DNA from: Antedon mediterranea
Lineage: Eukaryota > Animalia > Echinodermata
NCBI RefSeq assembly: GCF_964355755.1
Contig: NC_092670.1
Coordinates: 31,360,388-31,424,387 of the forward strand
DNA: 64,000 bases
Direction: 5' to 3'
The notes below the pieces were generated by a model. That model made no database searches. It saw nothing but the letters and a program-made list of their open reading frames with translations, and had not been told where the DNA came from. Shown here piece by piece: positions 1 to 64,000 of this stretch. The translations under genes and the position numbers were made by a program. The first letter of the stretch is position 1. Every line of letters begins with the position of its first letter.

Positions 1-631
1 AATATTGAATAAAAGTAATGGGATATTATTATTAACAAATTAATGAATGAATTTATATTTCAAAAACATAAAAACAATCAAATGATAATGATAAAAATGG
101 ATACCATTAAAACATAACATATAATAGACTAAAAAAGTAGAATAAAAACAACAGGCTCAATTAACAATGGATATATACTTTATTTTGAAGATAAAAAAAA
201 GATCAATTTATAAATTTATATTTCAAAGGCATAAAAAATGATAACATCAAAATAATAAAACCATTTAAAAAAAGCATAGAATTATATTTAATTGAATAAA
301 AATGCAGAATAAAAATGTAAAAGGCTTAACACATATGGATATTAAAAAAACGCGGTAAATTAAATATAAATATCGGACGGAAACGAATCACAATATATTT
401 AGTATCACCAATACCAGCATGAATATAATATGCATCTACAATGCACCCCTTCTTTTATGGAAAAAATAAAATCCTTTAAAAACATGTGGAACCATAGAAG
501 TACAAAAAGGCCGAACTAGCTGGTGACAGATGAAATGAGTCGCGTTTGAAATCGGTTACGTTTTATTTTGGTCACGATAAAATCAACATCTGGTATTTTG
601 TATAATGTGACATTATTGTAGATGATTTTTT

Positions 632-760
632 ATCATAGTCATAGTCATAGTCATAGTCATATATACTTTATTGTCCATTTAAAAAACAGAAATGTGATTT
701 GAAAACTGGCAAAATACAAAAATATAAAATACAATTTACAATAACACACACAAAAAGTTA
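632..760 (-). mobile_element. LINE 3' tail with (ATAGTC)n microsatellite
   Basis: Minus strand reads GGACAATAAAG followed by (TATGAC)n, the same GGACAATAAA ending as the LINE at 2032-2042. Confidence 0.5.
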
Positions 761-1248
761 AGAGGCTAAAAATTGTTAAAATTAGATAAAAATTATCGGT
801 TATCATATCGGTTGCTAATTTATATGGTGCGCTGTAGTTATATTTTTGTTGTTTCTATATTTTTACTTAAGTCAATTATGCAAATGATCATTTATTTGAA
901 TATAGAACTTCAAATCATACGTTTGAGAATTTTTAAACCTCAAGAAGTAAAATAAGAATGTTTATTGAAGGCAATCTAACAATATTGTATTGGTTTACCC
1001 AAATAATTTGTTTTTTCATTCATACGACAAAATGTACTAGATCACGCCCTCACACATAGGCCTACTATACAACATTTTGGGCAAAATAAAAATGTTAGCG
1101 CCCGCTTTTTGGAAGCTGCCACCTTTTTGGTTTTAAAGTAAAAAAACATCGTTTTATGCTAAAAAAAAGTTATAATCCTGTATGTAAATACATGTACATC
1201 GCGCAGTCCCGGAAGCAATATGTATAAAATCTTTCTAGGCCGCGTGAT

Positions 1249-2073
1249 GTCAAAGAATACAAGTACTTAGGAACAATCATAGATGATAAATTAAAATGGA
1301 GCAAAATACAAACATTTTATAAAAAGGGTTCAGCAACGACTGCACCTAGTGCACTTAAGAAATTTAAAGTAGATAACCAAATTCTAACTATGTTTTACAA
1401 ATCGATGGTACTTAGCGTGATATCTTTCTGTAATATGCTGTGTTGGGAAATAGTCTCAATGTAAAAGATAAGGGAAAACTACATAGAATCGTACGAAGAT
1501 CTAGTAAAAGGCTCAATATCCCTGAAATCGATCTCAATATAAGATTTGATGAGTCAGTATTATGCACTTGTAAAACGAATAATGGCAAATACAAACCATC
1601 CATTATATGTCGAGTATAACTTTTTATGGTCAGGGTGCCGTTTACGGAGTATTCTCTAACGAACTACAAGATATAGTAAATTGTTTGTACAAAGTTCAAT
1701 TAAAACTTTTAATAAGCAGTGCAATATACAGTTATGTATGGACTGATTTTGCGATATTTTACATTTTTTAAATAGAGTATTTTTTTTATGATACTGTATT
1801 TTAATATGGTACATATATTTACTTCAATAATTTTCAATAATCTGCAATACGCCTAGTCTTTCCTCAACACAATACACGAAGTTTTAGTTTAAGTTACGTG
1901 TTCTCTTTTATTTTTTTGTTGTAACAAGTTTGGTGTGAATGATGTACAGTATAATCTATATAATGTTTTACTTGTTATGTATGTAGTGTATTAAACGACA
2001 CATTTCCAATTGTATGTATTGTGTATGTAATTGGACAATAAACGTTTTTTTGAATTTTGAATTTTGATTTTGA
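1249..2073 (+). mobile_element. 5'-truncated degenerate LINE (Rex1/Babar or L2 type), end of reverse transcriptase plus 3' UTR
   Basis: VKEYKYLGTIIDDKLKW, KFKVDNQILTMFYKSM and HPLYVEYNFLWSGCR with frameshifts. It ends in AATAAA and a (TTTTGA)n tail. Confidence 0.8.
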
Positions 2074-2400
2074 AAAATTATTGATGTGACATAACATCTA
2101 CTGTAGGTTTTTTGACGCAATGATATTAATTATTAATAACGCAATAACTATTTGTAAATGACGCACCCATGACGCACCTCTCCCAGGGGTCGTGAGCCTA
2201 GCTAGTGGGTAATACAATTGAAAAGTGCATAACCATGATCACCAATCAATTTCAAACGTCATCATAAATCATACTTTATACTACATAAAGTAGTACAGTG
2301 TGCGTCAAATTGAAATAAATATATTGAAATAGTTATTTATTAGCTAGTTTGCAGCTAAACATATTTTATAATAACTAAATAAGGCCTATTTATGGTTTAC

Positions 2401-4403
2401 GATGAAATCGGTCGCGTCTGAAATCGGTCGCGTTTGAAATCGGTCGCGATAAAATCAACTGCCGGTATTTTGTATGGCGCGCCGCTAGAGCTATAATCCT
2501 TTTGATGATATCGGTCGCGTTTGAAATCGGTCGCGTTTGAAATCGGTCGCGCTATTTTGTATGGATCGAGCGGGATGCATGCTAGAACGGGATATACATT
2601 TTTCGTTTATATATATTTAATTGATATTTTTTAGGAACTAGATTATTTATGTGGATATTTTTTACTTGGTTAATAAATATTTATTATCAATCATTAAATT
2701 AATTTTTTTTTTGTATTTCACAGGTCTCGGAGAAGGACTGTATCTTTTCAAAATGGCCATTTCTAAACACGTTTAAATATTATATTAGGCATAATGTTAT
2801 ATTTATTAGGCATATAATAATTTACCTCTATTAATATGTACTGTAATTAATATATTATATAGAGAATATACGTCTGTCGTGTCTTTTATTACGCAAACAA
2901 TTACGTAAAAGAGAACAATTTATTTAAAAACAAGAATTTTTACAATATAGCCCGTAAAGCCAGCGTATCCATTTTTATACTTATGCATACTGTGACTGAT
3001 TATATCATGTCGTTAACAACATACTATTCGATCACCTTATTTTATTTTCTATTTTCTAAGTGTATAATGATTATTGTTGAGGCAAATCACGTGTATGTTT
3101 TTATTTCTAATGTTTAAAATAGTTTTTAGTAAAATGATCATTATATGCGGATGGTTAACAGGCGAGTTACTGAAATAAACCCCCGAATAAGCCATATTGG
3201 AGATGCGCCTTCTATGATCGTGCAGCTGTTTCCTCTAACAATACGTTATTTTGCTGACGGGGATTCCCCTTTTTAAAAAACACGCACTAGTAGTGTGTCA
3301 AATCATGGAGAAAACACGTACGATCGTTGTCCATGGCGAGGTAAAGATGACGTCTATTACTAATAACCATACATTTGAAAGGTCTATAGGCCTCCTGCAC
3401 GTGTTTTTGTGAAACGATCCAATAAGCTATAGATGCTCGACGCGATTATGAGATCATGTTCATTCATTAAGTTTATTTAGCCTTTAAAATCGAAATACAT
3501 TTAAAACATAGGTAACCAAATCAAGACACGTGGAAATGTAAGGAGGCAAGGATAAGCAAAAGCAATTAAATCGCTGTAGCTCACAGGCTTGCTTATCCAT
3601 AATAATTCCGAATAAAGCACTTTTTCTATAATTTGACAGTATGATTTATACGTATATACGTCGGCGATACTATAGATTTTAATTTGAATATTTTTTATTT
3701 TTTTCTTCATTTATAATAATCATTTAATGTAAATAATTAAGTAAGTGCAACTCAGTGTCTCGCATTCATACGCCGTTCGTAAATCTAAACGTTTAAATAT
3801 CAGTGCAGATTACCTCTTTGAGAATTGTGTCCACCTTTATTATCCATACATTATTATTCTCACATCTATCATCGGCATATTATCTATATATTTTATTAAT
3901 ATCCTAAAACCATACGTAATTGTTTGCATAATAAAAGACACGACAAACGTATATTCTCTATATAATATATTAATTACAGTACATATAAATAGAGGTAAAT
4001 TATTATATGCATAATATAACATTATGCCTAATATAATATTTAAACGTGTTTAGAAATGGCCATTTTGAAAAGACACCGTCCTTCTCCGAGACCTGTGAAA
4101 TACAAAAAAAAAATTAATTAATGATTAATAATAAATATTTATTAACCAAGTAACAAATATCCACATAAATAATCTAGTTCCTTAAAAATATCAATTAAAT
4201 CTATATAAACGAAAAATGTATATCCCGCTCTAGCATGCATCCCGCTCGATCCATACAAAATAGCGCGACCGATTTCAAACGCGACCGATATAATCAAAAG
4301 TATAGCTCTAGCGGCGCGCCATACAAAATACCGGAAGTTGATTTTATCGCGACCGATTTCAAACGCGACCGATTTCAAGCGCGACCGATTTCATCTGACA
4401 CCC
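2401..4403. mobile_element. Foldback-type element with about 500-bp inverted arms
   Basis: 2401-2907 is inverted at 3913-4395, with GAAATCGGTCGCG subterminal repeats. The right end reads TGACACCC and the left end is clipped. An older partial copy lies at about 521-630. Confidence 0.85.
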
Positions 4404-4640
4404 TATTTATTACTACTACTAACTAGGCCTACGCCTTGCCTACATCTACCTACTCCTAGCTAGGCTAGATAGCCTAGACTACTTACTAGGCCTAGGCCTA
4501 GGCTAGGCCTACTTTTCCTACTAGTAGGCCTAGGGCCTAGCCCTAACGCCCTAACTAGCTAGGCCAAAAAGGGCCTACCATACCAGGCCCTACTAGCCTA
4601 TGCATACTACTACTACTCTAGCTAGTAGATAGGCCTAGGC

Positions 4641-5505
4641 GGCGCTAGTTCCGTTTCGCACCTGTCATTTATTTCGACTCAACATTTGTTAAGAAACTTT
4701 ATCGTGAGTACCAGACCTTAGAATTAGACCTCAAAAATACTTTTACGAAGGAGATCACACAAAAAGTGACAAATAAATCCTTTAAATTGATGAATTTACA
4801 GACGTGTTTCTCGCACATCAGTTCGTCAATTTCGCATACGCCATGTTCAATGTTGTTGTTTCTATGGAGCGCCAAAAGAGCAATCATAATAGAGGGCTAA
4901 AAACTTAATATAATGCATATATTTAATGCATTTATTGGTGAAAATTATGTTCAATTTTAATATATTTTGTCAATGTCAATGCAACAAAACCCTAGGCCTA
5001 AATCAGCATCACTACCTAGCCTAGGCCTAAGACCAAGAGGAATATTATTTAGATCATTGAGATGTAAAAACTACAGTACATGTAATAATATGACGATGAA
5101 TTTGTCGATTTTCATTCTTAAAAGTTAACGAAAACTGCAAAAACCATGTACAGTATCAACAGTAACATGTGTTGCATTGACATTGACAAAATATATTAAA
5201 ATTGAACGTAATTTTCACCAATAAATGCATTAAATATACGCATTATATTGAGTTTTTAGCCCTCTATTATGATTGCCCTTTTGGCGCTCCATAGAAACAA
5301 CAACATTGAACATGGCGTATGGAACCGATGTGCGAGAAATACCTCTGTAAATTCATCAATTTAAAACATTTATTTGTTACTTTTTGTGCGATCTCCTTCG
5401 TAAAAGTATTCTTGAGGCCTAATTCTAAGGTTTGGTACTCACGATAAAGTTTCTTAACAAATTTTGAGTCGAAATAAATGACAGGTGCGAAACGGAACTA
5501 GCGCC
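4641..5505. mobile_element. Mutator/MULE-like non-autonomous foldback element
   Basis: About 345-bp near-identical TIRs (GGCGCTAGTTCCGTTTCGCACC). Exact 9-bp TSD GGCCTAGGC at 4632-4640 and 5506-5514. Confidence 0.88.
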
Positions 5506-6249
5506 GGCCTAGGCTAGGTAGGAGACTGTTTAATAATAATAAGGACTTCTAAGGAATTCTCACTGAATTGAATTTCTGAGTGATTTATCACTGAAAACAC
5601 TTGAACAACCTTGCACGACGACGAAACTGTGTACAACAAACGCACACCTCCTCCGTCCGCCACCAATGATCTTTTTTTAGCCTACGTGACCACTCGACTC
5701 GGTAGTGGGCGTATCACTACACACGTGAGAAAACATGACCTACATAATATCCAGGGTCGAGTATTCAGTAGCAAAGATCGTATAGCGCCACTTCGTGGCG
5801 CTATAGTATCTTTGTTCAGTAGTACTCGAGTCGAGTCCTCCCTCTACCGTGTGATGATGGGTGTGTCACCAATATGAATACTGTCGTTCACTCACGTCGT
5901 CACAAAAAACAGGCTTAATTTGTATAACCAACGGTTAACCGATCCCGATGTGTATTTTTAAATTATTTTACGTTGGTTGTTTGTTTTACCTTAGTCTATA
6001 TAATATTATTACTTACTTGTTTACTTGTTTCCGGCACTCAGCAATGCTGGGTCCGGAGTCGAGGCTAGCCTAGGCTATGCCTATAAGCCCCTCTTGATAA
6101 TTACATCAACTCTTGAATATGGCGCAAATTTAAGAGGGTGGTTGGACCATGCCCGTTCAAGACCGGACTTAAATTGATTGGTTGATCTTGAAGCTACTAC
6201 ATCCTCCGATAACGAATTCCATAATATAATAGCTTTTCGACCAAATGAT

Positions 6250-6943
6250 GGGTATTAATTGCTAAACCCCGCAAACCTCCAAAAAAACATAGCAAACCCC
6301 ACCAAACCAACATAGTGATTGAATCATGTAGTGTACGACCCACTCGGTATATCAATGTAAAAAAAAAAATTAAATTTCTACTGTTCAACTTATTTTTGGG
6401 GTAAAACATCATTTTTGACAACCTCCAAAAAACCATAGCAAACCCCACCGAACCAACATAAAAGTGATTGAATCATGTAGTGTACGACCCACTGGGTATA
6501 TAAAATATTAAATTTCTACATTTCACTACTTATTTTGGGGATAAAATCATGCATTCTTTGGTTAAAAATTAGCAATCATTTTTGACCAAAAAATGGTGTT
6601 TTTACCCCCAAAATAAGTGGTTAACAGTAGAAATTTTATATTTTTTTAAATGGATATAGTACACTACATGATTCAATCACTTTTATGTTGGTTCGGTGGG
6701 GTTTGCTAAATTTTTTTTGCAGGTTTGCTGGGTTTAACAATCATTTTTGACCAAAAAATGATGTTTTACCCCAAAAATAAGTAGTTAACAGTAAAAATGT
6801 AGTATTTTTTTTTACATGGATATACCCAGTGGAGTGGGTTGTACACTATGATTCAATCACTTTTATGTTGGTTCGGTGGGGTTTGCTATGTTTTTTTGGA
6901 GGTTTGCGGGTGTTTGAGGGGTTTGCGGTGTTTAGCAATACCC
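6250..6943. mobile_element. Foldback element with duplicated internal units
   Basis: GGGTATT..GCTAAAC and GTTTAGCAATACCC ends. The unit GCAAACCCCACCGAACCAACATAAAAGTGATTGAATCAT occurs twice forward and twice inverted. Confidence 0.75.
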
Positions 6944-7495
6944 TATAATATTTCCAACAACTTTTCTTTTTGTCAACAACAAAAATGAACTTGCATGATG
7001 ATAACAAGAAACAAGACAGTGTGTGTAAAAGTAATAGCTGAGACAATATTTTGTTGTCTCATCAGTGGTTGTATGTACTTTAAAGAAATGTAGAGGGCGT
7101 AGTTTGTTTTTCCTGGCTGCTGCTCTATGCTCGCCTAGCCTGTGATCTCTCTGGTGGTTTGGTTGTTTTCATTCATCCGCGAGAAGAAAAAAAAGGATAC
7201 AATGTGAGTTTTTCTTTTATATTTATACTTATTTGTTATCCATTGATTTCCGTATTCTGTATATAGGCCTTGGGATACTATTATTATGGAAAATCCAAGT
7301 TTTTGCTTTATTATGGGCCTACTAGAGAGCATAAAGATATTAGAATATAAGAAATACCCTCCTTCTTATACTACTAGCTTCTAGCCTAGGCCTAGGCTAG
7401 GCCCAGCCAGGTCTTGTATGGTAATCAATTTAATGATAAAAAGAGAAAAACAATGCTCTAAAACAGTTAGGCCTATCGTGTACTGTACATCCTTA

Positions 7496-7780
7496 GGAGC
7501 TTTCGAATTTGTTGCGGACTTCTTTAATTGTGCGAGGAGCTTTCGAATTTGTTGCGGACTTCTTTAATTGTGGGAGGAGCTTTCGAATTTGTTGCGGACT
7601 TCTTTAATTGTGCTTAGCTCTTCTTTAATTGCGAGTTTCTTTTTTATTTGTGCATTTCGTTTTATATTTTCATGCTTTCTTTTGTTTATATGCGATTTCT
7701 TTTTTAATTGTGCGATTTCTTCTTTAAAATTGTGTGATTCCTTCTTTAATTGTGTAATTCCTTCTTTAATTGTGTGATTC
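7496..7780. repeat. Tandem repeat (three about 39-bp units decaying into about 21-bp units)
   Basis: GGAGCTTTCGAATTTGTTGCGGACTTCTTTAATTGTG repeated. Confidence 0.8.
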
Positions 7781-8029
7781 TGTGTTTTAGTGTGCGTGAC
7801 ATTTGTGGGCCACCATAAAATTGAATGTATTTTATCCACTTTTATGCTTTTGTAATATCCAATGTTAATATTAGAATTTACAGAAAATACGATACCCTCC
7901 CCCAACAACAGTAGCACAGTATTAAAGTAGTAGTAATATTGCATAGGCTATATTGAAATACTGAGAATTTATTAATTAATAATCACTAATTTATATAGTG
8001 CCAGTTCAAAAATGTATCAAATGCATAAC

Positions 8030-8300
8030 AATTCTTAAAAAGGATTTAAATAGATTTGGTGAATTACGAACACAAAATGGTAACAAGTTCCAAATAAAAG
8101 GGGCTAGAAAATAAAGGCTTGTTGACCATATGTTTTGGTTTTGTGCTGAAGATGGAACTGTCAAATAATGTTTAGAGGATGAATGAAGCTGACGTAGAGG
8201 GGCAAAGAGATTACATAGATATTTTTGAATTGTGAAAATTAAAAAGTCAGCATAATTTGAAATCTTTTTAAACCATGGCATTATAGTAGGAAATCTTCTG
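8030..8300 (-). mobile_element. L2/CR1-type LINE C-terminal relic
   Basis: YLCNL..PLRQLHSS..LTVP..APFIWNLLP..VRN..LFKSFL follows the L2 ORF2 end pattern. Confidence 0.65.
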
Positions 8301-9454
8301 TTTAGTACTTTGCAGTACTTTAATATACAGTATATTGTTATGACTGTTGCTTCGTTCATGTTATATCACAGTAGTAGAGAATTGCAGCTGAAATGTAAAA
8401 ACTAATACATTTAATGCTGATGATACGCAATCAATTCTTCCCATGCATTTAATTTTTATTTATGTTTTTACTGTTTAAATTGCTTTAAGATGTTTGTGTT
8501 GCGTCACACTTATGACGTCACATGTTTATTATAGGAAGGTAATCTATCTTGAGAATACGTTGTAGAATATTATTGATAATTAATTTGTTTTCAATGAAAT
8601 TACTGTTGTACTGTACAAGTTTCTATGTAAGTAGTTGAGTTAGTAAGTTAGCTGTAAAACCAATGTGTTCTTAATTAATACTATAAGAAGATTAATTTAT
8701 CAATCTGAATCATATTATTTAAAACACAATCATTAATGTTAAAACAAGGCAATCTAACAACATGACACTGAGCTGGACTTGCCAAGATAGTAGCACTTGT
8801 GACAGTCCTTGATCTTACAGTATGTCTGCCTGCGACAAATACCAACATTATTAGTAATTGTTTAAGTTTAATTATTTATAAAGGTCTATAAACAAAGATG
8901 TTTTTTTATAAAACTGACATAATTTTACATAGACGTATAGTTATTATAGTATATTATTATAGTGTATAACCAGCTGTATTCATATTTTGTGTGATTAACC
9001 TTGATTTACATGTTTTAGATACTTTTGTTATTGTTAATGTGAATTTTGATAAGCAATTGTTTATGAGAATATCACCATATTAAAAATGTCCATACATTAA
9101 AATGTTTAAAAAAATAAAAACTACAGTGTACAGTCTCAAATTTCATCAAAAACTATTTTAGCAAAATTTACATATTTTTAAATATTTTTCAGATTTCTAA
9201 TCGTGCTAACCAGACCACTGCCAAAAACTACTATACATGACGGAATTGTAAGTTTGTACGTTATCTTTTCTTTAATTATAGGTAATGCCTTGGCATCAGA
9301 TGTTTTTATTTTGTATTTATTTATTTATATTTATATCCACAAATTTCATGCATCATCCTTTCGCTGCCCTGCCCAATTTTGTTGCCAATGGTTATATTTT
9401 TTTTTGTCTTTGGGGACAGCCAACTTTTATTGCAACGATATTTAAACGACATTA

Positions 9455-9624
9455 AGCTTTATCTACACTATCATCAAACATTACGTGACACAAAAAAAAA
9501 TGTGATGTGCCCATATATAGACATGATGATGTCATATCACTATCATATTTGGGCATATCACTACCATATTTGGGCACATCGCACTTTGTTTGTCAAACTA
9601 GTTGGATAGTAGTGTAGACAAAGT
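9455..9624. mobile_element. MITE; partial second copy near 25076-25156
   Basis: CTTTATCTACACTA and TAGTGTAGACAAAG inverted ends. Confidence 0.6.
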
Positions 9625-10306
9625 GTTAGTCTGAATATATGAGTATTGTAGTCAGCTTTAAAATGTAAAAATGGGAAGTGTATGTATGGCGCCGCCAGTT
9701 TTTATTTTGACTGGGTGCCTGTAAATCGCCACAAATGTTGGCTTTATTTGTACAGTAATTCTTTTGTGTCAATACTGTTGAGCTGAGCTTGTAAGAGAAT
9801 TGTACCATAATAACAATGTCTACTGGTAAGTGTTTTCAATGTCCTGACCATGTCAGAATAGGGTATTAAATGTTTCAATTTATTTTGTAATTGTTTGTAA
9901 CAGTATTATGGAGTAACTTTGTGTCAGGGTGTTGAGTAATTGGTCAGATGTTTTGGTCTAGAGGTTGTACAGTATGAGCACCATGCTAGTGATCTGTACA
10001 TTGTGTGTTTGAGTACCACCCAAGAATTACTTGTGAATTCTTTCAATATCAGTATAGTAGTATAATAAAGTACAAACAATATGTCAGAGTAGGGCAAAAC
10101 ATCTGACTAATTTCTCAATTTATTTTAAAACATATTAAACCATATTATCATTTACAGAAATAATACAGTAGTTACCTGATATACAGTAGGTAATGTTTCG
10201 TTATATAAACCAGTGGTAAAACTTGCTAACCAGCTAGACTTGTATCTTTTTTATAAAATGTTATACAGTTATATATTTTTTCCTTCAGAGGTAACATTTT
10301 GCTAAA

Positions 10307-10697
10307 ATGTTCAACAGAAGTGTTCAACATGCTGACAACCCTTTAGGACAGACATTTAAAAACCTGTATCCTGCCATTGTTCAATGCTTTTCTATTATTC
10401 TGTTCGGCTACGTGTCTGGCCGTGTTAAACTGTTAAACAATACACACGCTAATGGCCTCGGCACTTTTGTCACGTATTTCGCCTTGCCAGCGTTACTACT
10501 CAAATCTATGGTGGAGCTGGACTTTGCCAAAGTTAACTGGCTTTTCTGGACAGCCATATTTGTATCGAAAATTATAGTGTATTTATTAGTGTTTATATTT
10601 ACTGTGATTCTTGGACGTAAACATGATATTGGTTTGGCTGGAATATATGCGATTGCTAGTACACAGAGTAATGACTTTGCACTCGGCTATCCAATTA
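10307..10697 (+). CDS. GPR155: GPR155 coding exon 1 (PIN-like transporter domain, first part)
   Basis: ATG at 10307; LYPAIVQCF, FALPALLLKSM, TQSNDFALGYPI; donor GTAAGT at 10698. Confidence 0.92.
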
Positions 10698-13600
10698 GTA
10701 AGTACATTTTTTTTTATTAATAATCACTGTGCTAGGTGGTTGTTATGCTGCTGCTATGTTTGGTTAAGCTTGGTTTCCACTTGAATGCACACAGATGTCA
10801 TTAATCAGCCAAAATGTTAGTTGTGTTTGGTCAAGTCACATTGTGTTACATTCCAAGTAGGAACCAAGCTTTACCAAACAGTTTTTTTTATGAACAATAA
10901 TATGTCACTATAAAGGCAAATTTATACAGACGAGCAGCAATGGTATTAGAAAACCACGTAGCTTATCCCACATAGAATCTGTATCTACAGTATCCTGATT
11001 GTGTTGCCGCTCAACTGCTCTGCTTTTTGTAAATGGTCAAGAAATTCTATATGTTGTTTTCCGTTTACCATTTCTGATCGTCTGTGTAAATTGGCCCTCA
11101 AATGAGACTCGGTTTAAAAAGCATGCATTTCCCATTCTGTAATTGGTTAGTCATTTGTTTGCTGTTGGATGGTATGTGAAAATGTTTTAAATAAAAAAAG
11201 TAAAGGCATTACATGGGGATTTGAACCTGCAATATATTGATGGTATGACAAAGCATATCTTTTGTAGACATAACTTAACCAAACAAAGTGCTTGTTCTGT
11301 ATTTTGTGTACCTACCTTATAGGCTGGTTTGTCAATAAAGTAAACTCTCTAAATGTGTTGTGTCAGCAAAAATGAAGTATTGTAAAAGTTAGGACATCTT
11401 CGACTATATTGATTAAATTATATTAAAGCCAAGAAATAATTCAGTAAATGTTAAAAAAGTGTGGTTTATGTCTTTCTTTCAATCAAATATTGTATAGAAA
11501 CATGTCATGTGATTGTATTTGCTTGATTTTCATGTACAGTATGCGTTAATGTTTGCTTTTGTGTAAACTTTGAATATAATTATATTAGTATGTTGACATT
11601 TTGACAGTATAATATTAAAGAGGTAATAAAACTATAATAATAATTATAGAAATTGTTATATGATTTGATGATGCCCTGGATGCACCATATAGTTGTTGTA
11701 GTACCATTTAAGTTTTTTAAATTCACTGTGTTGTGAAATAACAATAATTGAAATTTCTTCATTATTCCTATTCTTTTTTCAGTTGTTGCCTTGTATCAAA
11801 ATTGTCATCCTGAATTCATTCCATACTTGTACCTGTTCGCTCCGATTTCACTCGTTCTTCTCAACCCAATCGGCTTCATTTGCCTAGAGATCCAGAAAAA
11901 CAGAGGCACATCAACGGCATGTGGTTCTGTCATATTGAAAGTGATCAAAGGCATTGTATCCAATCCAGTAGTACTAATGGTGTTGATAGGACTCATCTGC
12001 AACTACGTCTTTAGCCAAACTGTTCCGAGTTTGATTAAGCCTATACTGGAGACGTTAAGTGCATCCTTTTCGGCGACAGCTCTCTTTTTCCTCGGCCTAA
12101 ACATGGTGGGAAAGATTCGACAGGATACTGGCTTTTTCTTTGTTACGCCAACTTTATTAATTGCAGCTAAATTGTAAGTTATAATAAATTATTTAGTTAT
12201 ATCTGTATGACAGTACTGAATTTCATTCATGTCATTGAAAATCTGGGCAGAAAAACTATGGTGGTTAAATTCTGTTCACGATTCATCCGACGAGAACCAG
12301 CGTTTTATTCACACGCGCCCTGAGAGAACACGGTCAATCGAACAGCCCAGTGATGTCATACAAAATAAGTCAAGTTTTTCTTGGCGTACCGTTTCCTGAT
12401 CGAGATAGCGAAGATAGAGATAGAATAGTTTGCAATATAAATATCCTTTTTATTTGTCATAAATATTTTGTTAAATATGGTAATTAAAATAGATTTGATT
12501 TATTTTTAATTTTATTATAATCAAACAATGTTTGTTTCATTTTAGAATTTTGTTACCTTTGGTAACGAGGCAGGTGGTATATGCCATGAAGCCAGGAGGA
12601 GATGATGCAAATCTTACAACTGATTTCAGTACATATGGTTTTCTGTACGCCACCATTCCAGCAGCCCCAACTGTTTTTATCTTTTCTTCTTATTATGGGG
12701 TAGCAACAGCTGTTGTGAGTATGATAACAGTTGCTGTAATAATTGAATATGAAAAATCATAAAACATAAATAATCATCAAACCATAATAATAGCTCTTGT
12801 CTCTCCCCAGTGCTACATTTTTATGTTTCATTGAAAGGAATAAATCATTTTAAATACATAATTATTAACATATCGTATGATGATATTACTTGTATTATAT
12901 TTACTTGACACAAGGGAAACTCAAAATAATTTCGATTTATTTTTTTTAAATACTCCCAAAATACGGAAAGGATAAATATAATATAAATTAAAAATTATAT
13001 TAAGTTAACACACAAACCATTCAACATTATGAATAGTCAAGTAAATATAAAAAAAAAAAAAAACATTTAAAACTTGTATTGGCATAATAGACTGGGAAAA
13101 TAAAAGGTCATCATTTTTTCCTCGTTTTAAAATCTTAATTTTGATTTCTAAACTACTTTAGTGGCCCTGTTGTAATGATTTATAAAATTAATATTTGTAA
13201 TGTTGGCATGAAATATTTTTTAGACCTTTATCATATTATGTTTTGCTCAATTCAATCCAATGTATATAATTTTAATAATAATAATAATAATTAAAAAAAT
13301 CTTTTTTTTTTATGTTATAATAATAGATCGCAACAACTATGGTGTTAGGTACTTTTGTGTCTGCTCCACTGATGTTTATAACTGCAACCGTGGTAACACT
13401 ACCTGTAGTGGATCCAACTATGTATAACATGATCCTGGAGACTGTTTCATATGATATATGTTGGATTGGTTTTGGATCCTGCGTAGGTTATTCTTCCATA
13501 ATATAGCAATGAATTTAATGTCCATCCAAATTTAGTTTTATTGTAATAATCTGAATTATGATGATAAATATTGATCATCATTTGGTCATAATGGTTTTGA

Positions 13601-16600
13601 TTGATCACTTTATTTCAGAATAAAAATATATATTATACATATTATACAACAAATAATACAAATGGAATTTAGTGAAGAAATTTGAAGATCGTATTAATTT
13701 TGTTATGATAATTAAAATATTATTTCAATTGTCATTGTAATAATCATGTGGATGATGATTAATAATGTTAAACTTAGATAACATGATGATGATGATTTTA
13801 ATTTTTCATTCACTATTTTCAATATTTGGCCAAAATGTAGTAGTAGCATAAAGTAGTGTAAATAGGGAAAAATTATTTGATGTAAAAGAAATAATGTCAC
13901 GTTGAAGAAGATAGATAGAGCAGCACCACTAATAAACAGTAATAAAAGTAATATTTCAAATTTTAATTTAACAAATTAAACTTTTTTTTTGTCTTTTATA
14001 GTGTTGGATACTTTTAATTTATATACTTGGAAAGCGATATCTGTTGCTTCCCCATCAATTTACTACAAATCTAGTTTTTGCACAGGTAAGTTAAAATGGT
14101 CCCAAACTCCTTTATTAATAATCACATTTAAATACAGTCTTTAACATAGTCTAACAAATATACAACAACTTTATTAGTCTTGGTATTTTGGATATACTGT
14201 ACAGCATTTTGTAAAGTATATTTGAACTAGATACAAATTTGATATCACTCACTTTGCATACAAAAAGAGTATTCACACCGATTGGAATATTTATATGAAG
14301 AAAACTAACAATAGAGTTCAACCTGCATAAGCTGACCTTTTTTTACCCACTTGTGTCAATACCCCTAGCCTGTTTGCCGTTTATCTAGAAAAATCGGTTA
14401 GCATAATAGTATCGGCAAACGTTTGTCTGAAATAACAGACAAATAGTTTTAGGGCCTGTTTCTGCTGCAACTGCTCAAAATACGGTATCAAAATACGGTA
14501 TAAAATACGGTATTTTTTATACCGTATTTTTTAGTACCCCGTTTCTGCTAACAATACTTCTTGGGTGGTCGTGTTAAATTTCATCTTTTTTACCCAAATT
14601 GCCATTCATTAATTTGATCGATAATTAAAAGTCGCAATAAAGGAAGTTTTACGTCTCACTTTCAACAGCCTAGCCCTAGTGATAGAGATGTTGTGAGAGC
14701 ACAGAAAACATCGTAATGGGGACAATTAATTCGTTCCCTCCCCGAGTTATTGTATTTTGCAATGTTGTACTGCTTTCGCAGGCTCTTCAGCTTTGAGTTT
14801 ACTTGCTTTGGAGACAAGTTTATTCCATACTCCTGCTTTATTTTTTTAGAAATGTCTTTATAAATGTGGTTGTCCCTTTTATTACCTTTTAGTTGGTCAG
14901 ACATTTTAGTTTCCCCACACACATTTATTTAGTAAAACTGTGACGTCTTTGCTCCACATTTTCGCCGAATATATCTATACATGTGTGTAAAGCAGCTAAC
15001 AGCGACAGAAAATAAAAACACGAATGGTGACCTTTTGTCATGTAAAAAAAAAATACGGTATTTTTTATTGGCAGCAGAAACGGGTACAAAAAATACGGTA
15101 TAAATTTGTAAATACCGTATTTTATCCACAAATTTTGTGGGGAAAATGCGGTATACAAAATACGGTATATTTTTTATGAGCGCAGTTTCTGCTGCCAAAA
15201 ATATACCGTATATATACGGTATTCAAAAAATACCGTATAATATACGGTATTTAGTTGGCAGCAGAAACAGGGCCTTAGTCTAATTGTTAAACTCTTTCTC
15301 ACTATCTTATGCAGCTGTATTCCATATATATTGATAAACACACAGAAGTTATTTATATAACAAGGAAGTAGTCTTTTTATCTGAATATTATAATATCTGT
15401 AGAGTGTTTTATTTGTTTCATAATTTGAATTACATAACTAGTATCTTATCCAAAATTATATATTTATTCAATTTGGAGTCCTTATCTTTGAAAAAAAAGT
15501 AGTGTTTGTTACACTATTAATGCGCAATAGATACATTTTTAGTGTACAAAAATTAAACAATTCGTCAATATCTTGTAGGATTTAAAGTAATAGTCCATTA
15601 TCATCATCATACAGTTAATTACTATGGAAGCAAATTAATACCAAATTCACCATCAATTTCAATATTTAAGGTTGCGCTAACAAAACACTTTGTTTCTTGT
15701 TATGTATAGTTTATTTGTATTTCCAATTGTTTAAATTTCTTGTATACAAGGTTCTCTATATATAAATTATGCTTATTTCAGGAATACAGACACAATGTAA
15801 AATGCACTAACTCCTTGTCTCTTACTCACCCTAGCTGTTTGTTCCATGTGTACCACGACAGTTTAGAAGGCCTATACAATATTGTTTCATATTTCTGTCT
15901 TGGGTTTAAAACAACATTTCTGATATCATCGTTAAATTTTTAACCGCCAGCGGTAAAGATAGTTTCGGGTCATCACTTTGCGACTTCTGGGTTTTTTGCT
16001 GCCTTCTCTAATCTCTAGTATTTTAAAGCTGAAGCTGTTCATGAAGAGATTATTATAATTAAAACTTTCTAATCTGTTACTTTATAGATGTTGATGTGTA
16101 TTGGTTATATCCTAATGATGTCATGGGAAAACTGTGTATATTGGCAACATCTCATTCAACACACTGTGTTCCTTGTGGGTGTCTTCAGCTCTCGGTGCTG
16201 GACAGCAATGGTAGCTGTGTCTCTGTGTATGTTGCGATGCCGTAGTACCTGCTTTGTTCTACAGAACAAGTTCTGGATTTACTTCTATGGATGGGGGTAA
16301 GGAAAGCGTTAGTAAACTAAAGCCTTGTTCGCACTGGACTTGAAATTTAACCATGGTAACTTTAACCAATGACAACAACAAATTTGACTATTGTTCGCAT
16401 CTGGATATTTTCATGCAATTAACCTGGTGAAGGTCATGTGTTAACTTTATTTGCATGTTTGAATTGGACTTTTTAGGCAGCGTGGTTAGTTTTACAGAGA
16501 TCAAGTTCTACTATGCAGTCAGCTGTTGGTAAAAGTTACCATTGGACTTGGTTATTTAACCCTGAGGGAATTGTAGCCAGTGTTCGGATTGGATTTTCCT

Positions 16601-19600
16601 TTGTCATTTTAGCTGGCAACTAGGTTAATTTGTCCAAAGTTCAGTATGGTCAAAGCTTAATTTAACTTTGTTGATGATCTGATTAATGATTTTTTTAGCG
16701 CCATTCTCATTCATGGCACTGTAAAAAAGGATCAGACCAGGTGAGGGACTTCAATGATGAAGAGTGTCTAATATGTAAAGGCAGTTTCAGAGCCTAGGTC
16801 CAACAGATAGATCTCCCAGCTATTTTGGCAGATTCAATCACTTCTCTCCAAAGTTCAAACTGTGGTTGAAAATTACTACATATTTAAAGCATCAAAGGCA
16901 AAAATTCATAAAGTGAATAAAATATATAATAGTATGAATTTAAATAAAAAGGGTATTATTGTGTTTTCTTTTTCAGAGTACCTATGGTTGTAGTTGGAGT
17001 TTTAATTAGTGTCAGTAATTTAAACGATGATATGCTGTCACCTGTGTTTGGTTATGGCAGGTCACAGGTAAACTATAGGATGATGATGATACCTCAAGCT
17101 TGATTCCCACTTAACGCAACATGAGGGCATAACCAATCACGATGTGATGAATCATCTGAACTGCAAATGTGATTGGTCAACTCACTCACCTACATTGTTG
17201 CATCCAAGTGGGAACCACGCTATAGGTGCAAACCAGATTGTGGTCAGAGTATGATCTTGATAATTGTGTGCAATGTTACAATCGCTATTGTAGAAAACAC
17301 CAGCTAATGTTGAAACAACCGTTAATGTAGAACAATCAACTTCTAATGTAGTGAAACCTCCAGTTAATGTAGTTAACAACATCTTATGTAGTAAATACAA
17401 ACTTAGGGAGATTGCCTACGATGTATAGTCATTTTAGAGAGTATGAGATGGTGATGCGTGTGACAGTGGCGTAACAGGCGGGGGGGCAGGGGGGGCGGAA
17501 TACCCCCCTGGCGGATTTTACCGGGTTGAGAAGCGTTCGATCGGGCTGGGTAACAAGTGTAATATAATGTTGCGTTGTTGAGGTACTAATGAAAGACTCT
17601 AACTCGCTTGACTGTCGTAACACTATATTGTTTATTCAGTATAATACTTCAGTACAATATACAACTATAAGTATACATAAGGAACGGACGATCAATGATG
17701 CTGTCAGTGAGGTGTGGTGTGTGTAGGTCTGCTTCTGGAGAAGTGGTTGTAAGGTGTGTCTGGGCCCTTCTGAAACCTGGGGGTATATTGGCTCAGTTCA
17801 TTTGCATAATGTCATTACATCATCTGTGAGGGTAACGATTGGTCCTAAGTTGATCCAGGGGTGTTTAAGTGGGAGTGATTAACGGTGTCATAAGGTATTT
17901 CTGTGATGGATGACACTGTCAAATCTGTACTTAAATAGTGTCGATCACTCCTGGTTTTAACGATGGGAAAGTCACAAAATTAAGCTAAGTGTTTTCTTTA
18001 GGGACTCTATTATAAACTAAATGGTCGTTAAAACATCTGGACAAACTCTCCTTTGGACTTTCTGGGTCAAGTTTGTGAACCTATCTGAATTCCGATACAA
18101 AGGTCAATTTCTTAAATATAAAAGTATATCTTTATATCACATCCCTCTGTTTCCCTTTTTTTTTTCTAATCTATTTAACATATAAAAATGGTTATAATAG
18201 TGGCATGCAAAATTAAAGTTATATAAAAGAAAAAAACATTATTATACATATAAGCAAAAATTGAGTTAGCCAAAACCATTGACTCTGAAGTGTAACCTTA
18301 TCACTTTCACTCTCTCTCTTCTCTCTCTTTAAAAAATGAAATTAAAATTGAATTTGGTATAAAAATTCCGGAATTTATATAAAATTTTAAAACAAAAAAT
18401 GTATATAAAAAAAACAAAAGTGTTCTTCAAGATCGACATAATTGTGGGTCCGTTGCTTTGGAGGCATGCTACACTCGGATTACCGAAATATAAACATCAC
18501 AACGGTTGGGTTTCCCTAAAAAACATCGGTCAAGAAGTCGACTCCCGTTAATTATTTGAAATAGAAAAAAAAATTTTATAAAGGATAAATTGAAATCAAT
18601 CGGTGGGTTTATATAATAATCGATAAAAACGGAATGCACTCCACGGTATGTCCAACATGTAGGTAGTTGTGTAAGGGATCTCATTCAAATATACCATACC
18701 GCAATTCAAGCATTGGTATTTCTTGTTGAGGGATATTTGTTGGCAATTTTTGTGAAAAAATGTTCCGCAGCATTTGTTGATTGTACAGTCAGTATGAAAG
18801 TTTTTAATTTCGGGGTTACATTGACAAATTTGGCAGGGGGTATCTTGGTATTTATTTTCCAGGTACTGCATGTTACGAATGTGCGAATATAGTTTTTTCT
18901 TATATTTAGTTACAACATATCCAAATGGTGAGTGTTCGCTAGGTTTTAATTCGTCTTGGGGTATGATGCCTGTTTGTTGTCGGACTCTTGAAAAAAATGC
19001 TGTGCATTGTGGGGCTTTGATGTCTTTTGTAATTGCTAAGAGCAGGAGGGTCATAGAATAAATATGTTGTCTGTGAAATTCATGTGTGTTTGGTATACAA
19101 GTGGCGATGCCGTCTAGATTAATGGAAAGGTCGATTGTGGAAAAGTCAAGTAGGGCTGGTTCACTCTTATGCTTCCAAATGTAATCTATAATGGGGGAGG
19201 ACATTTTGTCGAAACAACATAAATAACTGCCAATGTGTAAAAGGGTATTTAATTTGAGGTTTGTCAGTTGGTCTGCTGGACGGATGTCGCAAAGGAATAA
19301 TAAAACTCTTTTCAAGGAATCTAAAGTAAATGGCATCGTTTTGGTAATATGGAGAATTACGTTTTGTTCGCTTTGGTAAAGGATTATCTTCTTTATAAGG
19401 GCACATTCTGTGGACAGGGGCGTCATTTGAATTTTGTGTTTTAAGCATAACTGTGTAACGTCAAGCTTTTCGGATTCCATTTTAGGGGGAAATTTGGAAT
19501 TGACTAAAATTACGATAAATAAAATTAAAATGTATTTAAAATAAACAATATTAAACTAAATAAACGATATAAAACTCAAACAATAAAATTTTAAGTTCAA

Positions 19601-22600
19601 CTATTATAACAATCTCACAAAAGTAAATTAACTTATAATTCGACAGTAAATACTGTATATTTGATACGCTCGTGCGACTTATTTATAGTCTGCCCATCCG
19701 GTTGTTTATATATATAGCTCGTAATTGGCTCTACTCCTCCCTCGAGCGTTAATCAAACGTCAATTGGTCAAATTTAAAGAACTTAAAAAATTTAAAAAAA
19801 ATAAAATAAAATACAAAGAAGGGATAGAAGAAAGAAAATATAAGATAAGAATAATATATACGATATATGATATGGCTTCAAATGAGTCACAGTACAGTAT
19901 GATATTCAAGTAAGATGATATGAAATACACAAAATCCTGACTGACAACTCGTGGGAAGACGCACTGCTTATCAGTACATTAACATGCGGTCAGTTGACTG
20001 TGGTTTTTGGCGTCTTTTATCTAAGCCGCCATCGCGGGCATCTCATACACAATTGTGACGCTGTGCGTGTGAGGCCACCTTAAAAAAATACACTCCTACT
20101 AATCGTATGTAACGCGCTAGCGATCAGCAAAATGAACGTACTTTCGTGGCTGGCTGTCACTCCAATACTCAATCTTTCACAGGCATACTAACACAACACT
20201 ACGATTGTTTACTACAGGTCTAGTCAAGCCTTAATAAATTTAATTAATATAAATCGACATAAGAATAATAAAGTATATTTTAACTAAAATATAAAAACCT
20301 AACACTAAATTTACAAGATAAATTCTATTTGATAACTGCTGAACATCGTGGCACAGAGCATAGTTGTTTGCTTGACATAAAAGGGTATTCCCCTACACAG
20401 GTCTCTGCGTGCGTGTGACGTGCCCAGCCAGCTGCTTGATAGTATAGAGAGAAAGCATGCAGCTCACGCAAGTGCAAGGTGCAATGGTTGAGTGAATTCA
20501 GGGATCACCTTAATTCCATGGTTTGTTACCTAAACACCACATGATGGTGAATATGCCTGTTAAAGTCTCAATGATACGATCCCTTAATGTACCATGTTGT
20601 TGTTAGGAGGCTTAAAGGGAGGAGGGATCTAGCCTAGTTTCGGTCGGCAAGAGAATGCCTTCCTCTGACAATTTAAGGTCGGCAATTGAAATTCGTGGGC
20701 TGGAAATTTCACCAAATTATATAGTTCATAAACAAAAGAGTTTAGCCGGAAATGCGATTTGCGGCCATACATAGGCCTATAGAGAAAAAAAAATTCGAGG
20801 GTATGGTTCCACTAAACAATTTAACGATCCACCCCGCCGTCAAACCTGGTTACGGCCCTGTTTCAGTCTTCTAACCGGAAAAATTACTACCTTTGCCAGG
20901 TGCGGATCCAATGTTAGATTGGGTTTTCACATGTTCAAATGTTATGTCACCTGAGTTTTTAACGGTGGAAAATGTACGATCATTTTGCTGATTGCTGTGC
21001 AATAAATGGGAGTGTTATTTCCAGGCCAACTACTACTAGTTAGGCGCCATTTATCATGAATTTTATGTGCGAGAGTACCATTTCCGACGATCTAGGGGTG
21101 TCATTTACCAAAATTCGCTTCGCCACAGCCCCCACCATGGGGGGGCTGTGGCTCAAGGATTTTCCCCTCTTTGCCCCCGCCTGACAAGACCCCCTTGTTA
21201 CGCGGCTGGCGTGTGATGAAATGGCCACTTTTTGAAAGTCGGTAGCTTGTGATAGGTGGATAGGAGTGTTGACAAAGTGCGAGGCAGCGAGGCATGCCAA
21301 ATATTTGTGCGAGGCATCATTTTATCATTTCCAAAAGTCCGAGGCATGCGAGGCATATAGTTTACAATTTCAAAAAGGTGCGAGGCATATCTTAACATGC
21401 TATTATGATATATTATAGGCCTAATAATCAATCGATACAAGCGTATCTAAATAGATTCGTGTATACACTCATCATGTTGTTTATTTTTATGTAACGATTG
21501 TTTTTTCATTCAAGTCATATCGTGTCAAATTTTACTTTTACAAAAGTGCCCAAACTACGGTTCAAAAATCTGAACGACAGTCTTCAACTTTCGATAAACA
21601 ATAATTGTTATAGCGACACACTCATCAAATGATTGCAATGTTTGTTGGCATTTTGAGCGTGTTCACTCACATGTCTCTCGAACATAGCAGAGTGAAAATA
21701 ATATTTTGTCACACCACTGCGCCTAGATCCGGTAGACCCGAGAGATGGACAATCCCTCTTTACTATTTAGCAGGTAGCGGAATGATTCAGCCCTCAGCTC
21801 AGAGGATTGTGGTGCATTCCCCTCCTATAGCACGTGGTTTCAGCAGCAACGCACAGACTTCTCTCTGAGCGGCGTGCCAAAGACATTTTTGACATTCCAT
21901 TCTCTAGGAACAACACGTGTACCTCTCTCGCAAATAAGGTGAACAGCGATTGCCAGGACAAGTTCAATAACTGGCGGTGAATAAAAGGTAACTGATATGC
22001 CGATCCAATAACATGCCGCAAAGAAAAAAATTGCGACAGAATTCTGGAGCGCGTGTGAAAAAAGACTTACGTTCGACAATTGTAATACTAGGCCTAAAAT
22101 TAAACTTTAGCTAATATGCTTAGCCCTAACCTAGATAAGAGGCCTATGTAGAAAATAATTTAATCAATTTTGATAAAATAATAATTGGTGTAATATTTAA
22201 TAATGATACACTATTCCTGTTTTAGTAAGCTAGGTATATTACGAACGATTTTTATTTATTGTTGTCCATGTACGTACTAATAAACCTGGCGCTAGTTTCC
22301 TTCGCTTGTATTTTTACTCCAAATTTGATAACTAACTTTATCGTGTGAATACCACACCTTAGCAGTATACCTCATGAGTACTTTAATGAAAGAATCACAT
22401 AAAAAGTAACAAATAAATCCTTAAATTAATGATTTTACAGGCGTGTTTCTCGCACACTGTTCGCGAATTTCACTTATTCAATGTTCAATATTTTTGTTTC
22501 TATGGAGCGCCAAAAGAGCAACGATAATAGAGGACTAAAACTCAGTGGAATGCGTCAATTTCTCATGCATTTATTGGTGAAAAACACGTTTTATTTCAAT

Positions 22601-25600
22601 ATATTTGTTAATTTGTCAATAAAAATGTTGTAATATGTTACTGCTGATACTGTTCTGTTTTCAAAGAATAATAATCGATCCTAAATCAACATCACTACCT
22701 AGTCTAGACCTAGGACATCCTACTAAGGATATTATGATGAATTTTTCTATTTTATTCTTTAAAAGGTTAACGAAACCGTGTACATTATCAACAGTAACAT
22801 TTTTCCTTACTGACAGTGACAAAATCTATTGAAATTGTACTTGATTTTCACCAAATAATGCGTTAAATATAAATGGATTCCACAGAGTTTTTAGCCCTCT
22901 AATTAATTTTGCTCTTTTGGCGTTCCATAGAAACCAAAATATTGAACATTGAGTGTGCGAAATGCGAGAAAAACAACGTCTGTAAAATCACCAATTTAAT
23001 GGATTTATTGTTACTTTTATGTGATTTTTCTTCATTAAAGTAGGCCTACTAATTCTAAGCTGTGGTATTCAGGATAAAGCCTTGGTTAAATTACAAGGCA
23101 GGTGCAAAAGGAAACTAGCCTAGCGGGCCTAGGCCTAGGCTACTTCAATTTCGGTGATTTCCTGCCTTGCAATTTTGAGAAATGATAAAATGATGCCTCG
23201 CATTTTTTGATGATGGTAAAACGATGCCTCGCATAAATTTCTGACTTGCCTCGCATGCCTTCCCTGCCTCGCGTGCCTCGCTGCCTCGCACTTTGTTACT
23301 ACCCGGTGGATAGACTGATAGCTAACAAATTTAGACATAGGTTTTGTAAAATATATAACATTTTCTACTTTTGCTGGCAATAGTAACTGCATTAACTGTT
23401 GACCGTTCTACATTAGCTGGTGTTGATTTTTATTTACTACATAATCTGTAGTGTTTCCAGTGGCGTATCCCCCCCCCCCCCCTGATTTTGTGTCAGTCGG
23501 CACATCATCGCGTCCGTCAGCAAATAAAGGTGCCGGGGAAAAAAATTAAGTTAGGAAAATAAGAATAAACTATTATTCTGACAATAATTGAGAACTGTAA
23601 ACATAATTCTTTTGAGTGTTTGTTTATTTACATATCATATCATTCCCTTCAGATCAACTATTTTTTATTTTCATTACATCTAACCAAACACGTAAAAAAT
23701 GTGGTTAAAATATCTTATCATCTACAGTAGCATCTATACGGCCGTACGCACTAGATTGTTTACTCAAAAGTCTTTGAACGGACCGGTGACCTTACCATAT
23801 TCAACCTTGTTTTTTTTGTATGTCTTCCTACGCTAAGATTATATATTTCCACATGCCATGTGCTTTTTTGTCTAAGATATATTTATTATAAGTGCCAAAA
23901 ACCCAATTTTTTTCTCGATATGAGGCCTTCATTATTCAAAATTTTTAAAGAAAAAGCACACATACCATAAAAAATATCCATGTATTTCATTTTTGGAACA
24001 GAATATTCCGTGAGGCTCAACTACAAAACCACCATTTTGTGATATGATGTCATCGTAAGCCAATCAAAACTGAGCTTTCTCGCGATTGGCATTGCTCACG
24101 GTTGAATGATTTTGGATTCTAGCTGATTTGATTGGTGGATGCGAATCACCCGCAGCGGAATGTTTTCTCTCGCGCGTGTACCATGAATCTCTCTGATCGT
24201 TACTACACAAAGTTAGAGCAATGAATTTGCCCGAATTCTGTTAATTCTGGTAAACAACTTTATATATTTTATAAGCATTTAATAACATGTTTTATTGATA
24301 TTTCCAATGGTGATATATAGAATAAATTACTAAAAAACGTAATTATATGTAATTATTTTAACCAAAAATGGCGTAGTTAATAGAATTGTCGACTGAGGCC
24401 GCGATGTTTTAGACCCTATATTTCGAAAACTACAAGTCAGATTTTCCTAATTCTTTCTTTATACTAACAGATAATGTTGGTTTGGTTTTAATTTTGCAGC
24501 GTTATCCCTATAAGACAACATGACTCATGACTATGCAATCCTAGAACATATATTGATCAGGTATATGTACAGATAATGACAATAATTTTGTCGGCAAAGT
24601 TGCAAATTCCCGTCCCCCTCCCAACTTCAAAATCCTGAATATGCCACTGAGTGTTTCTACATAAGCTGGAGGTTTTACTACATTAGCGATGGATTGTTCT
24701 ACATTAACGATTGTTCAGACATTAGCGGTTTTAACATGCAGGCATTAAAATCTATCAAAAATAATAATAATACAGTGTTTAAATGAAAAGAAATTTCACT
24801 GAAGAAATTATTTTGAATACTTTTTTGTTTTAATACAGTTAATAACATCATCAGTGTTTTTGATACTGAATATTGCGCTGACGATTATCCCGTTGGTGGT
24901 GCTACAACGACGTGATAGATTCCAACATTCTAAATATGAAGAACTACGTGGCGAGTCATATGTGCGAAATCCTGAATCAGATAATTTACTTGAGTCTTCA
25001 GAAGATGAAGGTACTTATACTTGTTGTTTTGTAAAGCTCTTTTTACAATATAAAACTAAATTGACAAAAATATGGTAATGATATGATATCATCATGTCCA
25101 TATATGGGTACATCACATTTTTTTGTCTCATACAGTTTAATAGTGTAGACAGAGCTTAAGAGGCATTACCTAAAAATGTAAATATTATTATTATAATAAA
25201 AATAATAATGATTAAAGCTGAAATAATTTGAACCCATTGCAGCCAGCAAAGATAGCACACAAGAAGTCTATTCTCTATACTATAACCATTGATGGCTGTA
25301 TAAGGTTGAATCTACAGTATCTTATTTTTCAGCTTCCATTCATTGATCCTTTAAAGTAATAAATAAGACACATGTAATCTTTTAGATGATAGTGATTCAA
25401 GTCAAGAAAAGATCACCAGTTCATACCAAACAAAAGGAGTCATTGACATAGAAGATATTGGCAAAGACCACAAAAAGAACCTGAATATCCAGATGTGTTC
25501 AGGGGCTACGCAATGCTCACCACAACAACGGGATCAATGCCGTAGTATCTTGCAAAAGCGAAAAAGATACTGGCAACACCTTAACCTATTCATGAGCATG

Positions 25601-28600
25601 TCAGAGTCTGCCACTCACCAGATGGGTCGACATCTGGTGCTCCTTCTCTTGCTTATTCTCTCCATGGTTTTGGTAAGTAACCGAGTACCTATTTACTAAA
25701 CAATTCTTAAAATCCCTCATTCACATAATAGGTGCAAATAACATTTTCCAGCAGTATGACAAGTTTTTTTTTGTAGGCCAAATTTTGTACAATGGAACAG
25801 TTTCATGATAAAGATTCCAAACCCTGGTGATAGTCTGTGAATGAAGGCCTGATCATAACTGTGCACTTTGCTATGCTATAGGTCACTTGCAAGTTAACAT
25901 AAACTTAGCATTCTACTTCCTTTCTTCACTTTAAACAATGTTGAAATTAGTACCCCTGGAAAAGAGTGCACTAGTGTTCAAGATCAACATAAATACAGCT
26001 TATATCTGAGAGTATACAATTATGGAATCTTCTAAGTTAAAGGCGGAGAATACTTGAAAGAGAAAGAATTCAAAGGGTGCTCTAATAAAAAAAAAGGCAA
26101 AGCTCAGATTGAATAGAACATTATCCATTTTCAAGGAATACAAACATTGATTATTATAGTATATTTAGAACACATATTATTCAATAATTCCCCACTTCCA
26201 TATTTAATCGAATGCTATTCATTTAAAAAAGCAGTGCTTGGATTTTGGCTGTGAAACATAGTAGCTACAGAGTATTTTTATGCAGAACTGTTATACAAAA
26301 ATCTTGATTTGTTTTCATCATATGTAAATAAATTATAAATAATTGTCTTTTCCTTTCAACTTTCAGGGTTTGTTTCTTTGTATGTGGAAGCTATTTAACA
26401 ACACTGAGTCTGGTATCTACATAGAACTGGAATTTCTAGACAGTGTCTTTAACTATGGACAAGGATTTTTTGTTTTAGCAGTATTTGCTTTTGATAAGCA
26501 GTATGTTATAATACCCTTCATTAAAACGTAAGTTTTTTAAATCATTTCGTTTTTAGTAGTCATAGAGTAGTACAATTCTTGCATTGCATAGTTTTTTTGT
26601 TTATAGAAATAGAAACATTCAGAAAATGTGTGTCGTTAGTTAAGAATTTCTTTCTGTTTACACTTCACACAAATCAGAAACAATGTAGTGATGGTCAATT
26701 CCACCCTGTATTTAATGGTTAATTTAGCAACAACGCTCCAGCCAACATTTTGTAATATCCATTGTCGGACAATAGTAACTATTATTTTTGACTTACAAAG
26801 GACAAAGGTACTGACACTGCCTATTAAAATCTCTATAATATATATTTTCTTTTGTGAATTTTCAAACCTAACACATACTTTACTCCTCAAGGATGGAATT
26901 CAGTGGAATATTCTTGCAACGTTCTGGGGATTTCGTTAGCGGGTTTGTAGTCTATATGTGCATGTATTATTTATGTAAACGCTTTGCCATTGTCAGTTAT
27001 CACATTGTTGTTGGGTTGTAGTTGTATTCAATGGTCATTTCGCAAAATGGTACGCACTTTTTCAAACACTGAATTTGTCACAGGTACTAGGTACAACATA
27101 CAACTATACATTTGTACACCCTATTGTGGATTTGAATTCATTTACATCATCTATAACATTATGGTATTGTGGGTTAAACTAATAATGCAAAAGCATCCAC
27201 CACTATTTTTTCCATAAACATGAAATCAAAATTCCACCGACATTGTGGTAACAAAGGAAAATGGTGTTAAAGTTAAATAACGATGGTGATAATTGATGAT
27301 TAATTATTTTTAATATATTTGTAAAAATTAGTACAAAACAAAAAGACTAATAGTATAAGAATAATAATATAGAATACTTTATGATATTAAAAAAATGCTT
27401 ATTTTAATAAGCAATTATGTTTGTGTTTAATTAATTTAATTCTTGTATATTTTGTGGCTGACTATAGTAGCCATTCGCGATTCAACGTACATAGATCTTG
27501 GCAATTATAGTATAGTTGCCGCTCGCGTTGTAAGGGTTAACATTCTTTTTAATAAAATGACCTACAAAGCATAACAAGAAGCTCTTGTAATAATTACTGT
27601 AGATATTGAATTTGAGTATACAATAAATAAAAGACAAATTAGATATTTTTTCCATTTCCAATAGACTTTGAAACTCAATAATAAAATTATGTAGGTACAG
27701 TATTCAGCTATTAATAATTATAATTTATTAAATTTTTAAAATATTTTTAATGAATTAATGTTCAACATATCATTTTCCTTGCCCTGTTCAACTGCATCCA
27801 CACAGGGTCATCCATAGTGCCATAAACAAATTATTTTGTTTGTAAATCCTCTCCCATCTTTCCACATATTTATTACCTTTTAATGGCTGTGATGTACTTG
27901 TTTATGGTAAATTCTCTGTCTGTTTATTTTGTATTGTAAACACAAAGTGTGAGGTGGTATTGTTTTAATTGCTTGGGGTTGTCTGTTTCAACTACTGGCC
28001 TTTATTCACACTCTCTTACACCTGTTTTCCTGTCGTCAGTTTTGTATTGTAAACATTATTCTTGCCCTGTTAATAGAAAAAGATTTTCCCAATCCAAGCC
28101 TGCTCCTGCTTCACAAGTATCTCATACCTGTTTCTAAAAATAGATTATTAAAAATAAATGATAGATATTTAATATATATATATATTCTGCTAAGTTTTTT
28201 CCTCCCAAAATAATTCTGAAATTTAAATCATTGAATTAATACATTGTGCCATTTTTCATAGTGAGAGATTCATGCTACATTTTTAACATTCACAGTTTCA
28301 TTATACCTTTGTTACATTGACCTGATAGTCTGTTACAAAAATTCTACTTTCAATTATTTTCAATTCACCATCTTGTCTTTTCATGAAATGTTTCATATTT
28401 CTGTGAGCATTTTAAGGTAAAAATCATTTTATACAAATTATTATAATTCATCATTTTTTTCGGAATACTATAAAAATATATCGATGGAAAATAAATAACA
28501 AACTTAAACTAAGAAAATGTCCTACAGATTTAAATGATGCTCAATTTTGCATCTGAAATGATAAATTAAACCTATTAGCACATGGTATGATATAATGCAC

Positions 28601-31527
28601 TTCTCATTATCCTACCCCCTATCCTACCTTGCATTTCATACCCAGTTCTTCCACGCCCAACTTCCCAAAATAAAAAACTATAAAGGAGTAAATGTACACA
28701 GCATAAAATACATACCATGTTTATCTGCTATCTGTTAGCAATCAATTTATTATTATTATTAAAAATAATTTGGACTAAATTTTTAATTAATTTTGCAGAT
28801 GAAGTGATCTTTGATTAGATCTACAATAATTTTTACAGCCTTATACCAGTTTATGGAGGGGTGTATTGATAATTGTCAATTTTGTTTTTCAGCTTTCGTA
28901 AATTGTTGTATGGTGTACAAGCAGTTCATCTACAAGATCCGTCTAACCTAAGCTCAGATGTACTCCACACCTGTGATCAATTCCTTGTTCACCATGTAGA
29001 CAAATGTAAAAGTGAAATTGTTCAAAATTTAAGGTTGGTAAATCAAAGTATCTTTATTCAAATTCATAAAATGCAATTATATTATAAAAACAATTGCAAA
29101 AATTACCACATTTTTTTGCATTTACACACTTTAAAATGTTTGGCTGAATTGTTTGTTTTCCCATTAAATCAATGTAAAAAGTACAAAAATTAATGTTGAA
29201 TGTGCAAATTAAAAAGGTGGGATTTGAGGAGTTGTTTGAATGTGGCGAGTGATTAAGCATTCCTGATTGAGTATGGAATGGCGTTCCAAAGAACAACAGT
29301 AGACCAGGAATACTACTACAGTCTCTATAGGCCCGTTTATACAACACGCTAAATTTACACTCATTGACGTTGGCGCGTTGTATAAACAGAAATGGATTCC
29401 GTGTAATTAGTACCGGTATACCATCTGGAAAGGCTACTTGAAAAGGCTACTTGACGACCGGCCAAATTTGGCCAATTGGAGCTGCTGAAGTAGCCTTTTA
29501 AGTAGCCTCGGGGGACAAGTTGACCTCTCCAATGTAATAAAATATTACTAACCAGCTTTCGTCGGATATTAATTATTATGTCATCTCCATGGTAATAATC
29601 AACAGCCTAGCCTATGCCTACAGTATTCAGGAAGGACTGATATCTTATCGTTTTTAAAGTAATTCCCCACCAGGAGAGACATCGATCGATCGCGAGGAGT
29701 AAGCCTAGGCTAGAGGCCTAACGTGCATGCCGGAACGGGTGGATTATATCTCTATATAAATAACAAGTTTGAACAAAAGAGCTTACGACAATCTTAGGTA
29801 AATTTTTATTAAATGTATAGGCTACTTGCTTGGCGACTCATTTAACAAGTTCGTAATCGGATTGTAGTACTCTGTACAGTAAAACCAAAAAACACCGCCT
29901 CAACAACCTCGTGCGATGTACGATCTGTTGTTCTTTACAGATCAACATTGGTAGAGTCCATTAATTATCAGGGTGTTTAAAAATGTGATAACTATTAAAA
30001 ACCTGCCTCAACCACTGTGTAATCAAAGCGTTTATTTAGTTAAAACTTTGATCCCCCAAAATTGATAATCACGTATTCCGTTTATCACATGATTGAGTCA
30101 CGGTTGGTTGCACACTTCTTTTTTACACGTCCGACGGCAGAGGTGAAATATATTCGCCAATTCGGCGAATAAGACAATATATTTTCACTATTTGGTTTCA
30201 CGATTGCCGTTTGGCTCACAAAAAAAAAGCTAACCTTCATTTTCATCACTTTTTTAGGGGTCGGTCGGGCGTGGCCAACACAATTAATTTTTTGTTGTAT
30301 CTGACGAAACTTCCTGTTCACAAAGCACACGAACGTTCAACGGTAGTTCATTTTTTATGTATGAACAATGCAGATTAGGGGATTAACCTTGATCTGTGAT
30401 AACACGCATCATAGGAACATGCATGTAAATAAGAAATGTGTTGTATAAACACAGCCTATGTTTATACTTGGCATCCATTACTGTTATGTTTTCAATTTGA
30501 CCATGGCCCAATAGTATGATCTCCCATTCATATCACACTTTAAAACACATTCATCATTCTTGTTATTTAAGGCTTACTTTTCACAATAAACATGTTCCTA
30601 AAACAAATAAAAAGATTTAATCAAAACCATAAAAACAAGTAAACAAACATAACCTCACACCATCACACCTTTTCAAAATCAATTAACAGGTGTTGACAGT
30701 TTAACAGGCTAATAAAATAAAGCAGGTTACTTTATTGCTTTGTTTTGTGTAAACAATAACATAGGATGTTAACCATTGATTCTGCATTAAAGGAACCAGG
30801 GATTTGTAAGGACAACATACAACATTTGAAAGGTCACAATATTCTCTAACTGCTGGTGAATAGGCTGGGTTTAGGAAAGAAATTCAGAGGATATCCCTAT
30901 GTAACTCACTCAATACTCATTAACATGTTTTTTAATGGCTGTCCATTTAGTGTGGGGGTTAAGAGGTCAGAGTTCAAGTTTAAAATACACGACAGGGTAG
31001 GCACTGGTCATTTGGTACTATGTAGTTCCCCTTTCAGATACAGTATAAACAAAGGATTTGATAATGCTATGAACAAATGCAGTTCTATACTTTACTACAA
31101 AAATATAAATTGTTTTCATCTTGTATTTTGTGAGCAAGATTTGAGTGTTTCAGTTCTCGGTTGTCTCTGTGATTATTGAAATATAATTATTTATATGAAC
31201 ATGTTTTGTATACCTAATTGATTTCCAGTGAATATTTTCAATAAAATTAAGTAATTTTTTTATTTCATTTATTTTAGATATCATTTCAAGACATATACCA
31301 ATGTATTTAAAGGTTGCAGATTTGTTGATTGGCTAGTTGATGTTGGACTCACGGCAGAACGTTCTGATGCTGTGGATTACGGAAAGCGTCTTATACAAGG
31401 CCGTATTATTCAGCATGTAATGCAAGAACACGATTTTGAGGACTGCAATTATTTGTACGAGTTTATATCGTCGCCCTCAAGTGCTGATTCTGATACTACT
31501 GAATCTATTGAAAGTGACTTGGAATAA
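10307..31527 (+). CDS. GPR155: GPR155/LYCHOS lysosomal cholesterol-signalling protein, whole gene, 12 coding exons, about 833 aa
   Basis: Exons 10307-10697, 11783-12173, 12546-12714, 13327-13482, 14002-14085, 16088-16296, 16977-17067, 24839-25010, 25386-25672, 26367-26527, 28893-29033, 31278-31527. All introns are GT-AG with matching phases and the total is 2502 nt, in frame to TAA. Motifs: FALPALL, TQSNDFALGYP, APISLVLLNPIGF..EIQK, LGTFVSAPLMF, LEFLDSVFNYGQG and a C-terminal DEP domain. Confidence 0.95.
10767..10870. mobile_element. Harbinger-type mini MITE; related copy at about 17097-17221
   Basis: AGCTTGGTTTCCACTTG and CAAGTAGGAACCAAGCT ends; TTA TSD. Confidence 0.7.
10915..11096. mobile_element. 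MITE; partial related copy starting at 33285
   Basis: GGCAAATTTATACAGACGA and TCGTCTGTGTAAATTGGCC inverted ends. Confidence 0.7.
11783..12173 (+). CDS. GPR155: GPR155 coding exon 2
   Basis: Acceptor ttttttcag; VALYQ..YLYLFAPISLVLLNPIGFICLEIQK..FSATALFFLGLNMVGK; donor GTAAGT. Confidence 0.93.
12546..12714 (+). CDS. GPR155: GPR155 coding exon 3
   Basis: Acceptor ttttag; ILLPLVTR..YGFLYATIPAAPTVFIF; donor GTGAGT. Confidence 0.92.
13327..13482 (+). CDS. GPR155: GPR155 coding exon 4
   Basis: Not in the ORF track; my translation is IATTMVLGTFVSAPLMFITATVVTLP..WIGFGSC; donor GTAGGT. Confidence 0.9.
14002..14085 (+). CDS. GPR155: GPR155 coding exon 5
   Basis: Acceptor cttttatag; CWILLIYILGKRYLLLPHQFTTNLVFAQ; donor GTAAGT. 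Confidence 0.9.
14452..15274 (-). mobile_element. Internally deleted PIF/Harbinger transposon retaining a Myb/SANT (trihelix) coding fragment
   Basis: TIR GG(G/C)CCTGTTTCTGCTGC, TTA TSD and AATACGGTA subterminal repeats. The ORF at 14662-14922 (-) reads IYKDISKKI..SPKQVNSKLKSLRKQY..SG..CPHYD. Confidence 0.85.
16088..16296 (+). CDS. GPR155: GPR155 coding exon 6
   Basis: Acceptor ttttatag; MLMCIG..SSRCWTAMVAVSL..YFYGWG; donor GTAAGG. Confidence 0.9.
16321..16657. mobile_element. Harbinger-type MITE; diverged copy at about 37870-38266
   Basis: AGC..GCT ends with TAA TSD. The internal block ACCATTGG.CTTGGTTA.TTAAC.CTGAGGG is shared with 38143-38173. Confidence 0.65.
16977..17067 (+). CDS. GPR155: GPR155 coding exon 7
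   Basis: Acceptor tttttcag; VPMVVVGVLISV..SPVFGYGRSQ; donor GTAAAC. Confidence 0.88.
17558..18141 (-). mobile_element. 3' LTR (584 bp) of a 5'-truncated LTR retroelement
   Basis: The minus strand begins TGTGATATAA and ends TTATATTACA (10-bp inverted repeat, 1 mismatch, TG..CA). TATTTAA at 17931-17937 and AATAAA at 17631-17636 on the minus strand. A purine tract directly precedes it. Confidence 0.8.
18142..18165 (-). promoter_or_regulatory. Polypurine tract (plus-strand primer)
   Basis: Minus strand reads AAAAAAAAAAGGGAAACAGAGGGA, directly abutting the TGT start of the LTR. Confidence 0.8.
18596..19480 (-). CDS. Intronless 294-aa accessory protein of an LTR retroelement; C-terminal C4HC3 PHD/RING-type finger, possible BTB/Skp1-like N-terminus
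   Basis: Longest uninterrupted ORF in the window. CQIC-x-C-x4-CCGTFFHKNC-x10-CLNC at 18701-18835. It lies just upstream of a polypurine tract and LTR on the same strand. Confidence 0.75.
   Translation of the reverse strand: MESEKLDVTQLCLKHKIQMTPLSTECALIKKIILYQSEQNVILHITKTMPFTLDSLKRVLLFLCDIRPADQLTNLKLNTLLHIGSYLCCFDKMSSPIIDYIWKHKSEPALLDFSTIDLSINLDGIATCIPNTHEFHRQHIYSMTLLLLAITKDIKAPQCTAFFSRVRQQTGIIPQDELKPSEHSPFGYVVTKYKKKLYSHIRNMQYLENKYQDTPCQICQCNPEIKNFHTDCTINKCCGTFFHKNCQQISLNKKYQCLNCGMVYLNEIPYTTTYMLDIPWSAFRFYRLLYKPTD
19652..19767 (-). promoter_or_regulatory. Internal Pol II promoter of the 294-aa gene
   Basis: On the minus strand: CCAAT at 19763-19767 and 19724-19728, TATATAAA near 19705-19712, TATAAATA near 19680-19687, and CAGT at 19652-19655, about 30 nt after the second TATA. 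Confidence 0.55.
21263..23304. mobile_element. Non-autonomous element with terminal inverted repeats (TIRs) and GCGAGGCA subterminal repeats
   Basis: ACAAAGTGCGAGGCAGCGAGGCA is inverted at both ends. TSD GGTGGATA(G), 8-9 bp, at 21255 and 23305. Confidence 0.8.
22288..23120. mobile_element. Diverged copy of the Mutator-like foldback at 4641-5505, nested in the 21263-23304 element
   Basis: GGCGCTAGTT start, shared TTTCTATGGAGCGCCAAAAGAGCAA block and shared spacer; long inverted arms. Confidence 0.8.
23458..24649. mobile_element. Non-autonomous hAT-type element
   Basis: TIRs CAGTGGCGTAT and ATATGCCACTG; exact 8-bp TSD AGTGTTTC on both sides. Confidence 0.88.
24839..25010 (+). CDS. GPR155: GPR155 coding exon 8
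   Basis: Acceptor taatacag; a hydrophobic helix followed by the start of the acidic cytosolic loop; donor GTACTT. Confidence 0.85.
25386..25672 (+). CDS. GPR155: GPR155 coding exon 9
   Basis: Acceptor ctttttag; VIDIEDIG..CSGATQCSPQQRDQC..HQMGRHLVLLLLLILSMVL; donor GTAAGT. Confidence 0.88.
26367..26527 (+). CDS. GPR155: GPR155 coding exon 10
   Basis: Acceptor tttcag; GLFLCMWKLFN..GIYIELEFLDSVFNYGQGFFVLAVF; donor GTAAGT. Confidence 0.93.
28893..29033 (+). CDS. GPR155: GPR155 coding exon 11
   Basis: Acceptor tttttcag; FRKLLYG..TCDQFLVHHVDKCKSEIV; donor GTTGGT. Confidence 0.9.
29330..30456. mobile_element. Non-autonomous TIR element
   Basis: GTTTATACAACAC is inverted at both ends; internal inverted AAGGCTACTT pairs. 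Confidence 0.6.
31278..31527 (+). CDS. GPR155: GPR155 coding exon 12, DEP domain and stop
   Basis: Not in the ORF track; YTNVFKGCRFVDWLVDVGLTAERSDAVDYGKRLIQGRIIQHVMQEHDFEDCNYLYEF is a DEP signature; TAA at 31525-31527. Confidence 0.93.
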
Positions 31528-31645
31528 TGGTGAATGATTCACGCATTTTGTAACCATTCACCATTCCCTCGATTGGTTTAATGTGAATGATGATAGTTGG
31601 GCGCTTTACATAAAGGTACATGTAATGACACCTCAATTACGTATA

Positions 31646-32076
31646 CAGTAAATCTTCTAATTGTAACTATGGGTTATTATTCTTTGATTGTTTTTTAAGG
31701 TGGGTTACTATTAGAAGAGGGGTTACTATTAGATTTGTGAATTACTAGTACTAATTTTAAATTAGGCACCTGAAAATAGTAACCCACCCCCAACTTTTCC
31801 GGTCAGCAACTCATAGCAAAATAAACAAATTTGGTTGAACTCTAACTTTATTTTATAAACTCAAAAGCACTCAATCCTCCCCCACTCTCGAGATCAACAT
31901 GCATTATCTCCTTATTTTCAAAATATGGCTGCATCACAAGTTTGTGTGACTCTATTAGAGTAGTGGGTTATTATTATAGATTGACTTATAAGGTGGTTAG
32001 GGTTACTATTATAAGGGGGCTACTATTAGAGTGTGGGTTACTATTAGAGTGTGGGTTACTATTAGAAGATTTACGG
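31646..32076. mobile_element. Tc1/mariner-type MITE just after the GPR155 stop codon
   Basis: CAGTAAATCTTCTAA and TTAGAAGATTTACGG ends, TA TSD and GGGTTACTATTAG repeats. Confidence 0.75.
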
Positions 32077-34192
32077 TACCATATTTATAAACCGTCATGA
32101 ACAATAAACGACCTGTGGTTTATTCAAATTATTACGGAAAATATAAACATAAGCATATTTGGTGTGTTCAGACCCATGAAGTTATGGCTTCCACTTATCT
32201 TTTTATAGTTTACACAAGTTATTTTAAATTATATACCATAAGAACGCTGTAGGTCTAAACGGGCCGCCTATTGTCTTAACTTTAAATTCAGTTCATCTAG
32301 ATTTTTTAATGTTCCTATCCATGAAGAAATCAAACCCACAGTAAATAAAATGTAAAATTGGTGCAATTTGTGTAAAATTAAGCAGCTATTGAAAAAGAAA
32401 ATAATATGAAGTTTTCGTAGGAACAGCTGAGTTATATGTCAAAGGTCAAATCAGGCCTAAATTTTATTTTTTCATTCCTAACATTGTTTCATATTCCTCC
32501 AAATGCATAGCACTTGTACAAATAGTGCTAAGTTCCTTTGAAATTGTTTATGTGCTAGGATTACATTTCTACAAAAGTCAGTTTCAGTCAACTTTAAAAA
32601 GTTGATTAATATTAAGATTCAGAAAAACATTTTATTATGAATTCTAAGTTTATGCCTTGCCTGAACACTTCGACCTTCATCGGCATGGGCAACCTATAAG
32701 CACAAATTATAATCACCTATGTCGTGAACTGGTCATGAAATTATTGCAATTTCCCACAATGACGCACACCATAGTGCGCATATATTTTGCACAAATTTTG
32801 AACCCAGACACACATGTTCAACTTGTTGAAATGTTCGCACATATTTTATGCTTTACACCTCCTGTTTCCATAAGTTGCCATGCATGATTTCTGCCATCAT
32901 GCATTTAATTGGAGGTAGTGCTAACAAGGCTAAAATCTTTATTTCTGAACAATGGAGCTAATTTTATACCTATGGGTGATAATAGGTATAGAAGATACAA
33001 TTTTTTTTATTTTCAACAGTTATAAACTAAATTGGAATGTGTAATTTGTCATTTCAATGTGCACAGTTGAAAACCATTTTAGCACAAAGTTTTGTAAACT
33101 GTGCATTATAGTATGATGATAGATGAAAATTATTTTTTTGATATACCTTGAGTGTAATGAATTTAGATTGTCATAAGTGAATATAATGATAAATATGTAT
33201 AATATGATTATGTAACAAATTTTATTGAATGTAAACATCTTATTTTCTGTATAACAGTATTATTAGATCAGTATGATGGGCTTAAGGCCAATTTACACAG
33301 ACGAGCGGTAACAGTAAGCAGTTAGTGGAAAACCAAAATATAAAACTCTGTTATTTCTTATGACCATTTACACAAAATGCCGAGTGGATGGGTGGTTGAT
33401 AAATAAAGATAAAGATTCTACGAGGGACAAGCTATGCAGGTTTCCGCTACTGGCGTTTCCAGTAGTTTTTGTGTTATTCTGCTATTAATAGAACGATTAA
33501 AAAAGTACATATTCCAACTATTATTAAGTTTAAAGAAACTATTTAATGTAGAGTTTAAAAGGTGTGTGAACATTCTGCTATATTTGTTGAAAGCCATTTT
33601 GTATTTCATTTCAAGTTTATTTTAACATGTATATATGCTATTTTTATTTTTAAATAATTTATTTACTCAGTATGTACCATTATTTTTATTTTAAAATGAT
33701 CAATTTACCATTATTGAAAAGAAAATAATGTGTACACTTATTGTTTTAAGATGTTAATATTCCTTAACAAACATTATATTGTTTTATTGTTTATTTCTTG
33801 TTATGTTATAATATTGGTATATTATTATCCAGTCACTATTTAAAAATATGCCTTATTTATCTGCAAACCAGGATTTGGTAGAATTAACTATAATGTTATA
33901 TGTTTATCTAGTTTGCTACATTTATTTATTCATGTATTATGTGTGATAGGTTTAACTCAGATATGCAGCAGGAAACAGTACATAGACCTAATACTGTATA
34001 AGTAACCGGATTCCATCCACAGACTTTTAAATGAAATAATGTATTTATTCATATAATCTTCATGTTTAAAGCTGATCATGAAGTATGAAATGTCTCACTA
34101 CAGGCCTATAACAATTTAAATGATTAAGGGCATGTTTCTCCTTCAAAAAATGTGTGAATAATTTACTGGACACATTTTAAATAACCATCTAA

Positions 34193-35136
34193 AGATGTAT
34201 TGTTTCCCAAAAACATTGATTAGGCCACTTTGAAGACAAATTAAACGGTTAAATTCAACCAAAAACCCATTGACTTCCAGGCAATTTGCCTATATTTTGC
34301 ATTAAATTTGCATCCAATTTGTTATCAATGTGAATAAATAATATGTGACAATAAAATGGCATAATTTTTTTTCAGGGGGACAATACATCTTAAGATATCA
34401 GTTAAAAACATCCCGTTAATTGTGTGTTAGAAGGCCATTTAACCGTTTTTTGCCGTGCATCTTTTAGCTGCAACACAAAATAAATTCCTCTTTTGACTGA
34501 CCAGTATTGACTTGAGTTGTCTGCCATAAATCTTGACCATTTGACCACATTGCGTTTTGGTTAATGTTCACGGTTTTTTGTTGACAACTACTCACTGGTA
34601 TAACAATTTTTTGGGACCAGCACAATTCAATTGGTATATACAGTACATTTAATATTTTAATCTATTTTTAAATAGATGTTTATTATATATTATGCAGTAG
34701 ATACGGCTCTTAATAATTCAAAACATGATGTGTTTATTGTGTGCTACAGACAGTTTCATGTTGTTATGCTTTCCTCGATTTGTAGGTGCTTTGCTAAAAT
34801 ATATTTATGTATTTAAAGATGTATTGTTCCCCCAAAAACATGAACAATGAAAATTATTTAAATCAGACTTTGAATATGTTATTTTTTTGTTTTAATAAAG
34901 TTAATCACTTCCGAAGAAAAATAACGACAAAAATGTTTTTACTTATAAAAGTGACAAAATAAATGGTTAAACTCAACCAAAAACCCATTGACTGACAGCC
35001 AATTTGACCATTTTTGCTTTAAATTACAGTTTTTTTCAGGTAAATACATTTTTCCTATTTTTGGTGAAAGTGGATAACTATTATGTTACATTAAAATGGC
35101 ATATTAGAACTATATTTTCAGGGGGACAATACATTA
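34193..35136. mobile_element. Two copies of a Kolobok-like MITE (34193-34390 and 34817-35136)
   Basis: AGATGTATTGT and GACAATACAT ends. The second copy is flanked by TTAA on both sides. Shared CAACCAAAAACCCATTGACT. Confidence 0.65.
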
Positions 35137-35519
35137 TTAATTAAATCCTTTACTTATGTTGATTTTTATTATTTATCTTTTATTTATTAGGTGCTGAATT
35201 TTTAATTTGTGGATTTTGTGTTATATAACTGTACCTGAGGGTCACCAGTAAAGTTCCCTTGGTGGCTGATCCTCTTAAACTTGGTTTAAATAAACAAATA
35301 AAAAAGTACACATGCAAATACTTTGTTGTCTTTTGATTTCAGCAGCCTATAACATTGGTAGTTACTTTGATGATTGCTAAATAAAATAAAGAAGACAAGA
35401 ATACATGATATCCAATTCTGAAATAGTAATGAATGTATTCAAAATAGCTAGTCAAATGTCCTAACGGGCGCCGTTTACCGTATCTTAAGAGCCAACAATT
35501 ATCGGCATGGGTGTGTGGC

Positions 35520-35770
35520 TGACTCACTCCTGTTCTGGTGGAGGAACTAGTCTTCTTGGATAAGGATTATAAACCGTCGGTCCAGTTATAAGCCGTGTGT
35601 ACTTTAAGAACCCAGTTCAATTCATTATTCAAGACGAGTAGGGGGTTACACTGGAGAACTGGTTCACAAAATAGCCTATGTATCCATGAAATTACCATCT
35701 ATCTGATAGGACAGTGACTAATTTGCTATTGGTAATACTTGGCCACATTGCCTAAAGACATAAAATAAAA
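35520..35770 (+). mobile_element. SINE relic with a conserved central domain (Deu/Nin-like)
   Basis: GGATAAGGATTATAAACCGTCGGTCC..TTAAGAACCC..GAGTAGGGG resembles the core as I recall it; not aligned. Confidence 0.5.
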
Positions 35771-36551
35771 TTGTGAAGTTAGACAGATCTAACATAAATT
35801 TTAATAGCCTTCCAAAAAGTAGTTCATAATTTCATTTTAGCAGTCAACCTGATGTGCATCTGAAGTTAAATATGCATTTTGTGTTAATACATTTTTTGGT
35901 GAGGTATAATTGAAAATGTCTAGTGGTTGCAGGGATATCCCTTAAACTATAAGGCGTACATTATTTAATTAAAGAATAGGCCTATATCATTTTCTTTCTA
36001 AAAAAAAGTTTATTGTTTTTCAAAATATGAGGGCGCAATTCCTCTAAAAAGAACCACAGTTGCAAAGTACGTACTTGATGCGGCTGCGGCTGCTCAGTAA
36101 ACCGTGAACACACAAGGTAAAACAACTTCCGGCTTACTTTTGTAGAGTAATGAACTTGGTAAACGTGTGTTTGTTGTATAAACTTCATTCAGTAGCAAAA
36201 CGTTGTCGACGACGCCGTGTACTATGGTCTTCATTCATTGATGCATTAACTTTTCTCGATCAAGTCGCCATAGACAATAAACCGCTTCATATTGTTTAAT
36301 TGAATTAAATGATCTGATTTACTTTCAATATTGTGCATAGCTGTTATTTTACCTTACTTTGAGAAGCGTGTGCAGTGCATGCTCTAGACTCGGATTGTTT
36401 GTAAGCAAGACTTACCGGCACGGGAAGTGTGTGTGGTTTACCGTTGTGTGGTAATTTTGACAGATAAGGATACTGTGGTGATACCGATATAAAATCAACA
36501 AATGATTTTCTCTTCTACCAATTGATTTTTTTTTGTATTTTAACATTCAAC

Positions 36552-36772
36552 ATGAGGCATATCAGTGCAATATTATGGACAATTTATATTTGTGCAAGTT
36601 TTATCCTTTGTACGTTAGCAGACGGTTTGTCAACAAACCGTTTAGACCTTTTTGAAGTTCGATTACCTATGGTTAAAGTAGGCCCAGCAGGTAGTTTTTT
36701 TGGTTTTTCAGTAGCGGAACATCGTGTTATTTTTAATGAGGGTGAGAAGCCCAAAGGAGCCAGTGACAATGT
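36552..36772 (+). CDS. Integrin alpha exon 1
   Basis: MRHISAILWTIYICASFILCTLA signal peptide; GPAGSFFGFSVAEH; donor GTAAGT at 36773. Confidence 0.9.
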
Positions 36773-39700
36773 GTAAGTAATTTCAAAATGTCCATAGATT
36801 TGTTGAATAATAATAATACTTGATTTGTTATCCAAGTGTACAGTAGGCCTAGGCTATGTATTGTCGGTTGAGGAATGTCAAGTTTATGTTATGCAAAATG
36901 TGCAATTTAAGGGTTTATTTGCCCAATGATAAAATTCAGTATTTTGTATTAAAATGCTGTGTAAATTGTAGATCATCAGCAATTCAATAAATTCTACTAC
37001 AAATAGAAATATTTTATAATAATAGTAATACTATATAATATGTGTACTGTATATGAATGTGGTTATTCATTCAATGAAACAAATAGTTTAGGGTGTTTAG
37101 TGGAGGTTTATTCCCTCTAAGAGAACTGAAAGTTTGTTTGACCTATCTTTTCTTTTTGAATAGTAGTACTTATTGACACTATTCTTTAGTTTGCTGTTAA
37201 CTGGTTTTGGGGAAAGTACATCCCGAATTCCGCCTTAATAAATTCCATTTGAGATTGTCATATCGTTGTGAACAGAAGAACAGGCGCTGTTTGGTGGCAG
37301 CACTCGACACGAAGGGACCCTTACAGTAGGAGAGTTCAAAGTTGTGTCGCCCACACCTGTGCACAATTCAGTCCAGTAGGCTGCAAGTCGCAGGTTATTC
37401 CCCCATTTACATTTATTTACATAAACTTCAGTGTCCCTCTTGAGTCCTTCGGCACAGTGAAATAAGCACTGAAGTCAATAAGTGCCACATTAAAATATCT
37501 ACAAATTAGATTAGTATTCAGGCATTTATTTGTTCTATCAGATAACTGTTATGGAGTAGCTTCATGTACTGTATATATGTCCTTTATCAGCAGTTTCAAT
37601 ATCATTGTGCAAATAAGCATCCCATAAACATGATAGTGCCTATCCTTTTTATGGATACCTATCCTATTAGTAATAAAAAGTGTATGCTTCTATATTGTAC
37701 TTGTAATCGTGTCTGAATTATTGAAATGAGAATTTTAATATAAAAATGTTAGTGATACACTTTAAAGACAAGAAAATATGTAAAGCTCTATTAAAAAATC
37801 TATGACAATAAGAAAGAATTTAGAGCCCACTATATACTAATTCGCTACAGTAGACTTTATATAATTTGCACATCTAACCAAGGTAACTTTACTAAAGGCC
37901 ATCGGTAAATTTGACCATTTTGGTCGAGCTTCGATAACTTACCGGTTAGTTTTACCATGGCTTTAGCAACATTTACAACCATGACATTAAAACTACAATT
38001 AAACGTGTAAAGAAGATTATGAATTTCATGAGTTTTCCCAAGTCTCGCTCAATCGGATTGAAATTTTTAGCCAGCATGGTTATTTTGTACCGAGATTATG
38101 GTACTGTCAGTTCTACTGGGCAGGCAGTGGTCAGTAAAGGTAACCATTGGTCTTGGTTAATTTAACTCTGAGGGTTGGTAAACAGCATTCGGATTAGACT
38201 TTTCTTGGTCAATTTAGCTAGCAACTCGGTTCATTTGACCATATTAATTCCAGTGTAAATGTGGCTTTAGAGAGCATACTTTAACATGTTATGGCATATA
38301 TAATTGCTTTGAATTTTATTTGTCCGATATTTGTCATAGACACATTTAAAACATAATAATAATTGGTTGATACTTACACAGATGTGTAGATGTCTCTAAT
38401 TTGAATTATATCTGAATATCTAATAACTGAACAAATCACCTAAATAATAAAGTTATCACCTACAGTATACCCCTTAAATAGTATAAATATAACTTATTAC
38501 ACCCATGGTGCTACTGTATACAAATATTAACCTGTAGAAATTCCCAATCCAATTCAATAAACACTACACAGTAAGTGTTCTACTATTTATATTGATGTCA
38601 AATTGTGCATGACATTCTGAAATCATTTTCTAACTTCTCTTCTATAGTTCAGTGACCCTTATTTCAAAATTGTTTATCTATATTTTTATTCCCTTGCTTG
38701 TGGTAACATTATTATAAATCCAGCATTTATTGACTAACGTTTCTATAAAGTATTATTATATAATTTACACAGAACTAGATTTACCACCACAAGTAGAGTC
38801 TTCAAATTTAATCAATTTGTTATTGTGTAATGACCTGTTTGTAAAAATTCTTTCATTATATTATATTGCAGCAAATCTTAGGTTAACAGTAGATATAAAA
38901 TCACTCGTTAAATTGCCTACACATGATTTTTATACTGTAACTTTTGTATTCATAAAGTAAGTAAATATTGATTGTACAGTTTTCAAAGCAATTAAAGTAT
39001 TTATAATATAGAACGTGACCTATCCCTTTGAATTTAATTGTTCTGGGGCAGCCCCAGGATCTAACCAGTGAGCTTTCAGAGGTGTGTCTAGTTGACTGCG
39101 GCCCACATTTCCAAAAGATGAACAAATTGGAAAAAGGAAATATTTCCTCATGTTCCTTTTTTCGTCTCCACCTTTTTGTACGGGATCGGATGCTTAATTG
39201 GACTGATACAAATTTGGTAGAGAACATGTATGCCACCATAGTGGGGAAAAACACAACTGTCACTTTTTTTCCTTTTATTGCAAGGACTTTCAGGAAATAG
39301 GACTGACATTTCAAGTTTTTTACTCGGGGTACCTGAGTATAGTACTCTCTAATCTTCTCCTCTTCTTCTTCCATCTGAACACTATTGAGTAAAAAGTGCA
39401 ATTTATAAAGTGCTACTCCTCCCTTATTCGTTGTAGTATTGAGCTCGGATTTAGCATGAATATACTACAGGGACATTTCCTCAAATCTATAGAGCCGGAT
39501 TTTTAAATTTCAAACCGGATGCAGCCATATGATGTCTCGAAGATGGTACCGTATAGCCTTATTTGGTAGCGAGATTATTGTGTATGTGACGTCACATCCG
39601 GTCTTATGACGTCATTACAGCTTCTTTTGGTGTACCTCGAGTATCGCACATTCGTGCTTGTTAATCACTTAATTTTATGGATGATCACTTTTTAGTATTA

Positions 39701-42700
39701 GTACAGTACAGCCATTGTATTTGTATGATATTATATAAACTTTTATAAACATCTTGTCTTTTTGTTTTGTTATACACCCACTTCACTAGTATTTGATACT
39801 ACCATCATTATGTTAATGTTTATATTTTCGATGAAGACACGTAAACTTCGAAATGATTTACTTAATTTAACAATGATACTCCCAGAAACAAAGATTTAGG
39901 TTGTCAAACAAACAGGAGAAAAAATGACATGAATAAGAGGTTCACATTTGTAGATTACTTGATGGATATTGTTTAAAATGTTTATGAATTGCAATAATTT
40001 ATTAAAAAAAACAATTTATTATTTGAAATTTATTTTTTTAATGTTGTGAATTCTCCTTCTTTGAAGTTTTAGAGTTTATCTTGTTTTCAAACTATACCAT
40101 TTTGGGTGTGTTTAATGCATTTTTGTAGGCACTAGAAAAACTCAAATTTCTTTGTATCTAGACATGATAACCGCACCCAATAGATCCATGAAATAACTCA
40201 TAATGTTTGCCTAGAATTTATAAAATCCTGTGTTCATATCTGAAAGGTCATTACAGTCCCAAAGGATTGGTGTGTGTAGGCCTACTCTGCTGCAATATGC
40301 TGGGTAAACTACAGCCTTCTAAGCCCAGAAATTCAACATTAAAAACTTGTTAAATGCTGAAGAATGCTAAAGCATCCCTACCTACTGATATTAGTGTTTA
40401 TAACACATACTAACATTGAATTGTTTACAATAGTACCAAGTTTGTATATATGCCCACCGATGGTGTTTAATGAATCAGTATTTTAATTTTATTACATGCC
40501 AAAAATATTTTGTGTTTCCCTCCAGTTAGAGCTGATCACTAACGATCTTCGAAACATAAAATTAGAACAAGAATATAGAGTTACATAAAACTGATTGAAT
40601 TATTATACTGTAATATACAATTATAAAGATAAAAGGTCATATTCTTTGAGTGAAATAGTGTATTGATTGAGTAAAAAAAATAAATAAAAAACCAAGTAAA
40701 TCTTTATATTTGCTGATAAAAATCATATAGAAATAGGTCATCTCATACTAAGTAAGCAGACACTTATTAATGATATGTGTACATTAGTAATCTAGTTCAC
40801 ACTACCTTACAAATCTAATATTATCATGACCAATTAAGGTAAAGGCTTAGCAGTTTCCTATTAAAGCTCTTTCTAGTTCTATTTACTATGTCTCCAGAGG
40901 TGCTTTAATGACTCTGTAAGATTAGGGTTAAAATACACACTGGTCTTTAGCATAGCCTGATTGAATTTGAACTGTAAAGTTGTACAAATAGAAAGTACAC
41001 ACAAGTGTTGTTATATTCTCAAAATAGACAAGAATATGAACTGTACATGTGTATTTAGCCAACATCTGTACTGTGCTTTGTATAAATAAACATAGCAAAT
41101 CAAACGCTTTTGAGCTTTTTAAATTATACATAAACAGTATAAAATAAAGTTTGTTTTCTTATTTTACTAAATAGAAATATTAATAACACACATTTTTAAG
41201 AAAATTAATATATATGGCCTGATGTGTAGACTCAATTCAAGTGCAAATGTTTTAATCTCAACATTTATAGACAATATCTTTTATATAAAAGTCAAAGATG
41301 CTCTCCAGGTGGAACGCCATCCTGAGATGAGTACCATAGTAGTAATTAGTACAGTCTTGTTTGTTTTAAATTATTTTATATGTAATTTTAATTTCTATGA
41401 ACCAGAGATTCCGAAATAAAAGATTGAATGAATGAAGTCCTGCAATATTTCCTCATAAAAAAAATTAAATGTATATACCAACATTTTCTTTTGCAAATCA
41501 ATTGATTAAAATTGCTATTTTAATGTGTATTTCAGATTACTGCTTCCTGGATATCCCATACTTTATTTATAACCAAATAAATTCATGAATTAAAGATAAT
41601 AAAGACAACATGTTGAGAATTCAATGAACCCTAACCTTTAAAGAAAAGGTTATAAATTTCACTAAATGGTGTTGAAATCTTACAAAAATTAGTTAAATGC
41701 CTCTTTATTGATTGATGCTTCTATTTATTCAAAGCTAGGCCTATGAGCTAAATCAATGCCAATCACAAGGGCATAATAAAAGGGTTCAATGTCCTATTTC
41801 ATTACCTAGAATTAACCCCTGTGTTCTGACCCTGGTATTGCATAGGCTAGTATTTACCTACAAGTGTAAATAGGTGTTTGGATAATCCCAATTGCAAACA
41901 CATTTGATACATTCAACTTTCTAGTATTCATGCCAATATGTGTGATGTACTGCTGTAGGTGGCAATATAAATATTTATGATTTCAAAAATGGTAAGTCAT
42001 ATAAAAGTAATTGCAATCATTTTGTTTATTCAGATGGTACCATTGAATTTGTTCAATGTCTTAAGCTATCATTATGAATTGTAATAAATTTGTTTTACTA
42101 TACTATAATTGTGATATTGTTGTAAGGTTTGATGCCGAATAATAAACATTATAGTATAGTAAGGTTTGCGATAATATACTATGCTAATATAAATGAAGAC
42201 AAATAAAAGGAAAGAATTGATTGATTCTAGAATCTACTGTATATTATTATTACTTATTCTAGACAACAACTAAAATGCCAAGACATCATCAACTTTCCTT
42301 ATTTGGTATTACATGGTATACTGCAAACACACACTAGTGTTTATAATGTGGTCACAATTTACTAGGCCTACTGTTTCAAGCTTGTTTAAATAGTGACATT
42401 TCCAGGGGTGGTATATTTGCTCAAGCACTAAATAAATTCTGTTTTTTTTTTCCTTTATAGGTCAAAAACAAATAAATATACTTGCTAAGTTTTAACCTCA
42501 GAATAAATTTCAGGGGAGGGAGGGCAGATTGAAAGCAATGTTTTATTGTTTCTCAATATTTTAATAGGTCGACATTGATTTCTGGTACAATTTTAAATAA
42601 AGTGACACCAACTCAATGAACAAATGAATCACTGCATTTTCAACTTCAAGAAAACCATTTATTAATGAAATAAAATTATTCCTGTATGTTTGCGATAATT

Positions 42701-45700
42701 GAATATTACAATTTTAACGGATTTTAGTTTGTTATTTTGTCATTAAAAACAAAACAAAAACAGAGGCTGCACTAAAAAAATACTGTCAATATATTTCTCA
42801 GTGGCCGTATTCACCAATCACACTTAGTCTAAGGGAAACATCCTTTAAATTAAAAAAAAAATCTCCTATCTAAATGAATACTTTAATGGAAATACTTAAA
42901 TATGTATTGAATTACGGAATTACAGTAACTGAAATACTTAATATTTAAGGGAAATATCTGACTTAAAGTGTGTTTATGAATACTGCTACTGCATCCCACA
43001 GTCATTCATTCATTCTGTTGTAATATACAATCCTAGATATTGTACTGTATGCCAATGCAGGTAAACACAATTACATTGATTGATTGGGTGATTGAGCATA
43101 TCCCCTTAATTATGCAAGTATCCTTGAGATGCTGTGTTTGGGAGGACTTATAAATAGGGCAGGGGTGACTATGCAGAGGAAATAATTAGTGGAGGCAGCC
43201 TACCAATGAACAAGTAGAACAGCAGAACACACATATAAATGACCAAGGACTTGTTAGGACACTGTTTTTGCTTAGAGCAAACAACTGATTAATTAATGTG
43301 TTAATTTACCTCCAATTTTTAGCATTAGAAACGTGAATATTTATTTAGTTATCTATCCACATTTCAATTGTAATGATAAAAAACAATGGGTTTATAAACC
43401 AGTGTTTGTACTGTACACTAGTATTTTGTCCTGGTCCTGAGTGAGCACATTATTTTAGAATGCCATAAAGCAATTTACTGAGCTGTCAGATTTTGAAGTT
43501 TATGTTAGATACGTTTACTTAAACTTTTATACCTCTCAAATCAACTCTCATCTTTCAGCTAAATCATTATATTTTCATTTGTTATTTACACAATAACCTA
43601 GAGTATTATCCAAGACTGTCGAATTCAGCCATGGTTTAATTAGCTTACATTATATACAGTACAGTAAATCCAGTGTCAGATCCAGGATTTTGAAATTGGA
43701 GGAGGGGAGGGGGAAGCAAAGGGCCTTAAAATTGTAAAAATTAAGTGCCCAACTACAATAATGTCCTATTTTTTTCCATTGTCATTTCCCTTGTATCCGC
43801 TAACTATTTTTGAAAAATATAACAAATTTATTAAAATTATAATTTTTTTTCTTTTATTGAACCACAGCCTTCTCGTCGGTGCTCCAATTCATGACAGTCT
43901 ACAAGCCAACGACGTCAAACGACCTGGAGAAGTCTTCCGTTGTCCGTTATCAACAAACTATAGTGACTGCGAACCAATGGAAATTGATATTACAGGTTGA
44001 GTACTCATATCGTATTGCAAAGTGGTTTTGCTGTAATGTTTGCCTTAGATATTGATTCTTTCTCTGTTGTCTTATATCAAATTACAAATACATTGCATGT
44101 TGGATTATCAGAGTAAAAGTCATATATATTCCCAATAGAGTTATTAATTAATTAATTACAAATAATATAATCATTAAAAATAACTGGCCTTTACCTTGTC
44201 TAATGGATGGATGCGCACCACCCATCCAATGGGTGGACACCATCTATAGTACATTAAAATAACTGGCCCTTAGCTTGTCTAATGGATGGATGCGCACCAC
44301 CCATCCAATGGGTGGACACCATCTATAGTACATTAGTTAATAAGTTTTTTGTATAAAAAAAGTCGACAAATATGGTACAGTTGTGGCCTATGTACATGTA
44401 TGTACTGTATCTAAAATGGGTTGTAGTGATAGTGATATATCATGAAGGTTTTATATATAAAACCACACACAGAGAGAGCTTGAATGCTGCAAATATTGGT
44501 ACAGTAGTTCTTATTTATTTAGCATACATAGTTGGGATTTGCTATATGATGATATATAGATGATAATGTTTATGGTACCAGTTTATTCATTATCCTTCAA
44601 ATTCAATAGCCTTTTTACACAGAACATAATATTGTGACGTTTCATGCATAAAGCCTGTTTTCCTGTCGACGTTATTCAACGCTATCGTTAACAATAACCG
44701 ATGATCTTCTACGTAAACATTGAAATGTTAACGATTTACAGGAAAAGGTACTCGCTATCGTTATCATTTCAACTTGATCGTTTTCAAACAATCGCCGTTA
44801 AACTGTTAACGATCAACGACGATATCGTCGAATAACGTAGACAGGTAAACAGGCTAAAGAAACGTTTGAAAATTACCTTAATTTATTACTTTCTCAAAGT
44901 TCAATGTGAAGCAGCTATAAATATACATGTAATACCAAATATTTTTCTCAGTATAAACTGAGAATGAGGAAAGGAATTAAATCATCCAGATAGTTCATAT
45001 AAATGTGCTGTAAACAAAACTGCAAAAGAGACAACATTTTACACTTACAATGATTGCTTGCTATAATTATGATAATTGCAAGGATCATTTTTAAGAATAG
45101 CCACTGTTAACGACTTGTGTGCATTGAACCATGGAGGTCCTGCAATAGTAGTGCCTGTTTTCATGGATGTTAATTATACTGTACCTCATTGATCTAACTG
45201 TTCATTTTGTGTTTCTACTGTTGTGTATTGTTGGTTTCCAGTCCTTCAGCGAGCCTAAAATTGGGATTAATTAGTCCATGATCAAGGTTCAGGAAAAATA
45301 GTTTAACATAGAAATACAATGACTGCAATCTCTTAATTGTCCTATCTATTGCTGTTCCGTTTTAACCCATATCCCAACACCACCCAACCAGTAACGTAAC
45401 AGCTATGAGCGCTCAATTGCTAAACCCAGAGGCCCTGTTAGTATTTTGATTTTCGTTGTTTGCTCAAAGTAGAAGTGCCCTATGAAAAATTTAAAAAGGA
45501 ATGCTTCTATTAATAGTAGATACCTGAAATAAAAATCACTTTCTCCCTTTTTTTGACTTATGATGAAAGAATTGCTTTGGATGGTGGCCTCCCATGGGAG
45601 GTAGATCTGTAAATTGTTCAGTAAATGTAATCAATCATCAGGTACAAGTCTGTTGAAAGGCCTGTCCTTCACTTGCTCACTTAATGACAACAAAAGCAAA

Positions 45701-48700
45701 CAATCAGGATGAGGTAATAACAACTGTAGGATGTGTTTGTAATAGTTAAATTTACAATCATTTAGGTTTGATCTCAACCAATGTTTTATATGTACAGTAG
45801 CATGTTTTCTAATGAATTGATAGTTTACATTCAGATTTGATCATGATCAACTTACTCATAATGTTGTGTAGATAGACGTGCTTTAGGGTTATATTCCAAT
45901 TTGATCATGATCAACTTAATCATGATTTTGTGTAGATAGATGTATTAGTTTTTACTTATATTCTGATTTGATCATGATAAATTTACTCATGATGTTGTGT
46001 AGATGTATTAGGTTTATATTCAGATTTTATCATGATCCGATAAACTTACTCATGATGTTGTGTAGATAGATGTACTGTATTAGGTTTATATTCAGATTTT
46101 ATCATGATAAACTTACTCATGATGTTGTGTAGATAGATGTACTGTATTAGCTTTATATTCAGATTTGATCATGATAAACTTACTCATGATGTTGTGTAGA
46201 TAGATGTACTGTATTAGGTTTATATTCAGATTTTATCATGATAAACTTACTCATGATGTTGTGTAGATAGTATGTAGGTTTATATTTCATATTTGATCAT
46301 GATCAACTTACTCATGATGTTGTGTAGATAGTATGTAGGTTTATATTTCATATTTGATCATGATCAACTTACTCATGATAATGTGTAAATAGATATGTAT
46401 TACTGTAGGTTTATATTTAGATTTGATCATAATCAATGATATGAACCTATGTAGCAGTGTTGACCATGTATAGTACTGTACTTAACAGTGCTAAAAATGT
46501 GAATAAAACCAAGCGATGATACACCACACAGTAGCGAAATGGTAGAATAGTGGATGATATAAAAGATCTCAACACTGAATAGAATTATGTGGATTAAAAC
46601 TCTGTAATTAGTGTTGATTTCAGAAGAATAATGTACTATAAAGGGATTAGGACTATGAATAGATTCCTTGGGAATACCGGAAGCTGAACCCATCATGACG
46701 AATCTTAGTTATAAAAGAACTACGGTATTGTACTTTGTGAATGGTTTTAGTTTAGTTCAAACAACGTATCAAAATATCCAACATGAACAATTGGTTTAAA
46801 ACCTGGTGAAGTATGTGATCTGTACTAAATGCAATACATTATCAACAAATTTCAAACCATTTAAATGAATTTCAAATAGTAATCTTAACTGGATTTTTTC
46901 AGGACCATGATCTATTGTGATCAAGATATGTATTGTGCTTTTTCTATGTTTACTACAACCATGGAGAAATAAGTTGTTATTACTATTTCTATAACACATG
47001 GTTACATAGTGGGGTCCTTAATTATGAGTGTACCTGTAAAACAGATAAACGTGGATTTTTAGATACAGTAGGACCTGTATTAACAGGACAACACTAAAAA
47101 AATAGTACCTACTGTTGTCAGAATAGGGATTGAGCCCTAGTGCCACTCATTCATTTTACATGAAAGTGTCCCCTTACTAAGGGTATGTTCAAACTCACGG
47201 AGTTACGGTGGAGTTATCTACTCAAGGCGTACGGTAATCCGTGGCGTTAAAAGCCAAGGTGTTCAGACACAACGACCAACATTCCAATGCCTTGCGTTTA
47301 AAACACTCTGATATATGTATAAATTCATGACAATGCATGAAAGTTAACATCGTTTACATTGTTTTTTGTTTTTTTCTATTTATATAATGTTTACCTTCAA
47401 ATATACTGATTTGTTCTTACTACTTGTAGAATAGAATTGCATTTTAATTCAAAATAATTTAAAACGTAATTGTTACACGGACAATTATCTGATTAATTGA
47501 TTTAATTTATAAAAATATCATATCACTGATGCCAACTTTACTGTAAAAATTTAAAAAAAAACTTTAAAATCTGAACCTGAAAATACATTTGACATGGCTA
47601 TTTCGCTGTCGTATCATAGGGTACGGGTATGTTGTTGCTGTCTGCTAATCGTGGTCGTGTATTTTCATTGGTTAAGGCTAAAATCACTGATGCATCACTG
47701 GATTAGCGTTATGAAATCTACCCTCTCCCGCTAGAGTTGTTAACGCCACTGGCGCGGAGTAACAGCTCCCTAACGCTAAAGCGGCATGGTTCAGACACAA
47801 AAATATGTACGCCACTTACATAACTCCACCGTAACTTTGTGAGTCTGAACATACCCTTAAATAAGGGGTTCTACTGTGGATGAATTGTAAGAGGAATGGA
47901 AGAGGAATGGAAGAAAAATGTTTAATATGACTGGGGTAATAATGTTCTGCGCATTGAGAGCTTGCTTATATGCGCTATATAAGAATGAACTATTATTATT
48001 ATTATTATTATTCTAAAAACTATGTTTGCATTCAGTATACGGTAGTTAATTTAAATAAAATAGGTTTTCTTTTCCGAAAAACAGAGCTAAATTTAAGATT
48101 TAGAAATCATAACTTCCTTCTGTGTTGTGAGAAAATCTGATTGCACATTTATCTAAATGATCTATTATGACCTATCGTCAGACCTATGATTTTTAAATAG
48201 AAGGGCCTATAGATTGTAAAATGAAGGGCTAAATTTAACCTAATAAACTTATGATATTTTCTAGATCTTACTAGGCCTGTAGTTTTGCCTTCAATGTAAT
48301 CTCTCTTGAGATAATAACAAGCATAATGTAAAAATAAGTCTGTGAGAAAATGTAAGTAATTCTCAAGTATTTTAAAAAAAACTAGAAAAAAAAACCTTTG
48401 ATTGAAACATTCCCACTGGCAAATGACTAGAAATGTTGCTGAGAGGGATACACAAGTATAGATGGAATGTGACAAAAACTAGATAAGCTGCTTGTGGATG
48501 ATTTGATTGTAAGATTCCATAAGCCTGAGCCTTATGACAGATGATTGGGTGATAACTCCTAGTCCAGGGTCAATCATTTCTATCATCACCATCTGTAGAT
48601 GTACCACTATCATCACCTGTATTAGCAATGTCAAGGAAATATTCATAAATTACCTAATTTTTATTGTTAAAATGTGTTGCTCTGATTTATTAACCTAATT

Positions 48701-51700
48701 CTGAAAAAGCAAAATTGAATTATTTTTTTTCTTCCCAGGTTTTAACATATTGTTCAGATTAATTATTAATATTATGATACATTTCTCAATTTGTATTTAA
48801 TAAAAATGTGTTCTCTGTATAACATTAATTTGGCATAATTAAAAATCAAGAACATATATCAGCCAATTTTTAATAATGTAACTGATAGGTACTACTATAA
48901 TGACTGTTTACCATTCTGAGAGTTACAAACAATACAATAATTCTCTAGTTTCTAATTTCTCTGAAATTTGTTTATTAATAAAAAAACAATAACTAAAAAA
49001 TGACTTTGACTTCAACCTGAAGACAGCATAGTCTGTTCTGTGCATGCATGCACTCTAAATGATACTCTCAGTTAACTAGCATTTGCTGCTAAACAACTAA
49101 AATAGAAAAGAAATAAAATTTGTCTTCAATATTAATTGCCAGTTTTTGTGGGTTTTTTAATGGCTAGGGCATATAGGACAAATTATAATATCTGATTTCT
49201 AGGTGTACAAAGTTGCATATTTTAAATTGTTAAATTTCAGATTAAACCTCAAGGAAATTAGTATGTTTGGAAATGTCTAGCACAGATACATACAAATATT
49301 TAGAACTTATAAATCAATTTTCCTCCTTTGTGGTTTTTAATTTAAAAAAAACACAAAATGTTTCTAGAAAAATGTGTTTTTGTTTCATTTTCAAAATAAA
49401 TTTGTAATACGATCATATTGTTTGTAATCTGAGGACTAATAACTGAAATGAAATTAAAAAAATGTGTTTTTAGTTTCATTTTCTGTAGGCCATATATTTA
49501 AGCTTCTGAATATTAATAATATCACAATCACTAAAATGGTACATTTGTCATGTTTAACTCTAAAAAATGATATACACTATTGTAACAAAATACATAATAA
49601 CTTTGGTCACTTTATTTAAATGTACTTATAAATGATATAATCACTTTCTTCTTCTTAATTTAAATCTGTGTTACTTTGAAATGAGATATTTAATGTTTTA
49701 TCAACTTGCACGAGAATAATTAAACATGTTTCATGTTCTTTGATGACATCCGATTTTTATATAGTCTGATCATGTCTTTAAACTTAAGTAGTTTGTTAGT
49801 GTGCTTGTTTCCATGACGATGTACGGTATTAAGATCGTTATGCTCTAAAACTGTCATTTAATTTTCGGGAGTATATCTCTTTCAGATATCGTGAATTCCA
49901 AGCAATGTCATTGATATGCCCTAGGGATACAGACAATATTTCATCTTTCAATTTATTTCATATAGGTAGTTTAAATTTATCATGTTTGACAATTTTGACT
50001 AGTGTGTGTGATATTGAAAATAAATTTTAATATGATGATATGACATGATAGTAAATAATCATAACAAGACTAGCCTATATATTCTGACGCCCCTTCTGGA
50101 GAATGCCAGTAAAAGTGAGTTGAATATAAATGGTCTAGGTGAGGTCATCATAACCTAGATGTTGAACTGTGATGTCATGAACGTGAAGTTTTTTTGTCAA
50201 ATCTGATTTCATATCTATCTACCTATTTATTTATTTATTTATTATAATCACCTTCAGAATTGTAATTGTATGTTTTAAAAGGTTTCTGTTTACCCACTGT
50301 GTTGGTTATGGTCATGTTGATAAAGTTTGTGTTATGTGGGTGAAGAAATTGAAATACCAGGTCCTGGTATCACAAAATCAAATTTGCTAGATGGACCTAC
50401 TGATCTGATTTGTCATCACCTTATTTTGTCATGAACCATTAAGACAACTGGTGACCAGTTGTGGCGCCAGAGCCTTCCCTAAAAAGGCCTTAAAGCCCCA
50501 ACTGGATGTCCAAATCGTGGCGTAGCGGCTATCAGCGCTCACTGGCTTAACTCTGAACAGAATATTAAAAAACGCCCAAGTCCTCCAGCGTTGGAGGGCC
50601 AGTTAGCATCCCTGTGTCCATATTGTCTGATGCAAGAAGCAACCAACTTAAACTTAAGTTACAAAACAAAGTAAATCATATACTTCACCTTTCATGACAG
50701 GGGTGTAAGCCTTGCCTAGTCCTCCAGCCACCACTAGACATGACCCTTAATACTAATAGGTAAAAAGTATGTTTATTGGAAAGTGTTTAACATTTAATCA
50801 GCCTATAAAGTACCAAGCACATTAAAGTGAATGAAGTGACTAAATCAATCAATACATAAACCAATGAATTGGGAAGGGGAATTTTCCACCAGAATGGCAA
50901 CGAATTAAAATCATTCCTTTTGCTGCATTTTATGTCTGTTTTTCCTCTTGTATTTTATATGAAAATGATTGTTTATAAGTAAAAAACAAACTAACCTGTG
51001 ATAGGGTTGGTTGTTTATTTATCTAAAGAACTATAGGCAAGCCCCAAAATAAATAAAGCATATCACCTGTCTTGTCCTGGTCATAGGTCACCATGGGATG
51101 GAGTTATAGCTGCTATATCTCTAACTTAAGAAAACATGTAGGCATTATTCTCAAAGGAAAATGAAAACAGGAAGAAATTAATCACATTACTGTACTGATG
51201 ATATACAGAAAGATGGCAGAAAGTTGTTCTTTGATGGGATTCAAACCTGTGACCTTTGTTTAAGTCGCCTGGTGCCACACCTCTAGACCATCACTTATTG
51301 TGTGGTGGCCTATTTTTAGATTAAATCAAATATGCATAAACACTTAAGTTTGATATTTGCATTTCTAAGAAATAGTTAAACTTTAATTGATTTAAAATTT
51401 CTTATTTACAAGAATGTTATTTATAGACTATCTGTTAGTCTCCTTTAGATATCCTTATAGGCATATAATATATGGTTAGACCAGCTAGCAGCAGCATGAA
51501 GAAAGATAGAATGCTTTTACTTTTGATCATGAGTTTTCGAATTGTTTCTAAATAAATATTCTAAGGTTGAGACTCATTATTCTAAACAATCAGACTCTAG
51601 CATATTGTTGTTGTAAATGGCAGTTTTGGACAATATTACTTGTCTTTCAGTTTGCGAAATTACAATTCACAAGAACAAAGAGTGTTATGTAATCGACTTC

Positions 51701-54700
51701 TTTTCTCCTAAAGTATATGAAAGTTAAATCCTTATCATCCTACATAAACTGAGAAGACAGGAATAGGAAGACAAATTTGTTCTTTAATCGCAACTATGAA
51801 TTCCCAAATAAATTGTATTAAACCTTTTATACTAATAACGATGACTTTCATTTATTTAACATCAAATGTGTTAAAATTTGAAGTCTTTAATTACCATACA
51901 TGACTAATAAATAGTTTAACTTTAAGAACAACTCAAGTTTCCTTCAACATTACCCAGTTTCTTCCTGTGTTGTACAGAAGGCAGATAGTTGTCAATCAGG
52001 TCTATTAAGTGAAGCTGTTGCATAGTAATTGGTAGTTGTACACTGTTGACAGTGACAGGAAACAAATAGACACTAGTAGAAACACAGTTGATGGACACTT
52101 TTGTTAGGTAATGGGACGATTCGGCCCTGAGACAATTCGGCCCGGGACGATTCGGCCCGGGACTATTCGGCCCGGGACGATTCGGCCCTGAGACGATTCG
52201 GCACACTTAAATTTATCGGCTTTGATATGCATTTTATAAGCATAAAATAAGCTTTTTCCCTAAACTTTATTTCCAGAGAGACTATGGGGTAGTACTACTA
52301 GGGATAAAGATGCAATAAAGCAAACATTTTGAAAACATTGTCGAAAATGATCAATTTTTAGTCACGCGGACCATGGAGGTATAAACCTCCATGCGCGAAC
52401 GATGTAAACAAGTTACGCCCTCTGTTGGCCGCTTGGCGAGTGCACGAAATAAACAAGGTTTTCGAAGTAATAAATTGAATATAAAATTACGTTTTTTTAG
52501 TAATTTATTATATATATTATATCAAAATTGTCAATATCAATAAAATACAGATTGTTAAACACCTTTAAAAACTTGATAAATACCCAAAAAAATGAATATG
52601 AATTTGGTCTAAAATGAGACGTTTCGGCCCACAAAGTGGGCCGAATCATCCCACCAAAAGTGGGCCGAATAGTCCCGGGCCGAATCGTCTCAGGGCCGAA
52701 TCTTCCCTGAAGGAAGGAAATGAATTATGTTACATAGTTTTATTCCTGATTAGGTGAGATTCATTAGTCAAATCAAATTAATTTGTCAAACATGATACAT
52801 TTAATCAACAACTGAAAAGTATTTTGGAGAAACAGGCATACCAGAAATTAGCAGCAAAAGTGTTGATAAATTAGCCTAAATAGCACAAAAATCCTGGCTA
52901 TTGGCTTGAATTGTACAAATTCTATACAAGATACCATTACATGTGTTGATACGGTAGGGTTTATGCCCTCCATGTTGAAATCAGTGCCATTACTTAAAAA
53001 TGTATGTTTTGAAAAAACTAAGTTTTATTCAGAAAAGTCGAAAGAAGTAGCAAAAAAGTTTCTTTCTATAGTTACAGACTGCAATTCCCAAGTGAATTGA
53101 CCCCCGAGTGACCCAATATCCGTACTGGCTCCAATTAAAAAAAGGCAATCAACATGGATTTAATCAAGCATACTGATCAGATCTCTTGTATAATATACTC
53201 ACTGTGTATACAGTGATAAGACTAATTACATTACCAATGCTTCATTGGATTAGTGTGTTCAATCCAACCTCCTGATATCTATCCTCACAATACATTAATT
53301 TGTTAGTAATTGTAGATAGTGTGCTATTGTTTTCTCTACCCTATGCATGTTTGATCGTGCTGTATTTGTATGTACACTCAGTTCCTACCTTCTCTTGGAG
53401 CCTTAAAACAACAAACTACCTGATCCCACTTGACAGTCTTCTCTGAGGCATATTTTTTCATCAGTCCATACAAGATGTTGTTTAATTTGCTGTAAGATTA
53501 TGACATTTGCTGATGGCTCCTTCAACTTGGCTTATGTAAATTAATTTTTCTGATATAAATTTTTAATAAAATTAATATCTTATTTCTTCCACTTTGATTT
53601 GCTGTCCTAATGAGCCAAGCCTATTCTGGCTTTCATCAACTCCCATATCACACAACATTTATTTTCAAATCGATTTTCTACTATTTTAGCCTGTTATTCT
53701 TATAATATTTTGTATGACAATCCAGCCAATATTTATCTTTATATAGTAAAATTTAATGTTGTGACCTTTAAATGTTGTTCAATGCTTGTATAGTTTGACA
53801 ATAGAGGTATAAATATCGTATTTATTTGAATAAATGCTCCATGGCGTTTATTGTTCAGGAGGGTTTTTAGTGGACGTTTATTTGAGGAAGGTGTTTATTT
53901 GGAGAGGCATTTTTTGTTGGTGTATTAATAATATGGTAACATGTATAATCAAATAAATACCACCTAGATATGAAAAAATACAACAAAATTAATACCTAAG
54001 AAGTGATAAAATATAGTAAAAATATATCAAAATACTAGGTAAATTGTAGATCATGTCAATCAATGAATTCTACTACAAATAGAAATGTGTAATAATACAA
54101 AATGTGTATATGCATTCCAAATGATGTTCTATGGGGAGAAGTTTATTTTAGGGAGGAGTTTATTCATATTGTGACAGACAGCAATATCCAATTAATTCTA
54201 ACATTCAATCCACTATAGAAAACATCTCCTTAACATTGTTAAGCAATAGAAAATTTAAAGAAATTGTTGGCATACAGGGAAGGGTTGACAGATATGGACT
54301 ATCAATTAGAGATGGTGGGATGAACACATTGGTATTCAGAATGCATTTGAACCATCATTGCAGTACACTGCCACAGTATTGAACCAAAGTTGAACTACTA
54401 ACAGAAATGGTAAATGCCACATAGCTTATGGCAATGTACTGGAAAACATTTCAAACTGTGTATGTGTTGTTTCACATTACTAGAGTTTACATAGACTACA
54501 ATAGCTTTAAACTTGATCCATGTAGAATGTGAAGGTCTTGGAACAGGTCTGTCTCCAAGAGCCTCCGGTTTGGACCACTTTAATTAGGAATGCCTCTGAA
54601 GTTAAAGATAATGTTTTTCTGTCTCGACTTGCTATTCAGAACAGTGCTACATTGTAAAGATGTCCTTAGATTGCACAATTTACTTTATCTTTTACAATAT

Positions 54701-57700
54701 CTTTAGTTACTTCAAACACTTACTTTGATTTAATTACCATAGATCTCTAGAAAGTTGTTTCTTTTAGTCATTTTTCTAAATGCAAAAGTATGCAAAGTAA
54801 ATATTATTTCATTTTCACTGTAACTAAAGTTATTTGTAGGTATACATTTTTCTTTCTTTTTTTTAAATCTAATTTAAACCAAATGACACCCAGTGAAATA
54901 TATGTTAATGAGAATACTAAAATATCTGTTTTACTTCTCTATAAATGTATCATAATTTTAAAGTAATACAGTATTGTAATAAAGATAAAATGTATAAATT
55001 AAGTTCAATTTCCTACTATAGAGTTTGGACAATTTATACCTATATTATATCAAAGATGGTCGATGATTATCTTTTCTAAATTACGCATTAAAAAGCTTCC
55101 TAATTAATAATTTTCCCATACATTGACTATTATTTTTGTTTATCATTCCATATGTTCCTTTCTCTGTAATTCTCTTTTTATTTGGTTGTCTTTCCATATG
55201 TTCCATCTCTATAATTCTCTTTTTATTTGGTTGTCTTTCAATATGTTCCTTTCTTTGTAATTCCATTATTAATCTGTTTGTTGCTCCATATGTTTCCATT
55301 TTTACTTCTGGTTGCCATTTCATTTTGATCCTTTCTTTTATGTTCCACCTTCTCTTATTTGATGGCAAATATTCAGTGCATTTTTATAATCATACCAATT
55401 TTCTAAAACTTTATTTAGGTTTAATGTGATGTTGAGATTTCAACATACCAACATACCTTCCCAAAATATTTTTGAAATCAAATTTTCGTTTTTCATGAAG
55501 GTAAACCTTCATGATAAACGAACATTTTATTTCAAAAATACCAACATAACTATTTAATAAATTAAATGAAAACAATTATTTAGTTTCTCCCAATAAATAG
55601 TTTCAATGTTAAAGAAGGTCATTCACCCTAAATTGTAAATCCTGTCTGATAAGTTTTGGCAGGAAAAAGGTACAAATAGGCTCTGCCATTTCCGGCATAA
55701 TTTTTTCCTACTAAACCTTTGATATATTAAATTATAAATCAGCATCATACAATTTGTTTTTTCTTGATAGTACAAACAGTAGTATGTTGATATACTACAC
55801 AACAATCCAATCATAGAAATATTAGGGAGCTTTCGATTTGCGATACAGGTTTGATGGTTTCTAGAGGTCCACACGACGACCATTGACACATTGATTGACT
55901 CAAGGCAATCTAACAACAGGATGCAAATCTTCAAAGATCAATTTCAAAGGGTTTATGTGTGGCTGCGACACAATCAGTTCCATGCCGCTAATAGACAGTG
56001 TACGCCGTTGAGAATATGTACAGTGGAGTACAGTACTGTTGGTATTTGTCGTAGGACCGTTATAAGCTTGGCAAGGCGAGCTCAGTGTCCCGTTGTTAGA
56101 TTGCCTCCATTGACCTGACCTATGTTGTTCATCGGTCCTCGGTTGTTGGCAAATCGAAAACTCCCTATTAATATTATACGGAATTATGATCAAACTATGT
56201 AGTATAGATTATGCCTGCAATAATAAACCAACTAATGTAGTATGATTATAACTGTAGAGGAGAAGAGAGAGTTACAACACAACAGGTGTGTAAAACAATT
56301 AAACAATGTAACTTCAGGTAGAAAGTGACAGGCAATACAATTTATAGAGCTCTCCTCTTGAGTTTCAAGGAATTACTTCTCTTTTCTTTACAAGCTTAAT
56401 TTTTCACCCATAACTTTAGCAGCTGTTAAGCTGCCTCTCATGAGACCCCTCTTTTTGTAAAGTGAAAGCATTAAAAGCCAATTTGCTCTAAACTTGGATA
56501 TTATTTGCTGTTAATTGAGTCAGTCAGTTTTAATTTTTTAAATCACATATTGGCTCTTTGTAGTTATGCAGTACATAGGCCTATGGCCTGTTTTATAGAG
56601 GATAACTATAATTTGATTATCTTATTGATTATGACATCAAAACATATTATTTTAGACAGTTTATAAATGTTTATCCTATAGTTTGAAGAAGAAGGCATTT
56701 CCAATTGTTTCCTTAGAAAAAATGTATATTTATCTATTTAGCTTAGCTTTCATCCTATTATAAACATGTCTTATTCATATTGTATGAAATATGCTGATTT
56801 TGGTAAAAACATCATTAAAATTGCTGAAAATGATACATGGTTGTTGACATATATTTCCTTCTCAATTATTTCCTTTTACAATATAATAAAATATAGCTAT
56901 TAATAAATTCTGATTATCATTTTAAATTTTATAATCAGAGAGTGTTCCACTATTGATTCATTCATTCATTTACTTATTACAATTTCAATGTCACTGGAAT
57001 AATCATTCACAAATGTTTAGTTTATCATACTCTCAGGGGAGTACGCCAAGTCACGCAGTCACTAAACTTTACAATAATATTCATATAAAACAATACTGTT
57101 AGAAATTGTATAATGAAAATCTCAACTTTATAATAGTTGATAGTTGTTGGATTAACATAAAAAAGCGATTAAGCCAAGGTTTCCTTTTCATTTAAACAGT
57201 CAGTCATTGTTTTTGGACATCTATGAATAAAATGTAGTAAGTAACAACCTGATGTTGTGAAGACTTATATGCAAATTACTAGGCTGTGTGCCAAGTATTC
57301 AAATTAGCTGTGAATAGTAATCAAATACCAGGTGTCATCTATTTTTATTAAGTAGACACCACAGATTTTGGAAAATTAAGTTTTGGTGATAGATGGATAT
57401 TGTCTGCAGTGTACTAGTCAGATGGCCCCTCAACATTTTCCTCAATTTATTTCACAAACTCATAACAACTCAACTGTATGTAAATTTATTAGTACAGCAA
57501 ATGATAATTACCAAGTATGTAAATTACATGACAGGTCATGACCTGTGTTAGCAAATAAAATCTTTTCCTATAAAAACAATCCAGTAGGCTTATAATGATT
57601 AATGAATATTTGATTTTTTAAGCCAGTATTTGATTATTCTATCCCATATTTATTTAGTACACTTGTCTACACATATTAGGAAAATATTGATTCAGGACTT

Positions 57701-59461
57701 AATATAACTAAATATATTAAACATTAATTCCATTCTCATGTATAATATATTGTAGTTTAAACTGAAATGATTTTGTATCAAAATTCTTCACCTCAATTTG
57801 AACCAGTTGACATTGAATTGAACTTTATTTCACTTTTCATCATTTTTATATCAAAACAAATGTTTGTTTAATGCATGCACATTTAAATAATTTATTTTCT
57901 AACACAGAACATAGGACACAAAAATGCATTATATCAAAAACAAATTCTAATCCGCCAGATGTATTAATTATTAATTTAGAAAACATGAAGATTAAGAAAT
58001 GCCATACCAACCAAAATTGAAACACAAAACATTCTACTTTTGATATGCAGATTCATAACTATTAGAACACTGGGGCTTTTATGATATTGTTCAACTCTCA
58101 ACATACGGTAGTTAGGCGGAACATATTTTTTATTAACAATTTCATAAATAAAGTTGAAAAGAATAAACACTGTGAGCATACACATACATTTTGTGTTTAT
58201 TCCTATCTGTTCAATTGTATGCCTCTTCATGAAATCAGCTACAAAGGTGAATCAATGCAGCGAGGAAATCTTGCATGAAGTTTACTGGTTTTTCCCTTTG
58301 TATTATTTATCAAAAACACCACTAAAGGCTACCAATGCATTTTTCAGTCAATTAAGCTTTGAAAATGTTAACAAGCTAAGTCTAGGTTTCTAGACATGCT
58401 TGATTTCATATCATTTGAATCTTTTATATTTATTACTGAACCATTTTCAAATCCAACCTGTTTGGCCTAATTGTTTGACTCTTCTACTTGTTAGGTTATC
58501 TCTATCAATAGTTTTGTCTCACTGCTTACCAAGCATGTTAGATTGTTTTTGTGCTGAGCACATATCAATATCTGTGCCAGTCATACAAATCATTTATAAC
58601 AGAATTCACTTAAATCATATTTTACACTGTTATGATTTTGTTGAATGCTGGCCACTGTTCTTCTGTTTGTTCTTTGCAAGTATAACTTTCCTTCGCACGC
58701 AGTGTTGTTTAATCGTATCAATTACGACACAAAATAAACATGTTTAAGATTTACTTAAAATTCAATTTAAATTTTCCAGTTTGTACTATTTATAACTTTT
58801 TGGGAATTTGCATTGTGTTTTCTTTATTAGATGAATGTTTAAATAACTGCAATTTTTTTATATAATATATTTGGTTTTTTTTCTTTCGGTGATTTTATTT
58901 ATTTTAGAGATCTGCATAATGAGTATACTTTGAAGATATATACCACTAATACATCTCTATTAAATTAACTTAAAAGTATTTACAGTAGGCAGAATTACAA
59001 GACATTAACCCAATATATAGTGCGCTAGATTTAAAAAACTTTTCCTATTTTAGTTCTCACACTACAATTAATACAATAAAATTAAATAATAACACAGGCC
59101 ATACACTGAAATAACCCTGCTCACAGCAAGACATTTCTTAGCACTGTTTTTATCCTTTTAATTGGCATATTTCTAGAAACCGCCATATGCCCAGAAGCCT
59201 GGGTCTGAAATAAGCAAACCAAACATAGAAAGAACACATTTCGATTGTTTACTAACATTGTTTACTAAGTTAACATTGTTTACTAGGTTAACATTGTTTA
59301 CTAACATTTTTACTAGGTTAACATTGTTTACTAAGTTAACATTATTTACTAGGTTAACACTGTTTTCCCTTTCCTTTACAGGAAATGGAGAAAAAGAGAA
59401 TAAGACGGATCAATGGCTGGGGGTAACAGTGAAAAGTCAAGGTCCAGGAGGATATGTTGTG
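36552..59461 (+). CDS. Integrin alpha subunit, ITGA3/6/7 (PS1, laminin-binding) group; 5' part only, continues beyond the window
   Basis: Exons 36552-36772, 43868-43995 and 59382-59461 join in phase. Signal peptide, GSFFGFSVAEH, LLVGAP, PGEVFRCPL..DCEPM and ENKTDQWLGVTVKSQGPGG match the first FG-GAP repeats of alpha6/7-type chains. Confidence 0.9.
42799..42991. mobile_element. MITE
   Basis: CAGTGGCCGTATTCA and TGAATACTGCTACTG inverted ends. Confidence 0.6.
43868..43995 (+). CDS. Integrin alpha exon 2
   Basis: Acceptor ccacag; LLVGAPIHDSLQANDVKRPGEVFRCPLSTNYSDCEPMEIDIT; donor GTTGAG. Confidence 0.9.
44172..44335. repeat. Tandem duplication, 2 x about 79 bp
   Basis: CTTGTCTAATGGATGGATGCGCACCACCCATCCAATGGGTGGACACCATCTATAGTACATTA occurs twice. 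Confidence 0.9.
44652..44855. mobile_element. Harbinger-like MITE
   Basis: AGCCTGTTTTCCTGTCGACGTTATTC and GAATAACGTAGACAGGTAAACAGGCT ends. Confidence 0.75.
45820..46430. repeat. Minisatellite, about 60-bp unit, about 10 copies
   Basis: TATATTCAGATTTGATCATGATAAACTTACTCATGATGTTGTGTAGATAG repeated. Confidence 0.9.
47181..47856. mobile_element. Harbinger-type MITE nested in a Tc1-like MITE (about 47066-47876)
   Basis: 36-bp TIR GGGTATGTTCA.ACTCAC..AGTTACGGTGGAGTTA with TAA/TTA flanks. Outer ends are CAGTAGGACC and GGTTCTACTG. Confidence 0.78.
51233..51290 (-). mobile_element. tRNA-derived SINE head relic
   Basis: Minus strand has an A-box-like TGGTCTAGAGG and a B-box-like GGTTTGAATCC; no intact cloverleaf. 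Confidence 0.45.
52107..52710. mobile_element. Non-autonomous element with tandem-repeat TIRs
   Basis: GACGATTCGGCCC 15-16-bp units on the left and GGGCCGAAT units inverted on the right. Confidence 0.8.
55903..56106. mobile_element. MITE; single ends also at about 969 and 8748
   Basis: AGGCAATCTAACAAC and GTTGTTAGATTGCCT form a perfect 15-bp TIR. Confidence 0.7.
59245..59360. repeat. 18-bp tandem repeat at the 3' end of integrin intron 2
   Basis: TTGTTTACTA(G/A)GTTAACA units. Confidence 0.85.
59382..59461 (+). CDS. Integrin alpha exon 3
   Basis: Acceptor ctttacag; NGEKENKTDQWLGVTVKSQGPGGYVV; donor GTAAGT. Confidence 0.9.
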
Positions 59462-61135
59462 GTAAGTTATATTTACATGTGATATATGCATAGAGAATGA
59501 TTATACAGATATTTTGTAGAGAAACAACCAAGCAATTTTACCACAGGCTCAGTTGCTATACTTACTTTTTTATCAATTTCGCAAGGAAATGTTTTATTAT
59601 GAATACACTTTAATATTGTGAATATTTGAATACCATACAACTTTTCCCAATAACAGCAGGTTTATTAGGCCTGTTTTGCTGCATTTCCTTAAGATAATGT
59701 AACTAAAAATAAGATACTGCATTGGGAATATATTTTGTGTGGGCAGAGATGTGTGTATGTTTATACAGCTAAAAATTGTATTATAAGTTTAATTAGTGTT
59801 CCAAAAACTAATTAATAATCATTTAATATTTGACTGTATGTAGCAGAAATTATAGTTACTTGCCATAGAGTATAACCAAGGAGTTGTTACTCCCTGGTAT
59901 AAACTAGTACTATGTTAGTGGCTTTTTCAGCAGCAGTACTGGATAGATATGGTAGTGGTACAGTATATACATGAATGTTCTTAAATGACATTAATTAGAC
60001 CTCAACTGACCGATAACCTTAGGTTATTGTACCTCTCATCCTGGAATACAGAACCTCAATTAAATATTATGATATGTTTCAGGGTCACAGATACTATCTG
60101 GTATTGTAATGTTGTCATCCTCAGGGCCTATAGCTAATTACCATATCTCAATATTCACTCAAATATGATATTCAAATAATGAATTTTATGAGTTGAAAGT
60201 TCTATTCATGAAATTGTTCAAAGAATACAAAAGAATCACAACACACCTACCTTTCTAAAGTAAACCTTTATTCAATTATTCTGTTGCTTTGATGTTTAAT
60301 AAATGTCGAAGGCTAAGCCATTAAAAACTGCATCTTCCTGATTTTGCCCCCTTAGTTGAACAGATACACACATTCACATTGCAGTGTAGATTTTGACAGT
60401 AAGGATTACCAAAATCAGATTATATAAATATTAAATATTTATGCATCTAATTGACCAAATTGATCAAATTGTATATTTGTGTACAGCCACATCAAAACCA
60501 GGCACTTGGTGAAATATATATTTTTTTAGTTGATACTATAATGGTATTCCTCACAATATATCCTTCAAAATGGTGTTTGGATCATTTAAATCAAGCAAAT
60601 ATTCCCAGAGTTATGGCAATAAATGTATATAGCATTTATACAAAATTTATTTGTAATTACTGAGTAATTAACAGTCAAAGTTTAATGACAAATCAGACAG
60701 GAAGTTGCCCCATGCTGTTACAGATTGAACAATTAACACCTTAGCAACACTACCTTCTAGATAAACAATCATTCTGAAATTTGGCACACTTATTCAATAT
60801 AGTGTTTTCTAATATTCATGAAAATTTCATCAAAATCCGAGCTGGTTATCATAGTTAATTATGACGATTACAAAGTACCACTAATTTACGTAAAATCTGT
60901 CAAATTCATTTATAATAGTGTAGTGTAAGAATAATACAGTAGGCCTACTAGTAGGTATTCAGGAAGATTGCCTTAGCTTATTATTAGTTCTAAACAAATT
61001 TTTAAAAAACAGCAAACATTTTATTAATGAACTTTATTCAATTTTATTTCTCTTTTTACTTTATTTTATCTGCTTTTTGTTCAAAATGGCGCAGGGCACA
61101 CAATGTCCCTCGTTTCTGGTCGGCAAAATTCAATT

Positions 61136-61690
61136 ACCAGTATTTTATTTGTGAGTGATTTGTATTGTACTGGTTTTTAGTGTTAATGTTATGTATGTAA
61201 GAGAAACTCAACAGTTCTTTTCAGACTTAATATACGTGGTGTACCGCAAACTTTATATCAACATTTGATTTCGCCATGCAAACCTTCAAACAATGTTATG
61301 TATTCTATTGTTGAACCAGCACCATAACAGATAGCCACACCCGTTAGCTTGAACAATGTTTTTAAGCATGATGAATAACGTGAAATTTAGCCAAGGTACC
61401 AGTATTTTATTTGTGAGGGATTTGTATTGTACTGGATTTTACTGTTGTTAATGTTATGTAATACGTCTATTGTTGAACCAGCACCTGGCCTGATCATGAC
61501 AGATAGACACACCTGTTAGCTTGAACAATGTTTTTAAGCATGATGAATAACGTGAAATTTAGCCAAGGTACCAGTATTTTATTTGTGAGGGATTTGTATT
61601 GTACTGGTTTTTACGGTTTATGTTTTGCACACACTCCCCACACACCCAACCCATCATTGGCAATTTTTAAGCATAATGAAATTTAACCAA
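61136..61690. repeat. Tandem repeat, three units of about 180-260 bp
   Basis: ACCAGTATTTTATTTGTGAG.GATTTGTATTGTACTGG at about 61136, 61398 and 61570. Confidence 0.85.
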
Positions 61691-62764
61691 ATTGAAATAA
61701 ATAAAATAGCCCAGCAGTAGGCCTAGTAAGTAAAGCCTTCCAGGAGGCTTATACTATAGAGAGGAAAACTCTATCTTATTTTAATTGGGCTAGGCCTTGT
61801 TGTTGTTATTACTATTATTATTACTAGCTAGCTAGGCCTACTATGCCATGCAGCCTATCTAGGCTAGTAGCCCAGCGTAGTAGTAGGCCTAGGCGGATCT
61901 CCGCCTAGTCTAGGCTTATAGTACTAGGCCTAGTAGAGCCACCAGGTCTAGCCTACTGTACCTAGCCTAGCTAGGCCTAGGCCTAGTGCCAGTGGATTGA
62001 GAGTTACATTGCTAATATCAACTCTTACGATAAATAACTTAGCTAGGCCCTTTACTTTAGTATGTTATAACTTATTGTTATCAAGTCTGAGTCAGTACAC
62101 GTCACTTTAGTATTACTGTGTACAGTACTTAGATGAACTATAAAAAATATATTTTTCTCGACAAGCGTGTACTAGCGATAAGATTTTGTTGACCTGGAAT
62201 TTTCCATGCTGGATGGGTCATGTGACAACATTAAACCAATCACATCGCTTCTTTCAGCGTGTTCGTAGCAAATAGGCCGTTTTTGTTTACACTAAAGGGT
62301 TCTATAAAATCGGTTTTTATTGGTCTATATCGTACAATCTGTGACATCACTCATTTATTTTTAGATTCATGAACAAAATACCTATCGAATGATACCAAGC
62401 TTTCAGGGGTTATCTACAAAATTACGGCGTAGGAATGACGAAAATAACTGCTTTTTTATAACGAATTACCACGTTCTTTCAATCAAAACACGAGGATAGA
62501 GGCTCAGATTTATGTAATTTTTACCACCTTTCCATTTGAATTAGTTAATAAGATATATATTTTTGAAATCTACGGTAAATTTCCTATCAGATAATGGTAA
62601 AAAAACAAAATGGTCAAAATATGAGTTTCACACATTCAAATGCATTTTACACAAATCCCTATCTAGCGACAAGCGCCTGGTTTTGATGTGGCTGTACACA
62701 TTTTATCTTTACTCAATAGAAGTTCCAACTTAGAATAGATATTATATTTTAAATCTCAAAATTT

Positions 62765-63575
62765 TACTTACACATATTTAGGCCTACTTACACATATTTA
62801 GGCCTACTTACACATATTTAGGCCTACTTACACATATTAGGCCTACTTACACATATTTAGGCCTACTTACACAATTATTTAGGCCTACTTACACATATTT
62901 AGGCCTACTTACACATATTTAGGCCTACTTAAACATATTTAGGCCTATACTTACACATTTTTACTTACACATATTTAGGCCTACTTATACATATTTAGGC
63001 CTACTTACACATATTAGGCCTACTTACACATATTTAGGCCTACTTACACAATTATTTAGGCCTACTTACACATATTTAGGCCTACTTACACAATCATATT
63101 TAGGCCTACTTAAACATATTTAGGCCTACTTACACATTTTTACTTACACATATTTAGGCCCACTTATACATATTTAGGCCCACTTACACATATTTAGGCC
63201 TACTTACACATATTTAGGCCCACTTACACATATTTAGGCCCACTTACACATATTTAGGCCCACTTACACATATTTAGGCCTACTTATACATATTTAGGCC
63301 CACTTACACATATTTAGGCCCACTTACACATATTTAGGCCTACTTACACATATTTAGGCCTACTTACACATATTTAGGCCCACTTACACATATTTAGGCC
63401 TACTTACACATATTTACTTACACATATTTAGGCCTACTTAAACATATTTACTTACACATATTTACTTACACATATTTAGGCCTACTTACACATATTTAGG
63501 CCTACTTACACATATTTAGGCCTACTTACACATATTTACTTTTTACACATATTTACTTACACATATTTACTTACA
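62765..63575. repeat. Minisatellite, 20-bp unit, about 40 copies
   Basis: TAGGCC(T)ACTTACACATATT repeated with no unique spacers. Confidence 0.95.
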
Positions 63576-64000
63576 CAGCACGCAATTTTACTACAATATT
63601 ATCTATTCAAATTGGCAGTACAGTAGAATGTAAATCATTTTAATAGATTAAAATTCTTTTTTCATTTAACATCAATTTAAATAAGAAAAAAATGGTAAAC
63701 TGGCGTACATCCTATAACTTGTATAAAAATCCCCTATTTTATTTTACTGTATCTATAATAATAATACTATATTGTTATTTTAAGTTTGTGTTAAATACTT
63801 CCTTTATCTTATGGTGTGTTACTTATTGTGTGGTTATATTGTGTGGTTACATTGGTGGGAGTTTCCATATATTTTAAATGATTGGTCACAAAAGAAAGGA
63901 ATAAATTGAAGATGAGAAAGATAATAGGTAGTCATTCGCTGCATCCTCCCACACACATGTCCAACGTGAAGTAAAACGTCAGAACCGATCAACCACACAA

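Follow-up and report, generated by a model that had tools for sequence, protein, structure and literature searches.

An intact orphan finger ORF, probably an accessory gene at the 3' end of a crinoid LTR retrotransposon, inside a hAT-like element

What is an intact, intronless reading frame of 294 codons doing beside a long terminal repeat (LTR) within an intron? The locus lies in a window of 64,000 nucleotides of the Antedon mediterranea genome (contig NC_092670.1, positions 31,360,388 to 31,424,387), where the whole segment lies within a plus-strand intron of crinoid GPR155/LYCHOS. A sequence-only reading had described, in minus-strand order, promoter motifs, the ORF, a polypurine tract (PPT) and a 584-bp TG..CA LTR, and each of these parts was found again at its coordinates. 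The explanation that we favour, and consider probable, is that the segment represents the 3' terminal part of an LTR retrotransposon of crinoids, in which the ORF would likely be a subfamily-specific accessory gene with a predicted promoter of its own, possibly coding for a RING-variant ubiquitin ligase, and that this copy sits inside a hAT-like element.

The LTR (18141-17558, minus strand, in the 3' LTR position) starts with TGTG, ends with TACA and carries an AATAAA poly(A) signal at LTR position 506 (17636-17631). Its terminal inverted repeat is present, although over the 10 bp originally given to it only 9 of the 10 letters match. The polypurine tract does lie against the TG of the LTR, but the 24 nt proposed for it contain one pyrimidine; we delimit the tract as 26 nt (18167-18142, minus strand), 25 of them purines and one a C, with a pure part of 18 nt. 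Twelve pure purine runs of at least 15 nt are listed in the window, none of which is the full tract, and another pure run, at 18330, also precedes a TG. Read depth, a rough guide and not a copy number, with library types not on record, places the LTR at ~700x flank depth in public runs (~727x in X1) and the PPT-side region at ~693x in X1. The ratio of LTR to internal depth is 1.9-2.5 in X5, which may be an RNA run and was not read as expression, and 2.8 in X9, a value of ~2-3 that is expected for paired LTRs. A contig of organism D, the deepest (36.4) of the eight listed for its run, departs from the window exactly at 17558, a sharp LTR end, and the letters that follow first on the element strand are TGG, which resembles a primer-binding site behind a 5' LTR. 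The segment shows several properties of Gypsy/BEL-type LTR retrotransposons, namely a TG..CA repeat with inverted ends and a poly(A) signal, an abutting PPT and interspersed repetition, and the LTR is, as had been proposed, a real, highly repeated and sharp-edged element end. Two metagenome loci carrying a 20-nt LTR pattern turned out to be bacterial chance matches.

The copy itself is truncated, with no 5' LTR, gag or pol. Of 70 listed frames, 38 were scanned together with the finger described below, and none of these 39 showed a retroelement domain.

The ORF (19480-18596, minus strand) is the longest of five ATG ORFs of at least 100 aa in the window, and when the 3-kb region was shuffled 500 times, 294 codons were never reached (maximum 212). 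The internal promoter (19767-19652, minus strand) is predicted from its motifs, which are CCAAT at 19767 and 19728, TATAAA at 19710 and 19687, and an initiator-like CAGT at 19655. With a pattern fitted afterwards, the complete arrangement occurs once in the window, and the looser pattern CCAAT..TATAAA matches 14 times. There is no ATG between 19660 and the ORF start and no poly(A) signal (AATAAA) between the ORF stop and the LTR; the PPT-side internal region (18595-18168, minus strand) is the predicted 3' UTR of the ORF, and a subgenomic mRNA would run from ~19655 to the poly(A) signal of the LTR. Words or palindromes common to LTR and promoter did not exceed those in shuffles (12 versus 10.2 for 9-mers, a number reached by 70 of 200 shuffles).

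In X1, contigs of the ORF and its promoter stand at ~19x flank depth with one difference per ~200 bp, and the ORF contigs of organism A are nearly identical to each other. In organism B, one ORF contig aligns over 477 bp without gaps and differs at 20 positions (96% identity), and a second variant has ~87% identity. Given the depth and the presence in a second organism, the ORF is repeated and is no single-copy retrocopy of a host gene, an outcome that the sequence-only reading had allowed for. X2 gave little cover over 18726-19484, which is not proof of absence.

Overlapping contigs lead from the ORF into the PPT-side internal sequence. One of organism B (18526-18715) runs from the ORF end past the stop and enters, by 30 letters, the part common with the abundant LTR family, one of organism A covers 18408-18601, and one of organism C covers 18167-18555. 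The GC skew on the sense strand is -0.29 for the ORF and -0.19 for the LTR, compared to +0.04 for host exons and +0.03 for the hAT arm, so that the ORF has a strand bias like that of the LTR. By depth, ~1 in 35 PPT-side copies carries the ORF in organism A (X1) and ~1 in 10 in organism B (range 1 in 8-14), a minority rather than every PPT-side copy. Among the listed contigs, none links the ORF to pol and none spans the distance from ORF to LTR. The proposal of an accessory gene of an LTR lineage is partly supported by repetition, PPT-side linkage, strand bias and a protein unlike env, whereas the occurrence on a minority of copies speaks against it.

The whole LTR-PPT-ORF segment is enclosed by hAT-like ends at 17464 and 21208, whose terminal inverted repeats match in 12 of 16 letters, and by an exact 8-bp target-site duplication (17456-17463 and 21209-21216, the same letters), which together delimit a unit of 3,745 bp. 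Non-autonomous hAT elements have short terminal inverted repeats and an 8-bp target-site duplication; for the unit 17464-21208 we presume this identity from the 8-bp duplication rule. A terminal inverted repeat of the CAG type stands at the start of its left arm (17464-17557, plus strand). Upstream of the promoter, on the minus strand, there follow non-coding sequence with no gag/pol frame (20179-19768), a repeated segment of 681 bp (20860-20180) that has another hAT-like end, at 20860, and a 5-bp flanking direct repeat, and the right arm with its terminal inverted repeat (21208-20861). Runs of three organisms contain a joint from 20174 to 20861, connecting 20060-20174 with 20861-21057, and the 681-bp segment is absent in some copies. 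The depths in X1 (ORF 19x, promoter 19x, position 20059 24x, both parent repeats much deeper) are compatible, as a rough guide, with ~20 copies of the hAT-like unit. Among the listed contigs, none spans the whole unit or bridges 17557/17558. In the reading that we favour, the retroelement would have inserted into a small hAT element and lost its 5' part by deletion, and the composite may later have been moved by hAT transposase supplied in trans.

The same observations could be accounted for by an unlikely alternative, in which the hAT-like element carries promoter and ORF as its own cargo, in the manner of a Pack-TIR, so that the gene never belonged to a retroelement and LTR and PPT came to lie behind it through insertion and deletion. 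The exact duplication around 17464-21208, the similar X1 depths of ORF, promoter and position 20059 next to far deeper parent repeats, and the joint to the right arm in three organisms would all suit such cargo, as would the fact that most organism B copies of the PPT-side region depart from the window at 18555; multicopy Pack-TIRs are also described in animals (PMC8277862). However, this history needs a breakpoint 41 bp behind the ORF stop, the ORF itself lacks a poly(A) signal and shares the strand skew of the LTR, protein searches found no host donor gene, and among the listed contigs none bridges 19778-19908, where other ORF copies would connect to the hAT arm.

The 25 listed ORF substitutions comprise 9 synonymous and 16 non-synonymous changes and no stops. 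The synonymous count compares with 6.6 expected (P=0.19, pN/pS 0.45), and in the 96% variant, a subset picked afterwards, 8 of 15 listed substitutions are synonymous against 4.3 expected (P=0.034). None of the 25 falls in the nine candidate zinc-ligand codons. Selection on the ORF is weak or inconclusive, and purifying selection is not significant overall. It is conceivable, if improbable, that the ORF was once a retroelement gene and is now a passenger, intact from recent amplification and not from current function. The near-identical copies of organism A and the non-significant synonymous excess fit a passenger, and gapped variants exist, with a 1-nt gap listed in the ~87% variant and the gapped variant of the ORF 3' end being the deeper of two in X2. 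Yet three of the four listed ORF gaps are 3 nt long, the organism B frame has stayed intact along 477 bp despite 4% divergence, and the promoter region (19495-19778) is 95% identical in that organism.

The N-terminal 210 aa of the protein are predicted to be helical, and a C4HC3-type finger follows (18835-18701, minus strand). Its eight candidate zinc ligands (C216, C219, C232, C237/C238, H243, C246, C257 and C260) show cross-brace C4HC3 spacing as read from the sequence, and the finger weakly resembles RING variants. Pfam zf-RING_2 matches at E=0.35 with 11.6 bits, under the cut-off of 27.3, and a PDB RING-H2 entry at E=0.72. Atlas matches are RING-like with scores of 0.85-0.91, which serve as leads only; the best of them, small Nucleocytoviricota RING proteins (0.90-0.91), share 134-150 features, where proteins of the same family typically share 170. 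RINGs that bind E2 have a Trp and a Pro-x-Cys-Arg motif, both missing from the ORF finger, and PHD fingers carry an aromatic residue two positions before a Cys ligand, as is the case here before C257. A RING-type E3 would tentatively be the leading candidate role, with a PHD-like reader and some other function each somewhat less likely. If the protein is an E3, its target may, by analogy, be a silencing or restriction factor of the host. The best 19-residue hydropathy is 1.05, under transmembrane strength, in line with the earlier view that the ORF is not env-like.

The protein appears to be an orphan. None of 289 candidates proved to be a relative, no host gene matched, none of 52 metagenome and 6 viral stretches was confirmed, and the whole protein had no usable match in the atlas. 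Among 1.84 billion representatives, the single match was repeat-driven and 31 residues long; this entry, P0002, is a membrane protein of 2,683 aa with a Cys repeat and was rejected. Single-sequence AlphaFold models were poor (pLDDT 46 and 40), Foldseek returned no match at E<=0.001, and the best VIA-align score (Z 6.6) lies inside the range of common helical arrangements. A tentative BTB/POZ-like reading of residues ~50-105, made by eye, gained no support from profile or structure comparison. That the ORF is a processed copy of a RING/PHD gene from the host, or part of a gene from a large DNA virus, caught beside the LTR is very improbable: the ORF is intronless and its best finger matches are viral, but the 1.84 billion representatives and the viral contigs gave no relative beyond the repeat-driven match, and the ORF is multi-copy.

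An orphan finger protein in the slot between pol and PPT would show the cargo of at least one echinoderm element and would give a candidate, open to testing, for a counter-defence ligase encoded by an animal transposon. A bolder scenario, which we consider improbable, is that an orphan E3-like counter-silencing gene with its own promoter, borne by a crinoid LTR lineage, came free of gag-pol and moved vehicles, and that it now spreads in the hAT element (~20 young copies), is expressed and selected, and aids mobile elements in trans to evade silencing by the host. If the hAT-enclosed copies multiplied and stayed functional, a retroelement accessory gene would have switched to a DNA-transposon vehicle.

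Parts of this arrangement have precedents. Genes inside DNA-transposon ends, apparently multiplied along with them, are described for Pack-TIRs (PMC8277862) and for AACRNL, reported to counter H3K27me3 silencing, in non-autonomous hAT ends (PMC12957317); the Antedon unit differs in that its cargo is an LTR-element fragment. C4HC3 RING variants (the C-terminal domain of FANCL, the listerin RINGv) and small viral RING proteins resemble the finger in ligand spacing and language-model features, but not by any significant sequence or fold match. Within the paper listings searched, which lacked most subscription papers and Repbase, no ORF of RING type turned up between pol and the PPT. Other invertebrates do provide precedents for an additional non-env ORF, or for an internal promoter, at this position (PMC5408684, PMC4402516). 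The ORF3s of bdelloid rotifer LTR retrotransposons are likewise family-specific, non-env and located between pol and the 3' LTR; they encode GDSL esterases, DEDDy exonucleases, coiled-coil or transmembrane proteins, reportedly from spliced messages, and the main text of that report uses neither "RING" nor "zinc", in contrast to the RING-like finger here (PMC5408684). The env of Oikopleura Tor3b/Tor4b also occupies the 3' gene position in an LTR element from a deuterostome and has an internal promoter, mapped there by 5' RACE and predicted here, but it encodes a membrane glycoprotein, whereas the Antedon ORF has no membrane helix (PMC4402516). The additional ORFs of the plant elements Athila, Grande and Retand are likewise orphans between pol and the 3' LTR with no homologue outside the elements as described in PMC7264820, yet they occur in most family copies and often in antisense, whereas the Antedon ORF is sense and found in a minority of copies. 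The ORF is best read as a variant of these known extra ORFs: the bdelloid ORF3s, the plant additional ORFs and the Tor env with its internal promoter.

The LTR/ORF element lies antisense within the intron between 17070 and 24836 of the host gene GPR155/LYCHOS (10307-31524, plus strand), for which 13 exons match a GPR155/LYCHOS protein annotated in Antedon mediterranea, a feather star, the first with 100% identity. Around the element, inverted-repeat elements are nested between 17296 and 24726 (arms 17303-17372/24657-24726 and 21272-21347/23163-23296), and another non-autonomous hAT-like element, 1,192 bp long and likewise flanked by an exact 8-bp duplication, occupies 23458-24649. Tandem arrays of 20 bp and 67 bp and two long inverted-repeat (MITE-like) elements are distributed among 62765-63538, 45824-46430 and 2391-5541.

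The order proposed by the sequence-only reading for the minus strand, from promoter motifs through the ORF and a polypurine tract (PPT) to a TG..CA LTR, is present in the sequence. Matches to CCAAT (19767 and 19728), TATAAA (19710 and 19687) and CAGT (19655) form the predicted promoter, and no upstream ATG occurs between these motifs and the ORF start at 19480; a looser CCAAT..TATAAA pattern has 14 matches across the window. Words and palindromes common to promoter and LTR do not exceed the level of shuffled sequence. The intact, intronless ORF (19480-18596) has 294 codons, a length reached by none of 500 shuffles. A 71-codon stop-to-stop frame without a Pfam match (18469-18684, minus strand) overlaps its end and crosses the stretch shared with the abundant family of organism B. 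The purine tract (18167-18142) does adjoin the LTR, with 25 purines in 26 nt and one interrupting C, and the 584-bp LTR (18141-17558) has its terminal inverted repeat, matching at 9 rather than all 10 positions. AATAAA is found 78 bp ahead of the LTR end and nowhere between the ORF stop and the LTR, so that the LTR is where transcription of the ORF would be predicted to terminate.

Searches of sequence, metagenome, viral and atlas collections returned no credible relative of the ORF protein, which is thus an orphan. As had been claimed, no transmembrane helix was detected. The N-terminal 210 residues are predicted, with low confidence, to be helical, and structure searches gave no clear fold match for them. 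Residues 216-260 show C4HC3 spacing, and the weak signals from this finger all point toward a RING type, none being significant: atlas matches (0.85-0.91) to small viral RING proteins, the listerin RINGv and FANCL C-terminal clusters, Pfam zf-RING_2 (E=0.35) and a PDB RING-H2 (E=0.72). Typical E2-binding RINGs carry Trp and Pro-x-Cys-Arg. The finger has neither and places a PHD-like aromatic ahead of C257, so that it may instead have a chromatin-reader role; putative E3 activity has a somewhat less than even chance.

Evidence on other copies comes from short contigs in public sequencing runs (7 of the 15 listed, organisms coded A to D), whose depth is a rough guide and not a copy number. Flank contigs of run X1 have similar depth whether intronic (244) or exon-containing (290), which suggests that X1 is a DNA run and provides a baseline. 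Relative to this flank, X1 depth is ~727x for the LTR and ~693x for PPT-side sequence. The LTR:internal depth ratio, near 1 and uninformative on LTR pairing in X1, is 1.9-2.5 in run X5 and 2.8 in run X9, values that agree with paired LTRs. A contig from organism D, the deepest of eight listed for its run, matches 17558-17675 and continues on the element strand into 160 other letters starting with TGG, a primer-binding-site signature; a 5' LTR followed by such a site would give this arrangement. The LTR is thus real. The window copy lacks a 5' LTR, and none of 39 frames scanned in it contains a gag/pol domain.

The ORF is also repeated and common to more than one organism. ORF and promoter contigs reach ~19x flank in X1, with one difference in ~200 bp. 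In organism B, one contig covers 477 bp of the ORF without a gap and differs at 20 positions (the 96% variant); a second, gapped variant has ~87% identity, and a promoter contig has 95%. Another X1 contig, of 1,032 bp and low depth, aligns only to the promoter region (19569-19778; 13 differences, 10 gaps), while another ~750 letters, towards the ORF, do not align at 80%; it is possibly a diverged relative that keeps the promoter. Overlapping contigs from organisms B (18526-18715, crossing the ORF stop), A (18408-18601) and C (18167-18555) trace a path from ORF to PPT, and no single contig among those listed spans it. Rather than always occupying this slot, the ORF is found on a minority of PPT-side copies: ~1 in 35 for X1 and, for organism B, 1 in 8-14. 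The abundant form of organism B departs from the window sequence at 18555, 41 bp behind the ORF stop, as seen in two contigs.

Among the rows listed (40 of 318 and 40 of 121), at least 25 ORF substitutions comprise 9 synonymous, 16 non-synonymous and no stops, where 6.6 synonymous changes are predicted once the share of transitions is allowed for (P=0.19; pN/pS 0.45), and all leave the nine candidate ligand codons untouched. Eight of the 15 differences listed, of 20, for the 96% variant are synonymous (P=0.034, a subset picked post hoc). The ORF has at least four gaps, three of 3 nt and one of 1 nt, in a listing that leaves out 13 rows; in run X2, which has two variants of the ORF 3' end, a gapped one has the greater depth. 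These counts lean towards constraint, short of significance over all substitutions; that the ORF is a recently multiplied passenger seems improbable.

CAG-type ends at 17464 and 21208, which agree in 12 of 16 letters, enclose the whole segment and are flanked by an exact 8-bp duplication; six candidate ends in the window yield two end pairs with such a duplication. Sequence upstream of the promoter is DNA-transposon-like, and three organisms have runs in which 20060-20174 joins 20861-21057. Some copies lack a 681-bp segment, which is bracketed by a 26-bp inverted repeat (88%; 20119-20144/20971-20996). X1 variants within 20059-20716 have a depth of 5,000-7,000, in line with that of the ORF, which suggests that the ~20 ORF copies are copies of the composite; we infer this from depth, as 19778-19908 and 17557/17558 are crossed by none of the contigs listed. 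Such an enclosure would also suit an ORF that travelled as hAT cargo and acquired its LTR fragment afterwards, an unlikely history: the sense strand of the ORF is rich in A and C (GC skew -0.29), as is the LTR (-0.19), and differs in this from the hAT arm (+0.03) and host exons (+0.04). Capture of a host or DNA-virus gene is more improbable by far.

What is real is a repeated orphan gene within an LTR-element tail, in an unexpected hAT-like wrapper. We favour, with moderate confidence, an accessory gene of the LTR element. The ORF would have arisen as a subfamily-specific gene in the slot between pol and PPT, transcribed from the internal promoter with the LTR ending the transcript; its helical part may bind a target and its finger recruit an E2 against some host defence factor. 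A small hAT element would then have received an insertion of one ORF-bearing element; with the 5' part of the latter lost, the composite would have moved with the hAT ends.

No RING-type ORF in this slot is described in the paper listings searched, which take in a minority of subscription papers and neither Repbase nor supplements. The element is not a Troyka, whose ends are CG..CG (PMC12440569). Non-env ORFs occupy the same slot as the crinoid ORF in elements of bdelloid rotifers (PMC5408684) and plants (PMC7264820), and an internal promoter has been shown for the 3' gene of Oikopleura Tor elements (PMC4402516), whereas that of the crinoid ORF is predicted from motifs. Genes enclosed by DNA-transposon ends, as the crinoid ORF is by hAT-like ends, are likewise described for Pack-TIRs (PMC8277862) and AACRNL (PMC12957317).

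Follow-up and report, generated by a model that had tools for sequence, protein, structure and literature searches.

Cut-and-paste transposons of animals are usually described as a transposase plus ends. The hAT transposons are given, in the passages of PMC3942097 that deal with them (also PMC1131882), as elements of 2.5-5 kb with terminal inverted repeats (TIRs) of 10-25 bp and an 8-bp target site duplication (TSD). The element described here, found in a 64,000-nt stretch of DNA from the crinoid Antedon mediterranea (the window, whose positions are used throughout), resembles the non-autonomous hATs and MITEs of those passages in its 3.7 kb size, its short TIRs and its 8-bp TSD (PMC3942097, PMC1131882), and, like hAT MITE derivatives, it has ends at far higher sequencing depth than its interior. 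It differs from hAT transposons in that it has no transposase and carries an intact, unrelated gene. A second comparison is offered by sea urchin and lancelet, where RAG1 N-terminal-like RING proteins have been tied to transposons (PMC1131882). As portrayed in the relevant part of that paper, these proteins are about 300 aa long, recently duplicated in an echinoderm and of suspected transposon origin, and our open reading frame (ORF) is similar; however, the motifs given there, H-x3-L-x3-C-R-x-C-G and D-x3-I-h-P-x2-F-C-x2-C, are absent from the ORF, which has no sequence match to them (PMC1131882). Among the papers listed by literature searches none described such an element, which may be catalogued in Repbase or Dfam, both outside those searches. 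We put at roughly one half the probability of our main reading, namely that a non-autonomous DNA transposon carries the ORF as its cargo, an orphan gene with a RING-like product whose function we infer.

The element and its host intron

The host gene of the window is GPR155/LYCHOS, complete at 10307-31524 in 13 exon blocks on the plus strand. At its first exon it matches a protein with the label Antedon mediterranea at 100% identity, and the next-ranked matches are from echinoderms, apart from one that bears no species name. Intron 7 of this gene is a nest of inverted-repeat elements, in which no RNA family was found, and it is here that the element lies.

17068..24838, plus strand: intron 7 of GPR155/LYCHOS, which contains the element (from exon mapping)
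17464..21208, unstranded: hAT-like non-autonomous element of 3,745 bp, which carries the ORF
17464..17478, plus strand: left TIR, starting CAG, an imperfect repeat with 12/15 matches to the right end
21194..21208, minus strand: right TIR, ending CTG, from the same end screen
17456..17463, plus strand: left copy of the TSD, GCGTGTGA, 8 bp, exact
21209..21216, plus strand: right copy of the TSD, GCGTGTGA, 8 bp, exact and identical to the left

The element is defined by its ends, by the TSD, by a contig that joins 17463 to 21235 and by the failure to find a transposase family. In a screen for CAG...CTG termini with TIR and TSD, the real window yielded 2 units, versus 1 in 30 shuffled windows together. 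The joining contig comes from X5, one of the public sequencing runs considered below, and its intervening letters match the right flank after one copy of the TSD; this is an empty site, with a short side of only 21 letters and with flanks that are themselves repeats. The gene had been called element-encoded in the sequence-only reading that preceded this work, and the TIRs, the 8-bp TSD, the repeat depth and the empty-site contig bear this out. As to class, the 8-bp TSD and the short TIRs, within the 10-25 bp range, are those of a hAT, and the transposase that a hAT would have is missing from the element. No transposase family was detected in the 76 stop-free frames (42+ codons) across intron 7, nor in the ORF, and for this reason the element is non-autonomous at best and its class has to be taken from its ends alone. 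To judge from these it quite probably belongs to the hAT class, with P-type and other superfamilies that have an 8-bp TSD as further candidates; the ends are presumably Tip100-like (a hAT subfamily). The end motif was absent from the metagenome contigs searched.

The surroundings are themselves repetitive. Intron 7 also holds a second CAG...CTG element at 23458-24649 (1,192 bp, TIR match 11/15, 8-bp TSD AGTGTTTC), which has no long ORF, and a palindromic MITE at 22309-23079, of which a 72% similar copy stands at 4670-5476. Outer inverted repeats at 17303-24726 (70 nt, 84%) and 21272-23296 (26 nt, 96%) surround the element and its neighbours, and these are layered insertions within one intron. 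Host intron 5 contains an element at 14453-15273 that is bounded by GGGCCTGTTTCTGCTGC and includes, at 14662-14922, a Myb/SANT fragment (PF13837, E 1e-12); by its look we take it to be PIF/Harbinger-like. Minisatellites are present at 45823-46430 (67 bp unit) and at 62765-63577 (20/14 bp units).

An orphan gene within the element

The 3.7-kb element has a single long gene, the ORF, which runs antisense to GPR155/LYCHOS within intron 7.

18596..19480, minus strand: the ORF, an intronless orphan cargo gene of 294 aa, for which homologue searches were empty
19681..19716, minus strand: pair of TATA-like boxes, 200-240 nt ahead of the ATG, by consensus match only
17631..17636, minus strand: possible poly(A) signal near the left end of the element, which has no other AATAAA/ATTAAA hexamer past the stop

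The frame of 294 codons is a real one. It lies in a stop-free frame of 319 codons, and no other in the window, which is AT-rich animal DNA, is as long; 30 shuffled windows reach 105-167. The strings quoted in the sequence-only reading were located in it (ECALIKKII at residues 25-33, FTLDSLKRVLLFLC at 51-64, LNTLLHIGSYLCC at 77-89 and MSSPIIDYI at 93-101). The ESM Atlas recognition value of the protein is 2979 against a mark of 2300, a value that is no proof that a gene is real. As consensus matches only, the TATA-like boxes and the lone poly(A) hexamer would fit one transcription unit inside the element. Upstream of the ATG lies a T-rich stretch, 19505-19650, whose closing TTTTAG is 24 nt from the start codon; it is a possible intron of the 5' untranslated region. 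The window has another minus-strand ORF, at 38901-39401 (166 aa), without a significant Pfam match.

In the protein searches made, the gene is an orphan, which for the 5.8-billion set means that no homologue was found at near length (0/289 candidates) or longer (0/746). A membrane protein of 2,683 aa was the sole match among 1.84 billion representatives; the match covered 31 residues, fell on Cys/Thr repeats and was set aside as compositional. Viral contigs, metagenome contigs, NCBIfam and the ESM Atlas yielded no relative, and sequence searches of Pfam and the PDB found no homologue; a PDB sequence match to SspA/GST at E 0.025 was rejected.

The putative C-terminal zinc finger

18701..18835, minus strand: zinc-finger motif, residues 216-260, with putative ligands C216, C219, C237, C238, H243, C246, C257 and C260 in RING-like spacing

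A C4HC3-type pattern had been noted at the C-terminus, with some residues said to favour PHD and a short spacing said to fit a RING variant as well. The pattern is present at 216-260 and recurs in 0/20,000 shuffles, having been written with the sequence in view; a cross-brace finger is likely, and RING is a better fit than PHD in Pfam, in the PDB and in a viral spacing set. In Pfam the finger has one match, to zf-RING_2, which covers profile positions 3-43 of 44 with E 0.37 and 11.5 bits versus a curated cut-off of 27.3, and the sole RING/PHD-type chain among 10 matches in a PDB sequence search is a RING-H2 (E 0.4). For the spacing set, viral contigs were scanned for the arrangement of the query, CC-x3-FH-x2-C-x10-C-x2-C, which gave 80 loci; 42 of these had an in-frame upstream C-x2-C, one of low complexity was dropped, and 38 were distinct. 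All of the 16 same-spacing proteins chosen from the 38 and scanned are Pfam RINGs and 0 are PHDs, in a set of viral contigs where RINGs are probably common and PHDs scarce.

These results weigh on the rival proposal of a PHD finger, one that would read the tails of histone H3 and either steer the element in chromatin or shield it there. The C4HC3 count would suit a PHD, and C232 is an alternative ligand able to act as ligand 3. In PHDs a Tyr generally stands two residues ahead of ligand 7 and no Pro follows that ligand, and the finger agrees with both. However, no PHD family appears in Pfam at E up to 10, where zf-RING_2 does, and none among the 10 PDB matches, in searches whose HMMER filters drop weak ones; with the RING-only spacing set also against it, we regard a PHD reader as quite improbable.

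The same-spacing proteins are the 'CC' RINGs of giant viruses (38 distinct from IMG/VR; Pfam zf-RING_2), and they share with the ORF the arrangement C-x2-C-x11-23-CC-x4-H-x2-C-x10-C-x2-C. The eight Cys/His ligands of the query stand in this RING spacing, with a gap of 17 in the range of 11-23, and the Ile before ligand 2 (38/38 in the viral set) is kept. In contrast, the query has Leu for the Pro after ligand 7 (38/38), Gly for the Arg/Lys after ligand 8 (35/38) and Ser for the helix Trp (22/38); it has no similarity to the viral proteins past the ligands, and it carries a long helical N-terminal part. The comparison gave no evidence of viral origin. Among the E2-contact residues and the linchpin Arg, the Ile is all that is kept. 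When shuffling leaves the ligands in place, the query is equalled on our own RING profile by 275 of 2,000 shuffles, and so the argument for a RING comes from the spacing alone. The finger region is unfolded in a single-sequence model (pLDDT under 50), and a model of the homodimer with zinc (score 0.00) was set aside. In its spacing, then, the predicted finger is RING-like, and it appears atypical at the E2 surface; it probably has the RING cross-brace fold.

For RINGs, PMC6487577 and PMC10760634 describe the linchpin and the hydrophobic contact with the E2, and according to the second of these the PHF7 RING is active with Asn at the linchpin, so that a missing linchpin Arg does not preclude activity (PMC10760634). 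Ligase activity is nonetheless doubtful, because the Pro, the Trp and the linchpin Arg are all missing; an active E3 is predicted only tentatively, as a somewhat unlikely outcome, and for the same reason a RING that serves as a decoy, or whose catalysis is weak, is just as probable.

The N-terminal region

19133..19480, minus strand: N-terminal region, residues 1-116, with six predicted helices in a structure model, not shown to be BTB/Skp1

The ORF shares by eye a pattern of three amphipathic helices with the BTB/POZ, Skp1 and Elongin C adaptors, whereas it has no significant profile or fold match to them and no predicted strand. The claim that residues 20-104 are BTB/Skp1-like fared no better than chance. 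Pfam searches of the whole protein and of pieces returned no BTB or Skp1 family, and on our own profiles, built from 13 viral BTB and 10 viral Skp1 sequences after 12 phage loci had been dropped as chance motif matches, residues 1-115 scored 1.9 bits on the BTB profile, which 397 of 2,000 shuffles equalled, and 0.6 bits on the Skp1 profile, which 258 of 2,000 equalled. Among the controls, 13/13 true BTBs scored 5.6-14.3 on the Skp1 profile and 4/10 true Skp1s scored <1 bit on the BTB profile, in a test that is only partly sensitive and with profiles that are narrow. AlphaFold2 without an alignment models residues 1-116 as six helices and no strand (pLDDT 62, pTM 0.56). Fold searches with this model found nothing significant, the best rows being helical bundles with Z of 7 or under; no BTB chain stood among the best 50 rows of the VIA fold search, and the ESM Atlas gave no usable match. 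A separate candidate, residues 99-121 as a hAT dimerisation motif, which we take them to resemble by eye, was rejected with no Pfam match.

One inference of the sequence-only reading was a compact cullin-ligase hijacker, in which a RING would be joined to a degenerate BTB/Skp1 domain, and that idea depends on the BTB/Skp1 domain. Residues 51-64 and 77-93 do align by eye with the last BTB helices, hhalign sets 51-64 on the last-helix region of viral BTBs (probability 0.2%), and a SKP1/BTB row stood at rank 6 of one fold search (E 1.2, TM 0.14, not significant); the narrowness of the profiles also speaks for leniency. Set against the empty Pfam search, profile scores at the level of shuffles, a strandless model and the want of an Atlas match, these points leave a fusion of this kind quite unlikely. 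Because the tests are of limited sensitivity, a BTB/Skp1 domain at the N-terminus is best called unsupported rather than excluded.

Copies in public sequencing runs

Part of the stretch is present in 16 public runs, and contigs from 4 of them were compared. ORF pieces are found in three organisms (A, B and C): in one the gene is a repeat with nearly identical copies, and the two others have diverged copies. A single contig of run X1 spans 18678-19781 with a depth of 449, and a flanking single-copy contig (neighbouring exon) has a depth of 19.5, a ratio of 23; this shows the gene as a homogeneous repeat of roughly tens of copies, contig depth being no true copy number. The sub-terminal parts of the element reach about 60 times the depth of the ORF, as either MITE derivatives or nested repeats would. 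Run X5, guessed to be RNA, was rejected as evidence of expression, its depth profile being proportional to that of X1 (61 vs 61, 52 vs 57). It did supply the longest ORF-only piece (737 nt, gap-free), and run X6, from organism B, supplied one of 477 nt with 20 differences (~4%), also gap-free. Another contig of organism B, with 43 differences in ~300 nt (14%) and 4 gap letters inside the ORF, is probably a decayed copy. Copies also vary beyond the gene:

20175..20860, unstranded: 686-bp stretch missing from part of the copies, with the joint 20174-20861 seen in 3/4 runs

This stretch is a later insertion or deletion. Within the ORF, 6/13 differences are synonymous, 0 introduce stops and 0 fall at the zinc ligands; the 13 rows were drawn from the 40 difference rows shown, with 248 further rows of the table not included. 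Against an expected synonymous share of 20-30%, the excess has P 0.03-0.16 on these 13 rows, which suggests, short of showing, selection on the ORF.

The copies also bear on the alternative that the gene is a neutral passenger, a captured viral or host RING remnant that is of no use to the element and whose frame is open merely because the family is young. X1 shows the near-identity of copies that this account would have, with 6 differences in 1.1 kb, and the account gains as well from the missing E2-binding residues, from a synonymous excess that is not clearly significant and from the one diverged copy with gaps. Against this, the piece from organism B is gap-free at ~4% divergence and the eight candidate ligands are all intact; the TATA-like boxes and the lone hexamer frame the gene inside the element, and protein, viral and metagenome searches found no donor gene. 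On balance, we consider a passenger unlikely.

Discussion

We return to the reading that we prefer, in which the transposon is non-autonomous and the ORF is its cargo, an orphan gene for a RING-like protein. A transposase encoded elsewhere would move the element, and the gene would be transcribed from its own promoter within it. The predicted helical N-terminal part might bind a host protein, for example a silencing factor, and the finger might recruit an E2 weakly or pair with a host RING; the product would then be a ubiquitin-system adaptor for the element and could blunt silencing of it. Judged by its sequence, the gene product would probably act on the host ubiquitin tagging system, and the odds somewhat favour a gene that is expressed and kept by selection. 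A bolder proposal, which we rate as a long shot, is that a crinoid hAT-type family without a transposase keeps its one orphan gene under selection. The gene would encode a ubiquitin ligase complete in itself, which may be a BTB/Skp1-RING fusion that has diverged strongly, and the ligase would destroy a silencing factor of the host or act on it as a decoy; an animal cut-and-paste element would then carry a counter-defence gene in the style of a virus.

Both non-autonomous hATs and the capture of genes by transposons are already familiar, and if the gene is a passenger, the locus is a case of ordinary gene capture by a transposon. Otherwise, an element that seems to have spread recently, has no transposase and retains its RING-like orphan gene intact in related organisms would carry a candidate for counter-silencing or host-manipulating cargo.
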